A DNA stretch of 64,000 nucleotides from a bacterium (GTDB lineage: Bacteria > UBA8248 > JACPRG01 > G963555815). The stretch spans positions 160,001 through 224,000 of the forward strand of contig CAUVWX020000001.1 of the NCBI GenBank assembly GCA_963555815.3, read 5' to 3'. Both the position numbers and the translations under genes were made by a program. Under the pieces are notes generated by a model. The model made no database searches, was not told the DNA's origin, and saw only the letters and a list, made by a program, of their open reading frames with translations. Shown here piece by piece: positions 1-64,000 of this stretch; positions within the stretch are counted from its first letter, which is position 1, and each line of letters starts with the position of its first letter.

Positions 1-893
1 TGGGCCATGGAGGCAGTCCCCAGGCCCGCTTCGTTGGAGAAAATCCCGCGGGCCACGCCGAAGCGGACGACCTGTGCCATGCCTGCGCCAGCGAAGCCAC
101 CCACCGCCGCATGGCCCGAGAAGGCGCTATCGAAGATCAGCTTGAAGGCGGCCGGCACGTCTACGATGCGGATCAGGATGATCGACACCCCCCCGGCCAG
201 ATAGATGACGCACATGATGGGAACCAGGAACTCAGCCACGTGTGCGATCCGCTTGACGCCCCCGATGATTACCAGATACGTGAGGAACGCCAGCCCAAGA
301 CCGGTGACGATTAGGGGAACGCCGAGCTGAGTCTTGAAGACCAGGGCCACCGAGTTGGCCTGGACCATGTTGGCGCTGACCAGGGCCGTCACCACCCCGA
401 ACACGGCGAACACCATGGCCAACCATTTCATCTTTAAACCGTGCTCCAGGAAGTACATGGGCCCCCCCGCCAGGGTACCGTCCGGCAACCGCTGGCGGTA
501 CTTCACCCCCAGGACGGCCTCGGCGTACTTGGTGGCCATCCCCACAATGCCTGTGAACCACATCCACAACGGTGCGCCCGGGCCACCCAGGGCGATGGCC
601 GTCGCCACGCCAGCGATGTTTCCGTTGCCCACCGTGGCCGAGAGGGCTGTCATGAGGGCCTGAAAGGGGGTGATCTCCCCAGGCCCGTACTCGTCCTTAT
701 CCTTGCGGACGGCGCTCCGGAACGTGAGGCGGCAGGCATGGACGAATTTGCGACCCTGGATGAAACGGGTGCCGAGGGTGAACCAGAGGCCGGCCCCGAC
801 GAGGAGGAACATCACAGGTCCGGGGATAGCACCGAACCACGGCCCCCAGAGAAAAGAATTGATTGCGTGAGGGATTGCAAAGAGGGTTTCCAC
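1..893 (-). CDS. Alanine/glycine:cation (sodium) symporter, AGCS family; runs off the window start
   Basis: Translated by hand from GTG at 893 (AAGGA upstream): METLFAIPHAINSFLWGPW...GEITPFQALMTALSATVGNGNIAGVATAIALGGPGAPLWMW...GGPMYFLE...ANMVQANS; hallmark AGCS motifs. Missing from the ORF track because it is open at the edge. Confidence 0.92.
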   Translation of the reverse strand, partial: METLFAIPHAINSFLWGPWFGAIPGPVMFLLVGAGLWFTLGTRFIQGRKFVHACRLTFRSAVRKDKDEYGPGEITPFQALMTALSATVGNGNIAGVATAIALGGPGAPLWMWFTGIVGMATKYAEAVLGVKYRQRLPDGTLAGGPMYFLEHGLKMKWLAMVFAVFGVVTALVSANMVQANSVALVFKTQLGVPLIVTGLGLAFLTYLVIIGGVKRIAHVAEFLVPIMCVIYLAGGVSIILIRIVDVPAAFKLIFDSAFSGHAAVGGFAGAGMAQVVRFGVARGIFSNEAGLGTASMA

Positions 894-997
894 GGCTCGT
901 CCTTATCCTGAAGGTGAACAAAAGAGATGCACGCCGCCTTTTCCCACGCCTTGGGGGGCAGAGTGCATCTGACCCGGAAGTCTCAGAGACAAGCCCT

Positions 998-1861
998 CTA
1001 TCCTTTGAAATGTTCTCCAAAGAATGTGAGAGTCCTCGCCCAGGCATCCTTCGCCGCCTCGGCGTTATAGCGGGCGGGACTCGTGTCGTTGTGGAAGGCG
1101 TGCTCAGTGTCGGGATAAACCTTGACCGTGTATTGCTTCCCCGCCCGGTCCAACGCGGCCGTCAGCCGAGGCACCCGCGGCGTGATGGGGGTGTCGTTTC
1201 CGGCGTAAAGGAGGAGGAGAGAGGCGGCGATCTTCGGCACATCCTTAAGCGGGGGGTTCGGCCCGTAGAAGACGACGGCCGCGTTGAGTTCGGGCGAGGC
1301 GGTGGCAAGGCGGAGACTCATCCCGCCACCCCAGCAGAAACCCACGGCCCCGACCTGGCCAGCCGCCACCAAGGAGGACCCGCGCAGGAAGTCAACAGCG
1401 CCCGTCAGGTCTGTCACAACGTTTGCACGAGTTAGGCGTCCGATGGCCCGGATAGCGTCTATTTGCACGGGCGGCGTCCCCCCCTTTCGAGAGAGGAGAT
1501 CGGGGGCCAGGGCGTGGTAGCCCGCCAAACCCGCTCGCCGCGTCACATCCCGAATATGCTCATTGAGGCCGCGGTTTTCATGAATGACCACCACACCGGG
1601 GAGAGAACCCGCCCCCTTGGGCCGGGCCTGATAGGCGCGAACCTCACCCAGAGCGCTTCGGTACCGGACCGTGGCCGTCTCAAGTCGTGGATCGTCTGCG
1701 GGAACCACCGCCGCCATCGCCTCGTCCCCCTCCAGGAGCGGAAGAAGGGCCATGGCCGCCGCGGTCCCGCCGGCCAGCTCCGCCAGACGCTCGAGGAACA
1801 TTCGGCGGGGAATGGGCTTGTGGCGATATTGGTGGAACAGATCGAGAATTTCCCTATCCAT
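998..1861 (-). CDS. Dienelactone hydrolase family protein (YghX-like)
   Basis: VIHENRGLN, GFCWGG nucleophile elbow, HAFHND; N-terminal RRxFL Tat-like segment. Confidence 0.9.
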   Translation of the reverse strand: MDREILDLFHQYRHKPIPRRMFLERLAELAGGTAAAMALLPLLEGDEAMAAVVPADDPRLETATVRYRSALGEVRAYQARPKGAGSLPGVVVIHENRGLNEHIRDVTRRAGLAGYHALAPDLLSRKGGTPPVQIDAIRAIGRLTRANVVTDLTGAVDFLRGSSLVAAGQVGAVGFCWGGGMSLRLATASPELNAAVVFYGPNPPLKDVPKIAASLLLLYAGNDTPITPRVPRLTAALDRAGKQYTVKVYPDTEHAFHNDTSPARYNAEAAKDAWARTLTFFGEHFKG

Positions 1862-2079
1862 GTGAGCTCCCTCTTACAACGACTGACCAGGAACGATCAG
1901 CGGTTTCTCTGACCGGAATTCCGGGACGACTGCTGTCCAGTCAAGCGGCCCTTTTTGGTCACGGCAAAGATACTCAATTTCGGCCACAGATTCGGGATTT
2001 TTTTTCGGGGTCTTCCTCCCCACGGTCACCGCCGGGCTTTTGCCCTCTGAACAGGCCAAGACCCTTTCTTGCTCTGCTC

Positions 2080-3294
2080 TTAAAAAAAAATCGACAGCCG
2101 AATTTGGATAAAGTCGTCGTCTCTCAGGCCGAACACGATGTCGGATTGCGGCACGTTGAAGAGGACGCGCGACTCCACCTCGATTTTCCAGTTTTCACCG
2201 ATGCGTCGTTCCACCTCAACGCTGAAGAAGCTTGACTGGCTGTCTCGGTCCATAATGGCGCCGGCGAGCACCTCTGTACTCTGCACGTCGTTCAGCGCCA
2301 GCCTCATCCCCATGAAGATATCGTCGTCAAAGGGTGTCTCGGGAGCATCGTCTCCGCGGTCGTCATAGAGATACTCGGCAATCACCCCCAGATCGGCGGC
2401 GGTGGCGAAAATGCCGAAAAAACTGTACTCGAACCCGGCCGCCAGGGCCCCAAAACGATCTCCTTGCCCTCCTCGGACGAGCCCTTCGAACTTCCATAGC
2501 CAGCTTCCTCTCGTCCACTGAACGTCGAGGCCCGTCTGGTCAATGATATCGTAATGGGGGATGAGAACGGGCTGGCCTTTGGAACCACTGCCGGGCACGA
2601 GACGCGGCTCCCGGCCCGTTCCATAGAACTCGTAGAGGCCAATATCCCAGTCGCCGATGATATGGGACCACCGCACAGCGAAGTCGATGCGGGGGCCATC
2701 TGTTCGGTCTACGAAGACCGCCTTGTCCGTTGCCACCGGCAACGGGCCCCGGAGACGGGTGTCATCGTCGGGAAACGTGCGCTCTCGGAAGACCGGCAAA
2801 AGCAAAAAACCCAGCGTGCCAAAATCCTGGAAAAGATTCACGTTGACCATGGGCTGGCCAAGTTTGTCCTCCTCGTCCAGGTCTTCCACACCGTCAGTCT
2901 GATTGATGATGTCTACCAGATGGCGGGACTCGGTGACGCCCCAAAACACCTTGCCGAAACCAAGCAGCAGATCCCAGACTCCGCCGTCATGGAACCAGTT
3001 GAGCTCACGCGGATCAAAGTGAGTGCGCTCGTCGTCGTTGGCATCGAGACGGGCAAAAGGAATAAAGATTAGACGGTCGTCGCCCTGATTCCACTCGTAG
3101 CGAAACTCGGGCTGTAACACAAGGGAGGGAGAGAAACTGCTCGCCTGCTGGTCTGAAAACGCGGGATCGTTCGGAAAGATCCGCAACTCTGCCGCCACGA
3201 AGCCCGAAAAGTCGAACTCCCCTGCCCTGCCCGCCGAGGCCCATGCAGCGATCGAAACACACAATACCGCCAGCGCAAGCCATCGGCGGTTCAT
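2080..3294 (-). CDS. Outer-membrane beta-barrel protein associated with MMPL/RND exporter
   Basis: Signal peptide, alternating aromatic beta strands, C-terminal Phe; third gene of the MMPL-LolA-like operon. Confidence 0.7.
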   Translation of the reverse strand: MNRRWLALAVLCVSIAAWASAGRAGEFDFSGFVAAELRIFPNDPAFSDQQASSFSPSLVLQPEFRYEWNQGDDRLIFIPFARLDANDDERTHFDPRELNWFHDGGVWDLLLGFGKVFWGVTESRHLVDIINQTDGVEDLDEEDKLGQPMVNVNLFQDFGTLGFLLLPVFRERTFPDDDTRLRGPLPVATDKAVFVDRTDGPRIDFAVRWSHIIGDWDIGLYEFYGTGREPRLVPGSGSKGQPVLIPHYDIIDQTGLDVQWTRGSWLWKFEGLVRGGQGDRFGALAAGFEYSFFGIFATAADLGVIAEYLYDDRGDDAPETPFDDDIFMGMRLALNDVQSTEVLAGAIMDRDSQSSFFSVEVERRIGENWKIEVESRVLFNVPQSDIVFGLRDDDFIQIRLSIFF

Positions 3295-3295
3295 G

Positions 3296-4132
3296 TCATC
3301 GGAGGCGCTTCAGGCGATTGGGGCGGAAATCACCCTCGCTGAGCGGGACCTGAAACTCATACTTGTCAAAGAGGAGATCCGTGCTCTTGCCCGTCTGGTG
3401 ATTGTTCATTAAGAGCTTGTGGGCCCGCCAGTATTGCCCGAGATATTGCTGGTAATCGACAAAGTTCAGCGTTTTCAGCAAATCGTCCTTTCTGTCGTAA
3501 TACTCAATCTTCATCACCCGGTATTCATCCTGGTCCACCCAGGTGATTTGTTTCATATAACCCGAATTCTCGTAAACCGGGTAACGCTCCATCACGAAAC
3601 ACTGAAGGTCCCCACAAGGTTCGTCGCGCAGCCAGCGATAGCTGTATTTGGCCACCTCTTGCGAGAGCAAGTCCTCGTAGGCGAATTCGCTTCCCACGAA
3701 AGGCCCCGATTTGTTGGCTGAAGAGATGCGCTTCACCCGTTTCAGTGCCGGGAGAAAAAGCCACTGGTCGTCGGCCTCTGCGATATGAGTGAAGCTCAGG
3801 AGGGCTGTTCCCTCGATGTCGCGTGGGCGATTGAAAATCACAATGCTTTTGTCGCCCTCGTTCACGTCCGGCACCTCCAAGGTTTGAATGCGCATCTCGC
3901 GGTTGCTGGTGTCGCCGTGCCGGTTCCTCAACACCATCATCAGATCCACCTCGCTGTTGAGGAACCCCAGATCGCGCCGATCAGCCTCTTGAGCGATAGT
4001 GAGCCCTTTCTCTTCGGGCGTTTCGGCCCAACTGGCCGTCGGCGCCAAAAGCAAGGCGGCGAGCACACTGACAAGCGCAAAATGCACCATCAGAGACCTA
4101 CTACACCGTTGCGGTAACCCCCTTCGGCTCAT
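3296..4132 (-). CDS. Outer-membrane lipoprotein-sorting (LolA-like) protein
   Basis: DDQWLFLPALKRVKRISSANKSGPFVGSEFAYEDL signature; signal peptide; start may be slightly downstream. Confidence 0.85.
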   Translation of the reverse strand: MSRRGLPQRCSRSLMVHFALVSVLAALLLAPTASWAETPEEKGLTIAQEADRRDLGFLNSEVDLMMVLRNRHGDTSNREMRIQTLEVPDVNEGDKSIVIFNRPRDIEGTALLSFTHIAEADDQWLFLPALKRVKRISSANKSGPFVGSEFAYEDLLSQEVAKYSYRWLRDEPCGDLQCFVMERYPVYENSGYMKQITWVDQDEYRVMKIEYYDRKDDLLKTLNFVDYQQYLGQYWRAHKLLMNNHQTGKSTDLLFDKYEFQVPLSEGDFRPNRLKRLR

Positions 4133-6464
4133 CTCCGGCTTTCTCCTTTTTCCTATCGACCGCCATGAGCAGCGCTGGCAGGAGCAAAAAGTCCGCGACC
4201 AAGGCCATGAAAATGGCCGTCGCGGTCATCAGGCCCAAACTTTCATTGAACTCGAAGGCAGAGAACGACAGCAGACCGAAGCCCACGATAAGAATGGCCG
4301 ACGTCACCCAGAGCGCTGTTCCCACCGTTGAGAAGGCATAGCGCACCGCGTCCTGCGGGCTTGCATCCTGTTCCCGCCGGGCCCGGAGGTACTTGCTCAG
4401 AAAGTGAACGGTGTCGTCCACGATAATGCCCAAGCTGGTCGCGGCCACGACTGAAGAGGCGACGCCGATCTCACCGACAAAGATCGCCCAGACGCCGAAC
4501 GTCATGAGGGCAGGAATAATATTGGGAATCAGGCTGAAGAGTCCCAGCCGGATATTCCGCAGGGCCACCGTGAGAGATAGAGAGATCAGGAAGAAAGCCA
4601 GGGCTGTGCCGGCCAGCATACTTTTGATGTTGCGCTCGGAAATATAGGAGAACATGACGAACGTACTGGTCGCTTCGTCGTCTTTGGCCGTTGAAAAATT
4701 AGTGGCCAGCCATCGTTCCGCCCGTGTCTTGAGGAGGCGCCCGTCAAGCGTCTTCACGTTTTCCAGCGTGGCGATCAGACGGACCGCCGACTTGTCCACG
4801 TTGATCTGGTTGTTGAGGTCGAGCCCATAGGGCAGGGACATCTCGAAGAGGAGAAGATACTGCGCTGCGAGCTCCCGTTCCTCCGGCAGGCGGTAAAAGG
4901 CGTGGTCGTCGCTGTGCATGTTCTTGTTCAGCCGCTGCATGATGTCCGTGAGGATCTGCACGTGAACCACACCGGGCTGCTCGCGGAGCCAGTGGGTGAA
5001 GGCTTGAACCCTCTTCAGGTAATCCGGCTCGCTGATGCCACCCGCCTCTCCCGCACTCAGCGAAAATTGCATCGTGTAGATCCCCGACAGGTTCTCCATC
5101 GCAAAATCCGTATCCACACGGAAGGGAATGCTCCGATCGAAGTAGTTGATGAACTGGTCATTTAACTGGATCCGGGGGATCAAGACCGCCAGCCCGATAA
5201 CCGAGGCTGTCATAGCCCAAAGAAGCGCCCGGCGGCGGGCAATGACGAATTCGGCCAACCGCTCCATCCCGGCCCTTTTTCCTGCCGGCCGAGGCTTGAT
5301 TCGCACCGGCAGGACACTCATCAAGGCCGGCAGGGTAAAAATCGAATAGCCCCATGCGCCCACCACGCCCATGGCGGTGATGTTGCCCAGATCGCGAAAC
5401 GGGGGCGCATCGCTGAAATTCAAGCTTAGGAAGCCGATAAAGGTCGTCAGGCTCGTCAGAAAGACCGGATGGAAATTAATGCGGAGGCTCTCGACGAGGG
5501 CCTCACGCTTTCCGGCACCCCGCCGCATCTCCTGGAACATAGTGATGAGAATATGCACACTGTCGGCAATGGCCAGGGTCAAGATGATCGTGGGCGCGAT
5601 CGCAGAGGGCGGCGTGATCCGAATGCCGAGCCAGCCGGCCAGCCCCATCGCAGTCGCCGCAGACAACCCAATCACGGCGACGGTCGCCAGCGTCCCGCTG
5701 ACCGAGCGAAGAAGAATAATCATGGTCAGGATGAGGACGCCGTACATGATCGGCACCAAAGTGCCGAGGTCATTGAGACTGGCTTCGGTAAACGCGTTAT
5801 TTAAGGCCGCAACGCCGGTCACAGCGACTCGGATGTCCGGGTGTTCGGCGCGGAACTCGTCCACCAGCCCCCGGGCAAAGGCCATCACCCTCGGGACTTC
5901 ATCCTCGCTTTCCTGCGGCATCGTCAAATTGACATTGACGGCGGTTGTCGAGGCATCTGGCGAGATCAGACGATCGAGAAGCAGGGGTTCTGAGAGCGAA
6001 ACCTCTCGGGCACGAGAGAGATCTTCCGGTGTGATGAGGGCGGTCTTGGGTACTAGATCTTCGACCGTTAGATCATCGCCGCTCGCAAAGCTGTATTGAA
6101 AGTTCGTGATGGAGTCGACGCGGGTCGAAAAGGGTATTTGCCAGCTGGCCTCCGTGAGGTCGCGCACAGCGGAGAGCACTTCGGGCCTAAAAACGTCGCC
6201 CTCTCGGGGTTTCAACACGAACAGGATGTTGTCATCCTTCGTGTAAATATCCTGGATCTCTTCAAAAGCGTTTAACTGCGGATTATCTTTGCTGAAAAAG
6301 ACTCGGTAGTCGGTGGAGAAACCAATGAATCGTACACCACTGCCCGCCGCAACAACCGCCAGAAGTGATAGAAAGAGGACGGTCCACCGCCAGCGGATGA
6401 CCCAATTCGTGTAGGCCGTCACGCGGGTTCCTTTGGAACGCTGGCTTGATCCCTGTGCACTCAT
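4101..6464 (-). CDS. MMPL/RND family transporter
   Basis: Two RND halves with LAIADSVH and LGIIVDDTVHFL TM4/TM10 motifs; 787 aa. Confidence 0.9.
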   Translation of the reverse strand: MSAQGSSQRSKGTRVTAYTNWVIRWRWTVLFLSLLAVVAAGSGVRFIGFSTDYRVFFSKDNPQLNAFEEIQDIYTKDDNILFVLKPREGDVFRPEVLSAVRDLTEASWQIPFSTRVDSITNFQYSFASGDDLTVEDLVPKTALITPEDLSRAREVSLSEPLLLDRLISPDASTTAVNVNLTMPQESEDEVPRVMAFARGLVDEFRAEHPDIRVAVTGVAALNNAFTEASLNDLGTLVPIMYGVLILTMIILLRSVSGTLATVAVIGLSAATAMGLAGWLGIRITPPSAIAPTIILTLAIADSVHILITMFQEMRRGAGKREALVESLRINFHPVFLTSLTTFIGFLSLNFSDAPPFRDLGNITAMGVVGAWGYSIFTLPALMSVLPVRIKPRPAGKRAGMERLAEFVIARRRALLWAMTASVIGLAVLIPRIQLNDQFINYFDRSIPFRVDTDFAMENLSGIYTMQFSLSAGEAGGISEPDYLKRVQAFTHWLREQPGVVHVQILTDIMQRLNKNMHSDDHAFYRLPEERELAAQYLLLFEMSLPYGLDLNNQINVDKSAVRLIATLENVKTLDGRLLKTRAERWLATNFSTAKDDEATSTFVMFSYISERNIKSMLAGTALAFFLISLSLTVALRNIRLGLFSLIPNIIPALMTFGVWAIFVGEIGVASSVVAATSLGIIVDDTVHFLSKYLRARREQDASPQDAVRYAFSTVGTALWVTSAILIVGFGLLSFSAFEFNESLGLMTATAIFMALVADFLLLPALLMAVDRKKEKAGDEPKGVTATV

Positions 6465-6739
6465 AAAAATTCGCCAGATTTTGAAGTGTTAGTCCCTGGT
6501 GCTTTCATCTTAAAAATTAAAAAGAGCGGGGTCACGCAAACCCCTTAGTTGTCAGAATCAAATTCCGCATGGAGCATACCATAGCGTGATTATACACGTA
6601 ATAGAAGTTTCAACGGGCGACCTCCGGCTTGAACTATCCTGGGAATACCCTCAAAATACGAGTCGGAAACCCGAGGGGTCGGGGTCACGCCGCTCCCCCA
6701 CCTCGGTTTCGGTCTTTCTCTTCTTTTGGAGCCGTCTTT

Positions 6740-7894
6740 GTGGCCGAGGTTTCTCTTGAAGGTCTCATCAAGCATTTCGATCGGACCGAGGCGGTCCGTT
6801 CGCTCGATCTGCGGGTTGCCGACTGGGAGTTTTTGGTTCTTGTCGGACCCTCCGGATGCGGGAAGACCACGGTCCTGCGCCTCATCGCGGGGCTCGAGAC
6901 GCCGACCGCCGGCCGCATCTTCATCGGGGGTCAGTCGGTTGAGAACCTCCCCGCCCGCAAGCGGGACATTGCCATGGTCTTTCAGAACTACGCCCTCTAC
7001 CCTCACATGAATGTGTATCGAAACATGGCCTTTGGGCTGGAGCAGCGGGGGGCGCCCGAGGCGGAGACCCGTCGGCGAGTCCACGAGGCGGCCCGCATGC
7101 TGGGGATTGCAGAGTGCTTGAACCGCAAGCCCCGCCAGCTCTCCGGGGGGCAGCGCCAGCGTGTGGCCCTGGGCCGGGCCATCGTGCGCAAGCCTTCTGT
7201 CTTCCTCTTTGACGAGCCCCTGAGCAACCTGGACGCCAAGCTGCGGGTGAAAATGCGAGGGGAGCTGGTCAAGCTGCACCGTCGGCTGGAGGCCACCATC
7301 GTTTACGTCACCCATGATCAGGTGGAAGCGATGACGATGGGCCAGCGGATCGCGGTCATGAACGAGGGGCGCCTGCTCCAGGTCGGGACCCCCAGGGAGG
7401 TCTATCATCGTCCGGCCAACCTGTTCGTGGCTGGCTTCATCGGCAGCCCGTCGATGAACTTTCTCAACGCCTCCCTGGAAACCGCGGGAGAGGGAGTGAC
7501 GCTGAGGGTCGATAGGTCAGAGATCACTTTGCCGGACGACGGCCGACCTTGGGCGGACACCACGCCCGGTTCGGTCGTCCTCGGTGTCCGTCCGGAGGAT
7601 GTTCAGGTACTGCCGGTTTCGCCAAAAGCGTCCGGAGGGGGGGCTCTATCGGGCAAGATCGAGGTGGTCGAACATCTCGGTGCCGAGACCTATCTGGAGC
7701 TGAACGCCGGGAAACATCAGATCACAGCCAGGGTAAACGCTTCCCAGGTTTGGGAGATCGGTCAGCAGGTCACCCTGCAGATGGACCCCGCCTCAATTCG
7801 CCTCTTCGACCCGAAGACGGAGGAGGCCCTCCCGGGCCGTCACCTCCACGAAGCTCCCATGGCCGCCGGGCCCCGGCAAGAGACTGGGACATGA
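6740..7894 (+). CDS. Sugar ABC transporter ATP-binding protein (MalK/UgpC-like)
   Basis: GPSGCGKT, LSGGQRQ, FLFDEPLSNLD, TOBE domain; start set at GTG 6740 behind GGAG. Confidence 0.95.
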   Translation: MAEVSLEGLIKHFDRTEAVRSLDLRVADWEFLVLVGPSGCGKTTVLRLIAGLETPTAGRIFIGGQSVENLPARKRDIAMVFQNYALYPHMNVYRNMAFGLEQRGAPEAETRRRVHEAARMLGIAECLNRKPRQLSGGQRQRVALGRAIVRKPSVFLFDEPLSNLDAKLRVKMRGELVKLHRRLEATIVYVTHDQVEAMTMGQRIAVMNEGRLLQVGTPREVYHRPANLFVAGFIGSPSMNFLNASLETAGEGVTLRVDRSEITLPDDGRPWADTTPGSVVLGVRPEDVQVLPVSPKASGGGALSGKIEVVEHLGAETYLELNAGKHQITARVNASQVWEIGQQVTLQMDPASIRLFDPKTEEALPGRHLHEAPMAAGPRQETGT

Positions 7895-9198
7895 TATCTT
7901 CCCTTCGGATGGCGGGAATCTTCATTCTTCTGACCACTCTCGCCCTGGCCGGATGCTCAACCGAATCACCGAAAGAGGAGAAGACCACCCTCCGGTTTGT
8001 GGGCTGGAGCTTCAACAACCCGGAGGCCTGGGAGGCGATCTTCAACGCCTTTGAGGAAGCTCACCCGGACATTCGCCTCGTGCGGGAGATCACGCCCCAC
8101 TCCTCCACCCAGTTCCACGCCCTCCTCTCCCAAAAACTTCGCAACCAGGACTCTTCGATGGACGTCTTCCTCATGGACGTCATCTGGCCCTCCGAGTTCG
8201 CAGCTGCGGGCTGGGCCCTCCCCCTGGACAATTTCTTTTCCGACGAAGAGCGCCAAAAATTTCTCGACGTCCCCATCCTCGCCAACACCTACCAGGACAA
8301 GATCTATGGCGTGCCCCTCTTCATCGACAGCGGGTTGCTCTACTACCGTAAGGATCTCTTGGAGAAATACGGCTTTTCGCCGCCCGGGACCTGGGAGGAG
8401 CTAGTCCAGCAAGCAGAATCCATCCGCGACGGGGAACAATCCGCGCACCCGGGCCTCCACGGCTACTCGGGCCAGTTCAAACAGTACGAGGGCCTCATCT
8501 GCGACATGCTGGAGTTCGTCCACAGCAACGAAGGGTCTTTTCTCGATTCGGAAGGGGGCCGCGCCCTCATCGATTCCCCTCAGGCCGTGGAGGCCGTCCA
8601 GTTCGTTCGCGACCAGATTATTGGCGGGCTCGCACCCCGGGGCGTGTTGACCTATCAAGAGCCTGAGTCGCTGGCCCTGTTCTCCCAGGGAAACGCCGTC
8701 TTCCACCGCAACTGGCCCTACGCCTGGGCCATCGTGAACGATCCCGAAAGGTCCCAGGTGGTTGAGAAGGTCGGCGTGGCCAAGCTGCCTCACTTCCCAG
8801 GGGGCCGCAGCGTGTCAACGCTTGGGGGGTGGCAGCTCGCCGTCAGCCGCTTCTCCAAGCAGCCGGAGGTCGCTTGGAAGTTCGTGTCCTTTGTGACCAG
8901 CCCGACCATGCAGAAGGTGCTGGCGCTCCAGGCCGGCCGCGCCCCGACTCGCAAGGCCCTCTATGAGGACCCCGAGGTCCTGGCGGCCAACCCCCACTTC
9001 CGGGACCTCTTCGACATCTTTCTGACCGCTCATCCGCGGCCCCGCACGCCCCTCTATCCGCAGGTCACGAACACTCTGCAGGCGTACTTCAGCGCCGCCC
9101 TGAGCGACCCGGAGTCAGACATCCCAGCCCTGTCCCAGCGGGTGCGAGAAGACCTGGACCGGATCCTGGCCCCTTCCCAGGGAGAGCGATCCGATTAG
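7891..9198 (+). CDS. Sugar ABC transporter substrate-binding lipoprotein (trehalose/maltose-like)
   Basis: ATG 7891 overlaps the upstream stop (ATGA); lipobox LAGC; DVIWPSEFA, GQFKQYEGL, RNWPYAW motifs. Confidence 0.9.
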   Translation: MISSLRMAGIFILLTTLALAGCSTESPKEEKTTLRFVGWSFNNPEAWEAIFNAFEEAHPDIRLVREITPHSSTQFHALLSQKLRNQDSSMDVFLMDVIWPSEFAAAGWALPLDNFFSDEERQKFLDVPILANTYQDKIYGVPLFIDSGLLYYRKDLLEKYGFSPPGTWEELVQQAESIRDGEQSAHPGLHGYSGQFKQYEGLICDMLEFVHSNEGSFLDSEGGRALIDSPQAVEAVQFVRDQIIGGLAPRGVLTYQEPESLALFSQGNAVFHRNWPYAWAIVNDPERSQVVEKVGVAKLPHFPGGRSVSTLGGWQLAVSRFSKQPEVAWKFVSFVTSPTMQKVLALQAGRAPTRKALYEDPEVLAANPHFRDLFDIFLTAHPRPRTPLYPQVTNTLQAYFSAALSDPESDIPALSQRVREDLDRILAPSQGERSD

Positions 9199-9211
9199 AC
9201 CTTTCGACGAG

Positions 9212-10096
9212 ATGTCGGACCGTAGGTTCGGAACACTCCTTCTCATCCCAGCCGCAATCTTTATCCTGGGTCTCGCGATCTTTCCCGTCCTGCAATCCAT
9301 CTGGCTCAGCTTTCACCAGATCCTCCTGGCGCTGCCCGGCCTCGGCAAAAAGTTCGTGGGGCTGGAAAACTACGGGAGAATCCTGACCGACCCGGCCGCC
9401 CGAGATTCAATAGGATTCACGTTCCTGTTCGTCTTCGGCACCACCCTCTGCGAGTTAATCCTGGGACTTGCCATGGCCCTGACGCTGAACCGGAGCTTTC
9501 GGGGGCGGGGGTGGGTGAGGGCCGCGATTCTCATCCCCTGGGCGATCCCCACCGTAGTGGCGTCGCAGATGTGGCGCTACATCCTCAACGACCAGTACGG
9601 CCTGGTGAACCTCTTCCTTTTCGGGTCCGACACGGCGTCCTATCAGGCCTGGCTGGCCCATCCCTGGGGCGCGAGGTTGGCCGTGATGGCGGCCGACATT
9701 TGGAAGACCTCCTCCTTCGCGGCGCTTTTGCTGCTGGCCGGACTTCAGACCATTCCCAACGAGCTCTACGAGGCCGCCCGGATCGACGGGGCGAGCCCCT
9801 GGGCCCAGTTCCGGCGCATCACCCTACCCCTTCTCAAGCCCGCCATCCTGGTCACCCTGCTCTTTCGCACGATGGACGCCTTCCGCGTCTTCGACCTGGT
9901 CTTTGTGATGACGCAGGGCGGGCCGGCCAGCTCCACGCACGTCCTGCAGTTCTACGGCTATCAACGGATGTTCACCGAGGGGGACATGGGATATGGGTCA
10001 GCGGTCTCCGTCGTGGTCTTCCTGACAATCTTCATCGTCTCGCTGTTCTACATCCGGGCGATGGGAACTCGCTTGTTTGAGAGGGCGAAGGTTTGA
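9212..10096 (+). CDS. Sugar ABC transporter permease (MalF-like)
   Basis: EAA loop LYEAARIDGA; multiple TM helices. Confidence 0.93.
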   Translation: MSDRRFGTLLLIPAAIFILGLAIFPVLQSIWLSFHQILLALPGLGKKFVGLENYGRILTDPAARDSIGFTFLFVFGTTLCELILGLAMALTLNRSFRGRGWVRAAILIPWAIPTVVASQMWRYILNDQYGLVNLFLFGSDTASYQAWLAHPWGARLAVMAADIWKTSSFAALLLLAGLQTIPNELYEAARIDGASPWAQFRRITLPLLKPAILVTLLFRTMDAFRVFDLVFVMTQGGPASSTHVLQFYGYQRMFTEGDMGYGSAVSVVVFLTIFIVSLFYIRAMGTRLFERAKV

Positions 10097-10917
10097 AAAA
10101 GTGGGTGGCAAAAATCGCGTTCTGGGCCTGGGTGGGGCTGCTGCTGGTTTTCAGTCTGACGCCCTTCCTGTGGTTCCTCATCACCTCACTGAAGAGCCAG
10201 ATTCAGATCCTTCAGTCCCCTCCCGCCATCTGGCCTGAAGGGGGTTTTCACTTTTACCTGTCGGCCATCAGCCGTTTTCAGCTCTTTCGATTCATGAAGA
10301 ACAGCCTGGTGGTGGCGGGCTCCACAACGGTTTTAAGCCTTACGATCGGCGCTCTTGCGGGATACGCCCTGAGCCGCCTTCCCGTCCGGCGAAAGCCCCT
10401 CATTCTGGGGGGAATCCTGGCGGTCTCGATGTTCCCCCAGATCTCCATCGTGGGCCCAGTGTGGCGAATACTTAGAAGTCTCGGCTTGCTGAACACCTAC
10501 CCGGGTCTCGTGGCCCCGTACATCATGCTGACACTCCCCTTGGCCATCTGGATCATGGCCAGCTTCTTCAAGGAGCTTCCAACCGAGCTGGAGGAGGCGG
10601 CCAAGATCGACGGCTGCGGCCCCCTTAAAACTCTGGTGAAGGTGGTTGCGCCTGTGGCGGCGCCGGGGATCTTTACGGCGGCTATTCTGATCTTCATCTT
10701 CGCCTGGAACGAGTTCTTCTTCGCCCTTTTGATCATGACCCGGCCCGAGATCCAGACCCTGCCGGTGGGCATCGCGCTTTTCCCGGGCCAGTTCACCATC
10801 CCCTGGGGGGAGCTGTCGGCGGCCTCCGTCATGGCCACCCTCCCCCTCGTCTTTTTGGTCCTTTTGTTCCAGCGCCGGATCATCCGCGGCCTTTCGGCTG
10901 GGTCGATTGTGCAATAA
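10093..10917 (+). CDS. Sugar ABC transporter permease (MalG-like)
   Basis: [13 protein letters not shown] loop, [12 protein letters not shown] start overlaps the upstream stop. Confidence 0.93.
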
Positions 10918-10958
10918 TAGAAATGGGCAAAATACTTAATAAGAGAGGTATTCCAAAA

Positions 10959-11363
10959 ATGGCAGAAAAGATTATCAAGACCGACGAGGAGTGGAAGAAG
11001 GAGCTCACGTCGGAGCAGTTTGCAGTCGCCCGGCAAAAAGGCACGGAACCTGCTTTTTCAGGCGAACACCACGACAGCAAGGAGAAGGGAACTTATCAGT
11101 GCGTCTGCTGCGGGGCGGAACTTTTCAGCTCAGACACGAAATTTGATTCCAGGACAGGCTGGCCAAGCTTCTACGAACCGATGTCGCATGAGAACATCAA
11201 AAGTGAAAAGGATGACAGCCACGGGATGACAAGGGTGGAGGTGCTTTGCAGCGCGTGCGACGCCCATCTGGGCCATGTCTTCAAAGACGGTCCGAAGCCG
11301 ACTGGACTCCGCTACTGCATCAATTCCGCTTCCCTCAAGCTCGACAAAAAAGAAGCGCAATAA
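10959..11363 (+). CDS. msrB: Peptide-methionine (R)-S-oxide reductase
   Basis: GTEPAF, CxxC pairs, [22 protein letters not shown] 10959 behind GAGG. Confidence 0.97.
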
Positions 11364-11369
11364 AAAGGT

Positions 11370-12428
11370 TTATTGCCTCGCCAGCGGGCCCGACCTCTCC
11401 AGCTCTCTAAAAATCTCCCGGGCGATCATCTCGTTCCCCTCCCGAGTGAGGTGGACGGCATCGTAGAGCATGTCCGCGTGAACGACCCCTGTGAGCGTCG
11501 AGGCGTCCAGGACAGGTAGTCCCTGATCTCTTCCCAGCGTCTCTATGACCGTCAGCACCTTGACGTAGAAGTCCCGGTCCCAGGCCCGTTCGAGCGCCAT
11601 TGAGTCCGCAATCAGGTTTTTAGAAATCTCGCCTTTGATGAGGACGGGCTGTTTAATGAGGTAGACATCCACCCCGCTGCTTTTTGCCACGCCCACCATC
11701 TCCTCCATGTAGCCCCGGTAATCCGAGAACTGGACATAGAGCCGGTCCAGAAAGGAGTTCTTGTTTGTGAAATAGGTCAGCTTCTCAGAGAGCGTCAGGA
11801 AGAGAAGGCTTCGGCTCTCGAGAAAGCGTCGGAGCAGGGCCAGGCGGTTACGAGGGTCTCCTTCACTGGTCACGGTATAGTGGTTATACATGCTCATGAT
11901 GAGGATGAGATTTGGCCGAAGGGGGAGGATCTCCTCCCGCAAGAGGTGACGCAGCATGGCGGGGTTGGCGCCGGGAAGGCCGGCGTTGATAACCTCGAAG
12001 CGGCCAGGCCCGGCGCGAGCGTCCAGGAGGTGTCGGAGGATAGCCGGGAAGGTCTCCTCGTCGTTATTGAAAGCGCCGAAGGTGGATGAGCCGCCAAGGA
12101 CCGCGATGCGGAAGACGTCCGGAGATTTTTCCAAGGGGAAGTCTGGTCCGCGAAGTCCGTATAAGTTGACGTACATCTCCTGCGTCCCGCGCGGGGTCTC
12201 GTTACGAGAGAATCCAGGCATCAACTTGTAGTAATCCCCCTTCTTCTCCACGTCGTACCTGAAGATCTCGCGGACGGAAGAGATCACGTCGGGCTTCAGC
12301 CCGTAGAGGAGCCAGTGCCTGGGACTGTGGCGAAAGGCATAACGGACCCGCTGGGTTCCCTCTAGGATCACAAAGAGCCCGACAATGACGATGAGGGAAA
12401 AGAGGATATTTTTACCGATTGTCTTCAT
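11370..12428 (-). CDS. SGNH/GDSL hydrolase family protein with N-terminal membrane anchor
   Basis: LGGSSTFG block I, VINAGLPG, DAVHLT block V. Confidence 0.85.
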   Translation of the reverse strand: MKTIGKNILFSLIVIVGLFVILEGTQRVRYAFRHSPRHWLLYGLKPDVISSVREIFRYDVEKKGDYYKLMPGFSRNETPRGTQEMYVNLYGLRGPDFPLEKSPDVFRIAVLGGSSTFGAFNNDEETFPAILRHLLDARAGPGRFEVINAGLPGANPAMLRHLLREEILPLRPNLILIMSMYNHYTVTSEGDPRNRLALLRRFLESRSLLFLTLSEKLTYFTNKNSFLDRLYVQFSDYRGYMEEMVGVAKSSGVDVYLIKQPVLIKGEISKNLIADSMALERAWDRDFYVKVLTVIETLGRDQGLPVLDASTLTGVVHADMLYDAVHLTREGNEMIAREIFRELERSGPLARQ

Positions 12429-12628
12429 AGATATCCGATCAGAAAGCCCGTCCCGGGCAGACCCACTCCTGGGGCCACGGCGGGAATAAACACACCCCCA
12501 TGGACCGCATCAGCAAGAGGTATTTACAGAAGATTGGGGTCAAAGCCAAGGGTGGTCCAGGCGGTGTTCGCCAAGGCGCCTCAGTGAGGAGATTCCCACC
12601 CCCACCGAGTTGCCAGGAATCTCTCCGG

Positions 12629-14836
12629 CTACACCTCCTTTGGCGTCACGTAGACCTCTCTGGGCTTAACGCCGTCTGAAGGGCTGACAAGCCCCTCTTT
12701 TTCCATTCGCTCGATCATTCGGGCGGCTCGGTTATACCCCACCCGAAGGCGCCTCTGAACCATCGAAATGGAAGCCTGGCGCAACTTGGAGACCAGATCC
12801 ACCGCCTCCTGGTATTTTTCATCGTCCTCAACCTCTGCCCCTTCTTCCTCGGCCTGCACAGTGGGGAGAAAGAGGGAATCGTCATAGACGGACTCGCCCT
12901 GTTTCTTCAAAAATTCGGTCACCCGGGAGATCTCCTGCTCCGAGACGAAAGCCCCGTGGATGCGGGCGAGGTGAGAGGTGCCGGGGGGAAGGAAGAGCAT
13001 GTCTCCCCGGCCAAGGAGGCGCTCTGCCCCGTTGGCGTCGAGAATGGTTCGGGAATCCGTCTTGGAGGAGACCTGAAAGGAGATCCGGGCGGGAAAGTTG
13101 GCCTTGATGAGGCCCGTCAGGACATCCACCGAGGGACGCTGCGTCGCCACCAGGAGGTGGATCCCGGCGGCCCTCGCCATCTGGGCAAGGCGGGTCAGAG
13201 AATCCTCCACATCGCGAGAGGAGACCATCATGAGGTCAGCCAGTTCATCAATCACCACCACGATATAGGGAAGGGGCCCCTCCTCTTCGGAGGTTTCTGG
13301 CTTCTTCATGGCAATGAGCCTGTTATACCCCGCGATGTTCCTCACCCCTTTCGCGGAGAGGAGGGCATAACGTCTTTCCATCTCCTCGATCACCCCCCGC
13401 AGGGCCAAGGCCGCCCGCTTCGGGTTTGTGACGACGGGGGCCAGAAGGTGCGGGATCCCCTCATAGACAGAGAGCTCCAGCATCTTCGGATCGATCATGA
13501 TGAACTTCGCCTCCTCGGGCGAGACGTGAAAAAGGAGGGAGCAGACCATGGCGTTGATCCCCACGCTCTTCCCCGAGCCCGTGGCCCCGGCGATGAGGAG
13601 GTGTGGGATCTGGGCGAGGTCCGTGATGACGGGTCGGCCCAGGATGTCTTTTCCAAGTGCAAGGGGAAGCCGTCCCTGCTGCGAGTTAAATTCCTCAGAG
13701 GCCAGGATCTCTTTCAGGGCGACGGGCTGTCGGACTGCGTTCGGGATCTCGATCCCGACGGCCGCCTTCCCCGGGATAGGAGCCACGATTCGGACCGCGA
13801 GGGCACGCATGGAAAGGGCCAAGTCATCGGAAAGGTTCGCGATCTTGCTCACCTTGATGCCCGCGGCGGGGGAAAATTCAAACATGGTGACGACGGGTCC
13901 GTGGAGAACCTGGAGAACCCGGCCCTCCACGCCATAGTCACGGAGCTTCTCCTCTAAGAGGGCAGAGCGCTGGGTGAGCTCTTCCCGGGCCACGCCGGAA
14001 AGCGCGGGAGGCGGATCTTCCAGGAGGGAGAGGGAGGGAAGGGTGTGGGGAGGACGCTTTCTGGATGACGCCTTCGAGATGTCAGGAGGAAGGGCGATGA
14101 TGGGACTTGGGGGGGGGTCCCCTCTGTCTGGTTCCCCCAAACTCACTTCGGACACCTGAGGTCTCACAGGGGGCTCCGCAAATCTGATCTCCTCTTTCTT
14201 CACCGTAACTCTTTCAGATCTCCACTTCCGGATCCGGGCCACGAGGGTCTGAAAGGCCGCAAAGAGAGCTTTTAGTCCCAGGATCAACCCGGATCTGGCT
14301 TGGACGAGAACACGACGTGCCAGGAGGAGGACGGCCACTGAGGCGGCGAGGAGGAGGATGAGATAGCCCCCCGGACCGCCAAAGTATCGGAAAAGGGCGG
14401 GGGCCAAAACTCCCCCCAACAGACCTCCCGCCTGGATGTCAGGCCCGAAGAAGGGGTCCACCAGAACCAGCCCCCGGACAAAGATCGCCACGGCCGCCCC
14501 GGCCAGCGTGAGGCCAAGGCCAAGGCTCAGGGGGTTTTTGACCAAGCGGTGGCGAATCCAGAAGAGTCCCACCCAGAGGGACGCAAGGGGGATCACCCAG
14601 GCGCTTAGCCCGAAGAGCTGCGCGAGGAGGTCGGCCATATAGGCCCCGACAACCCCGCCGCTATTTTGGACCTCCCAACCGGGGGGAGCGGTCCGACTAA
14701 AGGAAGGGTCCTCGGGATGAAAAGTGAAGAGGGCCATCCCGAGAAAGAAAGCGAGTCCAAAAAGGACAAGAGAAAAAGATTCGAGGAGGGGGGGAGTTCG
14801 CCAAGAATATCCCCTTTCGGTTTTTCTTCTTTCCAA
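12629..14836 (-). CDS. ftsK: DNA translocase FtsK
   Basis: N-terminal TM domain, AGATGSGKS, IDELADLM, ATQRPS, gamma domain SMVQRRLRVGYNRAAR; start put at TTG 14836 (ORF track gives 14869). Confidence 0.96.
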   Translation of the reverse strand: MERRKTERGYSWRTPPLLESFSLVLFGLAFFLGMALFTFHPEDPSFSRTAPPGWEVQNSGGVVGAYMADLLAQLFGLSAWVIPLASLWVGLFWIRHRLVKNPLSLGLGLTLAGAAVAIFVRGLVLVDPFFGPDIQAGGLLGGVLAPALFRYFGGPGGYLILLLAASVAVLLLARRVLVQARSGLILGLKALFAAFQTLVARIRKWRSERVTVKKEEIRFAEPPVRPQVSEVSLGEPDRGDPPPSPIIALPPDISKASSRKRPPHTLPSLSLLEDPPPALSGVAREELTQRSALLEEKLRDYGVEGRVLQVLHGPVVTMFEFSPAAGIKVSKIANLSDDLALSMRALAVRIVAPIPGKAAVGIEIPNAVRQPVALKEILASEEFNSQQGRLPLALGKDILGRPVITDLAQIPHLLIAGATGSGKSVGINAMVCSLLFHVSPEEAKFIMIDPKMLELSVYEGIPHLLAPVVTNPKRAALALRGVIEEMERRYALLSAKGVRNIAGYNRLIAMKKPETSEEEGPLPYIVVVIDELADLMMVSSRDVEDSLTRLAQMARAAGIHLLVATQRPSVDVLTGLIKANFPARISFQVSSKTDSRTILDANGAERLLGRGDMLFLPPGTSHLARIHGAFVSEQEISRVTEFLKKQGESVYDDSLFLPTVQAEEEGAEVEDDEKYQEAVDLVSKLRQASISMVQRRLRVGYNRAARMIERMEKEGLVSPSDGVKPREVYVTPKEV

Positions 14837-15026
14837 GGGGGCCCTCCCTAACAGGCAACCTCGCTGCAATGCAACCTCTCAAAGTCTCCTCCAATATACT
14901 GCACACGGATACGATTATCTAATCAAAAGCGAAACTTCAGCCTATCGTAAAAAGCATCATGATCTGTCTTTCGCCGGTGGTCCTCGCGACGGGGGACGGC
15001 CAGAAAAAAGCGTTAAGGAGGAAAGC

Positions 15027-15770
15027 CTACTTCCCAAGATTCGAGCGGTGTTTGAGGAGAAGGCTTAAGTTGGCCATGATGTTTCTTAGGACCCTCATCT
15101 TGCTCTGTCCCCTTTTTGTCCCGTAGCGGTAAACGTGGGGAACCTGATCTGCCGTCCTGACGAAGGGCCGGACCTTGAGGAGAAGGTCAACATTGGCGGC
15201 GAATCCCCGACTCTCAAAGAGCCTTCCCTTGTGCTCCGCCCAGGCTCGCCGCAGGAGAGCCCCCCGGTATGCCCGATAGAAGATGGTGTGGTCGGAGAAG
15301 TTCGGGATGGGGAAAAAGGTCCGGTAGATCCAGTTCGCCGCAAGGCTGAGGAAGTGGCGAAAAAGGGGGAAGTTCTCGTATCCTCCGCCGGAAAGAAACC
15401 GGGAGGCCCCAACGAGATCTGCCCCTGACGCTATCTTGTGGAGCATGGCCGGGAAAAGGCTCGGGTCATTCGTCCCGTCCCCCTCCGCCACCACGACGAC
15501 ATCCTCCTCAGAAAGGTGGTCCATGACCGATGAAAATCCACTGCGAAAGACCTCCTGGACGCCGAGGTTGCGTGGGTGTCTCACGAGACGCAGGGAGACG
15601 GAAGGAGGGAGGGTCTCCATCACCTCAGCTGTGCGGTCCGTGCTGCCATCGTCCACAACAACGGCTTGATAACTGTAAGAGGCGCCCCTGAGGACCCGGT
15701 CGATGTCTCGCAGAAGCCCGCCCAGGGTTTCCGCCTCGTTGTAAGAGGGAATGATGACGCGGACTTGCAT
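15027..15770 (-). CDS. Glycosyltransferase family 2 (polyprenol-phosphate glycosyltransferase-like)
   Basis: IIPSYNE, VDDGSTD, EGDG, GASRF. Confidence 0.88.
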   Translation of the reverse strand: MQVRVIIPSYNEAETLGGLLRDIDRVLRGASYSYQAVVVDDGSTDRTAEVMETLPPSVSLRLVRHPRNLGVQEVFRSGFSSVMDHLSEEDVVVVAEGDGTNDPSLFPAMLHKIASGADLVGASRFLSGGGYENFPLFRHFLSLAANWIYRTFFPIPNFSDHTIFYRAYRGALLRRAWAEHKGRLFESRGFAANVDLLLKVRPFVRTADQVPHVYRYGTKRGQSKMRVLRNIMANLSLLLKHRSNLGK

Positions 15771-15843
15771 GTGCGCCCAAACCCGCTTCGGTCATCCCCG
15801 GAGAAAGGCCGGGGGGGACTCGAGATCCCTGGTGCCCACCGGG

Positions 15844-16617
15844 CTAGAACAGGAAGGTAAAGGCTACACTATAGTTGATTTCGCTGTCGGTGTCGTCTGC
15901 GATGAGGTCAACGGTGGTGCCCGCGATAATGGTGAGAACCTCGGTGACCGGCGACGTGAGCCCGAGGGTCAGGCCCAGCCGGCTGGGGTCCATGGCGTCC
16001 AGGTCTTCATAGGTAAAGTTTAACTCCAGGACCGGCTGAAGGAGGGGAATCACGAAGTACCCAAAGCCCAGGTCAGCGCCAAGACCCCACTCGTCCTCGT
16101 CATCGGCGAAGAAAACGATATCTGCGTCGGTGGAAAAACGGTCTGTGAAATTCCGCGTGAAGATGAGACCAAGCTCCCCCACCCATCTTGAGTCAGGACC
16201 GGAACGGGTCGGGACCGTCAACCCGGCCTGGAGGGCAACCGACGGATAGGGTCCCGACTCTTCCAAGAATTCATACTTCGCGCCCAACCCCACATCACGC
16301 GCCGAGGTATCGCCCTCACCTGCATCATTAGAAGAGAAGGTGGCGCCGAAGATGCCCCCGACTTCCAGCCCCTTGGCTGCGCCCCAGGTGATGCGAACCC
16401 CCCCTTCCCCTCCCTCGGTATCCGCTGCGTCGTCCACGCTCGTGAACTGAAAAAAAGGTTCCACCTCCAATCGGCCCTTTTCTACAGGCCCGGTGTTGGG
16501 GAGCACTACTTTTGAGTTAGAGATCCCGTCAACGCCATGGGCCAGCCCATAGCTGAGGACGATCCCCACCAGGCACAAGATAGATGTCCAAGACCAGCGC
16601 ATTCTCACGAGAGTCAT
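15844..16617 (-). CDS. Putative outer-membrane beta-barrel channel/transporter
   Basis: Signal peptide, amphipathic beta strands, acidic loops, C-terminal FTFLF. Confidence 0.65.
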   Translation of the reverse strand: MTLVRMRWSWTSILCLVGIVLSYGLAHGVDGISNSKVVLPNTGPVEKGRLEVEPFFQFTSVDDAADTEGGEGGVRITWGAAKGLEVGGIFGATFSSNDAGEGDTSARDVGLGAKYEFLEESGPYPSVALQAGLTVPTRSGPDSRWVGELGLIFTRNFTDRFSTDADIVFFADDEDEWGLGADLGFGYFVIPLLQPVLELNFTYEDLDAMDPSRLGLTLGLTSPVTEVLTIIAGTTVDLIADDTDSEINYSVAFTFLF

Positions 16618-16649
16618 CCAGAATTCGTAGTTCGATTACTCTTAACATA

Positions 16650-16669
16650 AAGTTAGACTAATCTAACTT
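16650..16669. promoter_or_regulatory. Palindromic operator AAGTTAGA-CTAA-TCTAACTT (TTAG-N6-CTAA core, DtxR/MntR-like)
   Basis: 8-bp perfect inverted repeat in an AT-rich divergent intergenic region, about 30 bp upstream of the barrel gene. Confidence 0.55.
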
Positions 16670-16787
16670 ATGATTTCATTCTACCTTACTTAATTTATTT
16701 GTCAAGGCCCCAGGCCGTTCGCCACCGGAACCCTTTCCAAGACTCGGCGAGGTTGCTATAGTGCAACTCATTGGAGGTCTTCTGGCC

Positions 16788-17300
16788 ATGAAGGGACCCG
16801 CTTCGAGCTGGTCCGCAAAACTCTACAAGGAGATGAAGAAGGCGGGCATCCGCCTTTGCGTGAGCCTTCCCGACAGCTGGCTCTCTGACCTCATCGTGCG
16901 CATGGAGGCTGACCCGGAGATGATCCACGTCCCGGTGAGCCAAGAGGAGGAGGGCATGGGCGTCTGTTGCGGCGCGGTGGCTGGGGGGATGCGGGCGGCT
17001 CTCGTGGTGCAGAACGTGGGGGTCATGAACAGTTTAGGTGCCCTCGCCACCTTCCCCATTTCCTATGGCATCCCCTTTCTCCTCATCATCTCGGATCGGG
17101 GGCGGCTCGGCGATCAAGCCTTCTACGACGTGGAGAAGGGGAAGAACGCAAGGGCCCTCCTCGCCCAGATTGGAATTCAGCATTTCGATATCCCCGCTGA
17201 CTTCCACGCCCGGGGAACGGTGCCCGACGCCTACGGGCTGGCTGAGGCGGCCCAGAAGCCGATCGCCCTCCTCATTACCCGGGAGACCTTCGGCGCGTGA
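16788..17300 (+). CDS. TPP-dependent sulfopyruvate/phosphonopyruvate decarboxylase-like alpha subunit (ComD-like)
   Basis: SLPDSWL, EEEGMGVCCG, QNVGVMNS, SDRG; ATG 16788 behind GGAGG. Confidence 0.8.
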   Translation: MKGPASSWSAKLYKEMKKAGIRLCVSLPDSWLSDLIVRMEADPEMIHVPVSQEEEGMGVCCGAVAGGMRAALVVQNVGVMNSLGALATFPISYGIPFLLIISDRGRLGDQAFYDVEKGKNARALLAQIGIQHFDIPADFHARGTVPDAYGLAEAAQKPIALLITRETFGA

Positions 17301-17866
17301 ATCAGCGAGACGCCTTTCAAACGCTGGCCAAGTACGTGAGGGATGAGCTGGTGGTAACTGGGATCGGCTCCCAGACCCAGCTCTGGCACTCGGTCTTCCA
17401 CCGGCCCGGGAATTTCTATCTGAGCGGGCCCATGGGCCTAGCCGTCCCCGTCAGTCTCGGGCTGGCCCTCGCCCGTCCCAAGGATCGGGTCATCGTCGTT
17501 GAGGGAGACGGCTCCCTTCTGATGAACCTGGGTGCCCTTGCTGCTGTCGCCCATCACCGGCCCAAGAACCTCCTCATCCTCATTATGGACAACGAGTGCT
17601 ACGACCTCACGGGGATCCAGCCCATGGTGAACCAGGGGAGAACCGATCTACAAAAAATCGCTCAGGGCATGGGGATCAAAGAGACCTATGAGGCGGGGCG
17701 AAAGGCGGACCTCGCCCAAGCCCTTCAGGCGGCCCAGGGGCGAAAACGCCCCGCCTTCATCTGGGCCCGCCTAAAGCCTCTGGGTGAAAAGCCTCCCCCC
17801 TTCCCCTATCCGCCCCATGAGACTAAATACAATTTCTGGCAGCATATCCGGGGGCGGGACCGCTAG
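17297..17866 (+). CDS. TPP-binding decarboxylase beta subunit (ComE-like)
   Basis: GPMGLA, GDGSLLMN...DN TPP motif; GTGA overlap with the alpha subunit. Confidence 0.82.
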   Translation: MNQRDAFQTLAKYVRDELVVTGIGSQTQLWHSVFHRPGNFYLSGPMGLAVPVSLGLALARPKDRVIVVEGDGSLLMNLGALAAVAHHRPKNLLILIMDNECYDLTGIQPMVNQGRTDLQKIAQGMGIKETYEAGRKADLAQALQAAQGRKRPAFIWARLKPLGEKPPPFPYPPHETKYNFWQHIRGRDR

Positions 17867-17931
17867 GGAGATGAGATGGCATCAACCTTCCCCGGTGGGC
17901 ATTTTCTCGGAGGAAGTCGAGGGGCCAAAAA

Positions 17932-18366
17932 ATGGGTCTGTTCTATGACCATATCGCCCTGGCGGTGACCGACATCGACCGCTCGATCGCCTTCTATCAT
18001 GGGGTCATGGGCCTTACGGGGGGCAAGCGACACTTCCAGAAGGATGGGCGCGAGCAGGCAATCTTTGGCGTGGGCGAAGGCATCCTGGTCCTCTTTCACC
18101 TGCCCCGATACGAGCCGAAGAAGCGATCTCCTCGCTCAGGCATGCACCATCTGGCTTTCGGTCTCGATCCAAAAGACTACGATGCCATCGTGAAGCGCTG
18201 TGAGGAACAGGACGTCCGGATCGAGCGTGCCGCCATCAACTCCGGGGCCAAGGGGAAGGGCCTGGCCACCTATTTTTATGACCCTGATGGAAACGAGATC
18301 GAGATCAAAAAATATGTAGATGACCCGAATTTCCGAGAACTCGAAGCGGAAGGTTACGAAATTTGA
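17932..18366 (+). CDS. VOC/glyoxalase family protein
   Basis: DHIALAVTD, HHLAF, YFYDPDGNEIE. Confidence 0.9.
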   Translation: MGLFYDHIALAVTDIDRSIAFYHGVMGLTGGKRHFQKDGREQAIFGVGEGILVLFHLPRYEPKKRSPRSGMHHLAFGLDPKDYDAIVKRCEEQDVRIERAAINSGAKGKGLATYFYDPDGNEIEIKKYVDDPNFRELEAEGYEI

Positions 18367-19781
18367 CGAGGAGGGGCGGCTTGGCAAGAGGACGGAAGAA
18401 ACCCTGGGGTGGCCGATTCACGGCGGAAAGCTCCCCCTCGGCCGAGGCCTTTACCGAATCTGTATCCTTTGACCAGAGACTCTGTCTCCACGATGTCCAC
18501 GGCAGCATCGCTCACGCCCGGATGCTGGCCAAGTGCGGCATCATCTCACGGACCGAGGGTCAAAAACTCGTCAAGGGGCTTCGGGCCATTGAGAAAGAGA
18601 TGGTGGAGGGGAAATTCCCCTTCGACCCAGGCCTGGAGGATATCCACATGAACGTGGAGGCCCGTCTCATGAAGAAGGTGGGCCCCCTCGGCGGGAAACT
18701 CCACACCGCAAGAAGCCGAAACGATCAGGTGGCCCTCGATCTCCGCCTCTATCTCAGGGACGCCATCCTGGAGATCCAAAAGGCCATCCGCCGCCTCAAG
18801 AAAGTCCTCCTGGATCTGGGCGAGAAGAACCTGGATGTGGTCATGGCGGGATACACCCACCTTCGCCGCGCCCAGCCGATCCTCTTCGCCCACCACCTCC
18901 TCGCCTATGTCGAGATGTTGAAACGGGATGAGGAGCGCCTCATCCAGTGCGCCGAGCGGGTCAACGTCCTCCCCTTGGGCAGCGGGGCCCTCAGCGGGAC
19001 CTCCTATCCCATCGACCGGGCTTACGTGGCAAAACTCCTGGGCTTCGGGGGGGTCTCCCAAAACAGCCTGGACGCCGTCTCGGACAGAGACTTCGTCGTA
19101 GAGTTCTTGGCCGCTGTCTCGCTCCTGATGATGCACTTAAGCCGTTTTGCCGATGAGCTCATCCTCTGGTCGGGGGAGGAGTTCGGTTTCCTGACGCTTC
19201 CTGAAACCTTCTGCACCGGAAGCTCGATGATGCCTCAGAAGAAGAACCCCGATGTCCTGGAGCTGCTTCGGGGGAAAACGGGCCGGGTCTACGGTGCGCT
19301 CGTGAGTGTGCTGACCCTTCTCAAAGGTCTCCCCCTCACCTATCACCGGGATCTCCAAGAGGACAAGGAACCCCTCTTTGACGCAGTGGACACTGTGCTG
19401 GCGAGTCTAAAAGTCCTGGCAGAGCTGGTCAGGGGGATTTCACTCTCCCCCGCCCAGAAGGCCCGCCTTCGAGAGGCGGCTGAGGGTGATTTCACCCTCG
19501 CCACGGAGATGGCCGACTATCTTGTTCGAAAAGGGGTCCCCTTTCGCCAGGCTCACCAGATCACGGGCCGCGTCGTCCGGCACTGCGAGGCCCAGAATCT
19601 GGGCCTTCGGGACCTGGATCTGAAGGGTCTTCGCCGTTTTTCGAAGGTGTTCGAAGCCGATGTCTTTGAGGCCCTGACCGTGGAGCGGGCCCTTCAGTCC
19701 CGCTCCAGCCCCGGAGGTACGGCCCCACGTAATGTCCGACGCCGTCTTAGAGAGGAGCGAAAAGGATGCGGACCTTTGTGA
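18363..19781 (+). CDS. argH: Argininosuccinate lyase
   Basis: WGGRF, HTARSRNDQ, GYTHL, GSSMMPQKKNPD. Confidence 0.97.
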   Translation: MTRRGGLARGRKKPWGGRFTAESSPSAEAFTESVSFDQRLCLHDVHGSIAHARMLAKCGIISRTEGQKLVKGLRAIEKEMVEGKFPFDPGLEDIHMNVEARLMKKVGPLGGKLHTARSRNDQVALDLRLYLRDAILEIQKAIRRLKKVLLDLGEKNLDVVMAGYTHLRRAQPILFAHHLLAYVEMLKRDEERLIQCAERVNVLPLGSGALSGTSYPIDRAYVAKLLGFGGVSQNSLDAVSDRDFVVEFLAAVSLLMMHLSRFADELILWSGEEFGFLTLPETFCTGSSMMPQKKNPDVLELLRGKTGRVYGALVSVLTLLKGLPLTYHRDLQEDKEPLFDAVDTVLASLKVLAELVRGISLSPAQKARLREAAEGDFTLATEMADYLVRKGVPFRQAHQITGRVVRHCEAQNLGLRDLDLKGLRRFSKVFEADVFEALTVERALQSRSSPGGTAPRNVRRRLREERKGCGPL

Positions 19782-19882
19782 TCTTGGCCCTGATCGCTGC
19801 CCTTCTCGGGGCAGGGATCGGCTGCGGGAAAAAAGCGGAACCAGAAGTTCCAAAAGAGCCTATTTTTCCCGCAATCCGTTAA
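19766..19882 (+). CDS. Small lipoprotein (YifL/LptM-like), 38 aa
   Basis: MRTFVILALIAALLGAGIGCGKKAEPEVP...; lipobox followed by CGKK; GAGGAG upstream; overlaps the argH 3' end. Confidence 0.65.
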   Translation: MRTFVILALIAALLGAGIGCGKKAEPEVPKEPIFPAIR

Positions 19883-20140
19883 AGGGGTCTAAATCGTCTG
19901 ATTAGGTGCTTCGCGCCCGTGGATCCGGCTGGTCCTAGGCGTGAAACGCTCTGTATCTGTGGCGAAAGGTCTTGCGAGGGACCTAGATATAAAGTATATT
20001 GCTTTAAAGGAGAAATCTGTGGGCAACCTGAGCGGACGCTCGGGGTGCTGGATGCCCATTTGATTCGCCTGCCCTTGCAGGCCCAGCGGGGTTAACGAGG
20101 GCTTTCAACGAAAGCTTTCAAAGAGAAGGGTTGCGCAATC

Positions 20141-22015
20141 ATGGTCGAGGACGGCAGCAAGGCAAAGGGAGACCTGCCGGAGAAGACCGTCGAGGAGTTA
20201 GAGACGGTCGCTATCCGCTTCAGCGGAGACTCGGGCGACGGGATGCAGCTCGCCGGTGGCCGCTTCACCAGTGCGACAGCTCTGGCGGGCAATGACCTGA
20301 GCACACTCCCGGACTTTCCGGCTGAGATCCGGGCGCCGGCGGGGACACTGGCGGGGGTCAGCGGCTTCCAGATCAACTTCAGCAGCTTGGATATCCATAC
20401 TCCCGGCGACAGCCCGGACGTCCTGGTGGCGATGAACCCCGCGGCCCTCAAGGCCAACGTTCAAGACCTTCGCCGCAACGGGATCATCATCGTCAACACT
20501 GACAACTTCAACGACAAAAACCTAGCCAAGGCCGGCTACGAGACAAACCCCCTCGAGGATGAAAGCCTCAGCGCTTATCGGGTCTTTCAGGTGGACATCA
20601 GCAAGCTGACCCGACTTGCCCTCCAGGACATGGGGCTCTCGCCCGGCATGGTCGATAGGTCCAAGAACTTCTTCGCCCTGGGCCTCATGTTTTGGCTTTA
20701 TCACCGACCCATGGAACAGACCTTGGAGTGGATCCAGACCCGTTTCAAGGCCGACCCTCAGATCGCCGAAGCCAACACTCGTGCCTTCAACACGGGATAC
20801 AACTTCGGGGAGACGACGGAACTATTCACTACGTCCTACGAGGTGAGGCAGGCCCAGTATGCCCCCGGCAGGTATCGGAACATCATGGGCAATGACGCCC
20901 TGGCCATGGGCTTGGTCGCCGCCTCACGCCTCTCGGGCCTTCGGATCCTCTATGGAAGTTACCCCATCACTCCGGCGAGCGACATCCTCCATGCCTTAGC
21001 CCGGTACAAAAACTTTGGCGTCCTGACCTTTCAGGCGGAAGATGAGATTGCGGCCGTCGGTTCAGCCATCGGGGCCTCCTTTGGAGGCCTTCTCGGGGTG
21101 ACGGGAACGAGCGGGCCGGGCCTCGCCCTCAAAGCAGAGTCCATCAATCTCGCCATGATGGTCGAGCTCCCCCTGGTCGTCATCGATGTCCAGCGGGGAG
21201 GCCCCAGCACAGGCCTTCCCACGAAAACGGAACAGGCCGACCTCCTCCAGGCCATCTTCGGTCGAAACAGCGAGTCTCCGGTGCCTGTGGTGGCCCCGGC
21301 GACCCCCGGCGACTGCTTTTTCATGGCCATCGAGGCCGTCCGGCTGGCGGTGAAATACATGACCCCCGTCCTCTTCATGAGCGACGGCAATCTGGGCACT
21401 GGGGCCGAGCCGTGGCTCATCCCCCACGTGGACGACCTGCCAAAGATAGAGGTCAACTTTCGAACCGACCCCGAGGGCTTCCAGCCCTATATCCGCAACC
21501 CGGACACCTTGGGCCGGCCCTGGGCCATCCCGGGAACACCGGGCCTGGAGCACCGGCTGGGGGGGATCGAGAAGGAGGAGCTCACCGGAAACGTCAGCTA
21601 CGACCCCCAGAACCATGAGCGAATGGTAAGACTTCGGGCCGAGAAGGTGGCCAGGATTGCTCAGGACATCCCGCCACTTGAGATCGAAGGGGACTCAACG
21701 GGGGACCTCCTCATCGTGGGATGGGGGAGCACATATGGTGCCATCACGACGGCCGTGAGCCATTTCCGGGCCAAGGGGGCCAAGGTCTCCATGGTCCACC
21801 TCAGACACCTGAACCCCTTGCCCTCCGATCTCGGGGACATCCTCTCTCAGTTCAAGAAGGTCCTGGTTCCAGAGCTTAACCTGGGCCAGCTCCTCAAGCT
21901 CATCAGGGCGGAGTATCTGGTGGACGCCGTGGGGCTGAACAAAATCCAGGGGCAACCCTTCAAGGTGTCGGAGATCGAGGCCAAGATTACAGAACTAACC
22001 GGGGTATCCCTATGA
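20141..22015 (+). CDS. korA: 2-oxoacid:ferredoxin oxidoreductase alpha subunit (gamma-alpha fusion)
   Basis: FSGDSGDGMQL, YPITPAS, QAEDEIAA, QRGGPSTGLPT. Confidence 0.93.
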   Translation: MVEDGSKAKGDLPEKTVEELETVAIRFSGDSGDGMQLAGGRFTSATALAGNDLSTLPDFPAEIRAPAGTLAGVSGFQINFSSLDIHTPGDSPDVLVAMNPAALKANVQDLRRNGIIIVNTDNFNDKNLAKAGYETNPLEDESLSAYRVFQVDISKLTRLALQDMGLSPGMVDRSKNFFALGLMFWLYHRPMEQTLEWIQTRFKADPQIAEANTRAFNTGYNFGETTELFTTSYEVRQAQYAPGRYRNIMGNDALAMGLVAASRLSGLRILYGSYPITPASDILHALARYKNFGVLTFQAEDEIAAVGSAIGASFGGLLGVTGTSGPGLALKAESINLAMMVELPLVVIDVQRGGPSTGLPTKTEQADLLQAIFGRNSESPVPVVAPATPGDCFFMAIEAVRLAVKYMTPVLFMSDGNLGTGAEPWLIPHVDDLPKIEVNFRTDPEGFQPYIRNPDTLGRPWAIPGTPGLEHRLGGIEKEELTGNVSYDPQNHERMVRLRAEKVARIAQDIPPLEIEGDSTGDLLIVGWGSTYGAITTAVSHFRAKGAKVSMVHLRHLNPLPSDLGDILSQFKKVLVPELNLGQLLKLIRAEYLVDAVGLNKIQGQPFKVSEIEAKITELTGVSL

Positions 22016-23040
22016 GTCCAGTCAAAGAAGGCAAGAAGCTCACAAGGAAAGATTTCACCTCAGACCAGGCTGTCCGTTGGTGCCCCGGATGCGGAGACTA
22101 TGCCGTCCTGGCCCAGGTCCAAAACATCTTCCCAGACCTCGGGGTCTCCAAGGAGAACATCGTGTTTGTCTCGGGGATCGGGTGTGCCGCCCGTTTTCCC
22201 TACTACATGAACACGTATGGCTTCCACGGGATCCACGGTCGTGCCCCCGCGCTCGCGACCGGCCTCAAGGTGGGACGGCCGGAGCTCTCCGTGTGGGTCG
22301 TGACGGGCGACGGAGATGGTCTAAGCATCGGGGGAAACCACCTTATCCACGTCATTCGGCGAAACGTAGACCTGAACATCCTTCTCTTCAATAACCGCAT
22401 TTACGGCCTCACGAAGGGGCAGTATTCGCCCACCTCTGAGGTGGGAAAGAAGACCAAGTCCACGCCCATGGGCTCGGTGGACGCCCCCTTGAACCCTTTG
22501 AGCCTGGTCCTCGGCTCACAGGCCTCCTTCGTGGCGAGAACCCTGGATCGGGATCTGGCCCACTTGCGGAAGACCATCCTGCGGGCCCATGAGCACAAAG
22601 GGACCTCTTTCGTCGAGATCTATCAGAACTGTCCAGTCTTCAACGACGGCGCCTTCGAAGTCTTCACGGACAAGAAGGAGGGGCCGGACCATGTCCTGGA
22701 CCTGGAGGACGGGAAGCCGTTCATCTACGGCAAGAACAAGGACCGGGGGGTTGCCCTGAAGGACGGACGCCTCGAGGTGGTAAGCCTCGGAAATGGAGGA
22801 GATGAATCCTCACTGATGGTCCATCGAGAGCATGACCCAGATCCCACTTTCGCCTTTATGCTTTCTCAGTTCGGCGACACGCGTCCTGATCTTCCCACGC
22901 CGATCGGAGTCCTTCGGGCGGTCGATCGCCCCACCTTCGAAGACGGCATGACGAACCAGGTGAAGGGGATCATCGAGAAGCAGGGCGAGGGGGACCTGGA
23001 AGCTCTCCTCAATAGCAGAGATTCCTGGCTCGTGGAGTGA
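22012..23040 (+). CDS. korB: 2-oxoacid:ferredoxin oxidoreductase beta subunit
   Basis: WCPGCGD, SGIGC, GDGDGLSIGGNH, YGLTKGQYSPT. Confidence 0.93.
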   Translation: MSPVKEGKKLTRKDFTSDQAVRWCPGCGDYAVLAQVQNIFPDLGVSKENIVFVSGIGCAARFPYYMNTYGFHGIHGRAPALATGLKVGRPELSVWVVTGDGDGLSIGGNHLIHVIRRNVDLNILLFNNRIYGLTKGQYSPTSEVGKKTKSTPMGSVDAPLNPLSLVLGSQASFVARTLDRDLAHLRKTILRAHEHKGTSFVEIYQNCPVFNDGAFEVFTDKKEGPDHVLDLEDGKPFIYGKNKDRGVALKDGRLEVVSLGNGGDESSLMVHREHDPDPTFAFMLSQFGDTRPDLPTPIGVLRAVDRPTFEDGMTNQVKGIIEKQGEGDLEALLNSRDSWLVE

Positions 23041-23071
23041 GGAGGGGGGAAACCCCCGTTTGAGTGTATGA

Positions 23072-23106
23072 AGGGGAAACCCCAAAAAAGGGGTTTCCCC
23101 TAATTT
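23072..23106 (+). terminator. Hairpin AGGGGAAACCCC-A6-GGGGTTTCCCCT, probable korAB terminator
   Basis: 12-bp perfect stem followed by AATTTT, just after the korB stop. Confidence 0.55.
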
Positions 23107-23115
23107 TAAGGGGCC

Positions 23116-23532
23116 ATGGAGAAAACCCTAGCCATCATCAAGCCCGACGCCGTTTCCCGAGGGCTCACAGGAGAAATCCTGAGGCGCATTGAAGGGGCGG
23201 GGTTTCGGCTCATCGGAATGCGCCTCATCCGGATGACCAAAGCAGAGGCAGAGGGGTTTTATCAGGTCCACCGGGAAAAAGCCTTTTATCAAAGCCTCGC
23301 CTCCTATATGTCCTCAGGCCCATCCACCGTCATGGTCCTGGAAAAGGAGGGGGCCATTCTCTCCTGGCGGGAGATGATGGGAGCGACCGATCCGGCCGCA
23401 GCGGCCCAGGGTTCCATCCGCAAGGAGTATGGCCTTGACGTCGAGCGGAACTCGGTCCACGGCAGTGATAGCCCCGAGTCCACCGCCTTCGAGATCCCCT
23501 TCTTTTTCCAGAAGGCAGATCTAATTTCTTAA
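23116..23532 (+). CDS. ndk: Nucleoside-diphosphate kinase
   Basis: TLAIIKPDAV, GATDP, NSVHGSDS. Confidence 0.97.
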   Translation: MEKTLAIIKPDAVSRGLTGEILRRIEGAGFRLIGMRLIRMTKAEAEGFYQVHREKAFYQSLASYMSSGPSTVMVLEKEGAILSWREMMGATDPAAAAQGSIRKEYGLDVERNSVHGSDSPESTAFEIPFFFQKADLIS

Positions 23533-23584
23533 CCCCGTCGGCTTAAATGGACAACCGGGCCTTCTTGAGATCGGATTTGCCGGC

Positions 23585-24592
23585 TCACGCCGCTTCAGGA
23601 TGGGGTCCGGGGACAATCCGGTTTCGCAGCTCTCCGATGTCTTGGACAACGCAGCGCACGACATCTCCCGGCTTCAAGTAGTAGTCCTCAGGCGTCTCTC
23701 GGAACGCGGCCACGCCGGAGGGGGTCCCCGACGTGATGATGTCCCCCGGCTCCAGCGTCATCCTAGACCAGTAGGAGACGAGCTCGGGGAGCTTGAAGAT
23801 CATGTCCCGGGTATTCCCTCTCTGACGGGGCTCGGGCTCCTCGTTCACCCAGAGCTCCATGTCCAGCTGTTGGGGGTCCTTGATCTCATCTGAGAGGACC
23901 ATATGGGGCCCCATGGGCGCCAAGGTGTCCAGGTTCTTCCCCATCAGAAGAAATCCCACCTTCATTTCCCCCCGTTGGATGTCCCGAAGGCTCAGGTCGT
24001 TGAAGACGGTGTAACCGGCGATATGATCCAGGGCTCGTTCAGGCGGGATGTATTTCCCCCCCCTGCCGACGACAAAAGCCACCTCCACTTCATAGTCCAG
24101 CTCCTGGGAATCCCGCGGGTAGAGGACAGGATCTTCATGGCCGATGATGGTGGAAGACGCCTGAAGAAAACCCATTGGGAATCTGGGCCGGACGGCCTTC
24201 GGGTTCTCCCGGAGGTGATCTTCGAAATTAAAGCCCATGGCAATAACCTTCCCGGGCCGGGGAATGGGAGCAAGAAACCGGACCTGGCCCGCTTCGTGAA
24301 GGGCGGGCGTCCCTTTTGCCCCCTTCAGCTCCACCCCGCGGTCCCTCGCCTCACGGACAAAATCGAGGATCCTTCGCGCGGTCTCGATGGCCGGAGAACC
24401 CCCCTTGAGAAAGCCGATTATCCCCTCCCGCCCCCAGGCGACCCGCTGGGCGATGGCTCCAGGGTCTCTTCGGTCGGCGAGAAAGATCTGGTAGGCGAGG
24501 CTGAGGTCGGCCACCGCGCCGTCTTCAAGGACGAGGCCGACCCGGGGCCCGATGAGATCGACGGGACGTGTTTCGAAGGTGGCGAGCTTCAT
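23585..24592 (-). CDS. Fumarylacetoacetate hydrolase family protein
   Basis: LDYEVE, NDLSLRD, GKNLDT, PGDIITSGTPSGV. Confidence 0.92.
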   Translation of the reverse strand: MKLATFETRPVDLIGPRVGLVLEDGAVADLSLAYQIFLADRRDPGAIAQRVAWGREGIIGFLKGGSPAIETARRILDFVREARDRGVELKGAKGTPALHEAGQVRFLAPIPRPGKVIAMGFNFEDHLRENPKAVRPRFPMGFLQASSTIIGHEDPVLYPRDSQELDYEVEVAFVVGRGGKYIPPERALDHIAGYTVFNDLSLRDIQRGEMKVGFLLMGKNLDTLAPMGPHMVLSDEIKDPQQLDMELWVNEEPEPRQRGNTRDMIFKLPELVSYWSRMTLEPGDIITSGTPSGVAAFRETPEDYYLKPGDVVRCVVQDIGELRNRIVPGPHPEAA

Positions 24593-24951
24593 CTCCAGCC
24601 TCTGTGCTTACGGTGCGTCACGGAGGCGTTCCCTGCTATGGTCATCGCTCTATCTCCTATCCTTTGACAACCCTAAACCCGCTCAACAGATAAGTGTGTC
24701 CATGCGAAGCGAACTGATCGCTTTAAAACTCCCGCGCTCCCCACAAATTCTAGCGGCCTCTTGAGAAGCGAGGCAACGGAAAAGGAAATGGGCCCAAGGG
24801 ATATGGGCTTGACAGCGGATGGCGAGACTGGTTGTCTAAGACAGTTTATTGATGGGCGGTGCTTCAAAAGGGGGTCCCCATGCCTGAACCCGAAGATTCC
24901 AAATATCGCCACCTCTGGTGGCATGGATGTGCCTTGAGGATCCTGGGGGCC

Positions 24952-25509
24952 TCATTGGTGGCCCTCATCGCCATCTTCGCCATCTCCTACACTCGTTAGC
25001 CTCGGCGGAGTCGGAGCCTGGATTCCATGTTCCTCTAAGAGATCCGCCAATCGCTTACAGTTAATGAGCTCCACAGGGGAGCCCTCCAGGATCTTGTCCA
25101 CCTCCTGTGAGAAGTAGCCGGTGGTGATGAGGATGCCCTTCAGGGCGCGCTCGTGCCGCACTGTATCACTAAGTCCGATGACCGGCGCCGAATCCACGAT
25201 CTGATCCCTAGGCGCCAGGATCCCATGGACCAGATAGGTCCCGCCAAGGACCGGGTGCGGGTGGACAGCGACAATGTCCAGCTTCCCGGGCTCCTCGGAA
25301 AAGACCTCCCGGGCCTCCAGGCTCCAGGCCTCCAGCAACCGGAGACATAGCTCCTTAAACTCCTCGGGATGAAGTTCGCCGAAGGGTTCGAGGGCGGCCG
25401 GGGGCTCCTCGTAGTAGGCCGGCTCCATGGCAATGGGAGGGGCGCTTCGGCGGATGAGAAAAATGAGGGCAAATCCGATCAGGATGGAGACGATGATGAG
25501 GCCCAGCAT
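24952..25509 (-). CDS. Membrane-anchored Mrr-like (PD-(D/E)XK fold) domain protein, probably inactive
   Basis: N-terminal TM helix; EEFKELCLRLL, LDIVA, KGILITTGYFS, ELINC typical of Mrr_cat; QCK motif replaced by HGI. Confidence 0.65.
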   Translation of the reverse strand: MLGLIIVSILIGFALIFLIRRSAPPIAMEPAYYEEPPAALEPFGELHPEEFKELCLRLLEAWSLEAREVFSEEPGKLDIVAVHPHPVLGGTYLVHGILAPRDQIVDSAPVIGLSDTVRHERALKGILITTGYFSQEVDKILEGSPVELINCKRLADLLEEHGIQAPTPPRLTSVGDGEDGDEGHQ

Positions 25510-25608
25510 CGAGGCTCCCGCCTGGGGAAAGAAGGCACTCCCTTGGGTTCAAACCCCCGCCCGGCGCTAAATGGGGATGGGTTTGCCCCGGCGGCCTATG
25601 ACGGCCGC

Positions 25609-25776
25609 CTACTTCATCATCTCGTCGTAGATCTCGTCCTTGCGGCCCTTGCGGATCAGCTTATCATTTCGAAAGGCCTGGCGGAGGGCGAGCCACGTGG
25701 CGATGCCAATGAGGATAAGCATGCCCGAGATGGGGATATTGTCAGGCTTTAATAGAATCTCAAGAAACTGCTGCAT
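25609..25776 (-). CDS. Small membrane protein, 55 aa (KPDNIPI motif)
   Basis: MQQFLEILLKPDNIPISGMLILIGIATWLALRQAFRNDKLIRKGRKDEIYDEMMK; AGGAGG RBS; one TM helix; below the ORF-track cutoff. Confidence 0.75.
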   Translation of the reverse strand: MQQFLEILLKPDNIPISGMLILIGIATWLALRQAFRNDKLIRKGRKDEIYDEMMK

Positions 25777-25855
25777 TCCGCTAGAAGCCTCCTGGAACTT
25801 ATTATGGCAAGGGCTTGAAGGGGATTCAAGCTTTTCAAGAGAAAGGGGAAAATTG

Positions 25856-25884
25856 TTGACAGGGGACCCTGAGTTAACTATTTA
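25856..25884 (+). promoter_or_regulatory. Sigma70-type promoter of the ferredoxin gene
   Basis: TTGACA-17 nt-TATTTA. Confidence 0.5.
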
Positions 25885-25955
25885 ATAAACAAAGAGAAAT
25901 CTGGATGGATTGCGGGGACTCCCGCCACATCTTTAATTGGCAACCGGAGGTGTAA

Positions 25956-26408
25956 GTGGCACATTTCATCACAGATACCTGTATCGGTTGTGGGATCTGT
26001 GAGATTAAGTGCCCGACCGACGCCATTGCTGGACGCAAAAATGACCTCTTCGTCATCGACCCCCCCCTTTGCATCGACTGCGACGTGTGCGGCCGCTACT
26101 GTCCGGTCGAATGCATCCTGGACGAATTTGGAAAGGTCATCCCGCGCATCCGCTCCAAGGACATGCCAAAGGCCGAGGTCATCCCGGAGCTCTGCAACGG
26201 GTGCAACTACTGTGTGGAGATCTGCCCCTTCGACTGCATCAGCCTGGAGAGCGTCGAGGGCTGGGACAATATCCAGGTGGTCGCCCGGGTGCATGAAAAG
26301 GAATGTGTCGGATGCCAGCTCTGTGAGGCGTTCTGCGATAAGGAGGCCATCGTTGTCCCCCTCACGGAGGGTAAAACCAAACTGGAGAAGGTTCTCGCCC
26401 ACTACTGA
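25956..26408 (+). CDS. Polyferredoxin with four 4Fe-4S motifs
   Basis: CIGCGICEIKCP, CIDCDVCGRYCP, CNGCNYCVEICP, CVGCQLCEAFC; GGAGG RBS. Confidence 0.92.
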   Translation: MAHFITDTCIGCGICEIKCPTDAIAGRKNDLFVIDPPLCIDCDVCGRYCPVECILDEFGKVIPRIRSKDMPKAEVIPELCNGCNYCVEICPFDCISLESVEGWDNIQVVARVHEKECVGCQLCEAFCDKEAIVVPLTEGKTKLEKVLAHY

Positions 26409-26490
26409 GGGGGCCGAGGCGGGTTGATTACGGATATAGGTCTGAGAGCGAGGAGAGGGGCTCTCAGGCCTTTTTTGTTCGCGGGTTGAG

Positions 26491-28005
26491 ATGGAATCGG
26501 GAGGCGCTTTTGTGGATCGCAATCTCCCCATGAGATTCCTCAGTCGCCGGAGAGGGTTGAGCTCCCCAGTGAGCTCAAAACGCCTGGTCCGCGGCTTGGG
26601 ATGGGGGGTTCTCCTTGGGCTATGGGCGTGCGCCGCCACTCCCCCGCAGGAGCCGCTGCCCCTGGTTTCCCCCCCTGTGAGCCTGGCGGATCTGGCCGAT
26701 CAGTTAAAACCGCTGGTTGTCCACGTCCGCACTTATGCCGGTAGCCAAACCGAGCGATCTCTTCAAGACACGGGCCCTTCTCAGGACCTTCGGGAGTTTT
26801 TCCGCCCTTTCTCTGGTCCTCCTTTTTCCGAAGAGGTGCCGGCCGGCGGGACGGGGGCCGGCTTCCTGATTGACCCAGATGGCTTCATTCTCACAAATCA
26901 CCACGTGGTGCAGGGGGCCGAGCGGATCACGGTCCGGCTGGCGAATGGAAGAGAACTTCCGGCCCGCCTCGTGGGAGATGACCCGAGGACCGACCTGGCC
27001 CTCCTAAAGGTGGAGGCGGCACAGAAACTTCCAGCGGCCCAGCTGGGCAACTCCGATAAACTGCGCGTCGGAGACGGCGTCCTGGCCATCGGCCACCCCT
27101 TTGGTCTCGAACAGACGTTGACGGCCGGGATCGTGAGTGCCAAGGGCAGGGTCCTGGGGATCGGGTCCTTTGACGATTTCATCCAGACCGACGCCTCTCT
27201 TCGTGCGGGAAGTAGTGGCGGTCCCCTCTTCAATCTCCAGGGCGAGGTGGTGGGCGTCAATACGGCCATTGTCCCTGAGGCGAGCGGCATCGGGTTTGCC
27301 ATCCCCGTCAATCTGGTCAAGCATCTTCTGCCAGACCTCAAGATCGGGCGAAGGGTCCGAAGGGGCTGGATCGGAATCGCCGTCCAGGATCTCCAGGAGG
27401 AAGTGGTGCTTCATCTGGACCTTGACTCGACTGAGGGCGCCCTGGTGACCGAAGTGATCGAGGGAGGGCCCGCTGAGGAGGCAGGTTTTCATCCTGGAGA
27501 CGTCATCCTGGAATCGGGCGGAGTCCAGGTGACGCAAAGCCAAAACGTCCTTCGAGCCATCGCCGAAGCCCCCGTTGGGGCAACACTCGCCCTGAGGGTC
27601 TTTCGAGCGGGAAAGAGGTTTGAACTGGAGGTTCAGATTGAGGAGCTGCGTGAGGTTCCGTCGTTCCGACCGCGCCGCCGTCCACCATCGCACCTCCCGC
27701 TGGGGCTTGACCTGAAACCCATTACCTCTCAGATCACCGAGCAACTTGACCTAAAAGACCCAGCCGGCCTCTTCGTGCGGGCCGTTGATGAAGAGGGGCC
27801 TGCTTACCGCGTCGGCGTCCAACCGGGGGATGTCCTGAGGGCCGTGAACCTAGAGGCCGTTCGCACGGTGGAGGCCTATGAAGCGATCCTGACCGCTGCC
27901 AAAGGTCCGACCGTCCTCCTCTTGCTTGAGCGCGAGCATCAACGCTTTTTCCGGGTCGTGAGGTGGCCTGAACGGTCCGACCCGGTCAGCCAGCTGGGAA
28001 AGTAA
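26491..28005 (+). CDS. HtrA/DegP (Do) family serine protease with two PDZ domains
   Basis: TNHHVV, TDLAL, GSSGGPL triad; lipobox-like LWAC; true start probably downstream of 26491. Confidence 0.92.
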   Translation: MESGGAFVDRNLPMRFLSRRRGLSSPVSSKRLVRGLGWGVLLGLWACAATPPQEPLPLVSPPVSLADLADQLKPLVVHVRTYAGSQTERSLQDTGPSQDLREFFRPFSGPPFSEEVPAGGTGAGFLIDPDGFILTNHHVVQGAERITVRLANGRELPARLVGDDPRTDLALLKVEAAQKLPAAQLGNSDKLRVGDGVLAIGHPFGLEQTLTAGIVSAKGRVLGIGSFDDFIQTDASLRAGSSGGPLFNLQGEVVGVNTAIVPEASGIGFAIPVNLVKHLLPDLKIGRRVRRGWIGIAVQDLQEEVVLHLDLDSTEGALVTEVIEGGPAEEAGFHPGDVILESGGVQVTQSQNVLRAIAEAPVGATLALRVFRAGKRFELEVQIEELREVPSFRPRRRPPSHLPLGLDLKPITSQITEQLDLKDPAGLFVRAVDEEGPAYRVGVQPGDVLRAVNLEAVRTVEAYEAILTAAKGPTVLLLLEREHQRFFRVVRWPERSDPVSQLGK

Positions 28006-28154
28006 CCCCTGCCTCAGACAATCCCTCAAAAACTCTTTGAGCCCCATGGGTGCACCTGGCTAGGGTAAAATCAATGACCCGCGGGGAGAAACCCTTGAGA
28101 CCGCCTGCCCCATCTCCTAAACTGGAGCCGATTTCACACGGAAAGGTGGGGAAC

Positions 28155-28472
28155 GTGGAAGAGGACAAGACTTTGCCGAGGAAGACTGAGGAAGTTTACT
28201 TGAAATCCGAGGTCGAGAAGGATCTTCTCGACCGCCTGGGCCGCATCGAGGGCCATCTTCGGGGGATCAGTCGCATGCTGGGTGAGCAAAAAAGCTGCGA
28301 CGATATCCTCATCCAGATTGCCGCTGTCCGAGCCGCCATGACTCAGGTTTCCATCAAGCTCCTGGAGGGGCACATGGATACCTGCGTGAGAGAGGGGATC
28401 CTGCGAGGCGAGGGAGAGCTCGCCATCAGCAACCTCAGGCGGGCCCTCTCCTCAGCGTTGAAACAGTTCTAA
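28155..28472 (+). CDS. CsoR/RcnR family metal-sensing repressor
   Basis: RLGRIEGHLRGI, CDDILIQIAAV, HMDTC (C-H-C fingerprint); start set at GTG 28155. Confidence 0.88.
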   Translation: MEEDKTLPRKTEEVYLKSEVEKDLLDRLGRIEGHLRGISRMLGEQKSCDDILIQIAAVRAAMTQVSIKLLEGHMDTCVREGILRGEGELAISNLRRALSSALKQF

Positions 28473-28517
28473 TTTGAAAAGACGGCGAAGGGATTTCTAT
28501 CCTTCCTTCATTTCCCT

Positions 28518-29684
28518 TTACAGCGGCGTCTCTTCCGGCAAATATATTTCCGCCTCGGGCTTGAAGGCGAGCCAGGCGAAGGCGAAGTGGTTGGCGTGAA
28601 CAAGAGGCTCAAGGGCCTTTCCCTGGAGCGGACCTTCCACCGCCCTTCCCAGGATGTCCCAGGCGCTCCCGGTATTTCGGTCTCGGATCTTGCCGTCCTT
28701 AGCAAAAAACTCCAACAGCTCGCCCTCCAGGTGGCGGTCGAAGACCCCTGTCGCCCCTACGTCGCGGGAGTCGGCGATGCTCCGCCGGTCAAGGGCTGAG
28801 CTGACGCCTGGGGCGTGGAAGACGGCGATGTCTCTTGAGCCGATCCGATCGTTCACCACCATCACTTTTTCCAGTACGGAAAAGGGATAGGTCCGGTCCT
28901 TCCCATCCAGACTCACGGCGACTACCCTCTCCATCGCCGAAAGACGCCCGTCCACCGGGCCCCGAAAGAGGAAGGGATTGCTGTTGATGTCGTCATAGCC
29001 TGCGTAAGGGTTCTGGCCGTAGGCCCGACTGTGCCCTGTCTCTCGGGAGAGGACGAGGCCGTCGGGGAAAGCCTCCTTGAACTGCCCGTATCCGATCAGG
29101 GGGGCGGGGAGCATCTTGAGGCGCGATCCCACCAGGTCTCCCACAATGGCTTCGCCCGTCAACTGCTGCCACCAACTCTCCGTCTGACGGTCGTACATCA
29201 CGAGGTCGCTGCGGCGAAGCTTCCCCGTCGTCCCAAAGTCCAGCACCTGACCCTCCAGGCGGCGGTCAAAGGCAATGGCGGAATTACAGAGAGGGCAGAA
29301 GGTGACCGAAACGGGCACGCCTGCGACGGTGTCGTTCACGATCTCGTGCCAGGTGAGGATCTGAAGGGGGTAGGCCTTGGCCTCTCCATTAATGAAGACG
29401 CTGACAACCGGCTCGCGGTCCCGAAGCCAGGCGTTGGCCTCCTCGGCCGACACAAAGAAGGGATTATCAACGGCCGCGATCCCGTCCTTTCCAGGGCCTC
29501 CCGAGAGGATCTCCGAGTAGGAGATGGTATGCTTTTCAAAATTGGTCTTCCACCCAAAGGTGCTGAAGGGAGGGCCCTTTCCCCCTGGGGCTCCCCTCAC
29601 CCAAAAGCCAACGGCCAAAAGACCCAGTACCACCAAGGCCAAGATCAAAAATCCAGGTCCGCGCCCACTCCTTGCCTCTCCCAT
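28518..29684 (-). CDS. DUF3179 family protein (CxxC)
   Basis: GGPGKDGI, AYPLQILTWHEIVND, FCPLC, MYDRQTESWWQQ, FAWLAF; ATG 29684 behind GGAG. Confidence 0.85.
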   Translation of the reverse strand: MGEARSGRGPGFLILALVVLGLLAVGFWVRGAPGGKGPPFSTFGWKTNFEKHTISYSEILSGGPGKDGIAAVDNPFFVSAEEANAWLRDREPVVSVFINGEAKAYPLQILTWHEIVNDTVAGVPVSVTFCPLCNSAIAFDRRLEGQVLDFGTTGKLRRSDLVMYDRQTESWWQQLTGEAIVGDLVGSRLKMLPAPLIGYGQFKEAFPDGLVLSRETGHSRAYGQNPYAGYDDINSNPFLFRGPVDGRLSAMERVVAVSLDGKDRTYPFSVLEKVMVVNDRIGSRDIAVFHAPGVSSALDRRSIADSRDVGATGVFDRHLEGELLEFFAKDGKIRDRNTGSAWDILGRAVEGPLQGKALEPLVHANHFAFAWLAFKPEAEIYLPEETPL

Positions 29685-29803
29685 CCCAGATCTCCAAATA
29701 GATGACAAACGCATTTTCTCTCTAAGAAGGACACTTTCCTCTCTCATTCTATAACACGAGAACGCCAAAAAAACGATAAGATTCCGAAGAATGAGGACCT
29801 TAT

Positions 29804-31522
29804 ATGCTGAATAACCAGATCGCGGACCTCTTTGAAGCCATTGCAGATATCCTGGACCTAAAGGGCGAAAATCCCTTTCGGGTCTCTGCCTATCGGCGGG
29901 CAGCCCGTTCCCTGCGGGACCTCTCTGAAGCGGTCGAGGCAGTGGCCGCTCGAGATGCGCTCCAAACCCTCCCCGGGATAGAGAAAGACCTTGCCCTGAA
30001 AACCCAGGCCTATATCGAAACGGGCAAGATAGAACAGTACGAGAAGCTGAGACAAGAATTCCCCCCAGACCTCTTGGATCTCCTCCATCTCCCAGGACTT
30101 GGCCCAAAGACCCTCGCCCTGTTTCATCGGAAGCTCGGGATCTTAAATGCGGACGACCTTCAGGCCGCCATAGAGAGCGGGCGTCTCCTGGCGCTTCCCG
30201 GGGTCAAAGAGAAGACGGTGGAGAACCTCCAAAAGGGTCTGGTCCTTCGGGCCAGCGGGGCTGGGCGCAGACTCCTGGGAGAGGTCTACCCTATCGTGCA
30301 GGAACTCCTTCATGCCGTTCGATCGCTCCCTGGAGTGACACGGGCGGACGCGGCCGGCTCGGTCCGGCGGATGAGAGAAACCATCGGAGACGTAGACCTG
30401 GTGGCGGCCTCGAAAAATGGCGGGGCGGTGGTCCAGGGTTTCAGACGGCTTTCCCCCGTGAAAGAAGTCCTAGCGGCGGGAAAAATCAAGGGGAGCGTCC
30501 GTCTTGAGGGTGGCCTCCAGGTCGATCTCCGCGTCGTCCAGCAGAAGGACTATGGAGCTGCCCTCCACTACTTCACCGGCTCACAGGCCCATAACGTCCG
30601 CGTGCGGGGCCTCGCCCGAAACCAGGGGCTCAAGATCAATGAATATGGGGTCTTTCGAGGAAAGAAAAGGGTGGCCGGGGCGACGGAGGAAGACGTGTAC
30701 AGCGCCCTGGGCCTGAACTACATCGAGCCGGAGCTCCGAGAGGACCGGGGGGAGGTGGAGGCGGCGGGCTCCCACGAATTGCCGCGCCTCATCGAGGAAT
30801 CAGACCTGCGAGGGGGCCTTCACGTCCACTCGAACTGGAGCGACGGTCAGGGAACCCTGCGAGAGGTGGCCGAGCGTGCGGCGGCCCGGGGCTACGCCTA
30901 CGTCGGGATCACCGATCATTCCTACTCCTCCCGCGTCGCCCGCGGGCTTTCGGCGGAACGCCTCTGGAAGAAGCTGGAGGTGGTGGATGCACTCAATCGG
31001 GAGGGCCTCGGAGTTCGGATCCTCCGGGCGGCCGAGGTGGACATCCGAACAGGCGGGGGCCTCGATTACGACGATGACCTCCTCTCGGCCCTACATCTTG
31101 TCATCGTGTCGATCTATAGTGATTTCAAACAGTCAGCGGACCAGATGACGGGCCGGATCCTGGATGCCTTAGATCACCCCGCCGTCCACCTACTGGCTCA
31201 TCCGACAGGACGGCTCATCCAGGCCCGAGAAGCTTACGCCCTGGACCTGGATCGCGTCCTGGCCCGGGCGGCCGAGCGCGGGGTGGCCCTCGAGATCAAC
31301 GGGGCCCCTAAGCGTCTTGACCTGAACGACGTCCAAGCGAAGCGGGCCAAGGAGATGGGGGTCCTCCTGGCCCTCGGGTCGGACGCTCACAGGCTGGACA
31401 CCATCGGCCGGATGACTTACGCCGTTGGCCAAGCCAGACGCGCCTGGGTGGAGAAGAAGCATGTCGTGAACACGAAAACTCTCAAGCAACTCTTGAAGTG
31501 GCTTGACCGAAGGCGGACCTGA
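29804..31522 (+). CDS. polX: DNA polymerase X family with C-terminal PHP domain
   Basis: GENPFRVSAYRRA, GSVRR, GDVD, YFTGS, LHVHS...TDH...GSDAH. Confidence 0.95.
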   Translation: MLNNQIADLFEAIADILDLKGENPFRVSAYRRAARSLRDLSEAVEAVAARDALQTLPGIEKDLALKTQAYIETGKIEQYEKLRQEFPPDLLDLLHLPGLGPKTLALFHRKLGILNADDLQAAIESGRLLALPGVKEKTVENLQKGLVLRASGAGRRLLGEVYPIVQELLHAVRSLPGVTRADAAGSVRRMRETIGDVDLVAASKNGGAVVQGFRRLSPVKEVLAAGKIKGSVRLEGGLQVDLRVVQQKDYGAALHYFTGSQAHNVRVRGLARNQGLKINEYGVFRGKKRVAGATEEDVYSALGLNYIEPELREDRGEVEAAGSHELPRLIEESDLRGGLHVHSNWSDGQGTLREVAERAAARGYAYVGITDHSYSSRVARGLSAERLWKKLEVVDALNREGLGVRILRAAEVDIRTGGGLDYDDDLLSALHLVIVSIYSDFKQSADQMTGRILDALDHPAVHLLAHPTGRLIQAREAYALDLDRVLARAAERGVALEINGAPKRLDLNDVQAKRAKEMGVLLALGSDAHRLDTIGRMTYAVGQARRAWVEKKHVVNTKTLKQLLKWLDRRRT

Positions 31523-31527
31523 GCAGG

Positions 31528-32886
31528 TCAGAGGAGGAGCCAGGCGGCGATACTGAAATAGATCAGGCTGCTAACGATGTCGATGGTGGTCGAGACAAAG
31601 GGCTGGGTGGCCACGGCCGGATCAATCTGCAGGCGGTGGAAGAGGAGGGGGAGAAAGGCCCCCCAGACGGAAGCAGCAATCATGGCCCCCGAGATGGCGG
31701 CCCCTACCGTAACGCTGAACCACTTGATGTCCGAGACATAGAAGTAGGCGAGAATGCCCAAGAGGACGCCCAGGGTAAGGGCCAACAGGGCGCCCACCCG
31801 CAACTGCTTCCAAAGGATCTGCCACCATTTCTTGGGATCCAGGCGGCCCGTGGCAATGCCACGGACCACGATGGTGGCCGCCTGAGAGCCCACGTTCCCT
31901 CCCATCCCCAGAATCACAGGCATGAAGGCGGCCAGGATGACCAACTCACTGAGGAGGTCGGTGAACCGGCCGATGATCTGAATGGTGACGATCCCCCCGG
32001 CAAGACCTGCCAGGAGCCAGGGAAGGCGGTAGCGCGCCACTCGAAAGGCCGAACGGGTCAGGATCTCTTCGTCACGAGTCCCCGCCATCTTCAGGATGTC
32101 TTCTGTCGCTTCATCGCGCAGGACATCGATGACGTCATCTACGGTCACGATCCCCTCCAGCTTGTTGTCCTCATCCACTACGGGGACGGCCAGAAGGTTG
32201 TACCCTGAGACGAGGCGGGCCACCTCCTCCTGGTGGGTGTCGGTTCTGACCCGATAAACCTCCCGGCGCATGAAGGATTTCAGGGAGGCGGTGGGAGGGG
32301 AGAAAAGGAGCTGCCGCAGGGAGATGACCCCCTCCAGCCGGCCCAGGTCATCGACGACATAGATATAGAAGACCGTCTCCGCCTCGCTGGCCTTGCGGAC
32401 GGCCTTGATGGCGTCCTCAACGGAGGCATCCTTTTCCAGGGCCAGGAAGTGGGGGGTCATGATCCCCCCCGCCGTATCCTCGTCGTAGCGGAGGAGATCG
32501 GTCACAGGCTCCGCCATCCCCGCATGGAGGATATCCAGGATGCTGCGGGCCTGTTCCTCTGGGAGCATGCCGATGATGTCCGTCACATCATCGGCGTCCA
32601 TCTCCTGAAAAAAGGCGGCAATGTCCTTTGGCTCCCTCTTCTCCAGGATTTCCTGGACCGTGGGGGGATCGCACTCGCTCAGGATCTCTCCGGCTCGGGC
32701 GGGCGGGCCCACCAGCTCGAAGACCTGCCGTTTCTCGTCCAGCTCTAGCTGTCTAAGGAGATGGGCGACGTCAGAGGCGTGGAGTTTGTTGACGAGGTTG
32801 GTGATATGAGGAGAGGCCCCGCGACGCAAGAGGCGCCGGATAGAGTCTTGCGCCAGACTCAATCTGTGCTCGCTGGCTTGAACCAT
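31528..32886 (-). CDS. mgtE: Magnesium transporter MgtE
   Basis: N domain, CBS pair (TAGGIMT), RLPWL, GGNVGSQ, DPAVA. Confidence 0.96.
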   Translation of the reverse strand: MVQASEHRLSLAQDSIRRLLRRGASPHITNLVNKLHASDVAHLLRQLELDEKRQVFELVGPPARAGEILSECDPPTVQEILEKREPKDIAAFFQEMDADDVTDIIGMLPEEQARSILDILHAGMAEPVTDLLRYDEDTAGGIMTPHFLALEKDASVEDAIKAVRKASEAETVFYIYVVDDLGRLEGVISLRQLLFSPPTASLKSFMRREVYRVRTDTHQEEVARLVSGYNLLAVPVVDEDNKLEGIVTVDDVIDVLRDEATEDILKMAGTRDEEILTRSAFRVARYRLPWLLAGLAGGIVTIQIIGRFTDLLSELVILAAFMPVILGMGGNVGSQAATIVVRGIATGRLDPKKWWQILWKQLRVGALLALTLGVLLGILAYFYVSDIKWFSVTVGAAISGAMIAASVWGAFLPLLFHRLQIDPAVATQPFVSTTIDIVSSLIYFSIAAWLLL

Positions 32887-33134
32887 CGTTCGCCTCGATG
32901 GAAGGACCCCCCGTTGGGATATCGTAAAGTCCGCATCAATCTAGTCCCCGCCATCTGCGCTGTCAATTGACAATTGACCTGCGTGTGAGGCGAGGGGAAT
33001 CTGCGTTCAGTCGGGGCGGGATGGGGGAAACCTATCGAAACACCCTTGTCTCAAAAGGGACGGGTGATTATGATAGCAATGAGTGTGAACAGTTGTTTTT
33101 TTAGTCCGTTTGTCCTGGGACGGGAGTTCTAGCC

Positions 33135-34805
33135 ATCCGCAAGGTCCACGGTCATCTCACCGGGCTTAAGTCCCACCAGCTCAAACGCCTAGAACACCTC
33201 TACCGGCGTAAAATTCCCTCCGAGCGAGTGATCACCTGGGAGGCGGGACGGGCCCTTTGCGAGCTCTCCGCTGAGCTCCGCCGTCAGGTCGCCCTCCTCA
33301 TCGATCGGAGCGGGGTAGTTTCCCACGTCATCGTCGGAGACGCTAAGGGGATCTTCATCCCGGACCTCAAGCGCGCCCGTTCGAGCGGCGAGCGCCTTCG
33401 CGGGCTCAGGTGTGTTCATACCCATCTCAAGGGAGAGCGGCTGAGTCAGGATGACCTGACAGATCTCGCCCTCCTCCGTCTGGATCTCATGGCCGCCGTC
33501 ACGGTGGGAAAGGGGCCCCCTCCCCTGCCGGGGATAATCCACCTGGCCCACCTTCTTCCGGAAAATCCCCAGGACAAGCGCTGGGAAGTGCTCGCCCCTG
33601 TCCCCCTGGAGCGCTTCGACCTGGACTGCGCCTCGCTCATTGAGCACCTCGAGCGGGAATTGACCAGGGCCCAGGGGGTCCGGACGGTCGAGGACGGGAG
33701 CGAGCGAGTCATTCTCATCCATGTGGCCACGCCTCAGGACAGAGACCCCGAGACTTCCCTGGAGGAGCTGAGGGAACTGTCTCGCTCCAGCGGCCTCGTC
33801 ATCTTAGACGCCCTCGTCCAGCGACGCCCCGCGCCGGACCCGAAGACCCTCGTTGGCCCCGGCAAACTCAAGGAGCTGGTCATCAAGGCACAACAATTAG
33901 GAGCCGACCTTCTCCTTTTTGACCAGGAACTGACGCCGGCTCAGGTCCGCTCCCTCTCGGAATTGACGGATATGAAAGTCATCGACCGGACCCAGCTCAT
34001 CCTGGACATCTTCGCCCAGAGGGCCAAGAGCCGAGACGGGAAACTCCAGGTGGAGATGGCGCAACTCAAATATCTCCTGCCCCGCCTGGTGACCCAGGAC
34101 CGGGCGCTCTCCCGTCTGGCCGGGGGGATCGGGACGCGAGGACCGGGTGAGACGAAGCTCGAGATTGACCGGCGCCGAGTCCGAGATCGAATCCATCGAT
34201 TGGAGAAAGCGCTCAAGGCCCTCGATCAAGGCCGGGGTCAGAGACGTCACAAAAGGAAGCGAAGGGGACTCCCCATCCTGTCCATCGTGGGATATACGAA
34301 CGCCGGGAAGTCCACCCTTTTGAACACCCTCACCCAAAGTCATCTCCCCGTCGAGGACCGCCTCTTCGAGACGCTGGACCCTGCCAGCCGTCGGCTCCGA
34401 TTCCCACGGGATATGGAGGTCATCGTCACGGACACGGTGGGCTTCATCCGGGATCTCCCGCGGGAGCTTCTGACGGCCTTCCGGGCAACGCTGGTAGAAC
34501 TTGAGGATGCGGACCTACTCCTTCATGTGGTGGACGTCAGCAATCCTCAGTTTGAAGACCAGATGGGGGCTGTGGAGGAACTTCTGGACGCCCTCGGGCT
34601 GAGTAAGATTCCCCGCCTTCGGGTTTTCAACAAGATGGACCGTGTGGAGCCAGCCTTAGTGAAGGCCATCTGCCGGCGCTACGATGCCGTCCCCATCCAC
34701 GCCCTGGACGCCGAAACCCTTCGCCCACTGATCGACCGGGCCCAAGCCCTCCTCTGGCGCAAGTTCCACCCTGAGGTCTCAGCCAAAGCACTCGCCCTTC
34801 GCTAG
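33135..34805 (+). CDS. hflX: GTPase HflX, long form; probable ATC start
   Basis: HTH-containing N domain, GIGTRGPGETKLE, GYTNAGKS, DTVGFI, NKMD; in-frame extension from ATC 33135 behind GGGAG (ORF track starts at 33228). Confidence 0.93.
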   Translation: MRKVHGHLTGLKSHQLKRLEHLYRRKIPSERVITWEAGRALCELSAELRRQVALLIDRSGVVSHVIVGDAKGIFIPDLKRARSSGERLRGLRCVHTHLKGERLSQDDLTDLALLRLDLMAAVTVGKGPPPLPGIIHLAHLLPENPQDKRWEVLAPVPLERFDLDCASLIEHLERELTRAQGVRTVEDGSERVILIHVATPQDRDPETSLEELRELSRSSGLVILDALVQRRPAPDPKTLVGPGKLKELVIKAQQLGADLLLFDQELTPAQVRSLSELTDMKVIDRTQLILDIFAQRAKSRDGKLQVEMAQLKYLLPRLVTQDRALSRLAGGIGTRGPGETKLEIDRRRVRDRIHRLEKALKALDQGRGQRRHKRKRRGLPILSIVGYTNAGKSTLLNTLTQSHLPVEDRLFETLDPASRRLRFPRDMEVIVTDTVGFIRDLPRELLTAFRATLVELEDADLLLHVVDVSNPQFEDQMGAVEELLDALGLSKIPRLRVFNKMDRVEPALVKAICRRYDAVPIHALDAETLRPLIDRAQALLWRKFHPEVSAKALALR

Positions 34806-34833
34806 AAAGTGATTGGGAATCTCAGAGATTTTC

Positions 34834-37572
34834 TTACCTTCCCTCGGGGTAGGTCCCATCGTCGGGTTTGACCATCCCGATGGTGTAGGCGTCTACCGGG
34901 AGGTATTGACGGGCAACCCTCAGGACATCCTCCGCCGTCACGGACTCGATATGCTGCGCGTAGCGCTGGAAGGCGTCGTAACCTAAGCCGTAGCGTTCGT
35001 TAAAGGCCATGTCTGCAGCCTGGGCGGAGTTCTCCTGGAGGCCGATCTCAAAAGAGCCGATGAGAAGCCGCTTCGCCCGGGAGAGCTCCTCCTCTGAGAT
35101 GGAAGAAGTCCTGAGTTTTTCGAGTTCCTCCAGAGCGGCCGTGGTCGCCTGCTCGACCTTTTCAGGGCTCACCCCCAAATAGACCCCAAGGACTCCCGGG
35201 TCCAGACCCAGCCGTGAAAAACCCGACAGGGAGTAGGCGAGGCTTTGCTTGTCCCGAAGTTCCACAAAGAGGCGGCCGCCCTGATTGGAGAGGACGGCGT
35301 CCAGCACCTCTAATGGGTAGCGGTCGGGATCATCGAGCGTCGTCCCGAGGAAACCGATGATCAGGTGGGCCTGTTGCTTGTCACGGTGGCGAACGCTTCG
35401 CTGGACGGTGCTCGGGGCCTCCACGGCCGGAAGTTGCGGAGGCTGAAATCCCCGCCTCTCCATCCCGCCGAAATATTGCTGGACGAGTCGAAGGACGTCT
35501 TGCCTTCGAACATCTCCCACCACAGCGAGGACGAGGTTTTCGGGATCAACAAGGCGCCGATAATAGTCGAGGAGGTCTTCTCGCTTCAGGGCCGTCACAG
35601 ACTTCTCAGTTCCGATGACGGGCATTCCGTAGGGGTGTTCGGGATAAAGGGTCTCAGAAAAAAGCTGGAAGGCGTATTGGACCAGGTTGTCCTCCTGGCG
35701 TTTGATGGCGGCCAGGATGTTACGGCGACTCTTTTCCATCTCGGATGGATCAAAGGTAGGGTGAAGAAGGACGTCCGAGAAGATTTCTAGGAGCCGCTCG
35801 AAGCTCCCGCTAAGACCCTCGGCCTCCACCCCAAAGCTGTTGCGCCCGGAAAAGCCGCCCAGGCCGGCGGCCATAGACTCAACGAGGGTGGCCAGGGTGG
35901 CCGCGTCCCGGGTCTCGGTCCCCTGGGTCAGCATGTCGGCCATGAAGTTGTTGATCCCGTTCGTCCTCTCGTCCTCAAATCGAAGGCCCCCAAGGAATAC
36001 GGCTCGAAGTGCGACGAGGGGGACCGAGGGGTTTTCCTTCACAAGGAGGGTCAGGCCGTTTGGGAGGACCTCGCGGTGCACCCCATCGGTCGTTGGAGCG
36101 AGGGGGGCAACCTCTTCCTCAATCACACCTGCGGTGGCCGCTACCGGTGACAAGTCGGAAGAGATCTCCTCCCTGGCCTCGGCGGCCTCGGTCTCAGCCG
36201 CCTCAGCCTCCCGGCGGACGGTCGCCTCATCCAATGCCCCCCCCTCCTCTTCGGGGAGGAGAATCGCGACGGTGAGGTTGTCGCCCCTGAGATACCTTTC
36301 TGCCACCTCACGAACATCCTCCGCCGTGACGGCACGGACCCCATGGAGGTACCTTTGCCCAAAGTTAATGTCCCCGGCCACGGTCTCAAAAGACCCCAGG
36401 CTTTGTGCCTGTCCCTGAACGGTTTCTTGGCGGTAGACGAAGTCGGCCTCGACGTTGGTCTTGGCCTTTTCGAGCTCGGTGGGCGAGACGGGCTGATGAC
36501 GAAACCGGTAGAGGGTTTTCAGGATGGCTCGAAGGGCCATCGGAGTCTGGGCGGGCTCAAGCGTCGCCCCGGCCACGAAGACGCCCGCGTTCTTGGGCGT
36601 GAACGAAGAGGCGGAGACAGAGTAGACGAGTTCTTGTTCGGCCTTGACGTCCCGGTAGAGACGCGAGCTCTCCCCCTGACCCGCAATGATCGCCAACACA
36701 TCCAGGGCATAGACATCTTCATGAATCAGGGCGGGGATATGGAAAGCGAGTTCGAGATGGGCCTCCTTCACAGGGTCCGTCAGGAAGGTGACTCGAAGAC
36801 CCTCCTGGGTGGGCTCGGCTGGCCGTTCCCGCGGGGGCGGAAAAGGTCGAGAGAAAGTGGAAAAGGCATTTTTAATCTTGGGCAGGGCCTCCCTGGCGTC
36901 AAAATCCCCCGCCACGACCAAGGACATGTTCTCAGGGGCGTACCAGCGGCGATAAAAGTCCAGGATGAAGGGACGGCTGAAACCTCGGATCCTGTCTGCG
37001 TAACCGATGACCGGCCTCCGGTAGGGATGGACCCGGTAGCTCTCGCCAAAGAGGGCTTGGGCGACCTGCCGGCCGGGGCGGTCCTCCCCCCGTTTCACCT
37101 CCTCGATGACCACCTCCAGCTCCTTCTCGAGTTCGTCCGGGTCAAAGGAGGAATTCTGGATGGCGTCAGCGATGATGTCGAGGCCGACGTCAAAGAACCG
37201 GCTGGCGAGGACGATATGATAGACGGTCTGGTCAAAGGAGGTGAAGGCGTTGATGTTTCCTCCGGCCCCTTCCACCTCCTGGGCAATCTGCCCCACTCCC
37301 CGCCGCTCGGTCCCCTTGAAGATCATGTGCTCCAGGACGTGGGCCAGACCCGCTTCGGCGTCCGACTCGTCTGCGCTCCCCACCTTGACCCAGATGTTGA
37401 AGGCCACAACGGGGGCCGAGCGCACCTCCTGGAGAATGACCGTAAGACCGTTATCGAGAGTCACCCTAATGGGTTTCAAACCCTCGCGTGTCGCACCTGC
37501 CGAAGGCACTGGCAGACCCAGAAAAGAAATCAGCATGAACCCTCCCAGCCCCCTCAAGAGTCCTCGGGTCAT
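34834..37572 (-). CDS. M16 family zinc peptidase (two-module, PqqL-like), secreted
   Basis: HVLEH (HxxEH), NAFTS, second degenerate module; signal peptide after ATG 37572. Confidence 0.92.
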   Translation of the reverse strand: MTRGLLRGLGGFMLISFLGLPVPSAGATREGLKPIRVTLDNGLTVILQEVRSAPVVAFNIWVKVGSADESDAEAGLAHVLEHMIFKGTERRGVGQIAQEVEGAGGNINAFTSFDQTVYHIVLASRFFDVGLDIIADAIQNSSFDPDELEKELEVVIEEVKRGEDRPGRQVAQALFGESYRVHPYRRPVIGYADRIRGFSRPFILDFYRRWYAPENMSLVVAGDFDAREALPKIKNAFSTFSRPFPPPRERPAEPTQEGLRVTFLTDPVKEAHLELAFHIPALIHEDVYALDVLAIIAGQGESSRLYRDVKAEQELVYSVSASSFTPKNAGVFVAGATLEPAQTPMALRAILKTLYRFRHQPVSPTELEKAKTNVEADFVYRQETVQGQAQSLGSFETVAGDINFGQRYLHGVRAVTAEDVREVAERYLRGDNLTVAILLPEEEGGALDEATVRREAEAAETEAAEAREEISSDLSPVAATAGVIEEEVAPLAPTTDGVHREVLPNGLTLLVKENPSVPLVALRAVFLGGLRFEDERTNGINNFMADMLTQGTETRDAATLATLVESMAAGLGGFSGRNSFGVEAEGLSGSFERLLEIFSDVLLHPTFDPSEMEKSRRNILAAIKRQEDNLVQYAFQLFSETLYPEHPYGMPVIGTEKSVTALKREDLLDYYRRLVDPENLVLAVVGDVRRQDVLRLVQQYFGGMERRGFQPPQLPAVEAPSTVQRSVRHRDKQQAHLIIGFLGTTLDDPDRYPLEVLDAVLSNQGGRLFVELRDKQSLAYSLSGFSRLGLDPGVLGVYLGVSPEKVEQATTAALEELEKLRTSSISEEELSRAKRLLIGSFEIGLQENSAQAADMAFNERYGLGYDAFQRYAQHIESVTAEDVLRVARQYLPVDAYTIGMVKPDDGTYPEGR

Positions 37573-37725
37573 TACGTCCCTTCCTTTCCACGTTCTCCCC
37601 GGCCCTTTATTGAGCCGAGCCTGGAGTTTGTCAAGGGGAGCAAAATTTCCCAAAGGAATCAAGTGCCTTCGGCCTTTGCGCCCTGTCATCTCTGATGTCG
37701 AACCGGACTGGGTCCCTCAAGCTCG

Positions 37726-37755
37726 TTGACACGCCTTTCCCCAGCCCACTATCAT
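37726..37755 (+). promoter_or_regulatory. Sigma70-type promoter
   Basis: TTGACA-18 nt-TATCAT, followed by leader hairpin AGGTGCAA...TTGCACCT (37770-37798). Confidence 0.45.
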
Positions 37756-37835
37756 CATTTTACAAGGTCAGGTGCAAATGAGAAATTTCCTTGCACCTCT
37801 GGAAGCCCACTTGGATGATGAGGAGGGCCGAGAAG

Positions 37836-38069
37836 ATGGCTGTAGACGCCTATGTTCTGGTCGATATGGCTGGCGGGAAGACCCGTGTGGTCCTCAATAA
37901 AATCGCAAAGCTGAAGGGTGTCCGCTCGGCACAGGCGGTGACAGGACCCCACGACGCCATCGTTCAGGTCCGGGCGGCCGACATGATAAAACTCGGCCAC
38001 CTGGTGATGAACCAGATCCGAGGAATCAGCGGGGTGGGGCGCACCCTCACCTGCGTCGTGGCGGACTGA
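37836..38069 (+). CDS. Stand-alone Lrp/AsnC ligand-binding domain protein
   Basis: AYVLV...VTGPHDAIVQV...IRGISGVGRTLTC; no HTH; AGGAGG RBS. Confidence 0.85.
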   Translation: MAVDAYVLVDMAGGKTRVVLNKIAKLKGVRSAQAVTGPHDAIVQVRAADMIKLGHLVMNQIRGISGVGRTLTCVVAD

Positions 38070-38079
38070 GCCCAACGAT

Positions 38080-39111
38080 ATGAAGGCTATCCTCTTAAAA
38101 GAACACGGGGGAGCTGATCGCTTGAAGCTGGAAGAGGTCCCCGACCTCTCCCCAGGCTCCCGGGAGGCCGTGGTGAGGGTCAAGGCCTGCGGTCTGAACC
38201 ACCTTGACCTCTTTGTCCGGGAAGGGAAGCTCCCGATCCCCATCCCCCTGCCCCACATCCTGGGGTCGGAAATGGCAGGCGAGATCCTTGCCATCGGCCC
38301 CGAAGTCGAGGGTTTCGCCGAAGGGGACCGGGTCGCGGTCCTCTCCCGGATCGGGTGTGAGAAGTGCGAATTCTGCAAGACGGGGGAGGCGAACCTCTGC
38401 CTGGATAGCCACTCTCTCGGGATTGACCTCCCGGGGGGTTACGCAGAGCAGGTGGCCGTCCCCGCCTCAAACCTTCTGCCCCTGCCAGAGGGGGTGTCCT
38501 ATGTCAACGCAGGAGGCGCAAGCCTCTCGGCACTGACGGCCTGGCACATGCTGGTGGGACGGGCGAAGATACAGCCGGGCGAGGTGGTCCTCATCTTGGC
38601 GGCCGGGAGTGGGATCGGCAGTGCAGCGGTCCAGATCGCGAAGGCCCTGGGGGCGAGGGTCATCGCCACTGCAGGGGGGGAGCAAAAATCCGAGAAGGCG
38701 AGGACCCTTGGAGCCGACGAGGTCATCGACCATCGGGCGAAAGACCTCGCGAAGGAGGCTCGCCGGTTGACGGACCGCCGGGGCGTCGATGTGGTCTTTG
38801 AGCACATCGGGGCCGATACTTTCGGGAAATCCCTGGAGGCTCTTTCGCGAAACGGCCGCCTTGTGATTTGCGGAGCCCACACGGGGAGCCGCGTGGAGAT
38901 GGACCTTTGGCGACTCTTCGCAAAACAGATCTCCATCATCGGCTCCTATTACGGCACCCGCGAGGAACTCCAAGAGGTCCTCATGATGATGGCCCTGGGC
39001 AAGCTTCGGACCGTCGTCCACGAAACCTATCCCCTTTCCGGGGCGGCCGAGGCCCAGCGTCTGATGGAGGCAAGAGGGCAGTTCGGAAAGCTCATCCTGA
39101 CGCCGAACTAG
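38080..39111 (+). CDS. Zinc-binding alcohol dehydrogenase / quinone oxidoreductase (MDR)
   Basis: GLNHLD, GSE, CEKCEFC...C structural Zn, AAGSGIG, GKLIL. Confidence 0.9.
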   Translation: MKAILLKEHGGADRLKLEEVPDLSPGSREAVVRVKACGLNHLDLFVREGKLPIPIPLPHILGSEMAGEILAIGPEVEGFAEGDRVAVLSRIGCEKCEFCKTGEANLCLDSHSLGIDLPGGYAEQVAVPASNLLPLPEGVSYVNAGGASLSALTAWHMLVGRAKIQPGEVVLILAAGSGIGSAAVQIAKALGARVIATAGGEQKSEKARTLGADEVIDHRAKDLAKEARRLTDRRGVDVVFEHIGADTFGKSLEALSRNGRLVICGAHTGSRVEMDLWRLFAKQISIIGSYYGTREELQEVLMMMALGKLRTVVHETYPLSGAAEAQRLMEARGQFGKLILTPN

Positions 39112-39245
39112 TCTGACTTGACGAGCCTGGGGGGCTTTAAGATAGGGTGAGAAAGCGGTTCACACGCCAGGGCGTGGTCATGAGTCATATCCGGCGTTTG
39201 GTCTGAGATCTAACCTGGAAGAAACTTGAGGCAAGAGGTTTTGAC

Positions 39246-40442
39246 GTGACCTGCAAGCTGAACGACATCGTCGTCATCTCGGCTGTCCGGACCCCCATGG
39301 GAAAATTCGGCGGAAGCCTGAAGGACCTCTCCGTCTTTCGCTTTGGGGCGGTGGTCATCCAGGAGGCCCTCTCCCGGGCCGGGGTCAAGCCCGAAGAGGT
39401 GGACGACGTCATCCTGGGGTGTTGCCGGCATGCGGGGAACGGAACGAACCCGGGGAGGACGGCGACACGGCTGGCGGGCCTTCCAGCCGAGGTCCCGGCC
39501 GTTACGGTCACAATGGCCTGTGCCTCCGGGATGCGGACTGTCATGATGGCAGCCCAGGCCCTTCAGCTCGAGGAGGCCCGATTTATCGTGGCCGGCGGGA
39601 TGGAGAGCATGAGCACCATCCCCTACCTCCTCATGGACGGCCGCTGGAAGGGGTTTCGAAGGGGGGACAAGAGGCTCTTTGACGGCTGGTACGATAGCCG
39701 AGACCCCTTCATCGAGGACATCGGGACAGGGCCCACCACGGAGCTTCTGGTAGAGAAGTACAAGATCTCTCGGGCCGAGCAGGACAAGTTCGCTCTGTGG
39801 AGCCACCAGAAGGCGGCCCAGGCGAGAGAGGGGGGCCTCTTTGATGATGAGATCGTTCCGGTCGAGACCCCAGCGGGGGACAACGGCCCTGGTCTCTTCT
39901 CGGCCGACGACACCATCCGGGCTGATACGAGCCTCTATAAACTCTCCCAGCTCCCAACAACCTTCAAAGAGAGCGGATGTCTGACGGCGGGAAATTCTTC
40001 ATGCCTCACGGATGGGGCCGCCGTCTTTGTCATGACGACGCGGGAGGTGGCGAAGGCCATCGGCCAAAAGCCCCTCTTCAGCATTGTCTCTCAGGCCAGC
40101 GGGGCTGTGGATAACGCATACATGGGGGAGGGCCCTTCTGTTATCCTTCCGAAGGCCCTGAAGGCGGCGGGGATGGAGGTCCACGACCTCGACTATCTCG
40201 AAGTGAATGAGGCCTTCGCCGGAATGGTCCTTGCCAATGAGAAGCTCCTTCATTGGGACCCAGATAAACTCAATGTCAGAGGGGGGGCCATCGCCCTTGG
40301 GCACCCCGTCGGGTGCAGCGGGGCGCGCATTCTCGTGACCCTTTACCACATCCTGAAGCACCAGGACGCCGAAGTCGGAGGGGCCACCATCGGGGCGGCG
40401 GGCGGAGTCTGCACGGCGATGGTGATCAGGCGGGAGAACTAG
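39246..40442 (+). CDS. Thiolase (acetyl-CoA acyltransferase) family, atypical C-terminal motif
   Basis: RTPMGKFGG, ACASG, GGMESMS, NEAFA, GHPVG; C-terminal ATIGAAGG instead of CxGGG. Confidence 0.9.
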   Translation: MTCKLNDIVVISAVRTPMGKFGGSLKDLSVFRFGAVVIQEALSRAGVKPEEVDDVILGCCRHAGNGTNPGRTATRLAGLPAEVPAVTVTMACASGMRTVMMAAQALQLEEARFIVAGGMESMSTIPYLLMDGRWKGFRRGDKRLFDGWYDSRDPFIEDIGTGPTTELLVEKYKISRAEQDKFALWSHQKAAQAREGGLFDDEIVPVETPAGDNGPGLFSADDTIRADTSLYKLSQLPTTFKESGCLTAGNSSCLTDGAAVFVMTTREVAKAIGQKPLFSIVSQASGAVDNAYMGEGPSVILPKALKAAGMEVHDLDYLEVNEAFAGMVLANEKLLHWDPDKLNVRGGAIALGHPVGCSGARILVTLYHILKHQDAEVGGATIGAAGGVCTAMVIRREN

Positions 40443-40549
40443 TGCCTGCAGGAACTCGGCCTTGACGAAAGCGGGCCAGAATCCTCTACCGGTCAAGTAG
40501 CGCGCAAAAAGCCCAGCTCACTTTCCGTTCTCTTTTTAGAGGAGGGCCC

Positions 40550-41602
40550 ATGCCCCCAGCCATTCTGACCATCCATCGTGCCGTTCCCTCCTACTCCTTC
40601 TCTCAGATGCCCACCTACGAGAGTTTTTTTCGTCACTTCTTTGAGAAAAACGGCCGCGCGCGGAGCATCTTTGAAAATTCCCAGATCGAGACTCGACACA
40701 GCGTCCTGACGCCTGACTTCTTTTGCCAGGAGCACCCGATTGAGGAGCGAAACCGCCTGTATATAGAAGGGGCCTGCCGGCTGGGGGCAGAAAGCATCCA
40801 GGGATGCCTGGAAGAGCTTTCACTCTCCCCTGAGGATCTCGACCTCTTTATTGTCGTCTCCTGCACGGGCTATTCCAATCCGGGCCTTGAGATCCTCCTC
40901 GCCAAGCAGCTTGGGATGCGGCAGAACATCCGAAGGACCAGCATCGTCGGAATGGGGTGCTACGCCGCCTTTCCCGGCCTCGCCCGCGCTTTTGAATCCG
41001 TCGTCGCCCGCCCCAAGACCCGCACCCTCCTCCTTGCCGTTGAGATCTGCTCGGTCACGCTTCAAAAGGACGACTCGATGGAAAATGTAGTGGCGAGCGC
41101 CATCTTCGGGGACGGGGCGGCGGCCCTGGTGCTCGGGGACCATGAAAACTCGCGGCCCGGTCTCCCATTTCCCCACCTCCTCGACTTCGAGACGCTGACC
41201 GATTACGAGACCATCGACGACATGGGCTTCTTCGTCACCCAGTCTGGCTTTCGGATCGTGCTTTCAGCCAAAACCCCTTCATTCATTCGCCGGAATATAA
41301 AAAAGATCGTCAGTCCCTTCCTGGATCGAAATGGCCTCTCCTCCAAAGAAGTCCGCTTCTGGGCCGTCCACCCCGGGGGGAGCAAGATCCTGGATTATAT
41401 CCAGGAGGAACTAAAACTCTCGGATGACCAAATGGCCTTCTCCCGCCACATCCTTTCGACCCACGGGAACATGTCCTCCCCGACGGTCCTCTTCATCCTG
41501 GACGAGATCGCGCGAAGGGGTGGCCCCAGGCCTGGGGATTTCGGCCTGATGCTGGGGTTTGGCCCCGGACTCACCATCGAAGCCTGTCTCATTCGGTGGT
41601 AA
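40550..41602 (+). CDS. Type III polyketide synthase (chalcone synthase-like)
   Basis: Cys-His-Asn triad GMGCYA, VHPGG, GNMSS; FGDGAAA; GFGPG. Confidence 0.93.
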   Translation: MPPAILTIHRAVPSYSFSQMPTYESFFRHFFEKNGRARSIFENSQIETRHSVLTPDFFCQEHPIEERNRLYIEGACRLGAESIQGCLEELSLSPEDLDLFIVVSCTGYSNPGLEILLAKQLGMRQNIRRTSIVGMGCYAAFPGLARAFESVVARPKTRTLLLAVEICSVTLQKDDSMENVVASAIFGDGAAALVLGDHENSRPGLPFPHLLDFETLTDYETIDDMGFFVTQSGFRIVLSAKTPSFIRRNIKKIVSPFLDRNGLSSKEVRFWAVHPGGSKILDYIQEELKLSDDQMAFSRHILSTHGNMSSPTVLFILDEIARRGGPRPGDFGLMLGFGPGLTIEACLIRW

Positions 41603-41611
41603 GAAAAGAAA

Positions 41612-42238
41612 TTGATAGACAGCGTGAAACTGCTTCTGGGAAGAATGATCTATCTGCTAATCGGACTGCTCTTCCTGGAAGCAGGGGTCGGGGCAGAAAC
41701 CCTCCTGAAATTTCAAATCGACCCGGCTCGAAGTGAGGTCGGCTTCGACGGGGAAACCTGGCTCCACAACCTGGACGGGGTGGCCAAAGCGTTTCAGGGA
41801 GAGGTGGAGGCCCCGGCGTTTTTATACGGTGGAGGGGTCTCGGGGCGGGTCGTCATCGACCCCTCCGCTATCGACACGGGCAACTCCCTGCGGGACCGTC
41901 AGATGCGGAATCGGACGCTCGAGATCGATAAATTTCCAGAAATTGTCTTTCTCGTCGATGGGGCCGAGCTCACCGATGGTGCTGAGCCCATAGGGGAAAG
42001 CTTCGTCCAGGCGGATTCCATCAATCTCATCCTCTCGGGCCGTCTCGTCCTGCATGGGGTCACGCAGGAAAAGCGCTTCCCCGTCACCGTGCTGCGGGAG
42101 GGAGAGGGGCTTGTCGTGTCCGGGAGGTTTCCCCTTCGCCTCAGTGAGCACCAGATCCCAGACCCCTCGACGTTCTTCAATCGTGTCCGAGACGAGCTCA
42201 TCGCCATTTTTAAGTTCACCCTCATCCCGACAGAGTGA
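41612..42238 (+). CDS. YceI family lipid/polyisoprenoid-binding protein
   Basis: IDPARSEVGF, IDTGNSLRD, FPEIVF, GRLVLHGVT; signal peptide. Confidence 0.88.
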   Translation: MIDSVKLLLGRMIYLLIGLLFLEAGVGAETLLKFQIDPARSEVGFDGETWLHNLDGVAKAFQGEVEAPAFLYGGGVSGRVVIDPSAIDTGNSLRDRQMRNRTLEIDKFPEIVFLVDGAELTDGAEPIGESFVQADSINLILSGRLVLHGVTQEKRFPVTVLREGEGLVVSGRFPLRLSEHQIPDPSTFFNRVRDELIAIFKFTLIPTE

Positions 42239-42242
42239 GTTT

Positions 42243-42812
42243 TTAGGTGCCTCTCTTCTGTGAGTCCGGGGTGACAGCGGGGGCGTCTTGCTGTCCTCCT
42301 CGCCGGCTCCTCTTCCCGCCCAAGATCATCTCGAGGAGGAGGAGACCCACTCCCACCGTGATGGCCGAATCGGCCAGGTTGAAAGCGGGCCAGTGGAAGG
42401 AACCGTAGAAGAAATCGAGGAAATCCACAACGGCCTGAAAGCGGATGCGGTCGATGAGGTTCCCCACCGCGCCACCCAGAATGAGGGCGAGGCCCCAACG
42501 CGAGAGTTGGCGGTCCAAGGGAAGTCTTAGGGAGTAGACCGAAATGGTCCCGATGACGACGAGGGTCACCACCCAGAAGAAGGGCAGGACGAAGTGCGGG
42601 CTCGCCCCCGCCAGCAGGCCGAAGGCGGCCCCACGATTGAGGATATATGTGAGATGGAAAAAGCCAGGGATGACTGGAGAGGACTCGCTCAGGATAAGCT
42701 GCGCCTGGATAGCACTCTTCGTCACCTGGTCCAGGAAGACCACCCCTCCGGCAACGAAAAGCAGGAACAAAAAACTTCTTTTCCAAGAAGTCAAAGGCCT
42801 CAAAGCACTCAC
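42243..42812 (-). CDS. lspA: Lipoprotein signal peptidase
   Basis: DQVTK, NRGAAFG, GAVGNLIDR, VVDF, FNLAD. Confidence 0.97.
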   Translation of the reverse strand: MSALRPLTSWKRSFLFLLFVAGGVVFLDQVTKSAIQAQLILSESSPVIPGFFHLTYILNRGAAFGLLAGASPHFVLPFFWVVTLVVIGTISVYSLRLPLDRQLSRWGLALILGGAVGNLIDRIRFQAVVDFLDFFYGSFHWPAFNLADSAITVGVGLLLLEMILGGKRSRRGGQQDAPAVTPDSQKRGT

Positions 42813-45607
42813 GGCCTTTCGCCCAAGATGGCCCGACAGCGGTGGCAGAGGGTGGGATGGGAGGCATCCTCCCCCACGGTGGGAAGGACCATCCAGCAGC
42901 GTTCACATTTCTTGCCCCCGGCCGAAATAACGCGGATATGTAGTCCAGGGATCTCCTGGCTCGAGTAGGCCCCGTCAGAGGGGTTTTCTTCTTTCCCCTT
43001 TTGGGAGACGAGCCCCGTCTGAGAGACAATGAAGAGGGTCGAAAGCTCGCCTTCATAGGGGGCGAGGGTGGCCTCTAGATCGGGCGGGGCATAGAGCTCC
43101 ACTCGAGCGTTCAGGGAGTTCCCAAGCCCTCCATCCTTTCGGGCGATCTCCAGCGCCTTCAGCGCCTCTCCCCGGACCAGAAGGAGGGTGTCCCACCTGG
43201 CGGAAAGCGCCTCATCCAGGTGGCGCGGATCGGACTCGGGAAAAAGGGAGAGATGGACGCTCTCCTCTCCCTGTCCGGGCAAATACTCCATCACCTCCTC
43301 TGCCGTGAAAGGCAGGATGGGCGCCATGAGGCGTGCCATAGAATCCGCCAGTGCACACAGCACGGTCTGTGCGCTTCGTCGCTCCCGGGATGCAGTCCCC
43401 TCGACGTATAGGCGATCTTTGATCACGTCCAGATAAAATGCCGACAGGTCAACAGCACAGAAATTATGGAACGCGTGATAGAAGAGGTGATACTTGTGGT
43501 CCTGATAGGCCTTTCGGATACGCTGGGTGAATTTCGCAAGACGGTGGAGCATGAGCCGGTCCAACTCCGGGAGCTCTTCGTAGGGGACTTCGTCTCGGGC
43601 TGGGTCGAAATCGTAGAGGTTCCCGAGGAAGAATCGAAACGTATTTCGGATGCGCCGGTAGGCTTCCGACAGGCGCTGGAGGATCTCCTTTGAGATCCGG
43701 ATATCCTCCCCGTAGTCCTCAGAGGCCACCCAGAGACGCAGGATCTCGGCCCCATGGCGCTCCATCAGATCCTGGGGGGCGATGACGTTCCCAAGCGACT
43801 TCGCCATCTTGCGTCCCTCGCCGTCCACGACATAACCATGGGTCAGGACGGCCCGGTAGGGTGCGGCCCCACGGGTCCCCACCGCGGCAAGCAGAGAGCT
43901 CTGAAACCAACCCCGGTGCTGGTCACTCCCCTCCAGGTAGAGGTCGGCGGGCCACGCGAAATCAGGACGAGGCTCTAGGACCGCGGCGTGGGTCACCCCC
44001 GATTCGAACCAGACGTCCAGGATATCCAGGACCTTTTCAAAGTTTTTCTTGCCGCATTTGGGGCACTTGAGGTCCGGGGGGGCGAAGTCTGCTGTTTCCC
44101 GTTCGAACCAGGCGTCAGCCCCCTCCTTCTCCATGAAATCGGCCGCCCGAAGAGCCACCCGATGGTCCAATAGAACTTCCTCGCAGGCCGCGCACGTGAG
44201 GACCGTGATGGGGACCCCCCAGACCCGCTGGCGCGAGATGCACCAATCGGGCCGATTCTCGATCATCCCGTAGATCCGCTCCTCCCCCCAGGCGGGGATC
44301 CACTGGACCTGGCGGACCTCCTTCAGGGCTTTTGGGCGAAGGTCATTCTGCTCCATGGAGATGAACCACTGGGCCGTCGCCCGAAAGATGACGGGGGATT
44401 GGCACCTCCAGCAGTGGGGATAGGTGTGCTCGATCTGCTCCTTGGCGAGGAGCATCCCCCGCTCGGCGAGATGGCGGACGATGGCCCCGTTGGCCTTGAA
44501 GACGTCCTGCCCCCCAAAGATCTGGATGTCCGGGGCAAAGCGGCCCTGGTCATCAACGGGACTCAGGATCTCCAAACCGTATTCAAGGCCGGTCTCGTAA
44601 TCCTCACGCCCGTGGCCGGGGGCCGTGTGAACTGCGCCTGTGCCCTGATCGAGGGTCACATAACTGGCGAGGACGCCAACGGACTCCCGGTCAAGAAACG
44701 GATGGCGAAAGCGGGCGCCTTCGAGGGCCGCTCCCTTGAAGGTGGCCTCCACCCGGTAGTCCGAAAACCCGAAGGCCTCCATCAGGGTCGGCAAAAAATA
44801 TTCCGCCAGGATGAGGCTCTCCTTCCCCGCCCGGACGAGGACATAGTCATAATCGGGGTGGACGGCGACGGCCAGGTTCGCCAGGAGGGTCCACGGGGTG
44901 GTGGTCCAGATAGCGATGGAGGACCCTTGGCTCTCTGGCGGAAGGCCCTTCCCTCCCCCCAGGTAGGGAAACCTCACAAAGATAGAGGGCGAGGTGTGGT
45001 CCTCATACTCCACTTCCGCCTCGGCAAGGGCCGTGCGACATGAGGGGCACCAGTGGACGGGCTTTTGGCCCTGATAGACACTGCCCACCTGAAGAAACTT
45101 CGCCAGCTCCCGGACAATGGCCGCCTCAAAGGCGAAGTTCATCGTGAGGTAGGGGTTCTCCCAGTCCCCCAGGACACCGAGCCGCTTAAACCCCTGCCGT
45201 TGAACCTCGACGAATTTTTGTGCAAATGCCCGGCACCGGCGCCGCTTCTCCCCCCGCGGGAGACTATCCTTCTCGCTCCCCAGCTCCAGGTCCACCTGAT
45301 GTTCGATGGGAAGCCCGTGGCAATCCCAGCCCGGCAGATAGGGGGCGTCGTAGCCCTCCATCGTCTTCACCTTGATGACGAAATCTTTGAGGATCTTGTT
45401 CAGGGCGGTGCCGAGGTGAATCGGTCCGTTCGCGTAGGGCGGGCCATCGTGGAGGATGTATCGGGGCCGGCCCGCCCGGGCCTTTCGGATCTGGCCGTAG
45501 AGGTTTTCCAGCTCCCAGCGGGAAAGGACCTCGGGCTCGCGCTTCGAAAGGTTGGCCCGCATGGGGAAGTCGGTCCGGGGAAGATTCAGGGTTTTCTTGT
45601 AGTCCAT
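42809..45607 (-). CDS. ileS: Isoleucine--tRNA ligase (type 1)
   Basis: HDGPPYANG, HLGT, GWDCHGLP, WCISRQR, KMAKS, C-terminal CERCW Zn finger. Confidence 0.98.
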   Translation of the reverse strand: MDYKKTLNLPRTDFPMRANLSKREPEVLSRWELENLYGQIRKARAGRPRYILHDGPPYANGPIHLGTALNKILKDFVIKVKTMEGYDAPYLPGWDCHGLPIEHQVDLELGSEKDSLPRGEKRRRCRAFAQKFVEVQRQGFKRLGVLGDWENPYLTMNFAFEAAIVRELAKFLQVGSVYQGQKPVHWCPSCRTALAEAEVEYEDHTSPSIFVRFPYLGGGKGLPPESQGSSIAIWTTTPWTLLANLAVAVHPDYDYVLVRAGKESLILAEYFLPTLMEAFGFSDYRVEATFKGAALEGARFRHPFLDRESVGVLASYVTLDQGTGAVHTAPGHGREDYETGLEYGLEILSPVDDQGRFAPDIQIFGGQDVFKANGAIVRHLAERGMLLAKEQIEHTYPHCWRCQSPVIFRATAQWFISMEQNDLRPKALKEVRQVQWIPAWGEERIYGMIENRPDWCISRQRVWGVPITVLTCAACEEVLLDHRVALRAADFMEKEGADAWFERETADFAPPDLKCPKCGKKNFEKVLDILDVWFESGVTHAAVLEPRPDFAWPADLYLEGSDQHRGWFQSSLLAAVGTRGAAPYRAVLTHGYVVDGEGRKMAKSLGNVIAPQDLMERHGAEILRLWVASEDYGEDIRISKEILQRLSEAYRRIRNTFRFFLGNLYDFDPARDEVPYEELPELDRLMLHRLAKFTQRIRKAYQDHKYHLFYHAFHNFCAVDLSAFYLDVIKDRLYVEGTASRERRSAQTVLCALADSMARLMAPILPFTAEEVMEYLPGQGEESVHLSLFPESDPRHLDEALSARWDTLLLVRGEALKALEIARKDGGLGNSLNARVELYAPPDLEATLAPYEGELSTLFIVSQTGLVSQKGKEENPSDGAYSSQEIPGLHIRVISAGGKKCERCWMVLPTVGEDASHPTLCHRCRAILGERP

Positions 45608-45670
45608 ACCTGCCCCCTTCTAGGCAGAGCCTGGGATCCTGTCGGTCAACGCCTGGGGGCCCCCCTGACC

Positions 45671-46657
45671 CTAGAGGTGCATGGCAGCCTTGGCCTCCGC
45701 CAGTGTCTCCTGGGCGGCCTTTTTGGCCTTGGCGCTGCCTTCCTCTAAGATCTCTCGGACTTCCCCCCGGCGCTCCAAGAGGGCGTGACGTCTTTCATGA
45801 ATGGGCGCGAGGAACCGAACGAGGTTCTCGTAAAGGATCCCCTTGCAGTCCACGCAGCCGATGCCAGCCCGTCTGCACTCCCGGTTCACCATGTCCACTT
45901 CCTCTTTTGAGGAAAAGATCTTGTGGGAGTGGAAGACCGGGCAGACATCAGGGTTGCCGGGGTCCTGGCGGCGCTTTCGGGCCGGGTCGGTGAACATGCT
46001 GAGGACCTTTTTGCGAAGCACCTCCCCCTCATCCGAAAGGTAGATGGCGTTCTGATAGCTCTTGCTCATCTTCCGTCCATCCGTCCCGGGGAGCTTCGGG
46101 ACCTCGGTCAGCAGGGGCTGAGGCTCCGGGAAGACTTCAACGCCGTATAGGTGGTTGAAGCGTCGGACGACCTCCCGGGCCAGCTCGATGTGGGACACCT
46201 GGTCTATCCCGACGGGGACCCAGTTGGCTTTGTAGACGACGATGTCCGCGGTCTGAAGGAGGGGATAGCCGAGAAAGCCATACGTGCTGAGGTCGAGGTG
46301 GGAGAGCTCCTGTTGCTGCTCTTTGTAAGAGGGAACTCGCTCCAGCCAGGAAACGGGCGTGATCATCGAGAAGAGAAGGTGGAGTTCCGAGTGCTCAGGA
46401 ATCCGGGACTGGACAAAGAGGACGCTCTTCTCGGGGTCCAGACCCGCCGCCAGCCAGTCTATCGCCATCTCGGTGATGAGATCCGGCAGGTCTTTGGTGT
46501 CGTTGTAATCGGTGGTGAGGGCGTGAAGGTCAGCGATGAAATAAAAACAGGCATAGGTATCCTGAAGGGAGACCCAGTTCCGAAGGGCCCCCAGGTAATT
46601 GCCCAGATGAAGTCCTCCCGAAGGCCGCATCCCGCTCAGGACCCGTTCTTTCTTCAT
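45671..46657 (-). CDS. trpS: Tryptophan--tRNA ligase
   Basis: SGMRPSG, HLGNY, YPLLQTAD, VPVGIDQ, KMSKS. Confidence 0.98.
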   Translation of the reverse strand: MKKERVLSGMRPSGGLHLGNYLGALRNWVSLQDTYACFYFIADLHALTTDYNDTKDLPDLITEMAIDWLAAGLDPEKSVLFVQSRIPEHSELHLLFSMITPVSWLERVPSYKEQQQELSHLDLSTYGFLGYPLLQTADIVVYKANWVPVGIDQVSHIELAREVVRRFNHLYGVEVFPEPQPLLTEVPKLPGTDGRKMSKSYQNAIYLSDEGEVLRKKVLSMFTDPARKRRQDPGNPDVCPVFHSHKIFSSKEEVDMVNRECRRAGIGCVDCKGILYENLVRFLAPIHERRHALLERRGEVREILEEGSAKAKKAAQETLAEAKAAMHL

Positions 46658-46714
46658 GCTTGACGTTCCGTTTCCCTCAAGCCGCTCTTTCGCCAGGTAC
46701 CGGGGCGCCGGGCG

Positions 46715-47344
46715 TCAAATAACCCCGTAGAGGCGCATCAAGCTAAAGATGATGGGGAAGATTGTGAAGTCGAGCACCCGAAAGAAGATCAGTCCGATGA
46801 GGATGAAAAACCCGTAGGGCTCAATTCTGCTGTACGCAAGCGCCCCACTCGGCGAAAGAAGCCCGTTCAAGATCCGGCCCCCGTCCAAGGGAGGGATCGG
46901 AATCAGGTTGAAGACCATCAGCGCCAGATTGATGATGACGGAGCGCTGGATGATGAGGAAGAGGGGGGTATGCCCCCAAAAGGCGTCTCCACCGAAGGGG
47001 ACGGGTAGCGCATGAAAAATGATGACGAAGAGGGTTGCGAGGAGCAGATTGGAGGCTGGTCCGGCCAGGGCGATCCACATCATGTCCTGGCGCGGATGCT
47101 TCAGATTTCGAATGTCCACCGGCACAGGCTTCGCCCACCCGATGAAGCGGGTCAGCAGGAAGACCAGCGTCCCCATCATGTCCAGGTGTTTCAGGGGGTT
47201 CAGCGTCACGCGGCCCAGCATGCGGGCGGTGGGGTCCCCCAAGCGATCGGCCATCCACCCGTGAGCCGCCTCGTGGATGGAGAGGGCCAGCAGCATGGCC
47301 GGGAGCATGATGGCGATCTGCTGTATGATTAGGTTTAAGTTCAC
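46715..47344 (-). CDS. Site-2 protease (M50) family protein
   Basis: HEAAH, AGPASN, NLIPIPPLDG. Confidence 0.93.
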   Translation of the reverse strand: MNLNLIIQQIAIMLPAMLLALSIHEAAHGWMADRLGDPTARMLGRVTLNPLKHLDMMGTLVFLLTRFIGWAKPVPVDIRNLKHPRQDMMWIALAGPASNLLLATLFVIIFHALPVPFGGDAFWGHTPLFLIIQRSVIINLALMVFNLIPIPPLDGGRILNGLLSPSGALAYSRIEPYGFFILIGLIFFRVLDFTIFPIIFSLMRLYGVI

Positions 47345-47406
47345 GGATTTGCCTCCCTCAGTCTAGCCAAAAGTGGAGACCTCTTAACAAAAATCCCTGA
47401 CCTCTG

Positions 47407-50091
47407 TCAATTCGCCGCGTGAAGCGCCAAGCGGTGGCGCACGAAGGTGCGCTCGCTGACCTCCCCATGCTCAATGAGGCCGTCCAACAGGGCGTCTCGG
47501 GTGGCCTCCAGCAGTCGGCCAAGGTCGGGCCCCGGTGGGACGCCCATCTCGAGGAGGTCCTCCCCCCGCAGGGACGGACGGACATTCTTGAGCTTCGTTA
47601 GGAAAAAGGAGATCTTCTTCTTCACCGCCTGTGAGGGGGCAAGGGCCAGAGCGAGGAGGACGGACTCGGCCGGGAGGGGGTGAAGGAGCCGGTAGACCTG
47701 ACTGGGGCTCGGGTCTCCCCGCATCAGCCCCGCCAGAATGTCCTGCACAGTCTGCCCGGCCTCAACCGCCCGGACCTGCCGCCGTCCTGTGAGGCTCAGA
47801 CGATTGCAGATCTCCTCCACCTCTTTCTCCTTTAGGTCGCTCAGAAGACCCAGGAAATAGACGAACCAGGCCTCCACCGGCTCTTCGGTGAAAAGGAGGG
47901 CGTGCAGGGCCACGGTGTTTCCCACCTCCCGAAACCTCTCCCTCAGACGGACGTCCGCCTTGAGGCTTGGGTGGATGAACTGAAGGAGCTGGAGCTCTCC
48001 CAGACGGGCCACGTAGCGCCAAGGGTCGGGCTCTGAGAGGATGAGCTGGAACTCTCCGAAGAGCCGCTTCCCCGACAGCCGGTCAAAGAGGTTCTTTTGG
48101 ACGGCCGCCTCCAGGAGGGAGCCGGTCTGAGCCCCAATGGCAAAACCGTAACGCTCGACAAAGCGCACCGCCCGAAAGGCCCGAGTCGGATCCTCCACGA
48201 AGCTCAAGCCCTGGATGACCCGGACCACCTTCTCCTTGATATCCCGCTGGCCGCCAAAAAGATCGATGAGGCGCCAAGCCTGCCGCCCGTTGAGTTGGAT
48301 GGCAAGGGCATTGATGGTGAAGTCCCGCCGGTAGAGGTCGGCCCGGATGCTTCCCCTCTCGACCACGGGCAGGGCCGCGGGTCGCTCATAGTACTCCACT
48401 CGGGCGGTCGCCACGTCCACCCTCTGGCCGTCAGGCAGGGTGACGACAGCCGTCCCATACTGCTTATGGACCTTATGGCGGCCCCCCTCGCGGGCCGCGA
48501 GGCGCTCGGCCAGGGCGATCCCCTCCCCCTCGACGACGAGGTCCAGGTCGAGGTTCCCGATCCCCATCAGGAGGTCTCGGACAAACCCCCCGACCGCGTA
48601 GACGGTAAAACCCAGTGTGTCCACAATCTCACCCACCACCTCCAGAATGCGAAGGGTCTCCTTGGGCAGACGCTCGCGGGCCAGGGAGCGGACGTCCCGG
48701 GTGCGAGGGGTGCGCAGGCCAAGCCCCTCAGCCCCCTCGGGCCGGGCCTCTCCCCCCTCATGGAGGTAGCGCAGAATGTCCCCCCGTGCGATCACCCCTT
48801 CGAGTCTTCCTCCATTCTGGCCCTCGCGGACCATCTTGGAGACCTTGGAGACAATGGGGATAAGCTTTTGACGACCAGCCAGGAGAAGGTCCAGGGCCTT
48901 GCGGGCCGGGGCATCCGGGGGCAGGGTCTCAAACTCCCGGCTCATATACGCTGAGACCGGCTCGCCGCCAAGGTCGTGGAAGATGGCCTTTTCCAGCACC
49001 TGCCGGGTAATGAGGCCAACGACAGCCCCCTCCTCCCCTTCCCCTACGACGGGCAAGGTGTTCAAGTTGTAGCGGGTCATGAGGCGTTCTACCTCCTGGA
49101 TGGAGGCTTGGGCCTGCACGCTTCGAACCGAGGTCACCATGACATCGGCGACGGTGCGGTCCCCCTGCGCCCCGTCATGAAGGAGGCAACCCAGCCGGTC
49201 CCGGGCCTGGATGAGGGTCATGTTCTTGATGGAGGCCGAGGCGGCCGAGGCATGGCCTCCCCCGCCGAGGGCAGTGGCGATGGCCCCAGCGTTGACCTCA
49301 GGCACCCGGCTTCTGGCCACCAGCTGAACCTTGTCACCCATCTGGACCAGAAAGAAAAGGGCAAGGGGGTGCTGCGAAGCTCGAAACTCATGGGCCACCA
49401 GGGCCAGACCGTTCACGTAATGGTCCCGGGAGGCCGTGGCCACGACAATCGGGATGCCGGAAATCTGGACCTCTTCAGCTGATTCCAGAAGGTCGTTGAG
49501 GAGGGAGACCTGCTCGGGGTTGAGCTTCCGCCGAAGGTGCTCGTCCACCACCGCCAGGTCGGCCCCCGACGCCAGGAGGTAGGCCGCGGCTTTGAGATCG
49601 GCGGGGGTGGTGTTAACGGAGGTGAGCGCCCCGGTGTCCTCGTAGATCCCAAGGGCGAGCGTCGTCGCCTCCTGGGGCGAGAGGGCGATCTCCCGCTCCT
49701 GGAGGATCTCCACCAGGATTGTGGTCGTGGCCCCAACGGGCCGGACCACCGCAAAATGGGCGGAGATGTCCCCGACGGCGTCCGGGTGATGGTCGTAGAG
49801 ATGGACTTCCAGCTCGGGGAGATCGAGAAGGGACCCCAAGGGGCCCAGCCGGGCCCTGGATTGGGTGTCCACGACGATGAGCCGCCTGAGGTTTCGGCCA
49901 TCCACCTGTTTCACCCGAAGGAGGGGGAACGAAAACTTCACCGACTGGAGATAAGCCCGCACTGCCCCCTCCTGGGAGCCGGGGAAGGCAAGAGAAGCCT
50001 CTGGATAGAGTTTTTGGGCTGCAACCATCGCCGCGAGGCAGTCAAAGTCGGCACCAAGGTGGGCGGTGATGAGGTCCTTGGGGTTTTCCAA
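47407..50091 (-). CDS. tRNA nucleotidyltransferase with DHH and CBS domains (A-adding type)
   Basis: DFD/DHH/EDTG, GGGGH, CBS pair, VGGFVRD, DLDL, RRDFTINA, EDPTR. Confidence 0.9.
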   Translation of the reverse strand: MENPKDLITAHLGADFDCLAAMVAAQKLYPEASLAFPGSQEGAVRAYLQSVKFSFPLLRVKQVDGRNLRRLIVVDTQSRARLGPLGSLLDLPELEVHLYDHHPDAVGDISAHFAVVRPVGATTTILVEILQEREIALSPQEATTLALGIYEDTGALTSVNTTPADLKAAAYLLASGADLAVVDEHLRRKLNPEQVSLLNDLLESAEEVQISGIPIVVATASRDHYVNGLALVAHEFRASQHPLALFFLVQMGDKVQLVARSRVPEVNAGAIATALGGGGHASAASASIKNMTLIQARDRLGCLLHDGAQGDRTVADVMVTSVRSVQAQASIQEVERLMTRYNLNTLPVVGEGEEGAVVGLITRQVLEKAIFHDLGGEPVSAYMSREFETLPPDAPARKALDLLLAGRQKLIPIVSKVSKMVREGQNGGRLEGVIARGDILRYLHEGGEARPEGAEGLGLRTPRTRDVRSLARERLPKETLRILEVVGEIVDTLGFTVYAVGGFVRDLLMGIGNLDLDLVVEGEGIALAERLAAREGGRHKVHKQYGTAVVTLPDGQRVDVATARVEYYERPAALPVVERGSIRADLYRRDFTINALAIQLNGRQAWRLIDLFGGQRDIKEKVVRVIQGLSFVEDPTRAFRAVRFVERYGFAIGAQTGSLLEAAVQKNLFDRLSGKRLFGEFQLILSEPDPWRYVARLGELQLLQFIHPSLKADVRLRERFREVGNTVALHALLFTEEPVEAWFVYFLGLLSDLKEKEVEEICNRLSLTGRRQVRAVEAGQTVQDILAGLMRGDPSPSQVYRLLHPLPAESVLLALALAPSQAVKKKISFFLTKLKNVRPSLRGEDLLEMGVPPGPDLGRLLEATRDALLDGLIEHGEVSERTFVRHRLALHAAN

Positions 50092-50311
50092 AAAGAAGGC
50101 CCCCTGGGTCGAAAATCGTCAGCCGAAGGACTCTTGAAATTAATATAGACATCTCTCTTACCTTATCAAGCCCTTGATCTTCCGTCAATTCCGGCACGGT
50201 GGGGCCCTGTCTGACCCAATTTTTGAGGTTGCAAGAGCGACACCCGGTTGTTAGATTTAAAGGATGAGAGAGGTGTTTCTTCCCTAATCCCTTTTCACTG
50301 GGGAGGGCAGC

Positions 50312-51622
50312 ATGATGACGACTTTCTGGAGAATCGTTGGGGCTCTCGCGGTCTTTCTAGCCGTGTCCCTCCCCCTCTCGGTCTCAGCCCAAGAAGCTTC
50401 ACCGGGATCTGTCCTGGTCCTTAAAGTGGATGGAGTCATCAACCCGGCGTCGGCCGAGTATATCGTCAAGGGGATCGAGGAGGCCGAGCGCCAGGAAGCC
50501 AGCCTCATTGTCCTGCGTTTGGACACGCCCGGTGGTCTAGACACCTCGATGCGGATCATCATCAAGGAGATGATCGGCTCTTCCGTCCCCATCGCCGTCT
50601 ATGTCTCGCCGAGCGGATCTCGGGCCGCCTCAGCCGGAACATTTATCACCATCGCCGCCCACGTTGCCGCTATGGCCCCGGGGACGAATATCGGGGCGGC
50701 TCATCCCGTCTCCATCGGGGGGCAGCAGATGGACTCCGAAACCGTCAAGAAGGTGGAGAATGACGCCGCGGCCTATATCCGCTCCCTTGCGGACCAGCGA
50801 GGTCGAAACGCCGACTGGGCCGAGGACGCGGTCCGCAACAGCGTCTCCATCTCCGATTCCGTCGCCCTCGACAAACAGGTGATCGACCTCGTCGCCGCGG
50901 ACCTCCCCGCACTGCTCCTCGCAGTGGACGGGCTAAGGGTTGAGACAGAGGCAGGCGAGCGCGTCATTCAGACCAGGGGGGCGGAAGTGGTGCAGTACCA
51001 GATGGGCTATCGCCAACAAGTCCTCAACATCCTCTCCAATCCCAACATCTCCTATATGCTCCTTCTCCTTGGCATGTACGGTATCTTCTTTGAGCTCGCA
51101 AACCCCGGGGCCATCTTCCCGGGAGTGGCCGGAGGCATCTCCATCCTTCTGGGCTTGTATGCCCTCCAAGTCCTCCCCGTCAATTACGCGGGCCTCGGCC
51201 TTATCCTGCTGGGCATCATCATGTTCCTTCTAGAGATCAAGGTGACCAGCTTCGGGGCCCTGAGTATCGGAGGAGCCATTTCCATGATCCTGGGGTCCGT
51301 TCTGCTCTTTGATTCGTCTGCGCCTTATCTTCGGATCTCGCTCCTCGTGATTATCCCGGCTGTCCTCACCACAGCCGCCTTCTTCCTCTTCCTGGTCGGC
51401 CTGGGTCTGAAGGCCCAGAGGAAGCGTTCCGTATCGGGCGTGGAGGGTCTCATCGACATGATCGGGATGGCTCGAGGTCCCATCAATTCGTCGGGGAAGG
51501 TCTTTATGCATGGCGAGCTCTGGGACGCCCACTCCAAAGAGCATATCGTGGAAGGTGAGCAGGTGCGCGTTGTGGGGGTCGAGGGCCTCAAACTAGAGGT
51601 GGTGAAGGAGGGTAGCCCATGA
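50312..51622 (+). CDS. NfeD family membrane protease, long form
   Basis: [22 protein letters not shown] domain, C-terminal GELWDA OB fold. Confidence 0.93.
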
Positions 51623-52392
51623 TCGGTGTTATCTCCGTCTTAGTTATCCTCGGGATCATCCTCCTTGCCTCCATTATCCGGATCCTGCGCGAGTATGAGC
51701 GGGGCGTCATCTTCCGGCTTGGGAGGTTTCTAAAGGTCAAAGGGCCGGGGCTCATCATCCTCCTCCCCCTCATTGACCGTATGGTCCGAACGAGCCTCCG
51801 CCTCCTCACGTTGGATATCCCCGCCCAGGACATCATCACCCGGGACAACGTTACCGTTAAGGTGAACGCCGTTCTCTACTTCCGGGTGATAGACCCCCAG
51901 AAGGCGATCATCGTCGTCGAAGACTTCCTCTTCGCCACCTCCCAGTTGGCCCAGACCACCCTTCGCAGTGTGCTGGGCGAATCCGAACTGGACGACCTGC
52001 TGGCCAGTCGAGAGAAGATCAACCTGCGCCTTCAAGAGACCCTGGACGCCGACACGGACCCCTGGGGGATCAAGGTGGCCAAGGTCGAGGTGAAGCACGT
52101 GGACCTGCCTCAGACGATGCAGCGGGCCATCGCCAAGCAGGCCGAGGCCGAGCGGGAGCGCAGGGCCAAGATCATCCACGCGGAGGGGGAATTCCAGGCC
52201 TCAGCCAAACTTGCGGAGGCGGCGTCCATCATCGGGAAAGAGCCCGCTGCCCTTCAGCTCCGCTTCCTGCAGACCCTGACAGAGGTCGCCACGGAGAATA
52301 ACTCGACCGTGATCTTCCCCGTCCCGCTGGACCTCTTTACACCCTTTCTTAAGAAGAATGAGCCAAAGGTGTCCGGAAGTTCAGGGGATTAG
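51619..52392 (+). CDS. SPFH/stomatin (slipin) family protein
   Basis: [38 protein letters not shown]; canonical partner of NfeD. Confidence 0.94.
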
Positions 52393-52423
52393 ACCCCTTT
52401 AGGGGAAACGAAACCCCGTCCTT

Positions 52424-53407
52424 GTGAGTCTTTCAGCAGCACGAAGGTCGTCCGAAGCCAAACAGGTTGCCCCTCGGGAACAGGTCTACGAGTTTGTAAC
52501 CCAGGGACAAGACGCAGGGCAAAGGATTGACCTCTTTCTTGCAAGCCACCCCCAATCTCCAGGTTGGTCTCGCGCCACTGTCCAGCGCCTTATCAAAAAC
52601 GGCCTTGTCCATCTGAACGGGCGGCAGGTCAAAACAAGGACGGCGCTCCGCCCCGGGGATCGGATTGTGGCCCGCGTCCCAGCCCCCCGCCCCATCCTCC
52701 CCCTTCCTGAAGCCATCCCCCTCGACATCGCCTACGAAGATTCCCACCTCGTCGTCCTCAACAAGCCCCCCGGCCTGGTCGTCCATCCGGCGGCGGGCCA
52801 CGCGAGCGGGACGCTTGTCAACGCCCTCCTGCATCATTGCCGGGATCTGGCGGGGATAGGGGGGGCCCTTCGACCGGGGATCGTGCATCGTCTGGACAAA
52901 GACACCTCGGGCCTCATGGTGGCGGCCAAGACGGACGCCTCGCACCAGGGCCTGCAAAAAGCCCTGAAGGCAAGGAAGATCAAACGAACCTACCTGGCCA
53001 TCGCACGGGGCGCCTTTCCGAAGACAGAGGGACGCATCGAAGGCCCCATCGGAAGAAATCCCAGGCACCGGAAGAAGATGGCCGTCACCCCCTCGGGGCG
53101 GCCCGCGGCGACTCTTTACCGGGTGATAGAGCGGTTTCAGGGTTACAGCCTGGTGGAGCTCAGGCTGGAGACGGGAAGGACGCACCAGATCCGGGTCCAC
53201 CTGGCCCACATGAGTTGGCCCATCGTGGGAGATGCCCGGTACGGCTCTCCAAAAAAGACCGATCCCCCCATCGGGCGTCAGGCCCTTCACGCCTGCCGCC
53301 TCAGCTTTTCCCACCCCATAACGGGCCAAAACCTTTCCTTGGAGGCCCCTCTTCCTGAAGACATGCAAAAGATTCTGGAGTTCCTGAGGAAGGGGAAAGC
53401 GACATGA
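52424..53407 (+). CDS. rluD: RluA/RluD family pseudouridine synthase
   Basis: S4 domain, NKPPGLVVHP, HRLDKDTSG, TGRTHQIRVH, QALHA. Confidence 0.9.
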   Translation: MSLSAARRSSEAKQVAPREQVYEFVTQGQDAGQRIDLFLASHPQSPGWSRATVQRLIKNGLVHLNGRQVKTRTALRPGDRIVARVPAPRPILPLPEAIPLDIAYEDSHLVVLNKPPGLVVHPAAGHASGTLVNALLHHCRDLAGIGGALRPGIVHRLDKDTSGLMVAAKTDASHQGLQKALKARKIKRTYLAIARGAFPKTEGRIEGPIGRNPRHRKKMAVTPSGRPAATLYRVIERFQGYSLVELRLETGRTHQIRVHLAHMSWPIVGDARYGSPKKTDPPIGRQALHACRLSFSHPITGQNLSLEAPLPEDMQKILEFLRKGKAT

Positions 53408-53460
53408 GGGGTGCTCCCCGTCACCCATCGTCGGGACGAAGGGGGCCATTCGCACAAAAG

Positions 53461-53811
53461 TTATAGATTTCTGCGGGAGCGTCCTCGCTGCGGGCGGCTT
53501 CGCCTCTTTGGCCCCGGAGGACGCTGGCGGGTCTTTCGCTTGGCCTCCTCGGGTGGCCTGGCCCCCATCTCAACCTCTACCTTTCGGCGGATGGCGGCGT
53601 ACCTCAACGGCCCAATGACCGGAGAGATTCGGGTGAGGAGGCGTTCCGTCTCCTCAATCCCGCCCCGGTCTTCAAGCGGCAGAAAGAGGGTAAGAGCCCG
53701 CGTGAGGATCTCGGCGGCCGCGAGGAGGTCTTCTCTGTCCATGACCTCCTGACCGAAGGCCAGCAGCTCGCGGGCTTTTTTGAGAAGGTCTTCTTCAGCA
53801 GACGTAGCCAT
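53461..53811 (-). CDS. Hypothetical helical (TPR-like) protein with basic tail
   Basis: Fills the gap between rluD and gcvT; amphipathic helices; no recognised family. Confidence 0.55.
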   Translation of the reverse strand: MATSAEEDLLKKARELLAFGQEVMDREDLLAAAEILTRALTLFLPLEDRGGIEETERLLTRISPVIGPLRYAAIRRKVEVEMGARPPEEAKRKTRQRPPGPKRRSRPQRGRSRRNL

Positions 53812-54014
53812 ACAGGAACTTCCTCATGGAATTTTTAAAGGCCTCGGCACGGAATCTCTCTACCCACCATTTTGCCGGAACCTCCTGAGAGGAGATAGCC
53901 CTTTTCCAAAAAACTCCAAATCCCTGGCTCATCTGGATCATATTTGAGATTGATGAGAGGATATCCTGATTTCATTCTGAGCGCAGTTGGCAAAACCCAT
54001 AAAGGAGCGGTGTT

Positions 54015-55265
54015 CTGAAGAAGACTGTCTTCCTCGACTGGCACAAAAAGGCCGGGGCCAAGGTGGTTGAATTTGGCGGGTGGGAGATGCCCCTCCAATA
54101 CGCCCCGGGGATCCTGTCGGAGCACCTGACAACGAGAAAGTGGGCGGGCATTTTTGATATCTCCCACATGGGGAGGTTCAGGATTCGGGGCCGGGACGCC
54201 CTCCCCTTTCTCCAGCATGTCCTCACGAACGACGCCGCTTCCCTCGAGCCAAACCGGGCTCAATACACCATGATCCCCAACGAAGATGGGGGGGCCATCG
54301 ACGACGTTTACCTGTATCGGTTCGGAGAGGAGGATTTCCGGCTGGTTGTCAACGCCGCCAACACAGAGAAGGATCTCCAGTGGCTGAGCGCCAGGAAGGG
54401 CGGATTTCGGGAGGTCGTCTTGGAGGATGAGACCGATCCAATCGCGATGTTTTCGTTTCAGGGCCCAAAATCCCGCCAGATCCTGGAAAGCGTCCTCAAT
54501 CGTGCCAAAGGGCGCCTTCCCGCTCAAAAGCGAAATCACTTTGAGACCCTGGAGATCGACGGTTCCCCTGTCACCGTCTCCTGTACAGGCTATACGGGCG
54601 AACCGATCGGCTTTGAGATCTTTAGTCCGTCGGCCTCTGCCGTCTCCCTCTGGCAAGAGATCCTGGAACGCGGTGAGCCTGAGGGGCTTTTACCGATAGG
54701 CCTTGGGGCGAGGGATACCCTGCGCTTGGAGGCCGGGTTTCCCCTCTACGGCCACGAATTGGGCCTGGACCCCCTAGGAAAAGTCATCCCCCTCTTTGCA
54801 CTCGCCCTCGCCCGGTTTGCCATCAGCTTTTCCCCTGATAAAGGGGACTTTGTGGGGCGAGACATCCTCGAGAGACAGCACCGTGAAACCGCTTTATGGC
54901 GCAAAGGCGAACTCTCGCTTCCACTCGAGGAGCGAGTCGTCCCGAAAAGAATTTTCCCGGTTGCCGTCACAGGGCGGGGTGTCGCCAGGCAGGGATACGA
55001 AATTTATCAGGGCGATACACTAAAAGGCCATGTCACCAGCGGGACCGTCGTCCCCTACTGGATATTTCAAGGAGATGTATCTACCTCCACTCCGGGGGAA
55101 GAAAAGGGGAAGCGGGCCATCGCTCTGGCTTACCTGGACAGCGACGTATCAGAGGGTCAGCCCTTGGTGGTCACCGATGGGCGGAGATCATTTGAGGGGG
55201 TGGTGGCAAAGGCCCCTCTCAAAACGAACGCTCCCCCCTATGCCAGACCCGTTCTCTACTCTTAA
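54015..55265 (+). CDS. gcvT: Glycine cleavage system aminomethyltransferase T; probable CTG start
   Basis: EFGGWEMP, FDISHMG, TGYTGE, GLGARDTLRLEAG; conserved LKKT...WH N-terminus lies upstream of the annotated GTG 54063. Confidence 0.94.
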   Translation: MKKTVFLDWHKKAGAKVVEFGGWEMPLQYAPGILSEHLTTRKWAGIFDISHMGRFRIRGRDALPFLQHVLTNDAASLEPNRAQYTMIPNEDGGAIDDVYLYRFGEEDFRLVVNAANTEKDLQWLSARKGGFREVVLEDETDPIAMFSFQGPKSRQILESVLNRAKGRLPAQKRNHFETLEIDGSPVTVSCTGYTGEPIGFEIFSPSASAVSLWQEILERGEPEGLLPIGLGARDTLRLEAGFPLYGHELGLDPLGKVIPLFALALARFAISFSPDKGDFVGRDILERQHRETALWRKGELSLPLEERVVPKRIFPVAVTGRGVARQGYEIYQGDTLKGHVTSGTVVPYWIFQGDVSTSTPGEEKGKRAIALAYLDSDVSEGQPLVVTDGRRSFEGVVAKAPLKTNAPPYARPVLYS

Positions 55266-55280
55266 AAAGGCCTCTCTTGA

Positions 55281-56963
55281 TCACTGCAAGGGGTTTCGAT
55301 GGCGAACAGGCGGGCGGGCCTCCCCCGACCTGAAGTCGGGGGAAACCCCGAAGGGGTGGGCGTGGTCCGGGCTCTTTTTGGGGCCGCTGAACGAGGCCCC
55401 CGAGACCTCGTCCGGATCGACAATCCGGATCTGGCCGCCTTGACGGTGCTCATACTTCATGGCCGAGAGCTGGCCCACGAGGAGTTCCAGGTCCTTCCGA
55501 GGGAGTCCTTCTTCTGAAAGGGAGATCTCCCCCTCCTCAAAAGCCTTGCGAAGCCCCCAGAAGAGATCGGCCTTGAGGTTCGCGTAATACTCGGGCTCCG
55601 AGGAGGAGGCGCCAAGAAGGATGGGGAGGACCGAGACCCCCGCCTCTCGAAGGATGTCCGTCACGCCCCCTCCGACCCCGGTGTCATCCACGGCCACCAC
55701 GTCGGCCTTCCACTCCCGGGCGAGCCTCTTAGCCTCCCCCGCGGTCTGGGTCAGGCTCTGCCTCCTTCGCTGGCGGACGTGAAGGAGTTTTGCGCCTTCG
55801 ATGAGGGAGAAGACGGTGAGGTTTTTTCCGTAACGGGCCACGTCGACCCCAAGCGCCCTTCTTTTTCCTTCGTAGGCCTTGCCAGGGCCGATCTGGGCCG
55901 CCTCGATCCAGGAGAGGGGGATGAGGGTGTCCTCCCCCTCGTCCGGGAATTCGCCGAGGACCCGGGCCTGATAGATGGACGAGTCCTCGCCCCATTCGGC
56001 CTTCCGGGTCCTGACCCACGCCCTGGAGATCCGGGGGCAGATGGGCGTATTCGAGGGAATGGCCTTCCCGTTTTCCCACCGCCCAAGGCACGGGATATGA
56101 AAGGTCTTCCAAGTGGACCGGAGCTTTGTAAAAACTTTATAAAAATAGCCGTGGCGGGAGCCCGGCGTGCTGAGAAGGAGAAGCTTTGCCTCCTCGGTCA
56201 GGGCCCCCTGGATGGCGTCGAAGATCCCGTCCGAGACCCCCTTCGCCTCATCGATGATGTAGAGGAGATAAGGGGCGTGAAAGCCTTCCAGATTCTCGGG
56301 CCGGCCGGCCGAGATGCCGGCTGAAAACCACTCCTCCTCATAATCCCTCACCGCCATGCGGGTCTGGGAGAGGGTGAAAGAACCCTCAAGGGCGGAGCCC
56401 CGGACCCACCGGTGGATCTCGGCCCAAAAAACGTCCCGGACCTGTTTTTCGAAGGTCGGGGCCGTCGTGGGAACCTTTGACATGGGCCGGATCGCGAGGA
56501 ACCAGAGGTCGGCCCAGGCCCCCGTCGCCGTCTTCCCCGGTCCGTGGCCGCTTCGCACCGCCACGGCAGGATATTCGGCGATGGCCTCCAGGATGTCCGC
56601 CTGATAGGGCTCCGGCTTCGCCTTTAGAAAATCCTCAACGAAAGCAACGGGGTGATCGAAGTAGTGGGTGAACCCCTGAACCGCTTGATCGAGAAGAGCG
56701 GCGGTCTCGTTCGCTTCGGTTGAACTCTTGGCGAGTTCAAGATTCTTTTGAGCGTTCGTGGACGTTTTTGTCTGATGGGTCTTCTTTTCTGAGCTCTGCG
56801 GCGTGGATGGCGATCTGGGCGAGGTCCGAGATGGCCTCGGCCCCGATTTTTTCTTTTCCGGCCCACTTTTCGGCCAGGAAGATGAGATAGCGTGCTCGCT
56901 CCTTTTCCGGGATGTCATCGGCTCCTGCCCGCTCGGCGATCTCGAGAAAGGCCCAGGGGCCAT
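55281..56963 (-). CDS. Phage terminase large subunit; start uncertain
   Basis: PEPYQ adenine-binding motif, VAVRSGHGPGKT Walker A, YIIDEA Walker B, STP, RNase H-like LGVDVARYG / VDDTGVGGGVTD / KSPD. Confidence 0.9.
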   Translation of the reverse strand: MAPGPFSRSPSGQEPMTSRKRSEHAISSSWPKSGPEKKKSGPRPSRTSPRSPSTPQSSEKKTHQTKTSTNAQKNLELAKSSTEANETAALLDQAVQGFTHYFDHPVAFVEDFLKAKPEPYQADILEAIAEYPAVAVRSGHGPGKTATGAWADLWFLAIRPMSKVPTTAPTFEKQVRDVFWAEIHRWVRGSALEGSFTLSQTRMAVRDYEEEWFSAGISAGRPENLEGFHAPYLLYIIDEAKGVSDGIFDAIQGALTEEAKLLLLSTPGSRHGYFYKVFTKLRSTWKTFHIPCLGRWENGKAIPSNTPICPRISRAWVRTRKAEWGEDSSIYQARVLGEFPDEGEDTLIPLSWIEAAQIGPGKAYEGKRRALGVDVARYGKNLTVFSLIEGAKLLHVRQRRRQSLTQTAGEAKRLAREWKADVVAVDDTGVGGGVTDILREAGVSVLPILLGASSSEPEYYANLKADLFWGLRKAFEEGEISLSEEGLPRKDLELLVGQLSAMKYEHRQGGQIRIVDPDEVSGASFSGPKKSPDHAHPFGVSPDFRSGEARPPVRHRNPLQ

Positions 56964-57111
56964 GGCCTTCGAGGAGTTTTTGGCTTTCAGAATTCGCTTT
57001 CGACATAGGTATTATGCGTTTTTTGACCGTGCGGGTCTTTGGTGCCGCCCGCACCCTCTTCTTTCCAGTGCTCACTCTTGCCAACGAAAGATCTCCCGGA
57101 GGCTTTTTCAA
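56737..57111 (-). CDS. Hypothetical protein, terminase small subunit position
   Basis: Immediately upstream of and overlapping terL; helical, basic N-terminus; role inferred from position only. Confidence 0.45.
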   Translation of the reverse strand: MKKPPGDLSLARVSTGKKRVRAAPKTRTVKKRIIPMSKANSESQKLLEGHGPWAFLEIAERAGADDIPEKERARYLIFLAEKWAGKEKIGAEAISDLAQIAIHAAELRKEDPSDKNVHERSKES

Positions 57112-57217
57112 TCTCTTCGGCCTGTTGCTATGAATTCGGGGATGACAGGAGGCACAGAGGGTTTAAAATCAGGGGGTCAGTTTTCTCCGTTCAACGTTTT
57201 CCAAGAGGAGAGAAGAT

Positions 57218-57457
57218 ATGGATTCCCTGACGAAGACCGCCCTCTGGCTCATCGCCCTCGCCCTCTGGGGTTTGTTGCTGAGACCCCTTGTTCTCCCCAC
57301 GCCCCTTGGGGCCCAGGGGATGATGGACGTCAACATCGCCGCTATCAGCGGCAGCTCCATTTTGACGAACTCGCTCGACGTCAACATCAGAGAAGTGAGC
57401 GGCAACCGCATTGGGGGCTCGATCCCCGTGACCCAGCTCCCTGTGACCCAGGAATGA
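57218..57457 (+). CDS. Small exported/membrane protein, antisense within the phage module
   Basis: GAGGAG RBS, signal-like hydrophobic N-terminus, repeated DVNIxxxSG motif. Confidence 0.7.
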   Translation: MDSLTKTALWLIALALWGLLLRPLVLPTPLGAQGMMDVNIAAISGSSILTNSLDVNIREVSGNRIGGSIPVTQLPVTQE

Positions 57458-57545
57458 AAAGATTCTCAGCGGTCTTTAAAGAGGCAGATAACCAGAGGGT
57501 ATAGGAGCCCGGCATCCGCCTGTGTTTCAGCGGTCTGGAATTTTT

Positions 57546-58601
57546 TCAGCCAACCCTTGGGACGAGCTGAAGGCGCTCTCGTCTTCGAAGGCGTTTTTCA
57601 ATTTCCAGGGCAAGGCGATCGATGTCCCGGTCGCTCCTGATCTGGGCCCCATGGAAAGCCCCCCGCTCAAACCGGACCTGAAAGGGTCTGGATTGCCGCT
57701 CAAGCAGGCCCATCAGACGGTCCATGCGTCCCTCCAGGCCAAAATTCCTCGGCGCACCGAAGGAGTGCATCGGCTCTCTTAAATCCCCGGCGAAGGGGTT
57801 GAGCTCCCTTGGGACAATCGCCTCCCCCCGGTGAAGAAAGGCCAGCATGTCCTGCGGGACGAACGGCGTTCCCTGCTGGAAAAAGCCGCCGATGATGGGG
57901 ATCTTCTTCACAAACTTTGTGACAGGGTCCAGGAGTTTGTCGAGGAACGGGATACCGCCGCCTCCGCCTGACGCGAATGGCGCGGTCCCTGGACCCGCTC
58001 CACCCGTTCCCATGGCCGAGAGGACCTTTATCAGAAGTTTGATGGCCTCCGAGGTGGCGAACTTGATGACGGCCTTCAGCATGGCGTCCATGGCCTCCTG
58101 CCAGACGTCCTTCATGCTGTTGGTCCCCTTGATAAGGTCAAAGATGCCGTTGTTGATCTCCGTAAAGGTCCTTATGCCAACTAGCGCCATGCCCTCGTGG
58201 AGCTTGGCAAATTGACTCTCAAGACCCTTAACAAAGCCTCCCGTGGCATCCGTGAACTGGGACCACAGGAAGCTCTGTATCTGAAGACTGGTTGCGGTGG
58301 TCTCCTGGGCCTTCTGGAGGAAGGAGAGGTACTCCTGCTCTCTCTGGCACTCCAGGGTAATCTCATTCGTGAGCGTATCCAGGCGAAGCCTGGACTCTTC
58401 CTGGGCCTGAGTGAATGCGTCCCTGGAGGCTGTCTCAATCTGCCTGAACCCGGCGGTGAGCTCCGGGGTCATCCCCGAGAATTCCCGCCTGACCCCTTTC
58501 AGGCTGCGCCTAAACCCCAGGGACCCCTCCTGCAGATCCCGGAAGGCCGCCTTGGCAATCCCGGCGTCCGCCACGATATCAATCTGAATGCGGTTCGCCA
58601 C
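57546..58601 (-). CDS. Short phage tail tape measure protein (351 aa)
   Basis: N-terminal RIQIDIVAD, helical core, C-terminal FQQGTPFVPQDMLAFLHRGEAIVP; directly downstream of the TAC pair. Confidence 0.8.
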   Translation of the reverse strand: MANRIQIDIVADAGIAKAAFRDLQEGSLGFRRSLKGVRREFSGMTPELTAGFRQIETASRDAFTQAQEESRLRLDTLTNEITLECQREQEYLSFLQKAQETTATSLQIQSFLWSQFTDATGGFVKGLESQFAKLHEGMALVGIRTFTEINNGIFDLIKGTNSMKDVWQEAMDAMLKAVIKFATSEAIKLLIKVLSAMGTGGAGPGTAPFASGGGGGIPFLDKLLDPVTKFVKKIPIIGGFFQQGTPFVPQDMLAFLHRGEAIVPRELNPFAGDLREPMHSFGAPRNFGLEGRMDRLMGLLERQSRPFQVRFERGAFHGAQIRSDRDIDRLALEIEKRLRRRERLQLVPRVG

Positions 58602-58652
58602 CTCTTCTCCCCTGCGAATGCCACGATCGGATCAGGCCGAGTGTATGGATAT

Positions 58653-59021
58653 TCAGGAGACAAACTTTTGTTTGTGAGCGGCTTCCGTGAGCTCAGTTCT
58701 TTTTCGCCGCTCTGAGAGAAACCGGTGGATCTCCATAAGCCCACGAAGAAATTTCTGTGCCTCCTCCTCGGTCAACCGAAGGCTGAGAACGTCGAAGATG
58801 AGGTCGGGGGCCCACCCCAAGTCCCGGGCGAGGTCCGTCGAGAGAAGCTCATAGGCCTCAAGGGCCCTTCGGTCGGTGACGGACAGAGGCGGAAGTTGAA
58901 AGACCGGACAGCGGGGACAGTCCGGCTCAAAATCCACTTCTTCCTCTGAAAGTTCCTGGCAGTTGGCGCAGCTGACCCGGGGATAATCTAGCCGGACCCC
59001 GAGCCACCTTCGGAGTTTCCC
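58653..59021 (-). CDS. Tail assembly chaperone T part, reached by -1 frameshift (GT fusion about 238 aa)
   Basis: -1 frame ORF opening across G GGA AAC; CANC...CPRC motif; ends just before the tape measure gene. Confidence 0.75.
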   Translation of the reverse strand, partial: GKLRRWLGVRLDYPRVSCANCQELSEEEVDFEPDCPRCPVFQLPPLSVTDRRALEAYELLSTDLARDLGWAPDLIFDVLSLRLTEEEAQKFLRGLMEIHRFLSERRKRTELTEAAHKQKFVS

Positions 59022-59368
59022 AAGGGGTTCTCCTCTTTGGATGAAACCCCCAGGAGACACCGGGAGACGACCCGGTTCAAGACAGAGGGCGGAAGAAGAA
59101 ATTTATAGGCCCGCTCACAGGGGATTTCCTCTTCCTCTTTCCCGACGACCCCTTTCCAGTCCACGATGCAGTGATCGATCCAGTCCTCCTCGACCCCCTT
59201 CTGGTCCACCTCCGGGGTCTGGACCCCGCCGGGCTGCCATCGCGTCTGGGTGTGGCGCGTCTCAATCTCCCGCATCACCCTGCGGCTCAGCCTGCGGCAG
59301 ATGAGGACACTCTCTTCAAAGGGGACCTCGAACTGCTCGTCCTCGTCGATGATCTGAAGCTTGCCCAT
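58988..59368 (-). CDS. Tail assembly chaperone (gpG-like)
   Basis: IVDWKGV...EIPC motif typical of TACs; ends LGN at the slippery site; GGGGAGG RBS. Confidence 0.8.
   Translation of the reverse strand: MGKLQIIDEDEQFEVPFEESVLICRRLSRRVMREIETRHTQTRWQPGGVQTPEVDQKGVEEDWIDHCIVDWKGVVGKEEEEIPCERAYKFLLPPSVLNRVVSRCLLGVSSKEENPLGNSEGGSGSG
59015..59021 (-). other. -1 programmed frameshift heptamer G GGA AAC
   Basis: X XXY YYZ in the TAC reading frame, with upstream GAGGAG and a downstream 9-bp stem. Confidence 0.8.
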
Positions 59369-59397
59369 CCCGCTGTCCTCCCCCGATGTACCAGAGG

Positions 59398-59425
59398 CAA
59401 AAAGAAAGGGCCCCTTTCGGGCCCC
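59398..59425 (-). terminator. Intrinsic terminator in the late-gene leader
   Basis: GGGCCC-GAAAG-GGGCCC followed by TTTCTTTTT on the minus strand, between the promoter and the TAC start. Confidence 0.7.
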
Positions 59426-59442
59426 CGGTCGCGTTTCATCGA

Positions 59443-59483
59443 ATCTAAGCTTAGATATATGTCATACACTTATGTTTTGTCAA
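59443..59483 (-). promoter_or_regulatory. Putative late promoter with operator
   Basis: TTGACA (59478-59483) overlapping the upstream stop, imperfect AT-rich -10, palindrome ATCTAAGCTTAGAT, 12-mer shared with the 60830-60841 promoter. Confidence 0.6.
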
Positions 59484-59920
59484 GGGCCTTTTTTGTAAGT
59501 CTCAGTGGAACAATTCATTAGCGGGAGCCAGGAGCCGTCGCGGGTGGCGCGGGGTCGAAGGCGGCGGCGGTGGAACTCGGCCTCCGTCTTGTCGGCCGCC
59601 CCCTGATAAAGGCGTTTCAGCGTCGAGTGGTGCCTTCGAAAGGAGCGTTCAAGAGAAGACCAGCTCCGTGGGGCCTCCCCCGGGACGGGGTGTCGGCCCC
59701 AGAGAATCTCGGACTCCAGGGGAGAGCAGATCACAGAGACGGCCCGCTGGACCTCTGCGCAAAAGAGGAGGGCCAGGGGCTCTCCCCGTCTCTTTCTGGG
59801 CGGACCCCCCAGGCGGGGATCAAGGGGCAGCGGGGGGGCGAACGCCACGTGCGATCTCTCCTCCCAGTAGCGATCAAAAATCGCTTCCAGATAGCCCTGC
59901 GCTTCTTCAAGACGTCTCAT
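59480..59920 (-). CDS. Putative late-gene regulator (Q antiterminator / RinA-like, C-terminal HTH)
   Basis: RSWSSLERSFRRHHSTLKRLYQGA resembles a sigma-r4-type HTH; sits directly before the promoter and terminator. Confidence 0.5.
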   Translation of the reverse strand: MRRLEEAQGYLEAIFDRYWEERSHVAFAPPLPLDPRLGGPPRKRRGEPLALLFCAEVQRAVSVICSPLESEILWGRHPVPGEAPRSWSSLERSFRRHHSTLKRLYQGAADKTEAEFHRRRLRPRATRDGSWLPLMNCSTETYKKGP

Positions 59921-60161
59921 GGGGAAGCTCAGCTCCTCCCTCTGGCCCGGGGGAGCAGGGAATGTAAATTTTGAGAAGGGGCCCTTCCATATAAGTCGGA
60001 GGGGTCTCCGGTGAACGGCATTCAGCCCTTTCCCGCCGGGTCGGAGGCCGTCGGGTCGCCGAGTGGCCGTTCAGACAGAAAGGGACCTGATAGCTCCGTC
60101 CCCCGTCCCCGAGGACGAAGGTGGAACCGATGGGGGCCCCGCACCTCTGACACCGCTTCAT
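59907..60161 (-). CDS. Small Zn-ribbon-like hypothetical protein
   Basis: CQRC...CLNGH; overlaps the next gene's start. Confidence 0.55.
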   Translation of the reverse strand: MKRCQRCGAPIGSTFVLGDGGRSYQVPFCLNGHSATRRPPTRRERAECRSPETPPTYMEGPLLKIYIPCSPGPEGGAELPHETS

Positions 60162-60185
60162 GGCCAGCCCTTTCAGACTTCCAGC

Positions 60186-60738
60186 TCAATCGGTCTTCTG
60201 TGCCAGACCTCCATCCGCCGGACATGGCCCTCGAGACCGGCCAGATCTTCGCAGACTCCCCTCATAGGCCTCGCGGCCCACGCCAAAGAGGGCCGCCGCC
60301 TTCTTAAAGGCGTTCGTATAGGCGCCTTTCAGGGCGTCCGCCTTGAGCGAGGGAGGAATAGCCCCCGAAGGAGGACCGCTCGGCGATGGGCAAAAAGCCT
60401 CTTTGGCCAGGGTTTCCCACCTGAAGTTTCAGTCTCACCGTGGCCTCAAAGAGACATTTCCCCGCAGAGGTTTTCCGCTCATCGATCGAGATCACCTTGC
60501 CCCTCACCCGCCAGCGGGAAGGACCCAGAACCTCATTGAGACGATTGACGATGTACTGGTAGAAGAAGCCCACCGTGTCGTAGGGCCTCCCGGTCTCCGA
60601 AGCCTTCGTCCTTTCGATGGCCTCAGACGAAAGGGGCAGGGCCAACCTGCGGTAGGCCTTGTCCAAGAACTTTGCCGTGAGGGTCCCATTTGGGGAGACG
60701 ACCCTTCCCGATCTTCGCAGATTGCCGGTCTCAGCCAT
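60186..60738 (-). pseudogene. Rad52/Rad22 (Sak-like) single-strand annealing protein, frameshifted near 60345-60358
   Basis: YIVNRLNEVLGPSRW in frame 0; the conserved DALKGAYTNAFKKAAALFGVGREAY lies in the +1 frame, ending at TGA 60186. Confidence 0.75.
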
Positions 60739-60808
60739 TACCGTCTATCCTCCCAAGATGCCAGAAAAAAGCCCCAGAACCCCCGTTTCAAGTGGGGTGC
60801 GCTGGAAG

Positions 60809-60900
60809 GCTTAGATAAATATAAGTATAATACACTTATGTCAATAGGAAAATTAACATAAAAGCCACTTTATTTTGTCTAAGGACGTGCCTTATATTAA
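60809..60900. promoter_or_regulatory. Divergent AT-rich switch region between repressor and SSAP operon
   Basis: Minus-strand TTGACA (60839-60844); inverted repeat ATAAGT-N7-ACTTAT; motifs shared with the late promoter. Confidence 0.65.
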
Positions 60901-60927
60901 GGGGCAAGAAAAGAGGGGGAGGGACTC

Positions 60928-61545
60928 TTGGAAGACTCGCTCGGCCAAAAGCTCCGAAATATCCGGGAAGCCCAGCGGATGAGCCAGGGAAGACTTGAGG
61001 AGCTCACTGGGATCGACCGGAACTACATCAGCCGCATCGAGAACGACCACGTCGAGCCCAAGGCCTCCACCCTCACCTCCATCTGCCGGGGCCTTGGGGT
61101 ATCCCCCTCGGTCCTCTGGGGAGACGAGGAATCTCCCGGGGAGGAGGGGAACACTCCTGTCGTGGGCCATGTCAGCGGGGGCGAATCAGAACACCTTTGG
61201 GGAGACGCGGACCTCCCGACGGGGGAAGGGTTCGTCCTCCTTCAAGATCCCTACTCCTCCCATGACCCGAACACCTTCGCCCTGGAGATCCGGGGGGACT
61301 CCATGTCGCCTAAGTTCGACCAGGGGGACCGGGTCATCGTCGCACCCGGGAAGGAGGCCCGAAGCGGCTGTCTCGCCGTCGTCCGGACAAAGGAGGGAAA
61401 GTCCTATTTCAAGCGGGTTTTCTTCCGGGGAAATGACGTCATCCTAGAGAGTTTTAATTCCGCCCACGGGCCCATCATTCTGAGGAAGCGGGACATTCAC
61501 TTCGCCTACCCCGTCATCTGCATCATCCCGCGGGACGCCTCCTGA
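60928..61545 (+). CDS. CI/LexA-like repressor: XRE HTH plus S24 peptidase domain
   Basis: LRNIREAQRMSQGRLEELTGIDRNYISRIE HTH; GDSM catalytic Ser; YFKR Lys; VGHVSGG cleavage-site region. Confidence 0.9.
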   Translation: MEDSLGQKLRNIREAQRMSQGRLEELTGIDRNYISRIENDHVEPKASTLTSICRGLGVSPSVLWGDEESPGEEGNTPVVGHVSGGESEHLWGDADLPTGEGFVLLQDPYSSHDPNTFALEIRGDSMSPKFDQGDRVIVAPGKEARSGCLAVVRTKEGKSYFKRVFFRGNDVILESFNSAHGPIILRKRDIHFAYPVICIIPRDAS

Positions 61546-61557
61546 AAGGTCATTCCC

Positions 61558-62004
61558 TTAAGCGCTCTCCGACCCGATCCCCCGGATTCGCGACCAGATC
61601 CCGTACACGAAGAGAAAGACCCCCAGGGCCTGAGCCACCCCGGAAAGGGCCAGGAGCCCCCCCACAAATCCGCCTCCTCCGCCTACGGCGAAGGGTTCCA
61701 CAAGGACCCTCAGAACGAGTCCTCCCACGACCAGCCCGTAGTTCCAGGAAGCCAGGACCGGGTCATAACGGCGTTTCCCCTCAGGAAAGCGCCCCTTGGC
61801 GAGAGGAAACATCCAATAGGCCACGCCCATCACCATGAGGCTCAGCCATCCGACCAGAGCCACATGGGTATGGGAAATTATGAAATGACGAGGGAGGAAT
61901 CCCCCTCCAAATCCCTGGTGAAGGAGGAAAGCTGCCCCGGATAGGAAGGTGAGAAGGAAAAATATCAAACTCGTCTTAATGAAAAGTCGTGAAAGGCTCG
62001 GCAT
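61558..62004 (-). CDS. Four-TM membrane protein (heme-copper oxidase subunit I-like fragment / NnrS-like)
   Basis: HTHVALVGWLSLMVMGVAYWMFP motif; AGGAGGAG RBS before ATG 62004. Confidence 0.6.
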   Translation of the reverse strand: MPSLSRLFIKTSLIFFLLTFLSGAAFLLHQGFGGGFLPRHFIISHTHVALVGWLSLMVMGVAYWMFPLAKGRFPEGKRRYDPVLASWNYGLVVGGLVLRVLVEPFAVGGGGGFVGGLLALSGVAQALGVFLFVYGIWSRIRGIGSESA

Positions 62005-62139
62005 TTCTTTTCTCCTCCTGCTGACAGGTAACTCCGTTTTGGCAGTCCCCAACCTGCCTCTTGACAAACGCGCCTCACTCCGTTACCCAACAGATCCCCC
62101 TCCTTCTTTCGGGGTTCTCCTCTCGGTGGGTAAAAGAAG

Positions 62140-63495
62140 GTGACCATCGATCTTGTCATTCGAAATGGAACCATCGTCACGCCAGAGTTGACCCATCAAG
62201 CCGCCATCGGGGTGAATGGGGGCCTCATCGTGGCCATCGGCGAAGAGGGCCGAATGCCCGAGGGAAAGGCCACTCTGGACGCCAGCGAACTTCACGTCCT
62301 CCCGGGGCTCATCGACGCCCACGTTCACTTCCGAGAGCCCGGCCTCGAATATAAGGAGGATTTCTCCACCGGGAGCACGGCCGCCGCCTGCGGGGGCATT
62401 ACCACCGTGGTTGACATGCCCAACACCATCCCGCCAACGGCCGACGTGGACAGTTTCCTCCTGAAGAAAAAGCTCGGGGAGCAAAAATCGTTCGTCGATT
62501 TCGCCCTCCTCGCCGTCATCCTCCAGACCAACCTCAACCACCTCATCCCTCTCTACCAGGCCGGCGTCATCGGTTTCAAAGTTTTTCTAGCGGAGACGGT
62601 CGGAAACCTCCCCCCGCCCGATGACAGGACCCTTCAGGAGGCCTTTCGCATCATCGCCGGGACAGGCCGCCGGACGGGGATCCACGGGGAATCCTGGTCC
62701 ATCGTAAACCGCCTCATGACAAAACTCCAAAAGGAAGGCCGAAAGGACTCCTTGGCCCACGTGGAGAGCCGCCCCCCCGCCGCCGCCCTTGAGGCCGTCA
62801 ACCGCGCCATTCGCTACGCACGGGAAGCCGGCATGAAACTTCACGACTTCCATGAAGGGTGTAAGGAGGTCATCGATCTCATCCGGGAGCACAAAAAGAG
62901 CGCGGATGTGACCTGCGAGACGGCGCCCCACTATCTCCTCCTGGCGGCGGAGGACATGGAAGGACTCGGCAATCTTCTTCGGATCAACCCTCCCATTCGC
63001 CATCGCGGACACCAGGAGGCCCTTTGGGAGGGTTTGAGAGACGGGACCATTGACCTGATCGCCACGGACCACTCCCCTCACACGTCCGAGGAGAAATCCA
63101 GGGAGAACATCTGGGACACCCCGCCCGGATTTCCGGGTGTCGAGACCAACGTTCCCCTCATGCTGACCCAGGTTAACGCGGGCAAGCTCACCCTCAACGA
63201 ATACGTCCGCCTCGCCTCTGAGCGGCCCGCCCAGGTGTGGCAGATGTACCCCCAAAAGGGCAACATCGCCATCGGCGCCGATGGCGACTTCACCATCGTG
63301 GATTTGAACCAACAAAAAACCCTTCGCGCCAAAAATCTTCACTCCAAGAGCAAGATCACACCCTTTGACGGATGGAAGGTCAAGGGGATGCCCCGATACA
63401 CCGTCGTTCGAGGAAATGTTGTGATGAAAGACGGGGAGATCGTCGGGCCTCCGCGGGGCCGCTGTGTCCATCCGGCGGACCACCGAGGCGATTAG
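62140..63495 (+). CDS. Dihydroorotase/allantoinase family cyclic amidohydrolase
   Basis: PGLIDAHVHFREPG, DMPNT, ETAPHYL, NPPIR, ATDHSPH. Confidence 0.9.
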   Translation: MTIDLVIRNGTIVTPELTHQAAIGVNGGLIVAIGEEGRMPEGKATLDASELHVLPGLIDAHVHFREPGLEYKEDFSTGSTAAACGGITTVVDMPNTIPPTADVDSFLLKKKLGEQKSFVDFALLAVILQTNLNHLIPLYQAGVIGFKVFLAETVGNLPPPDDRTLQEAFRIIAGTGRRTGIHGESWSIVNRLMTKLQKEGRKDSLAHVESRPPAAALEAVNRAIRYAREAGMKLHDFHEGCKEVIDLIREHKKSADVTCETAPHYLLLAAEDMEGLGNLLRINPPIRHRGHQEALWEGLRDGTIDLIATDHSPHTSEEKSRENIWDTPPGFPGVETNVPLMLTQVNAGKLTLNEYVRLASERPAQVWQMYPQKGNIAIGADGDFTIVDLNQQKTLRAKNLHSKSKITPFDGWKVKGMPRYTVVRGNVVMKDGEIVGPPRGRCVHPADHRGD

Positions 63496-63532
63496 GAAAC
63501 GTCAGAGGATAGCAATCAGAAATCAAAAAAGG

Positions 63533-63566
63533 AAAGGCCCCGAAAAAATCTCCGGGGCCTTTTTCT
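63533..63566. terminator. Bidirectional intrinsic terminator
   Basis: AAAGGCCCCG-N10-CGGGGCCTTT with A and T tracts, between convergent genes. Confidence 0.75.
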
Positions 63567-63639
63567 TCGAGTCGAGGGCTGGATTAAGCGAAATTTATCC
63601 CTCCACGCCCTCATGCAGGACCTAGGCTCAGAAGACGGC

Positions 63640-63852
63640 CTAGCTGCTGACCTTTACCACATTCACAGCTCTTGGGCCCTTGGCGTCCTGTTCGATATTG
63701 AACTCGACGGTCTCGCCCTCGGTAAGGGTTTTGAAACCCTCCTGTCCGTTTATGGCTGAAAAGTGGACAAAGACATCCTTGCTGGCATCTTCCGGGGTGA
63801 TAAAGCCAAACCCCTTCGACTCGTTGAACCAGTTGACGGTGCCACGTGCCAT
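63640..63852 (-). CDS. Cold-shock protein
   Basis: [15 protein letters not shown] (RNP1), DVFVHFSAI (RNP2); GGAGG RBS. Confidence 0.96.
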
Positions 63853-64000
63853 ACTCTCTCTCACCTCCTCTCTTCCTGAGTCAGGAGTCCTCTCTTGTCA
63901 TGGCACGTCTTCGGACCCGTCATAAAAAAACCGCGAACCCCACTTCCAGGGCTCGCGGCTCACTTACACTTCGGACGACCTCGAACCAGCACCCTGACAA

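What the first reader, a model, noticed from the sequence alone, without database searches (positions are those of the whole stretch)
55281..61545. Capsid-less, integrase-less 6.3-kb phage module keeping a genetic switch, tail chaperone/tape measure and terminase
Seen: CI-like repressor divergent from SSAP - Zn ribbon - HTH regulator - promoter/terminator - TAC(G/GT) - short tape measure - (antisense small gene) - terS-position ORF - terL, tightly packed between host genes. There is no portal, capsid, tail tube, baseplate, lysis or integrase gene, no visible att repeats, and composition looks host-like by eye. Established: lambdoid order is terminase-portal-capsid-tail-TAC-TMP, so TAC/TMP placed first and terminase last is rearranged and strongly pruned. 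Inference: three options are (a) a regulatory/packaging sub-cluster of a dispersed gene-transfer agent or satellite, (b) an inducible anti-phage decoy that poisons tail assembly and DNA packaging, or (c) a decaying prophage. The SSAP frameshift and odd terL 3' end favour partial decay; the intact cis-signals favour recent function.
Basis: partly seen in the sequence, partly recalled or inferred. Interest (0 to 1): 0.8.

Follow-up and report, generated by a model that had tools for sequence, protein, structure and literature searches.

The report
Host-kept phage tail-hijacking kit
This bacterium and a sister species keep, at one chromosomal site and under purifying selection, a 6-kb set of phage switch, tail-assembly and DNA-packaging genes without capsid or integrase, which likely jams or hijacks the assembly of related phages, though its terminase is broken in some relatives.

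Summary
The module is real and is not a neutral prophage wreck or an assembly collapse. The same pruned, rearranged gene order sits at the same site in a sister species (about 92% amino-acid identity) and in contigs from three other studies. CI, TerL, TAC, G/T, the TMP C-terminus, the sigma-4-like regulator and SSAP show dN/dS 0.11-0.25, like host genes (median 0.23). No portal, capsid or tube gene, even as a remnant, was found in this 95.7%-complete genome. The TMP is a mosaic: its middle follows a Mu-like prophage in two lineages and a different family element in the third. PLE satellites use a similar TAC+TMP set to build chimeric tails. Best reading (0.42, inferred): a grounded, satellite-like kit that jams or hijacks assembly of related phages. 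Against it, TerL is broken in two of three lineages and nothing was tested in vivo; slow decay of a once-complete element is the main rival (0.30). The SSAP frameshift is strain-private. In passing: two other genera of the family carry a complete, integrase-less virion cluster at a shared site, a gene-transfer-agent candidate.

The parts
60928..61545 (+). CI-like repressor, 205 aa (HTH_3 + Peptidase_S24; Ser-Gly at the usual Ala-Gly cleavage position)
   Evidence: dN/dS 0.11 against G001; 39-40% identical to the CI of the G002/G006 clusters
60765..60844 (-). Early promoter (-35 TTGACA at 60844-60839, overlapping the palindrome at 60821-60839) and leader hairpin; function inferred
   Evidence: sequence; not called by the scanner; -35 kept and palindrome drifted in G001
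60186..60738 (-). Rad52/22-type single-strand annealing protein; frameshifted near 60348 in this strain, 183 aa in other strains
   Evidence: dN/dS 0.25
59907..60161 (-). Small Cys-motif (Zn-ribbon-like) ORF; weakly constrained; its 3' end differs by one base from other strains
   Evidence: dN/dS 0.76, CI 0.30-1.95
59480..59920 (-). Sigma-70 region-4-like regulator, 146 aa, in late-activator position
   Evidence: dN/dS 0.25; directly upstream of terS in G002
59400..59495 (-). Late promoter (-35 at 59483-59478) followed by an intrinsic-terminator hairpin (59426-59406); resembles the promoter upstream of terS in G006/G002
   Evidence: (top terminator hit)
58988..59368 (-). Tail assembly chaperone (G), 126 aa, with -1 slippery site at 59021-59015
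   Evidence: dN/dS 0.18
58653..59060 (-). -1 frame extension (T part of G/T; about 238 aa fused product predicted)
   Evidence: dN/dS 0.25
57546..58601 (-). Short mosaic tape-measure protein, 351 aa
   Evidence: C-terminal 147 codons dN/dS 0.13
57142..57457 (+). Antisense moron-like gene (57218-57457, 79 aa, hydrophobic N-terminus) with its own promoter-like site (57142-57169)
   Evidence: dN/dS 0.53, CI 0.26-1.23
56737..57111 (-). Terminase small subunit (start at 57111 or 57006)
   Evidence: dN/dS 0.41, CI 0.18-1.01
55281..56918 (-). Terminase large subunit; Walker A/B kept; nearest ATG (56918) lies inside terS; last helix replaced; D300N and S456P derived in this lineage
   Evidence: dN/dS 0.17, 0.06-0.17 by region past codon 20
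54063..55265 (+). Host flank: gcvT (converges on terL)
61558..62067 (-). Host flank: membrane protein with a weak COX1 match (converges on CI)

Best explanation
This is a vertically inherited, immobile phage-derived module under purifying selection that likely works as a grounded, satellite-like kit: when CI is predicted to be cleaved on stress or infection, its TAC, G/T and short TMP would enter or jam the tails of a related siphophage, and its TerS/TerL would divert that phage's heads onto host DNA. SHOWN: same site and same junctions in two species; host-like dN/dS; no structural genes found in the genome; intact G/T slippery site; TMP mosaic with parts most like a Mu-like prophage of the genus. 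INFERRED: RecA-dependent induction; read-through of the late terminator by the sigma-4-like regulator; cross-assembly with helper tube and tail-tip proteins; lower infectious yield; packaging of chromosomal DNA; a role for the SSAP in the TMP swaps. The tail arm (CI, TAC, TMP; SSAP in most strains) is the conserved core, and the terminase arm looks dispensable now.
For: Orthologous module in G001 between gcvT and the COX1-like gene. Whole stretch in one contig in X6 and X8, in pieces in X3 and X5 (4 of 20 holder runs laid). dN/dS 0.11-0.25 with bootstrap intervals below 0.6 for 7 of 10 genes, against a host median of 0.23, n=261. Module dS (0.13-0.37) is comparable to or above the host median 0.14, so the pruned form is as old as the species split. 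No portal, capsid, neck, tube, tip or fibre remnant by 20 family profiles or queries on six frames, with TerS found as control, nor by library models. TMP: the 110 aa before the Gly linker are 49-50% identical to the Mu-like prophage's TMP in G000 and the third lineage, with no hit to G002/G006. In G001 that segment hits G002 (34%) and G006 (27%) and not the Mu-like TMP. The C-terminal 140 aa are 91-93% identical within the genus, 56-57% to the Mu-like TMP and 38-39% to G002. Monophyly of the middle segment is rejected, p-AU 0.005. CI, TAC, TMP and SSAP are whole in the third lineage. Precedent: PLE satellites carry TAC, TMP and hub at 19-41% identity to the helper's and build shorter chimeric tails (bioRxiv 10.1101/2025.01.29.635557, passages). 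The module's TAC is 37-40% identical to the Mu-like TAC.
Against: No expression or functional data; no RNA holder was listed. TerL is broken in 2 of 3 lineages: two -1 indels in G001 (may be errors, since 16 of 24 background frameshifts are -1) and 30-aa and 4-aa deletions plus a split in the third lineage. Here it has lost its last helix and has no start codon at the family position. Frameshifts are in excess in the module: 4 in about 5.4 kb against 24 in 268 kb, P 0.0016; 3 of 10 genes against 20 of 264, P 0.035 (the background undercounts breaks on the G000 side). G001 carries both the module and a Mu-like prophage, so the module did not keep that phage out. G000 has no helper. The TMP swap can also be ordinary recombination with passing phages, the group tested was named after seeing the alignment, and long branches are involved. 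Purifying selection on defective prophages is a known general pattern (Bobay 2014, recalled; paper not held).
Confidence: 0.42

Rival explanations
1. Relic of a once-complete domesticated cluster or prophage, like the one in G002/G006: selection acted while partner structural genes existed elsewhere, these were lost recently, and the module is now in early decay.
For: G002 and G006 hold a virion cluster with the same CI, sigma-4 regulator, late-promoter motif, terS/terL, TAC and TMP type. TerL is broken in 2 of 3 lineages and frameshifts are in excess.
Against: It needs traceless loss of the structural half in both G000 and G001 within a small part of their divergence time. CI, TAC and TMP are whole in all three lineages. 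In the 21 module SNPs among the 40 of 92 rows shown, 10 are nonsynonymous and 11 synonymous, which still looks constrained.
Confidence: 0.3
2. Kept for CI (immunity or host regulation) and the moron-like membrane protein (superinfection exclusion, like HK97 gp15); the other genes ride along under weak selection against toxic misfolded products.
For: CI has the lowest dN/dS, 0.11. The antisense gene has its own promoter-like site, and its homologues lie just upstream of the TMP gene in G002, the position of HK97 gp15 (PMC3594210, passages).
Against: The antisense gene is among the least constrained (0.53), while TerL, TAC, TMP-C and the regulator each have intervals below 0.5. No sequence link to gp15 was found.
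Confidence: 0.13
3. Regulatory and packaging sub-cluster of a working dispersed GTA whose head-tail genes lie in unassembled sequence or belong to an unrelated family.
For: G000 is 95.7% complete, and conspecific contigs are 2.13 and 2.15 Mb against 2.08 Mb. G006's cluster is itself split by host-like genes.
Against: G001 lacks a second cluster too. TAC and TMP must match a tube of their own family, and none was found. TerL is broken in relatives.
Confidence: 0.08
4. Ordinary neutral prophage remnant or assembly collapse.
For: Strain-private frameshifts and broken TerL copies.
Against: Same junctions in a second species and in single contigs from 2 other studies; dN/dS far below 1; host-like GC and codon score.
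Confidence: 0.04

Closest known systems
PLE satellites of Vibrio cholerae (TAC + TMP + BhuB chimeric tails; bioRxiv 10.1101/2025.01.29.635557, passages read)
   Same: Carry TAC and a TMP without tube or capsid; 19-41% identity to the helper's parts; shorter tails. Module TAC is 37-40% and TMP segments 49-57% identical to a Mu-like phage of the genus.
   Different: PLEs are mobile (integrase and replicon recalled). This module has no integrase, att or replicon, has no hub, adds TerS/TerL and a CI switch, and is inherited across species.
EPIP satellites of Mycolicibacterium (PMC12822802, main text read)
   Same: Small element with TerS and TMP and no tail genes.
   Different: EPIPs have a serine integrase and head-tail adaptors and form particles; TerL, TAC and CI are not among their listed conserved genes.
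Tab, Tai and Rta tail-assembly blockers (PMC10884400 abstract and section 7; PMC11364771 passages)
   Same: Proposed outcome: infection proceeds but tails fail; the TMP C-terminus is the sensitive point for Tab.
   Different: These are dedicated single inhibitor proteins, not retained copies of the phage's own TAC, TMP and terminase. No homology to them was tested directly.
Gene transfer agents (RcGTA type, GafA regulator; search listing only; details recalled)
   Same: Fixed, vertically inherited phage genes under purifying selection, no replication or integrase, short TMP, sigma-4-like regulator.
   Different: No capsid, portal or tube found in the genome, so no particle of its own.
Domesticated or cryptic prophages (Bobay 2014, recalled; PMC7744054 passages)
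   Same: Pruned prophage kept at an orthologous site under purifying selection.
   Different: Incomplete prophages tend to lose terminase and keep integrase and tail fibre. This one did the reverse and was rearranged.

Membership tests
Domesticated (cryptic) prophage | Phage-derived genes at an orthologous site in related genomes | tested here: met
Domesticated (cryptic) prophage | Purifying selection on phage genes | tested here: met
   7 of 10 genes with dN/dS intervals below 0.6
Domesticated (cryptic) prophage | Unable to make a virion or excise alone | tested here: met
   (genome 95.7% complete)
Phage satellite (PLE/PICI type) | Integrase and att sites | tested here: not met
Phage satellite (PLE/PICI type) | Own replication module | tested here: not met
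   no replication gene among the module's ORFs by PHROG or Pfam
Phage satellite (PLE/PICI type) | Partial morphogenesis genes related to a helper's | tested here: met
   TAC 37-40%, TMP segments 49-57%, TerL 60% to the Mu-like prophage of G001
Phage satellite (PLE/PICI type) | Helper-induced packaging and transfer of the element | not testable with these tools
   needs induction or infection experiments
Gene transfer agent | Complete head-tail gene set in the genome | tested here: not met
Gene transfer agent | No integrase or replication; vertical inheritance | tested here: met
Gene transfer agent | Packages random host DNA | not testable with these tools
   needs particle sequencing
Tail-assembly-blocking defence (Tab/Tai/Rta) | Homology to a known inhibitor | tested here: inconclusive
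   PADLOC 2023 gives only generic HTH hits for CI and one E 0.008 hit for the TMP; that library predates these systems and they were not searched directly
Tail-assembly-blocking defence (Tab/Tai/Rta) | Blocks tail formation of an infecting phage | not testable with these tools
   needs phage challenge
Tailocin | Tube, tail tip, fibre and lysis genes | tested here: not met

The most novel reading that the evidence does not exclude
A host has permanently captured the piracy arm of a phage, an immobile satellite with no genome of its own to spread. It swaps its own chaperone and tape measure into the tails of invading relatives, points their heads at host DNA, and refreshes the tape measure by recombination with the phages it targets. 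It would be defence and helper-dependent gene transfer agent in one, built only from repurposed assembly proteins.
Probability: 0.3. Interest if true: 0.88.

Novelty: new variant of a known kind. Interest (0 to 1): 0.66.

Why it matters
Why defective prophages keep purifying selection on morphogenesis genes is an open question. Here the retained set is small and specific (switch, chaperone, tape measure, terminase), a candidate target phage is in hand (the Mu-like prophage of G001), and a complete sister cluster exists in two other genera, so the question can be tested gene by gene. If the best reading holds, it links satellites, GTAs and assembly-blocking defence, and is a bacterial analogue of restriction by endogenous viral structural proteins (analogy recalled). 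The G002/G006 cluster is a separate GTA candidate in a lineage where one literature search found no such report.

Tried and rejected
Shared operator as a marker of dispersed partner loci: the 12-mer occurs only twice in the genome, both inside the module, and is not conserved in G001. att repeats: none. G001 terL indels: 4 low-share runs laid on L011 held only fragments at 90-95% identity, apparently the window's species, so the indels stay unresolved. No RNA holder listed; no evidence either way. AlphaFold model of TerL: mean pLDDT 50.6, unusable. Hairpin folding z-scores -0.49, 0.19 and 1.81, not beyond shuffles. Rfam: one hit below its gathering score, treated as chance. ESM Atlas for the antisense protein: unnamed clusters only, low recognition. 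Regulator relatives: none in viral contigs, one 23-residue match in metagenome contigs. Viral TerL relatives reach at most 42% identity among the best 80 of 583, so no free phage of this clade was found. The first TMP segment tree had the G006 row out of frame and was redone. Site orthology with the G002/G006 cluster was rejected: most of their flanks map to G000 C1:550-614 kb, and only 2 genes map 13 kb from the module. The TerL tree does not place the module firmly against the Mu-like prophage (83/85 support). No CRISPR-like array by an exact-repeat scan. Earlier-findings look-ups returned nothing. Bobay 2014 could not be read. No complex prediction was run.
Full report
Setting. The window is G000:C1:160001-224000 of a 2.08-Mb, two-contig genome, 95.7% complete. 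A same-family genome is titled Nitrospinota bacterium.

Observation. All ten ORFs and their order are present. CI has an HTH, an S24 domain and the catalytic Ser and Lys. The SSAP is Rad52/22-like. The 146-aa regulator (pLDDT 74.7) matches sigma-70 region 4 structures only weakly, all E > 0.1, and has 3 convincing relatives among 10 hits in 1.84 billion representatives. TAC carries a GGGAAAC -1 site in phase, kept in G001. The ORF before terL is TerS by homology to G002/G006. No att repeats and no nearby tyrosine integrase were found. GC and codon score are host-like, except for the Zn-ribbon ORF.

No partner genes. tblastn with proteins called from nine relative loci found only the module itself among phage genes, apart from host-type amidase hits. 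Twenty family profiles or queries on six-frame translations gave no structural remnant; only TerS scored. Capsid phrog_29592 and portal phrog_10963 were found in 3 of 7 family genomes and tube PF18906 in 2 of 7, none in G000 and in G001 only within one prophage. PF05065 was found in 0 of 2 genomes, and phrog_21 only in that prophage. Conspecific contigs are 2.13-2.15 Mb, so 55-75 kb are unseen.

Inheritance. TerL matched 5 of 61 genomes, G000 included. G001 (same genus, about 92% amino-acid identity) has the same module, order and junctions at the same site. Of 20 runs holding the stretch I laid four from four studies: X6 and X8 span it in one contig, X3 and X5 in pieces. X5, X6 and X8 lack the SSAP frameshift and have one more base in the Zn-ribbon ORF; X3 equals the window; the long contigs show no indel in terL. 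A third lineage, known only from proteins on an 80,079-base contig, has whole CI, TAC, TMP and SSAP; that these proteins are neighbours is inferred from the shared contig length. gcvT has no module beside it in the five other family genomes.

Selection. G000 against G001 (Nei-Gojobori, 200 bootstraps): CI 0.11 [0.04-0.26], TerL 0.17 [0.12-0.24], TAC 0.18 [0.06-0.40], G/T 0.25 [0.11-0.49], TMP C-terminal 147 codons 0.13 [0.06-0.23], regulator 0.25 [0.15-0.42], SSAP 0.25 [0.09-0.56]. Not distinguishable from 1: TerS 0.41, antisense gene 0.53, Zn ribbon 0.76. Host genes have a median of 0.23 (5-95%: 0.12-0.46; n=261) and a median dS of 0.14. Module dS is 0.13-0.37, so the pruned form is as old as the split and selection acted on it.

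Decay. TerL is one ORF in 4 of 4 full-length records of the window's species. It has two -1 indels in G001, which are unresolved; such assemblies contain indel errors, and even recA is split in G006. In the third lineage it has 30-aa and 4-aa deletions and is split, yet keeps the ancestral C-terminus. In G000 and G001 the last helix is replaced and no start codon lies at the family position; D300N and S456P are G000-derived. H at the last acidic position, aligned to D in solved nucleases, is a family trait. Frameshifts are in excess (P 0.0016 and 0.035), with the background biased low.

Origin. Two kinds of relative exist. G001 holds a Mu-like prophage (transposase, MuB-like protein, Gam, amidase, full head and tail) whose TerL is 60%, TAC 37% and small antisense-type gene 63% identical to the module's, and whose TMP is about 750 aa. 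G002 and G006, two other genera, hold CI, the regulator, terS-terL-portal and capsid (G006 also tube, TAC and fibre), with no integrase, transposase or replicase recognised in the cluster. They share a site: 18 of 24 host-side ORFs are syntenic. CI, TerL, capsid and portal are 68, 69, 78 and 80% identical between them, against 64% for GcvT. That site is not the module's. The module's late promoter resembles the terS promoter of G006, so TAC-TMP were moved behind it and terS-terL behind them. Its early genes differ from theirs (SSAP and Zn ribbon against a Pam3 gp34-like gene), so common descent and separate capture of a related phage both remain open.

TMP mosaic. The C-terminal 140 aa are 91-93% identical across the three lineages and closer to the Mu-like TMP (56-57%) than to G002 (38-39%). 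The preceding 110 aa follow the Mu-like TMP in G000 and the third lineage (49-50%) but G002/G006 in G001 (34%, 27%). Monophyly of that segment is rejected (p-AU 0.005, six rows, long branches). In G001 the swap runs from the G/T 3' end to the Gly linker, brings about 0.7 kb of extra DNA and leaves an in-frame 378-aa TMP.

Mechanism (inferred). Stress or infection cleaves CI; the early operon makes the regulator; transcription passes the terminator at 59426-59406; TAC, G/T, TMP and terminase are made. With no tube or head of their own they can act only on a helper's parts. PLE satellites show that TAC and TMP at 19-41% identity are built into shorter chimeric tails (passages), and Tab shows that the TMP C-terminus is a sensitive point (section). 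Lacking integrase and origin, the module cannot spread itself, so any benefit is the host's: fewer infectious progeny and possibly transduction of host DNA. Broken TerL in relatives suggests the tail arm matters more. I give this 0.42, recent relic 0.30, CI/moron retention 0.13, hidden GTA half 0.08 and neutral remnant 0.04.

Novelty. Ten literature searches were run; those aimed at this architecture listed mobile satellites with a TMP and single-protein tail blockers, but no immobile host-fixed kit. The library lacks most subscription journals, and bioRxiv supplements (such as the PLE tables) were not seen. It is a member of the domesticated-prophage kind, fails membership of satellites and GTAs, and may work like the tail-piracy arm of a PLE. 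Verdict: new variant of a known kind, interest 0.66.

Noticed in passing
G006:C1:1665900-1709100 (L017-L019); G002 C27, C496, C398 (L020, L030, L055): Virion gene cluster with CI and sigma-4 regulator, no integrase, transposase or replicase recognised, at an orthologous site in two genera with host-like divergence: a GTA candidate. Not found in G003, G004 or G005 with these queries.
   Followed up: partly
L014:1000 to L015:10500 (G001:C6, about 99-128.5 kb): Mu-like prophage with siphophage tail; the transposase is in pieces. G000 has the flanking genes near C1:826-830 kb and no remnant.
   Followed up: partly
L055:2632-3766; L019:7881-10950: Repeated TMP N-terminal stubs alternating with small membrane-protein genes upstream of the TMP in G002 and G006; looks like a moron-insertion hotspot.
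   Followed up: no
G025 C136 (L022) and C171 (L061, L152): A genome of another family in the class has a regulator homologue and a terL-portal pair on separate short contigs.
   Followed up: no
window 56737-56918: terL's nearest ATG lies inside terS, giving about 60 codons of dual coding, open in G001 as well; terS dS is low there (0.06) but the counts are small.
   Followed up: partly
window 54012-54063: gcvT homology extends about 17 codons upstream of the first standard start; a CTG start behind a ribosome-binding site is possible.
   Followed up: no
L155:1441-4149 (G002): GcvT fused to a second domain in a 902-aa ORF.
   Followed up: no
P0002, P0025: A more divergent 150-aa regulator and a 206-aa CI on other short contigs point to further lineages with the module.
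   Followed up: no
G000 whole genome: No CRISPR-like array found by an exact-repeat scan.
   Followed up: no
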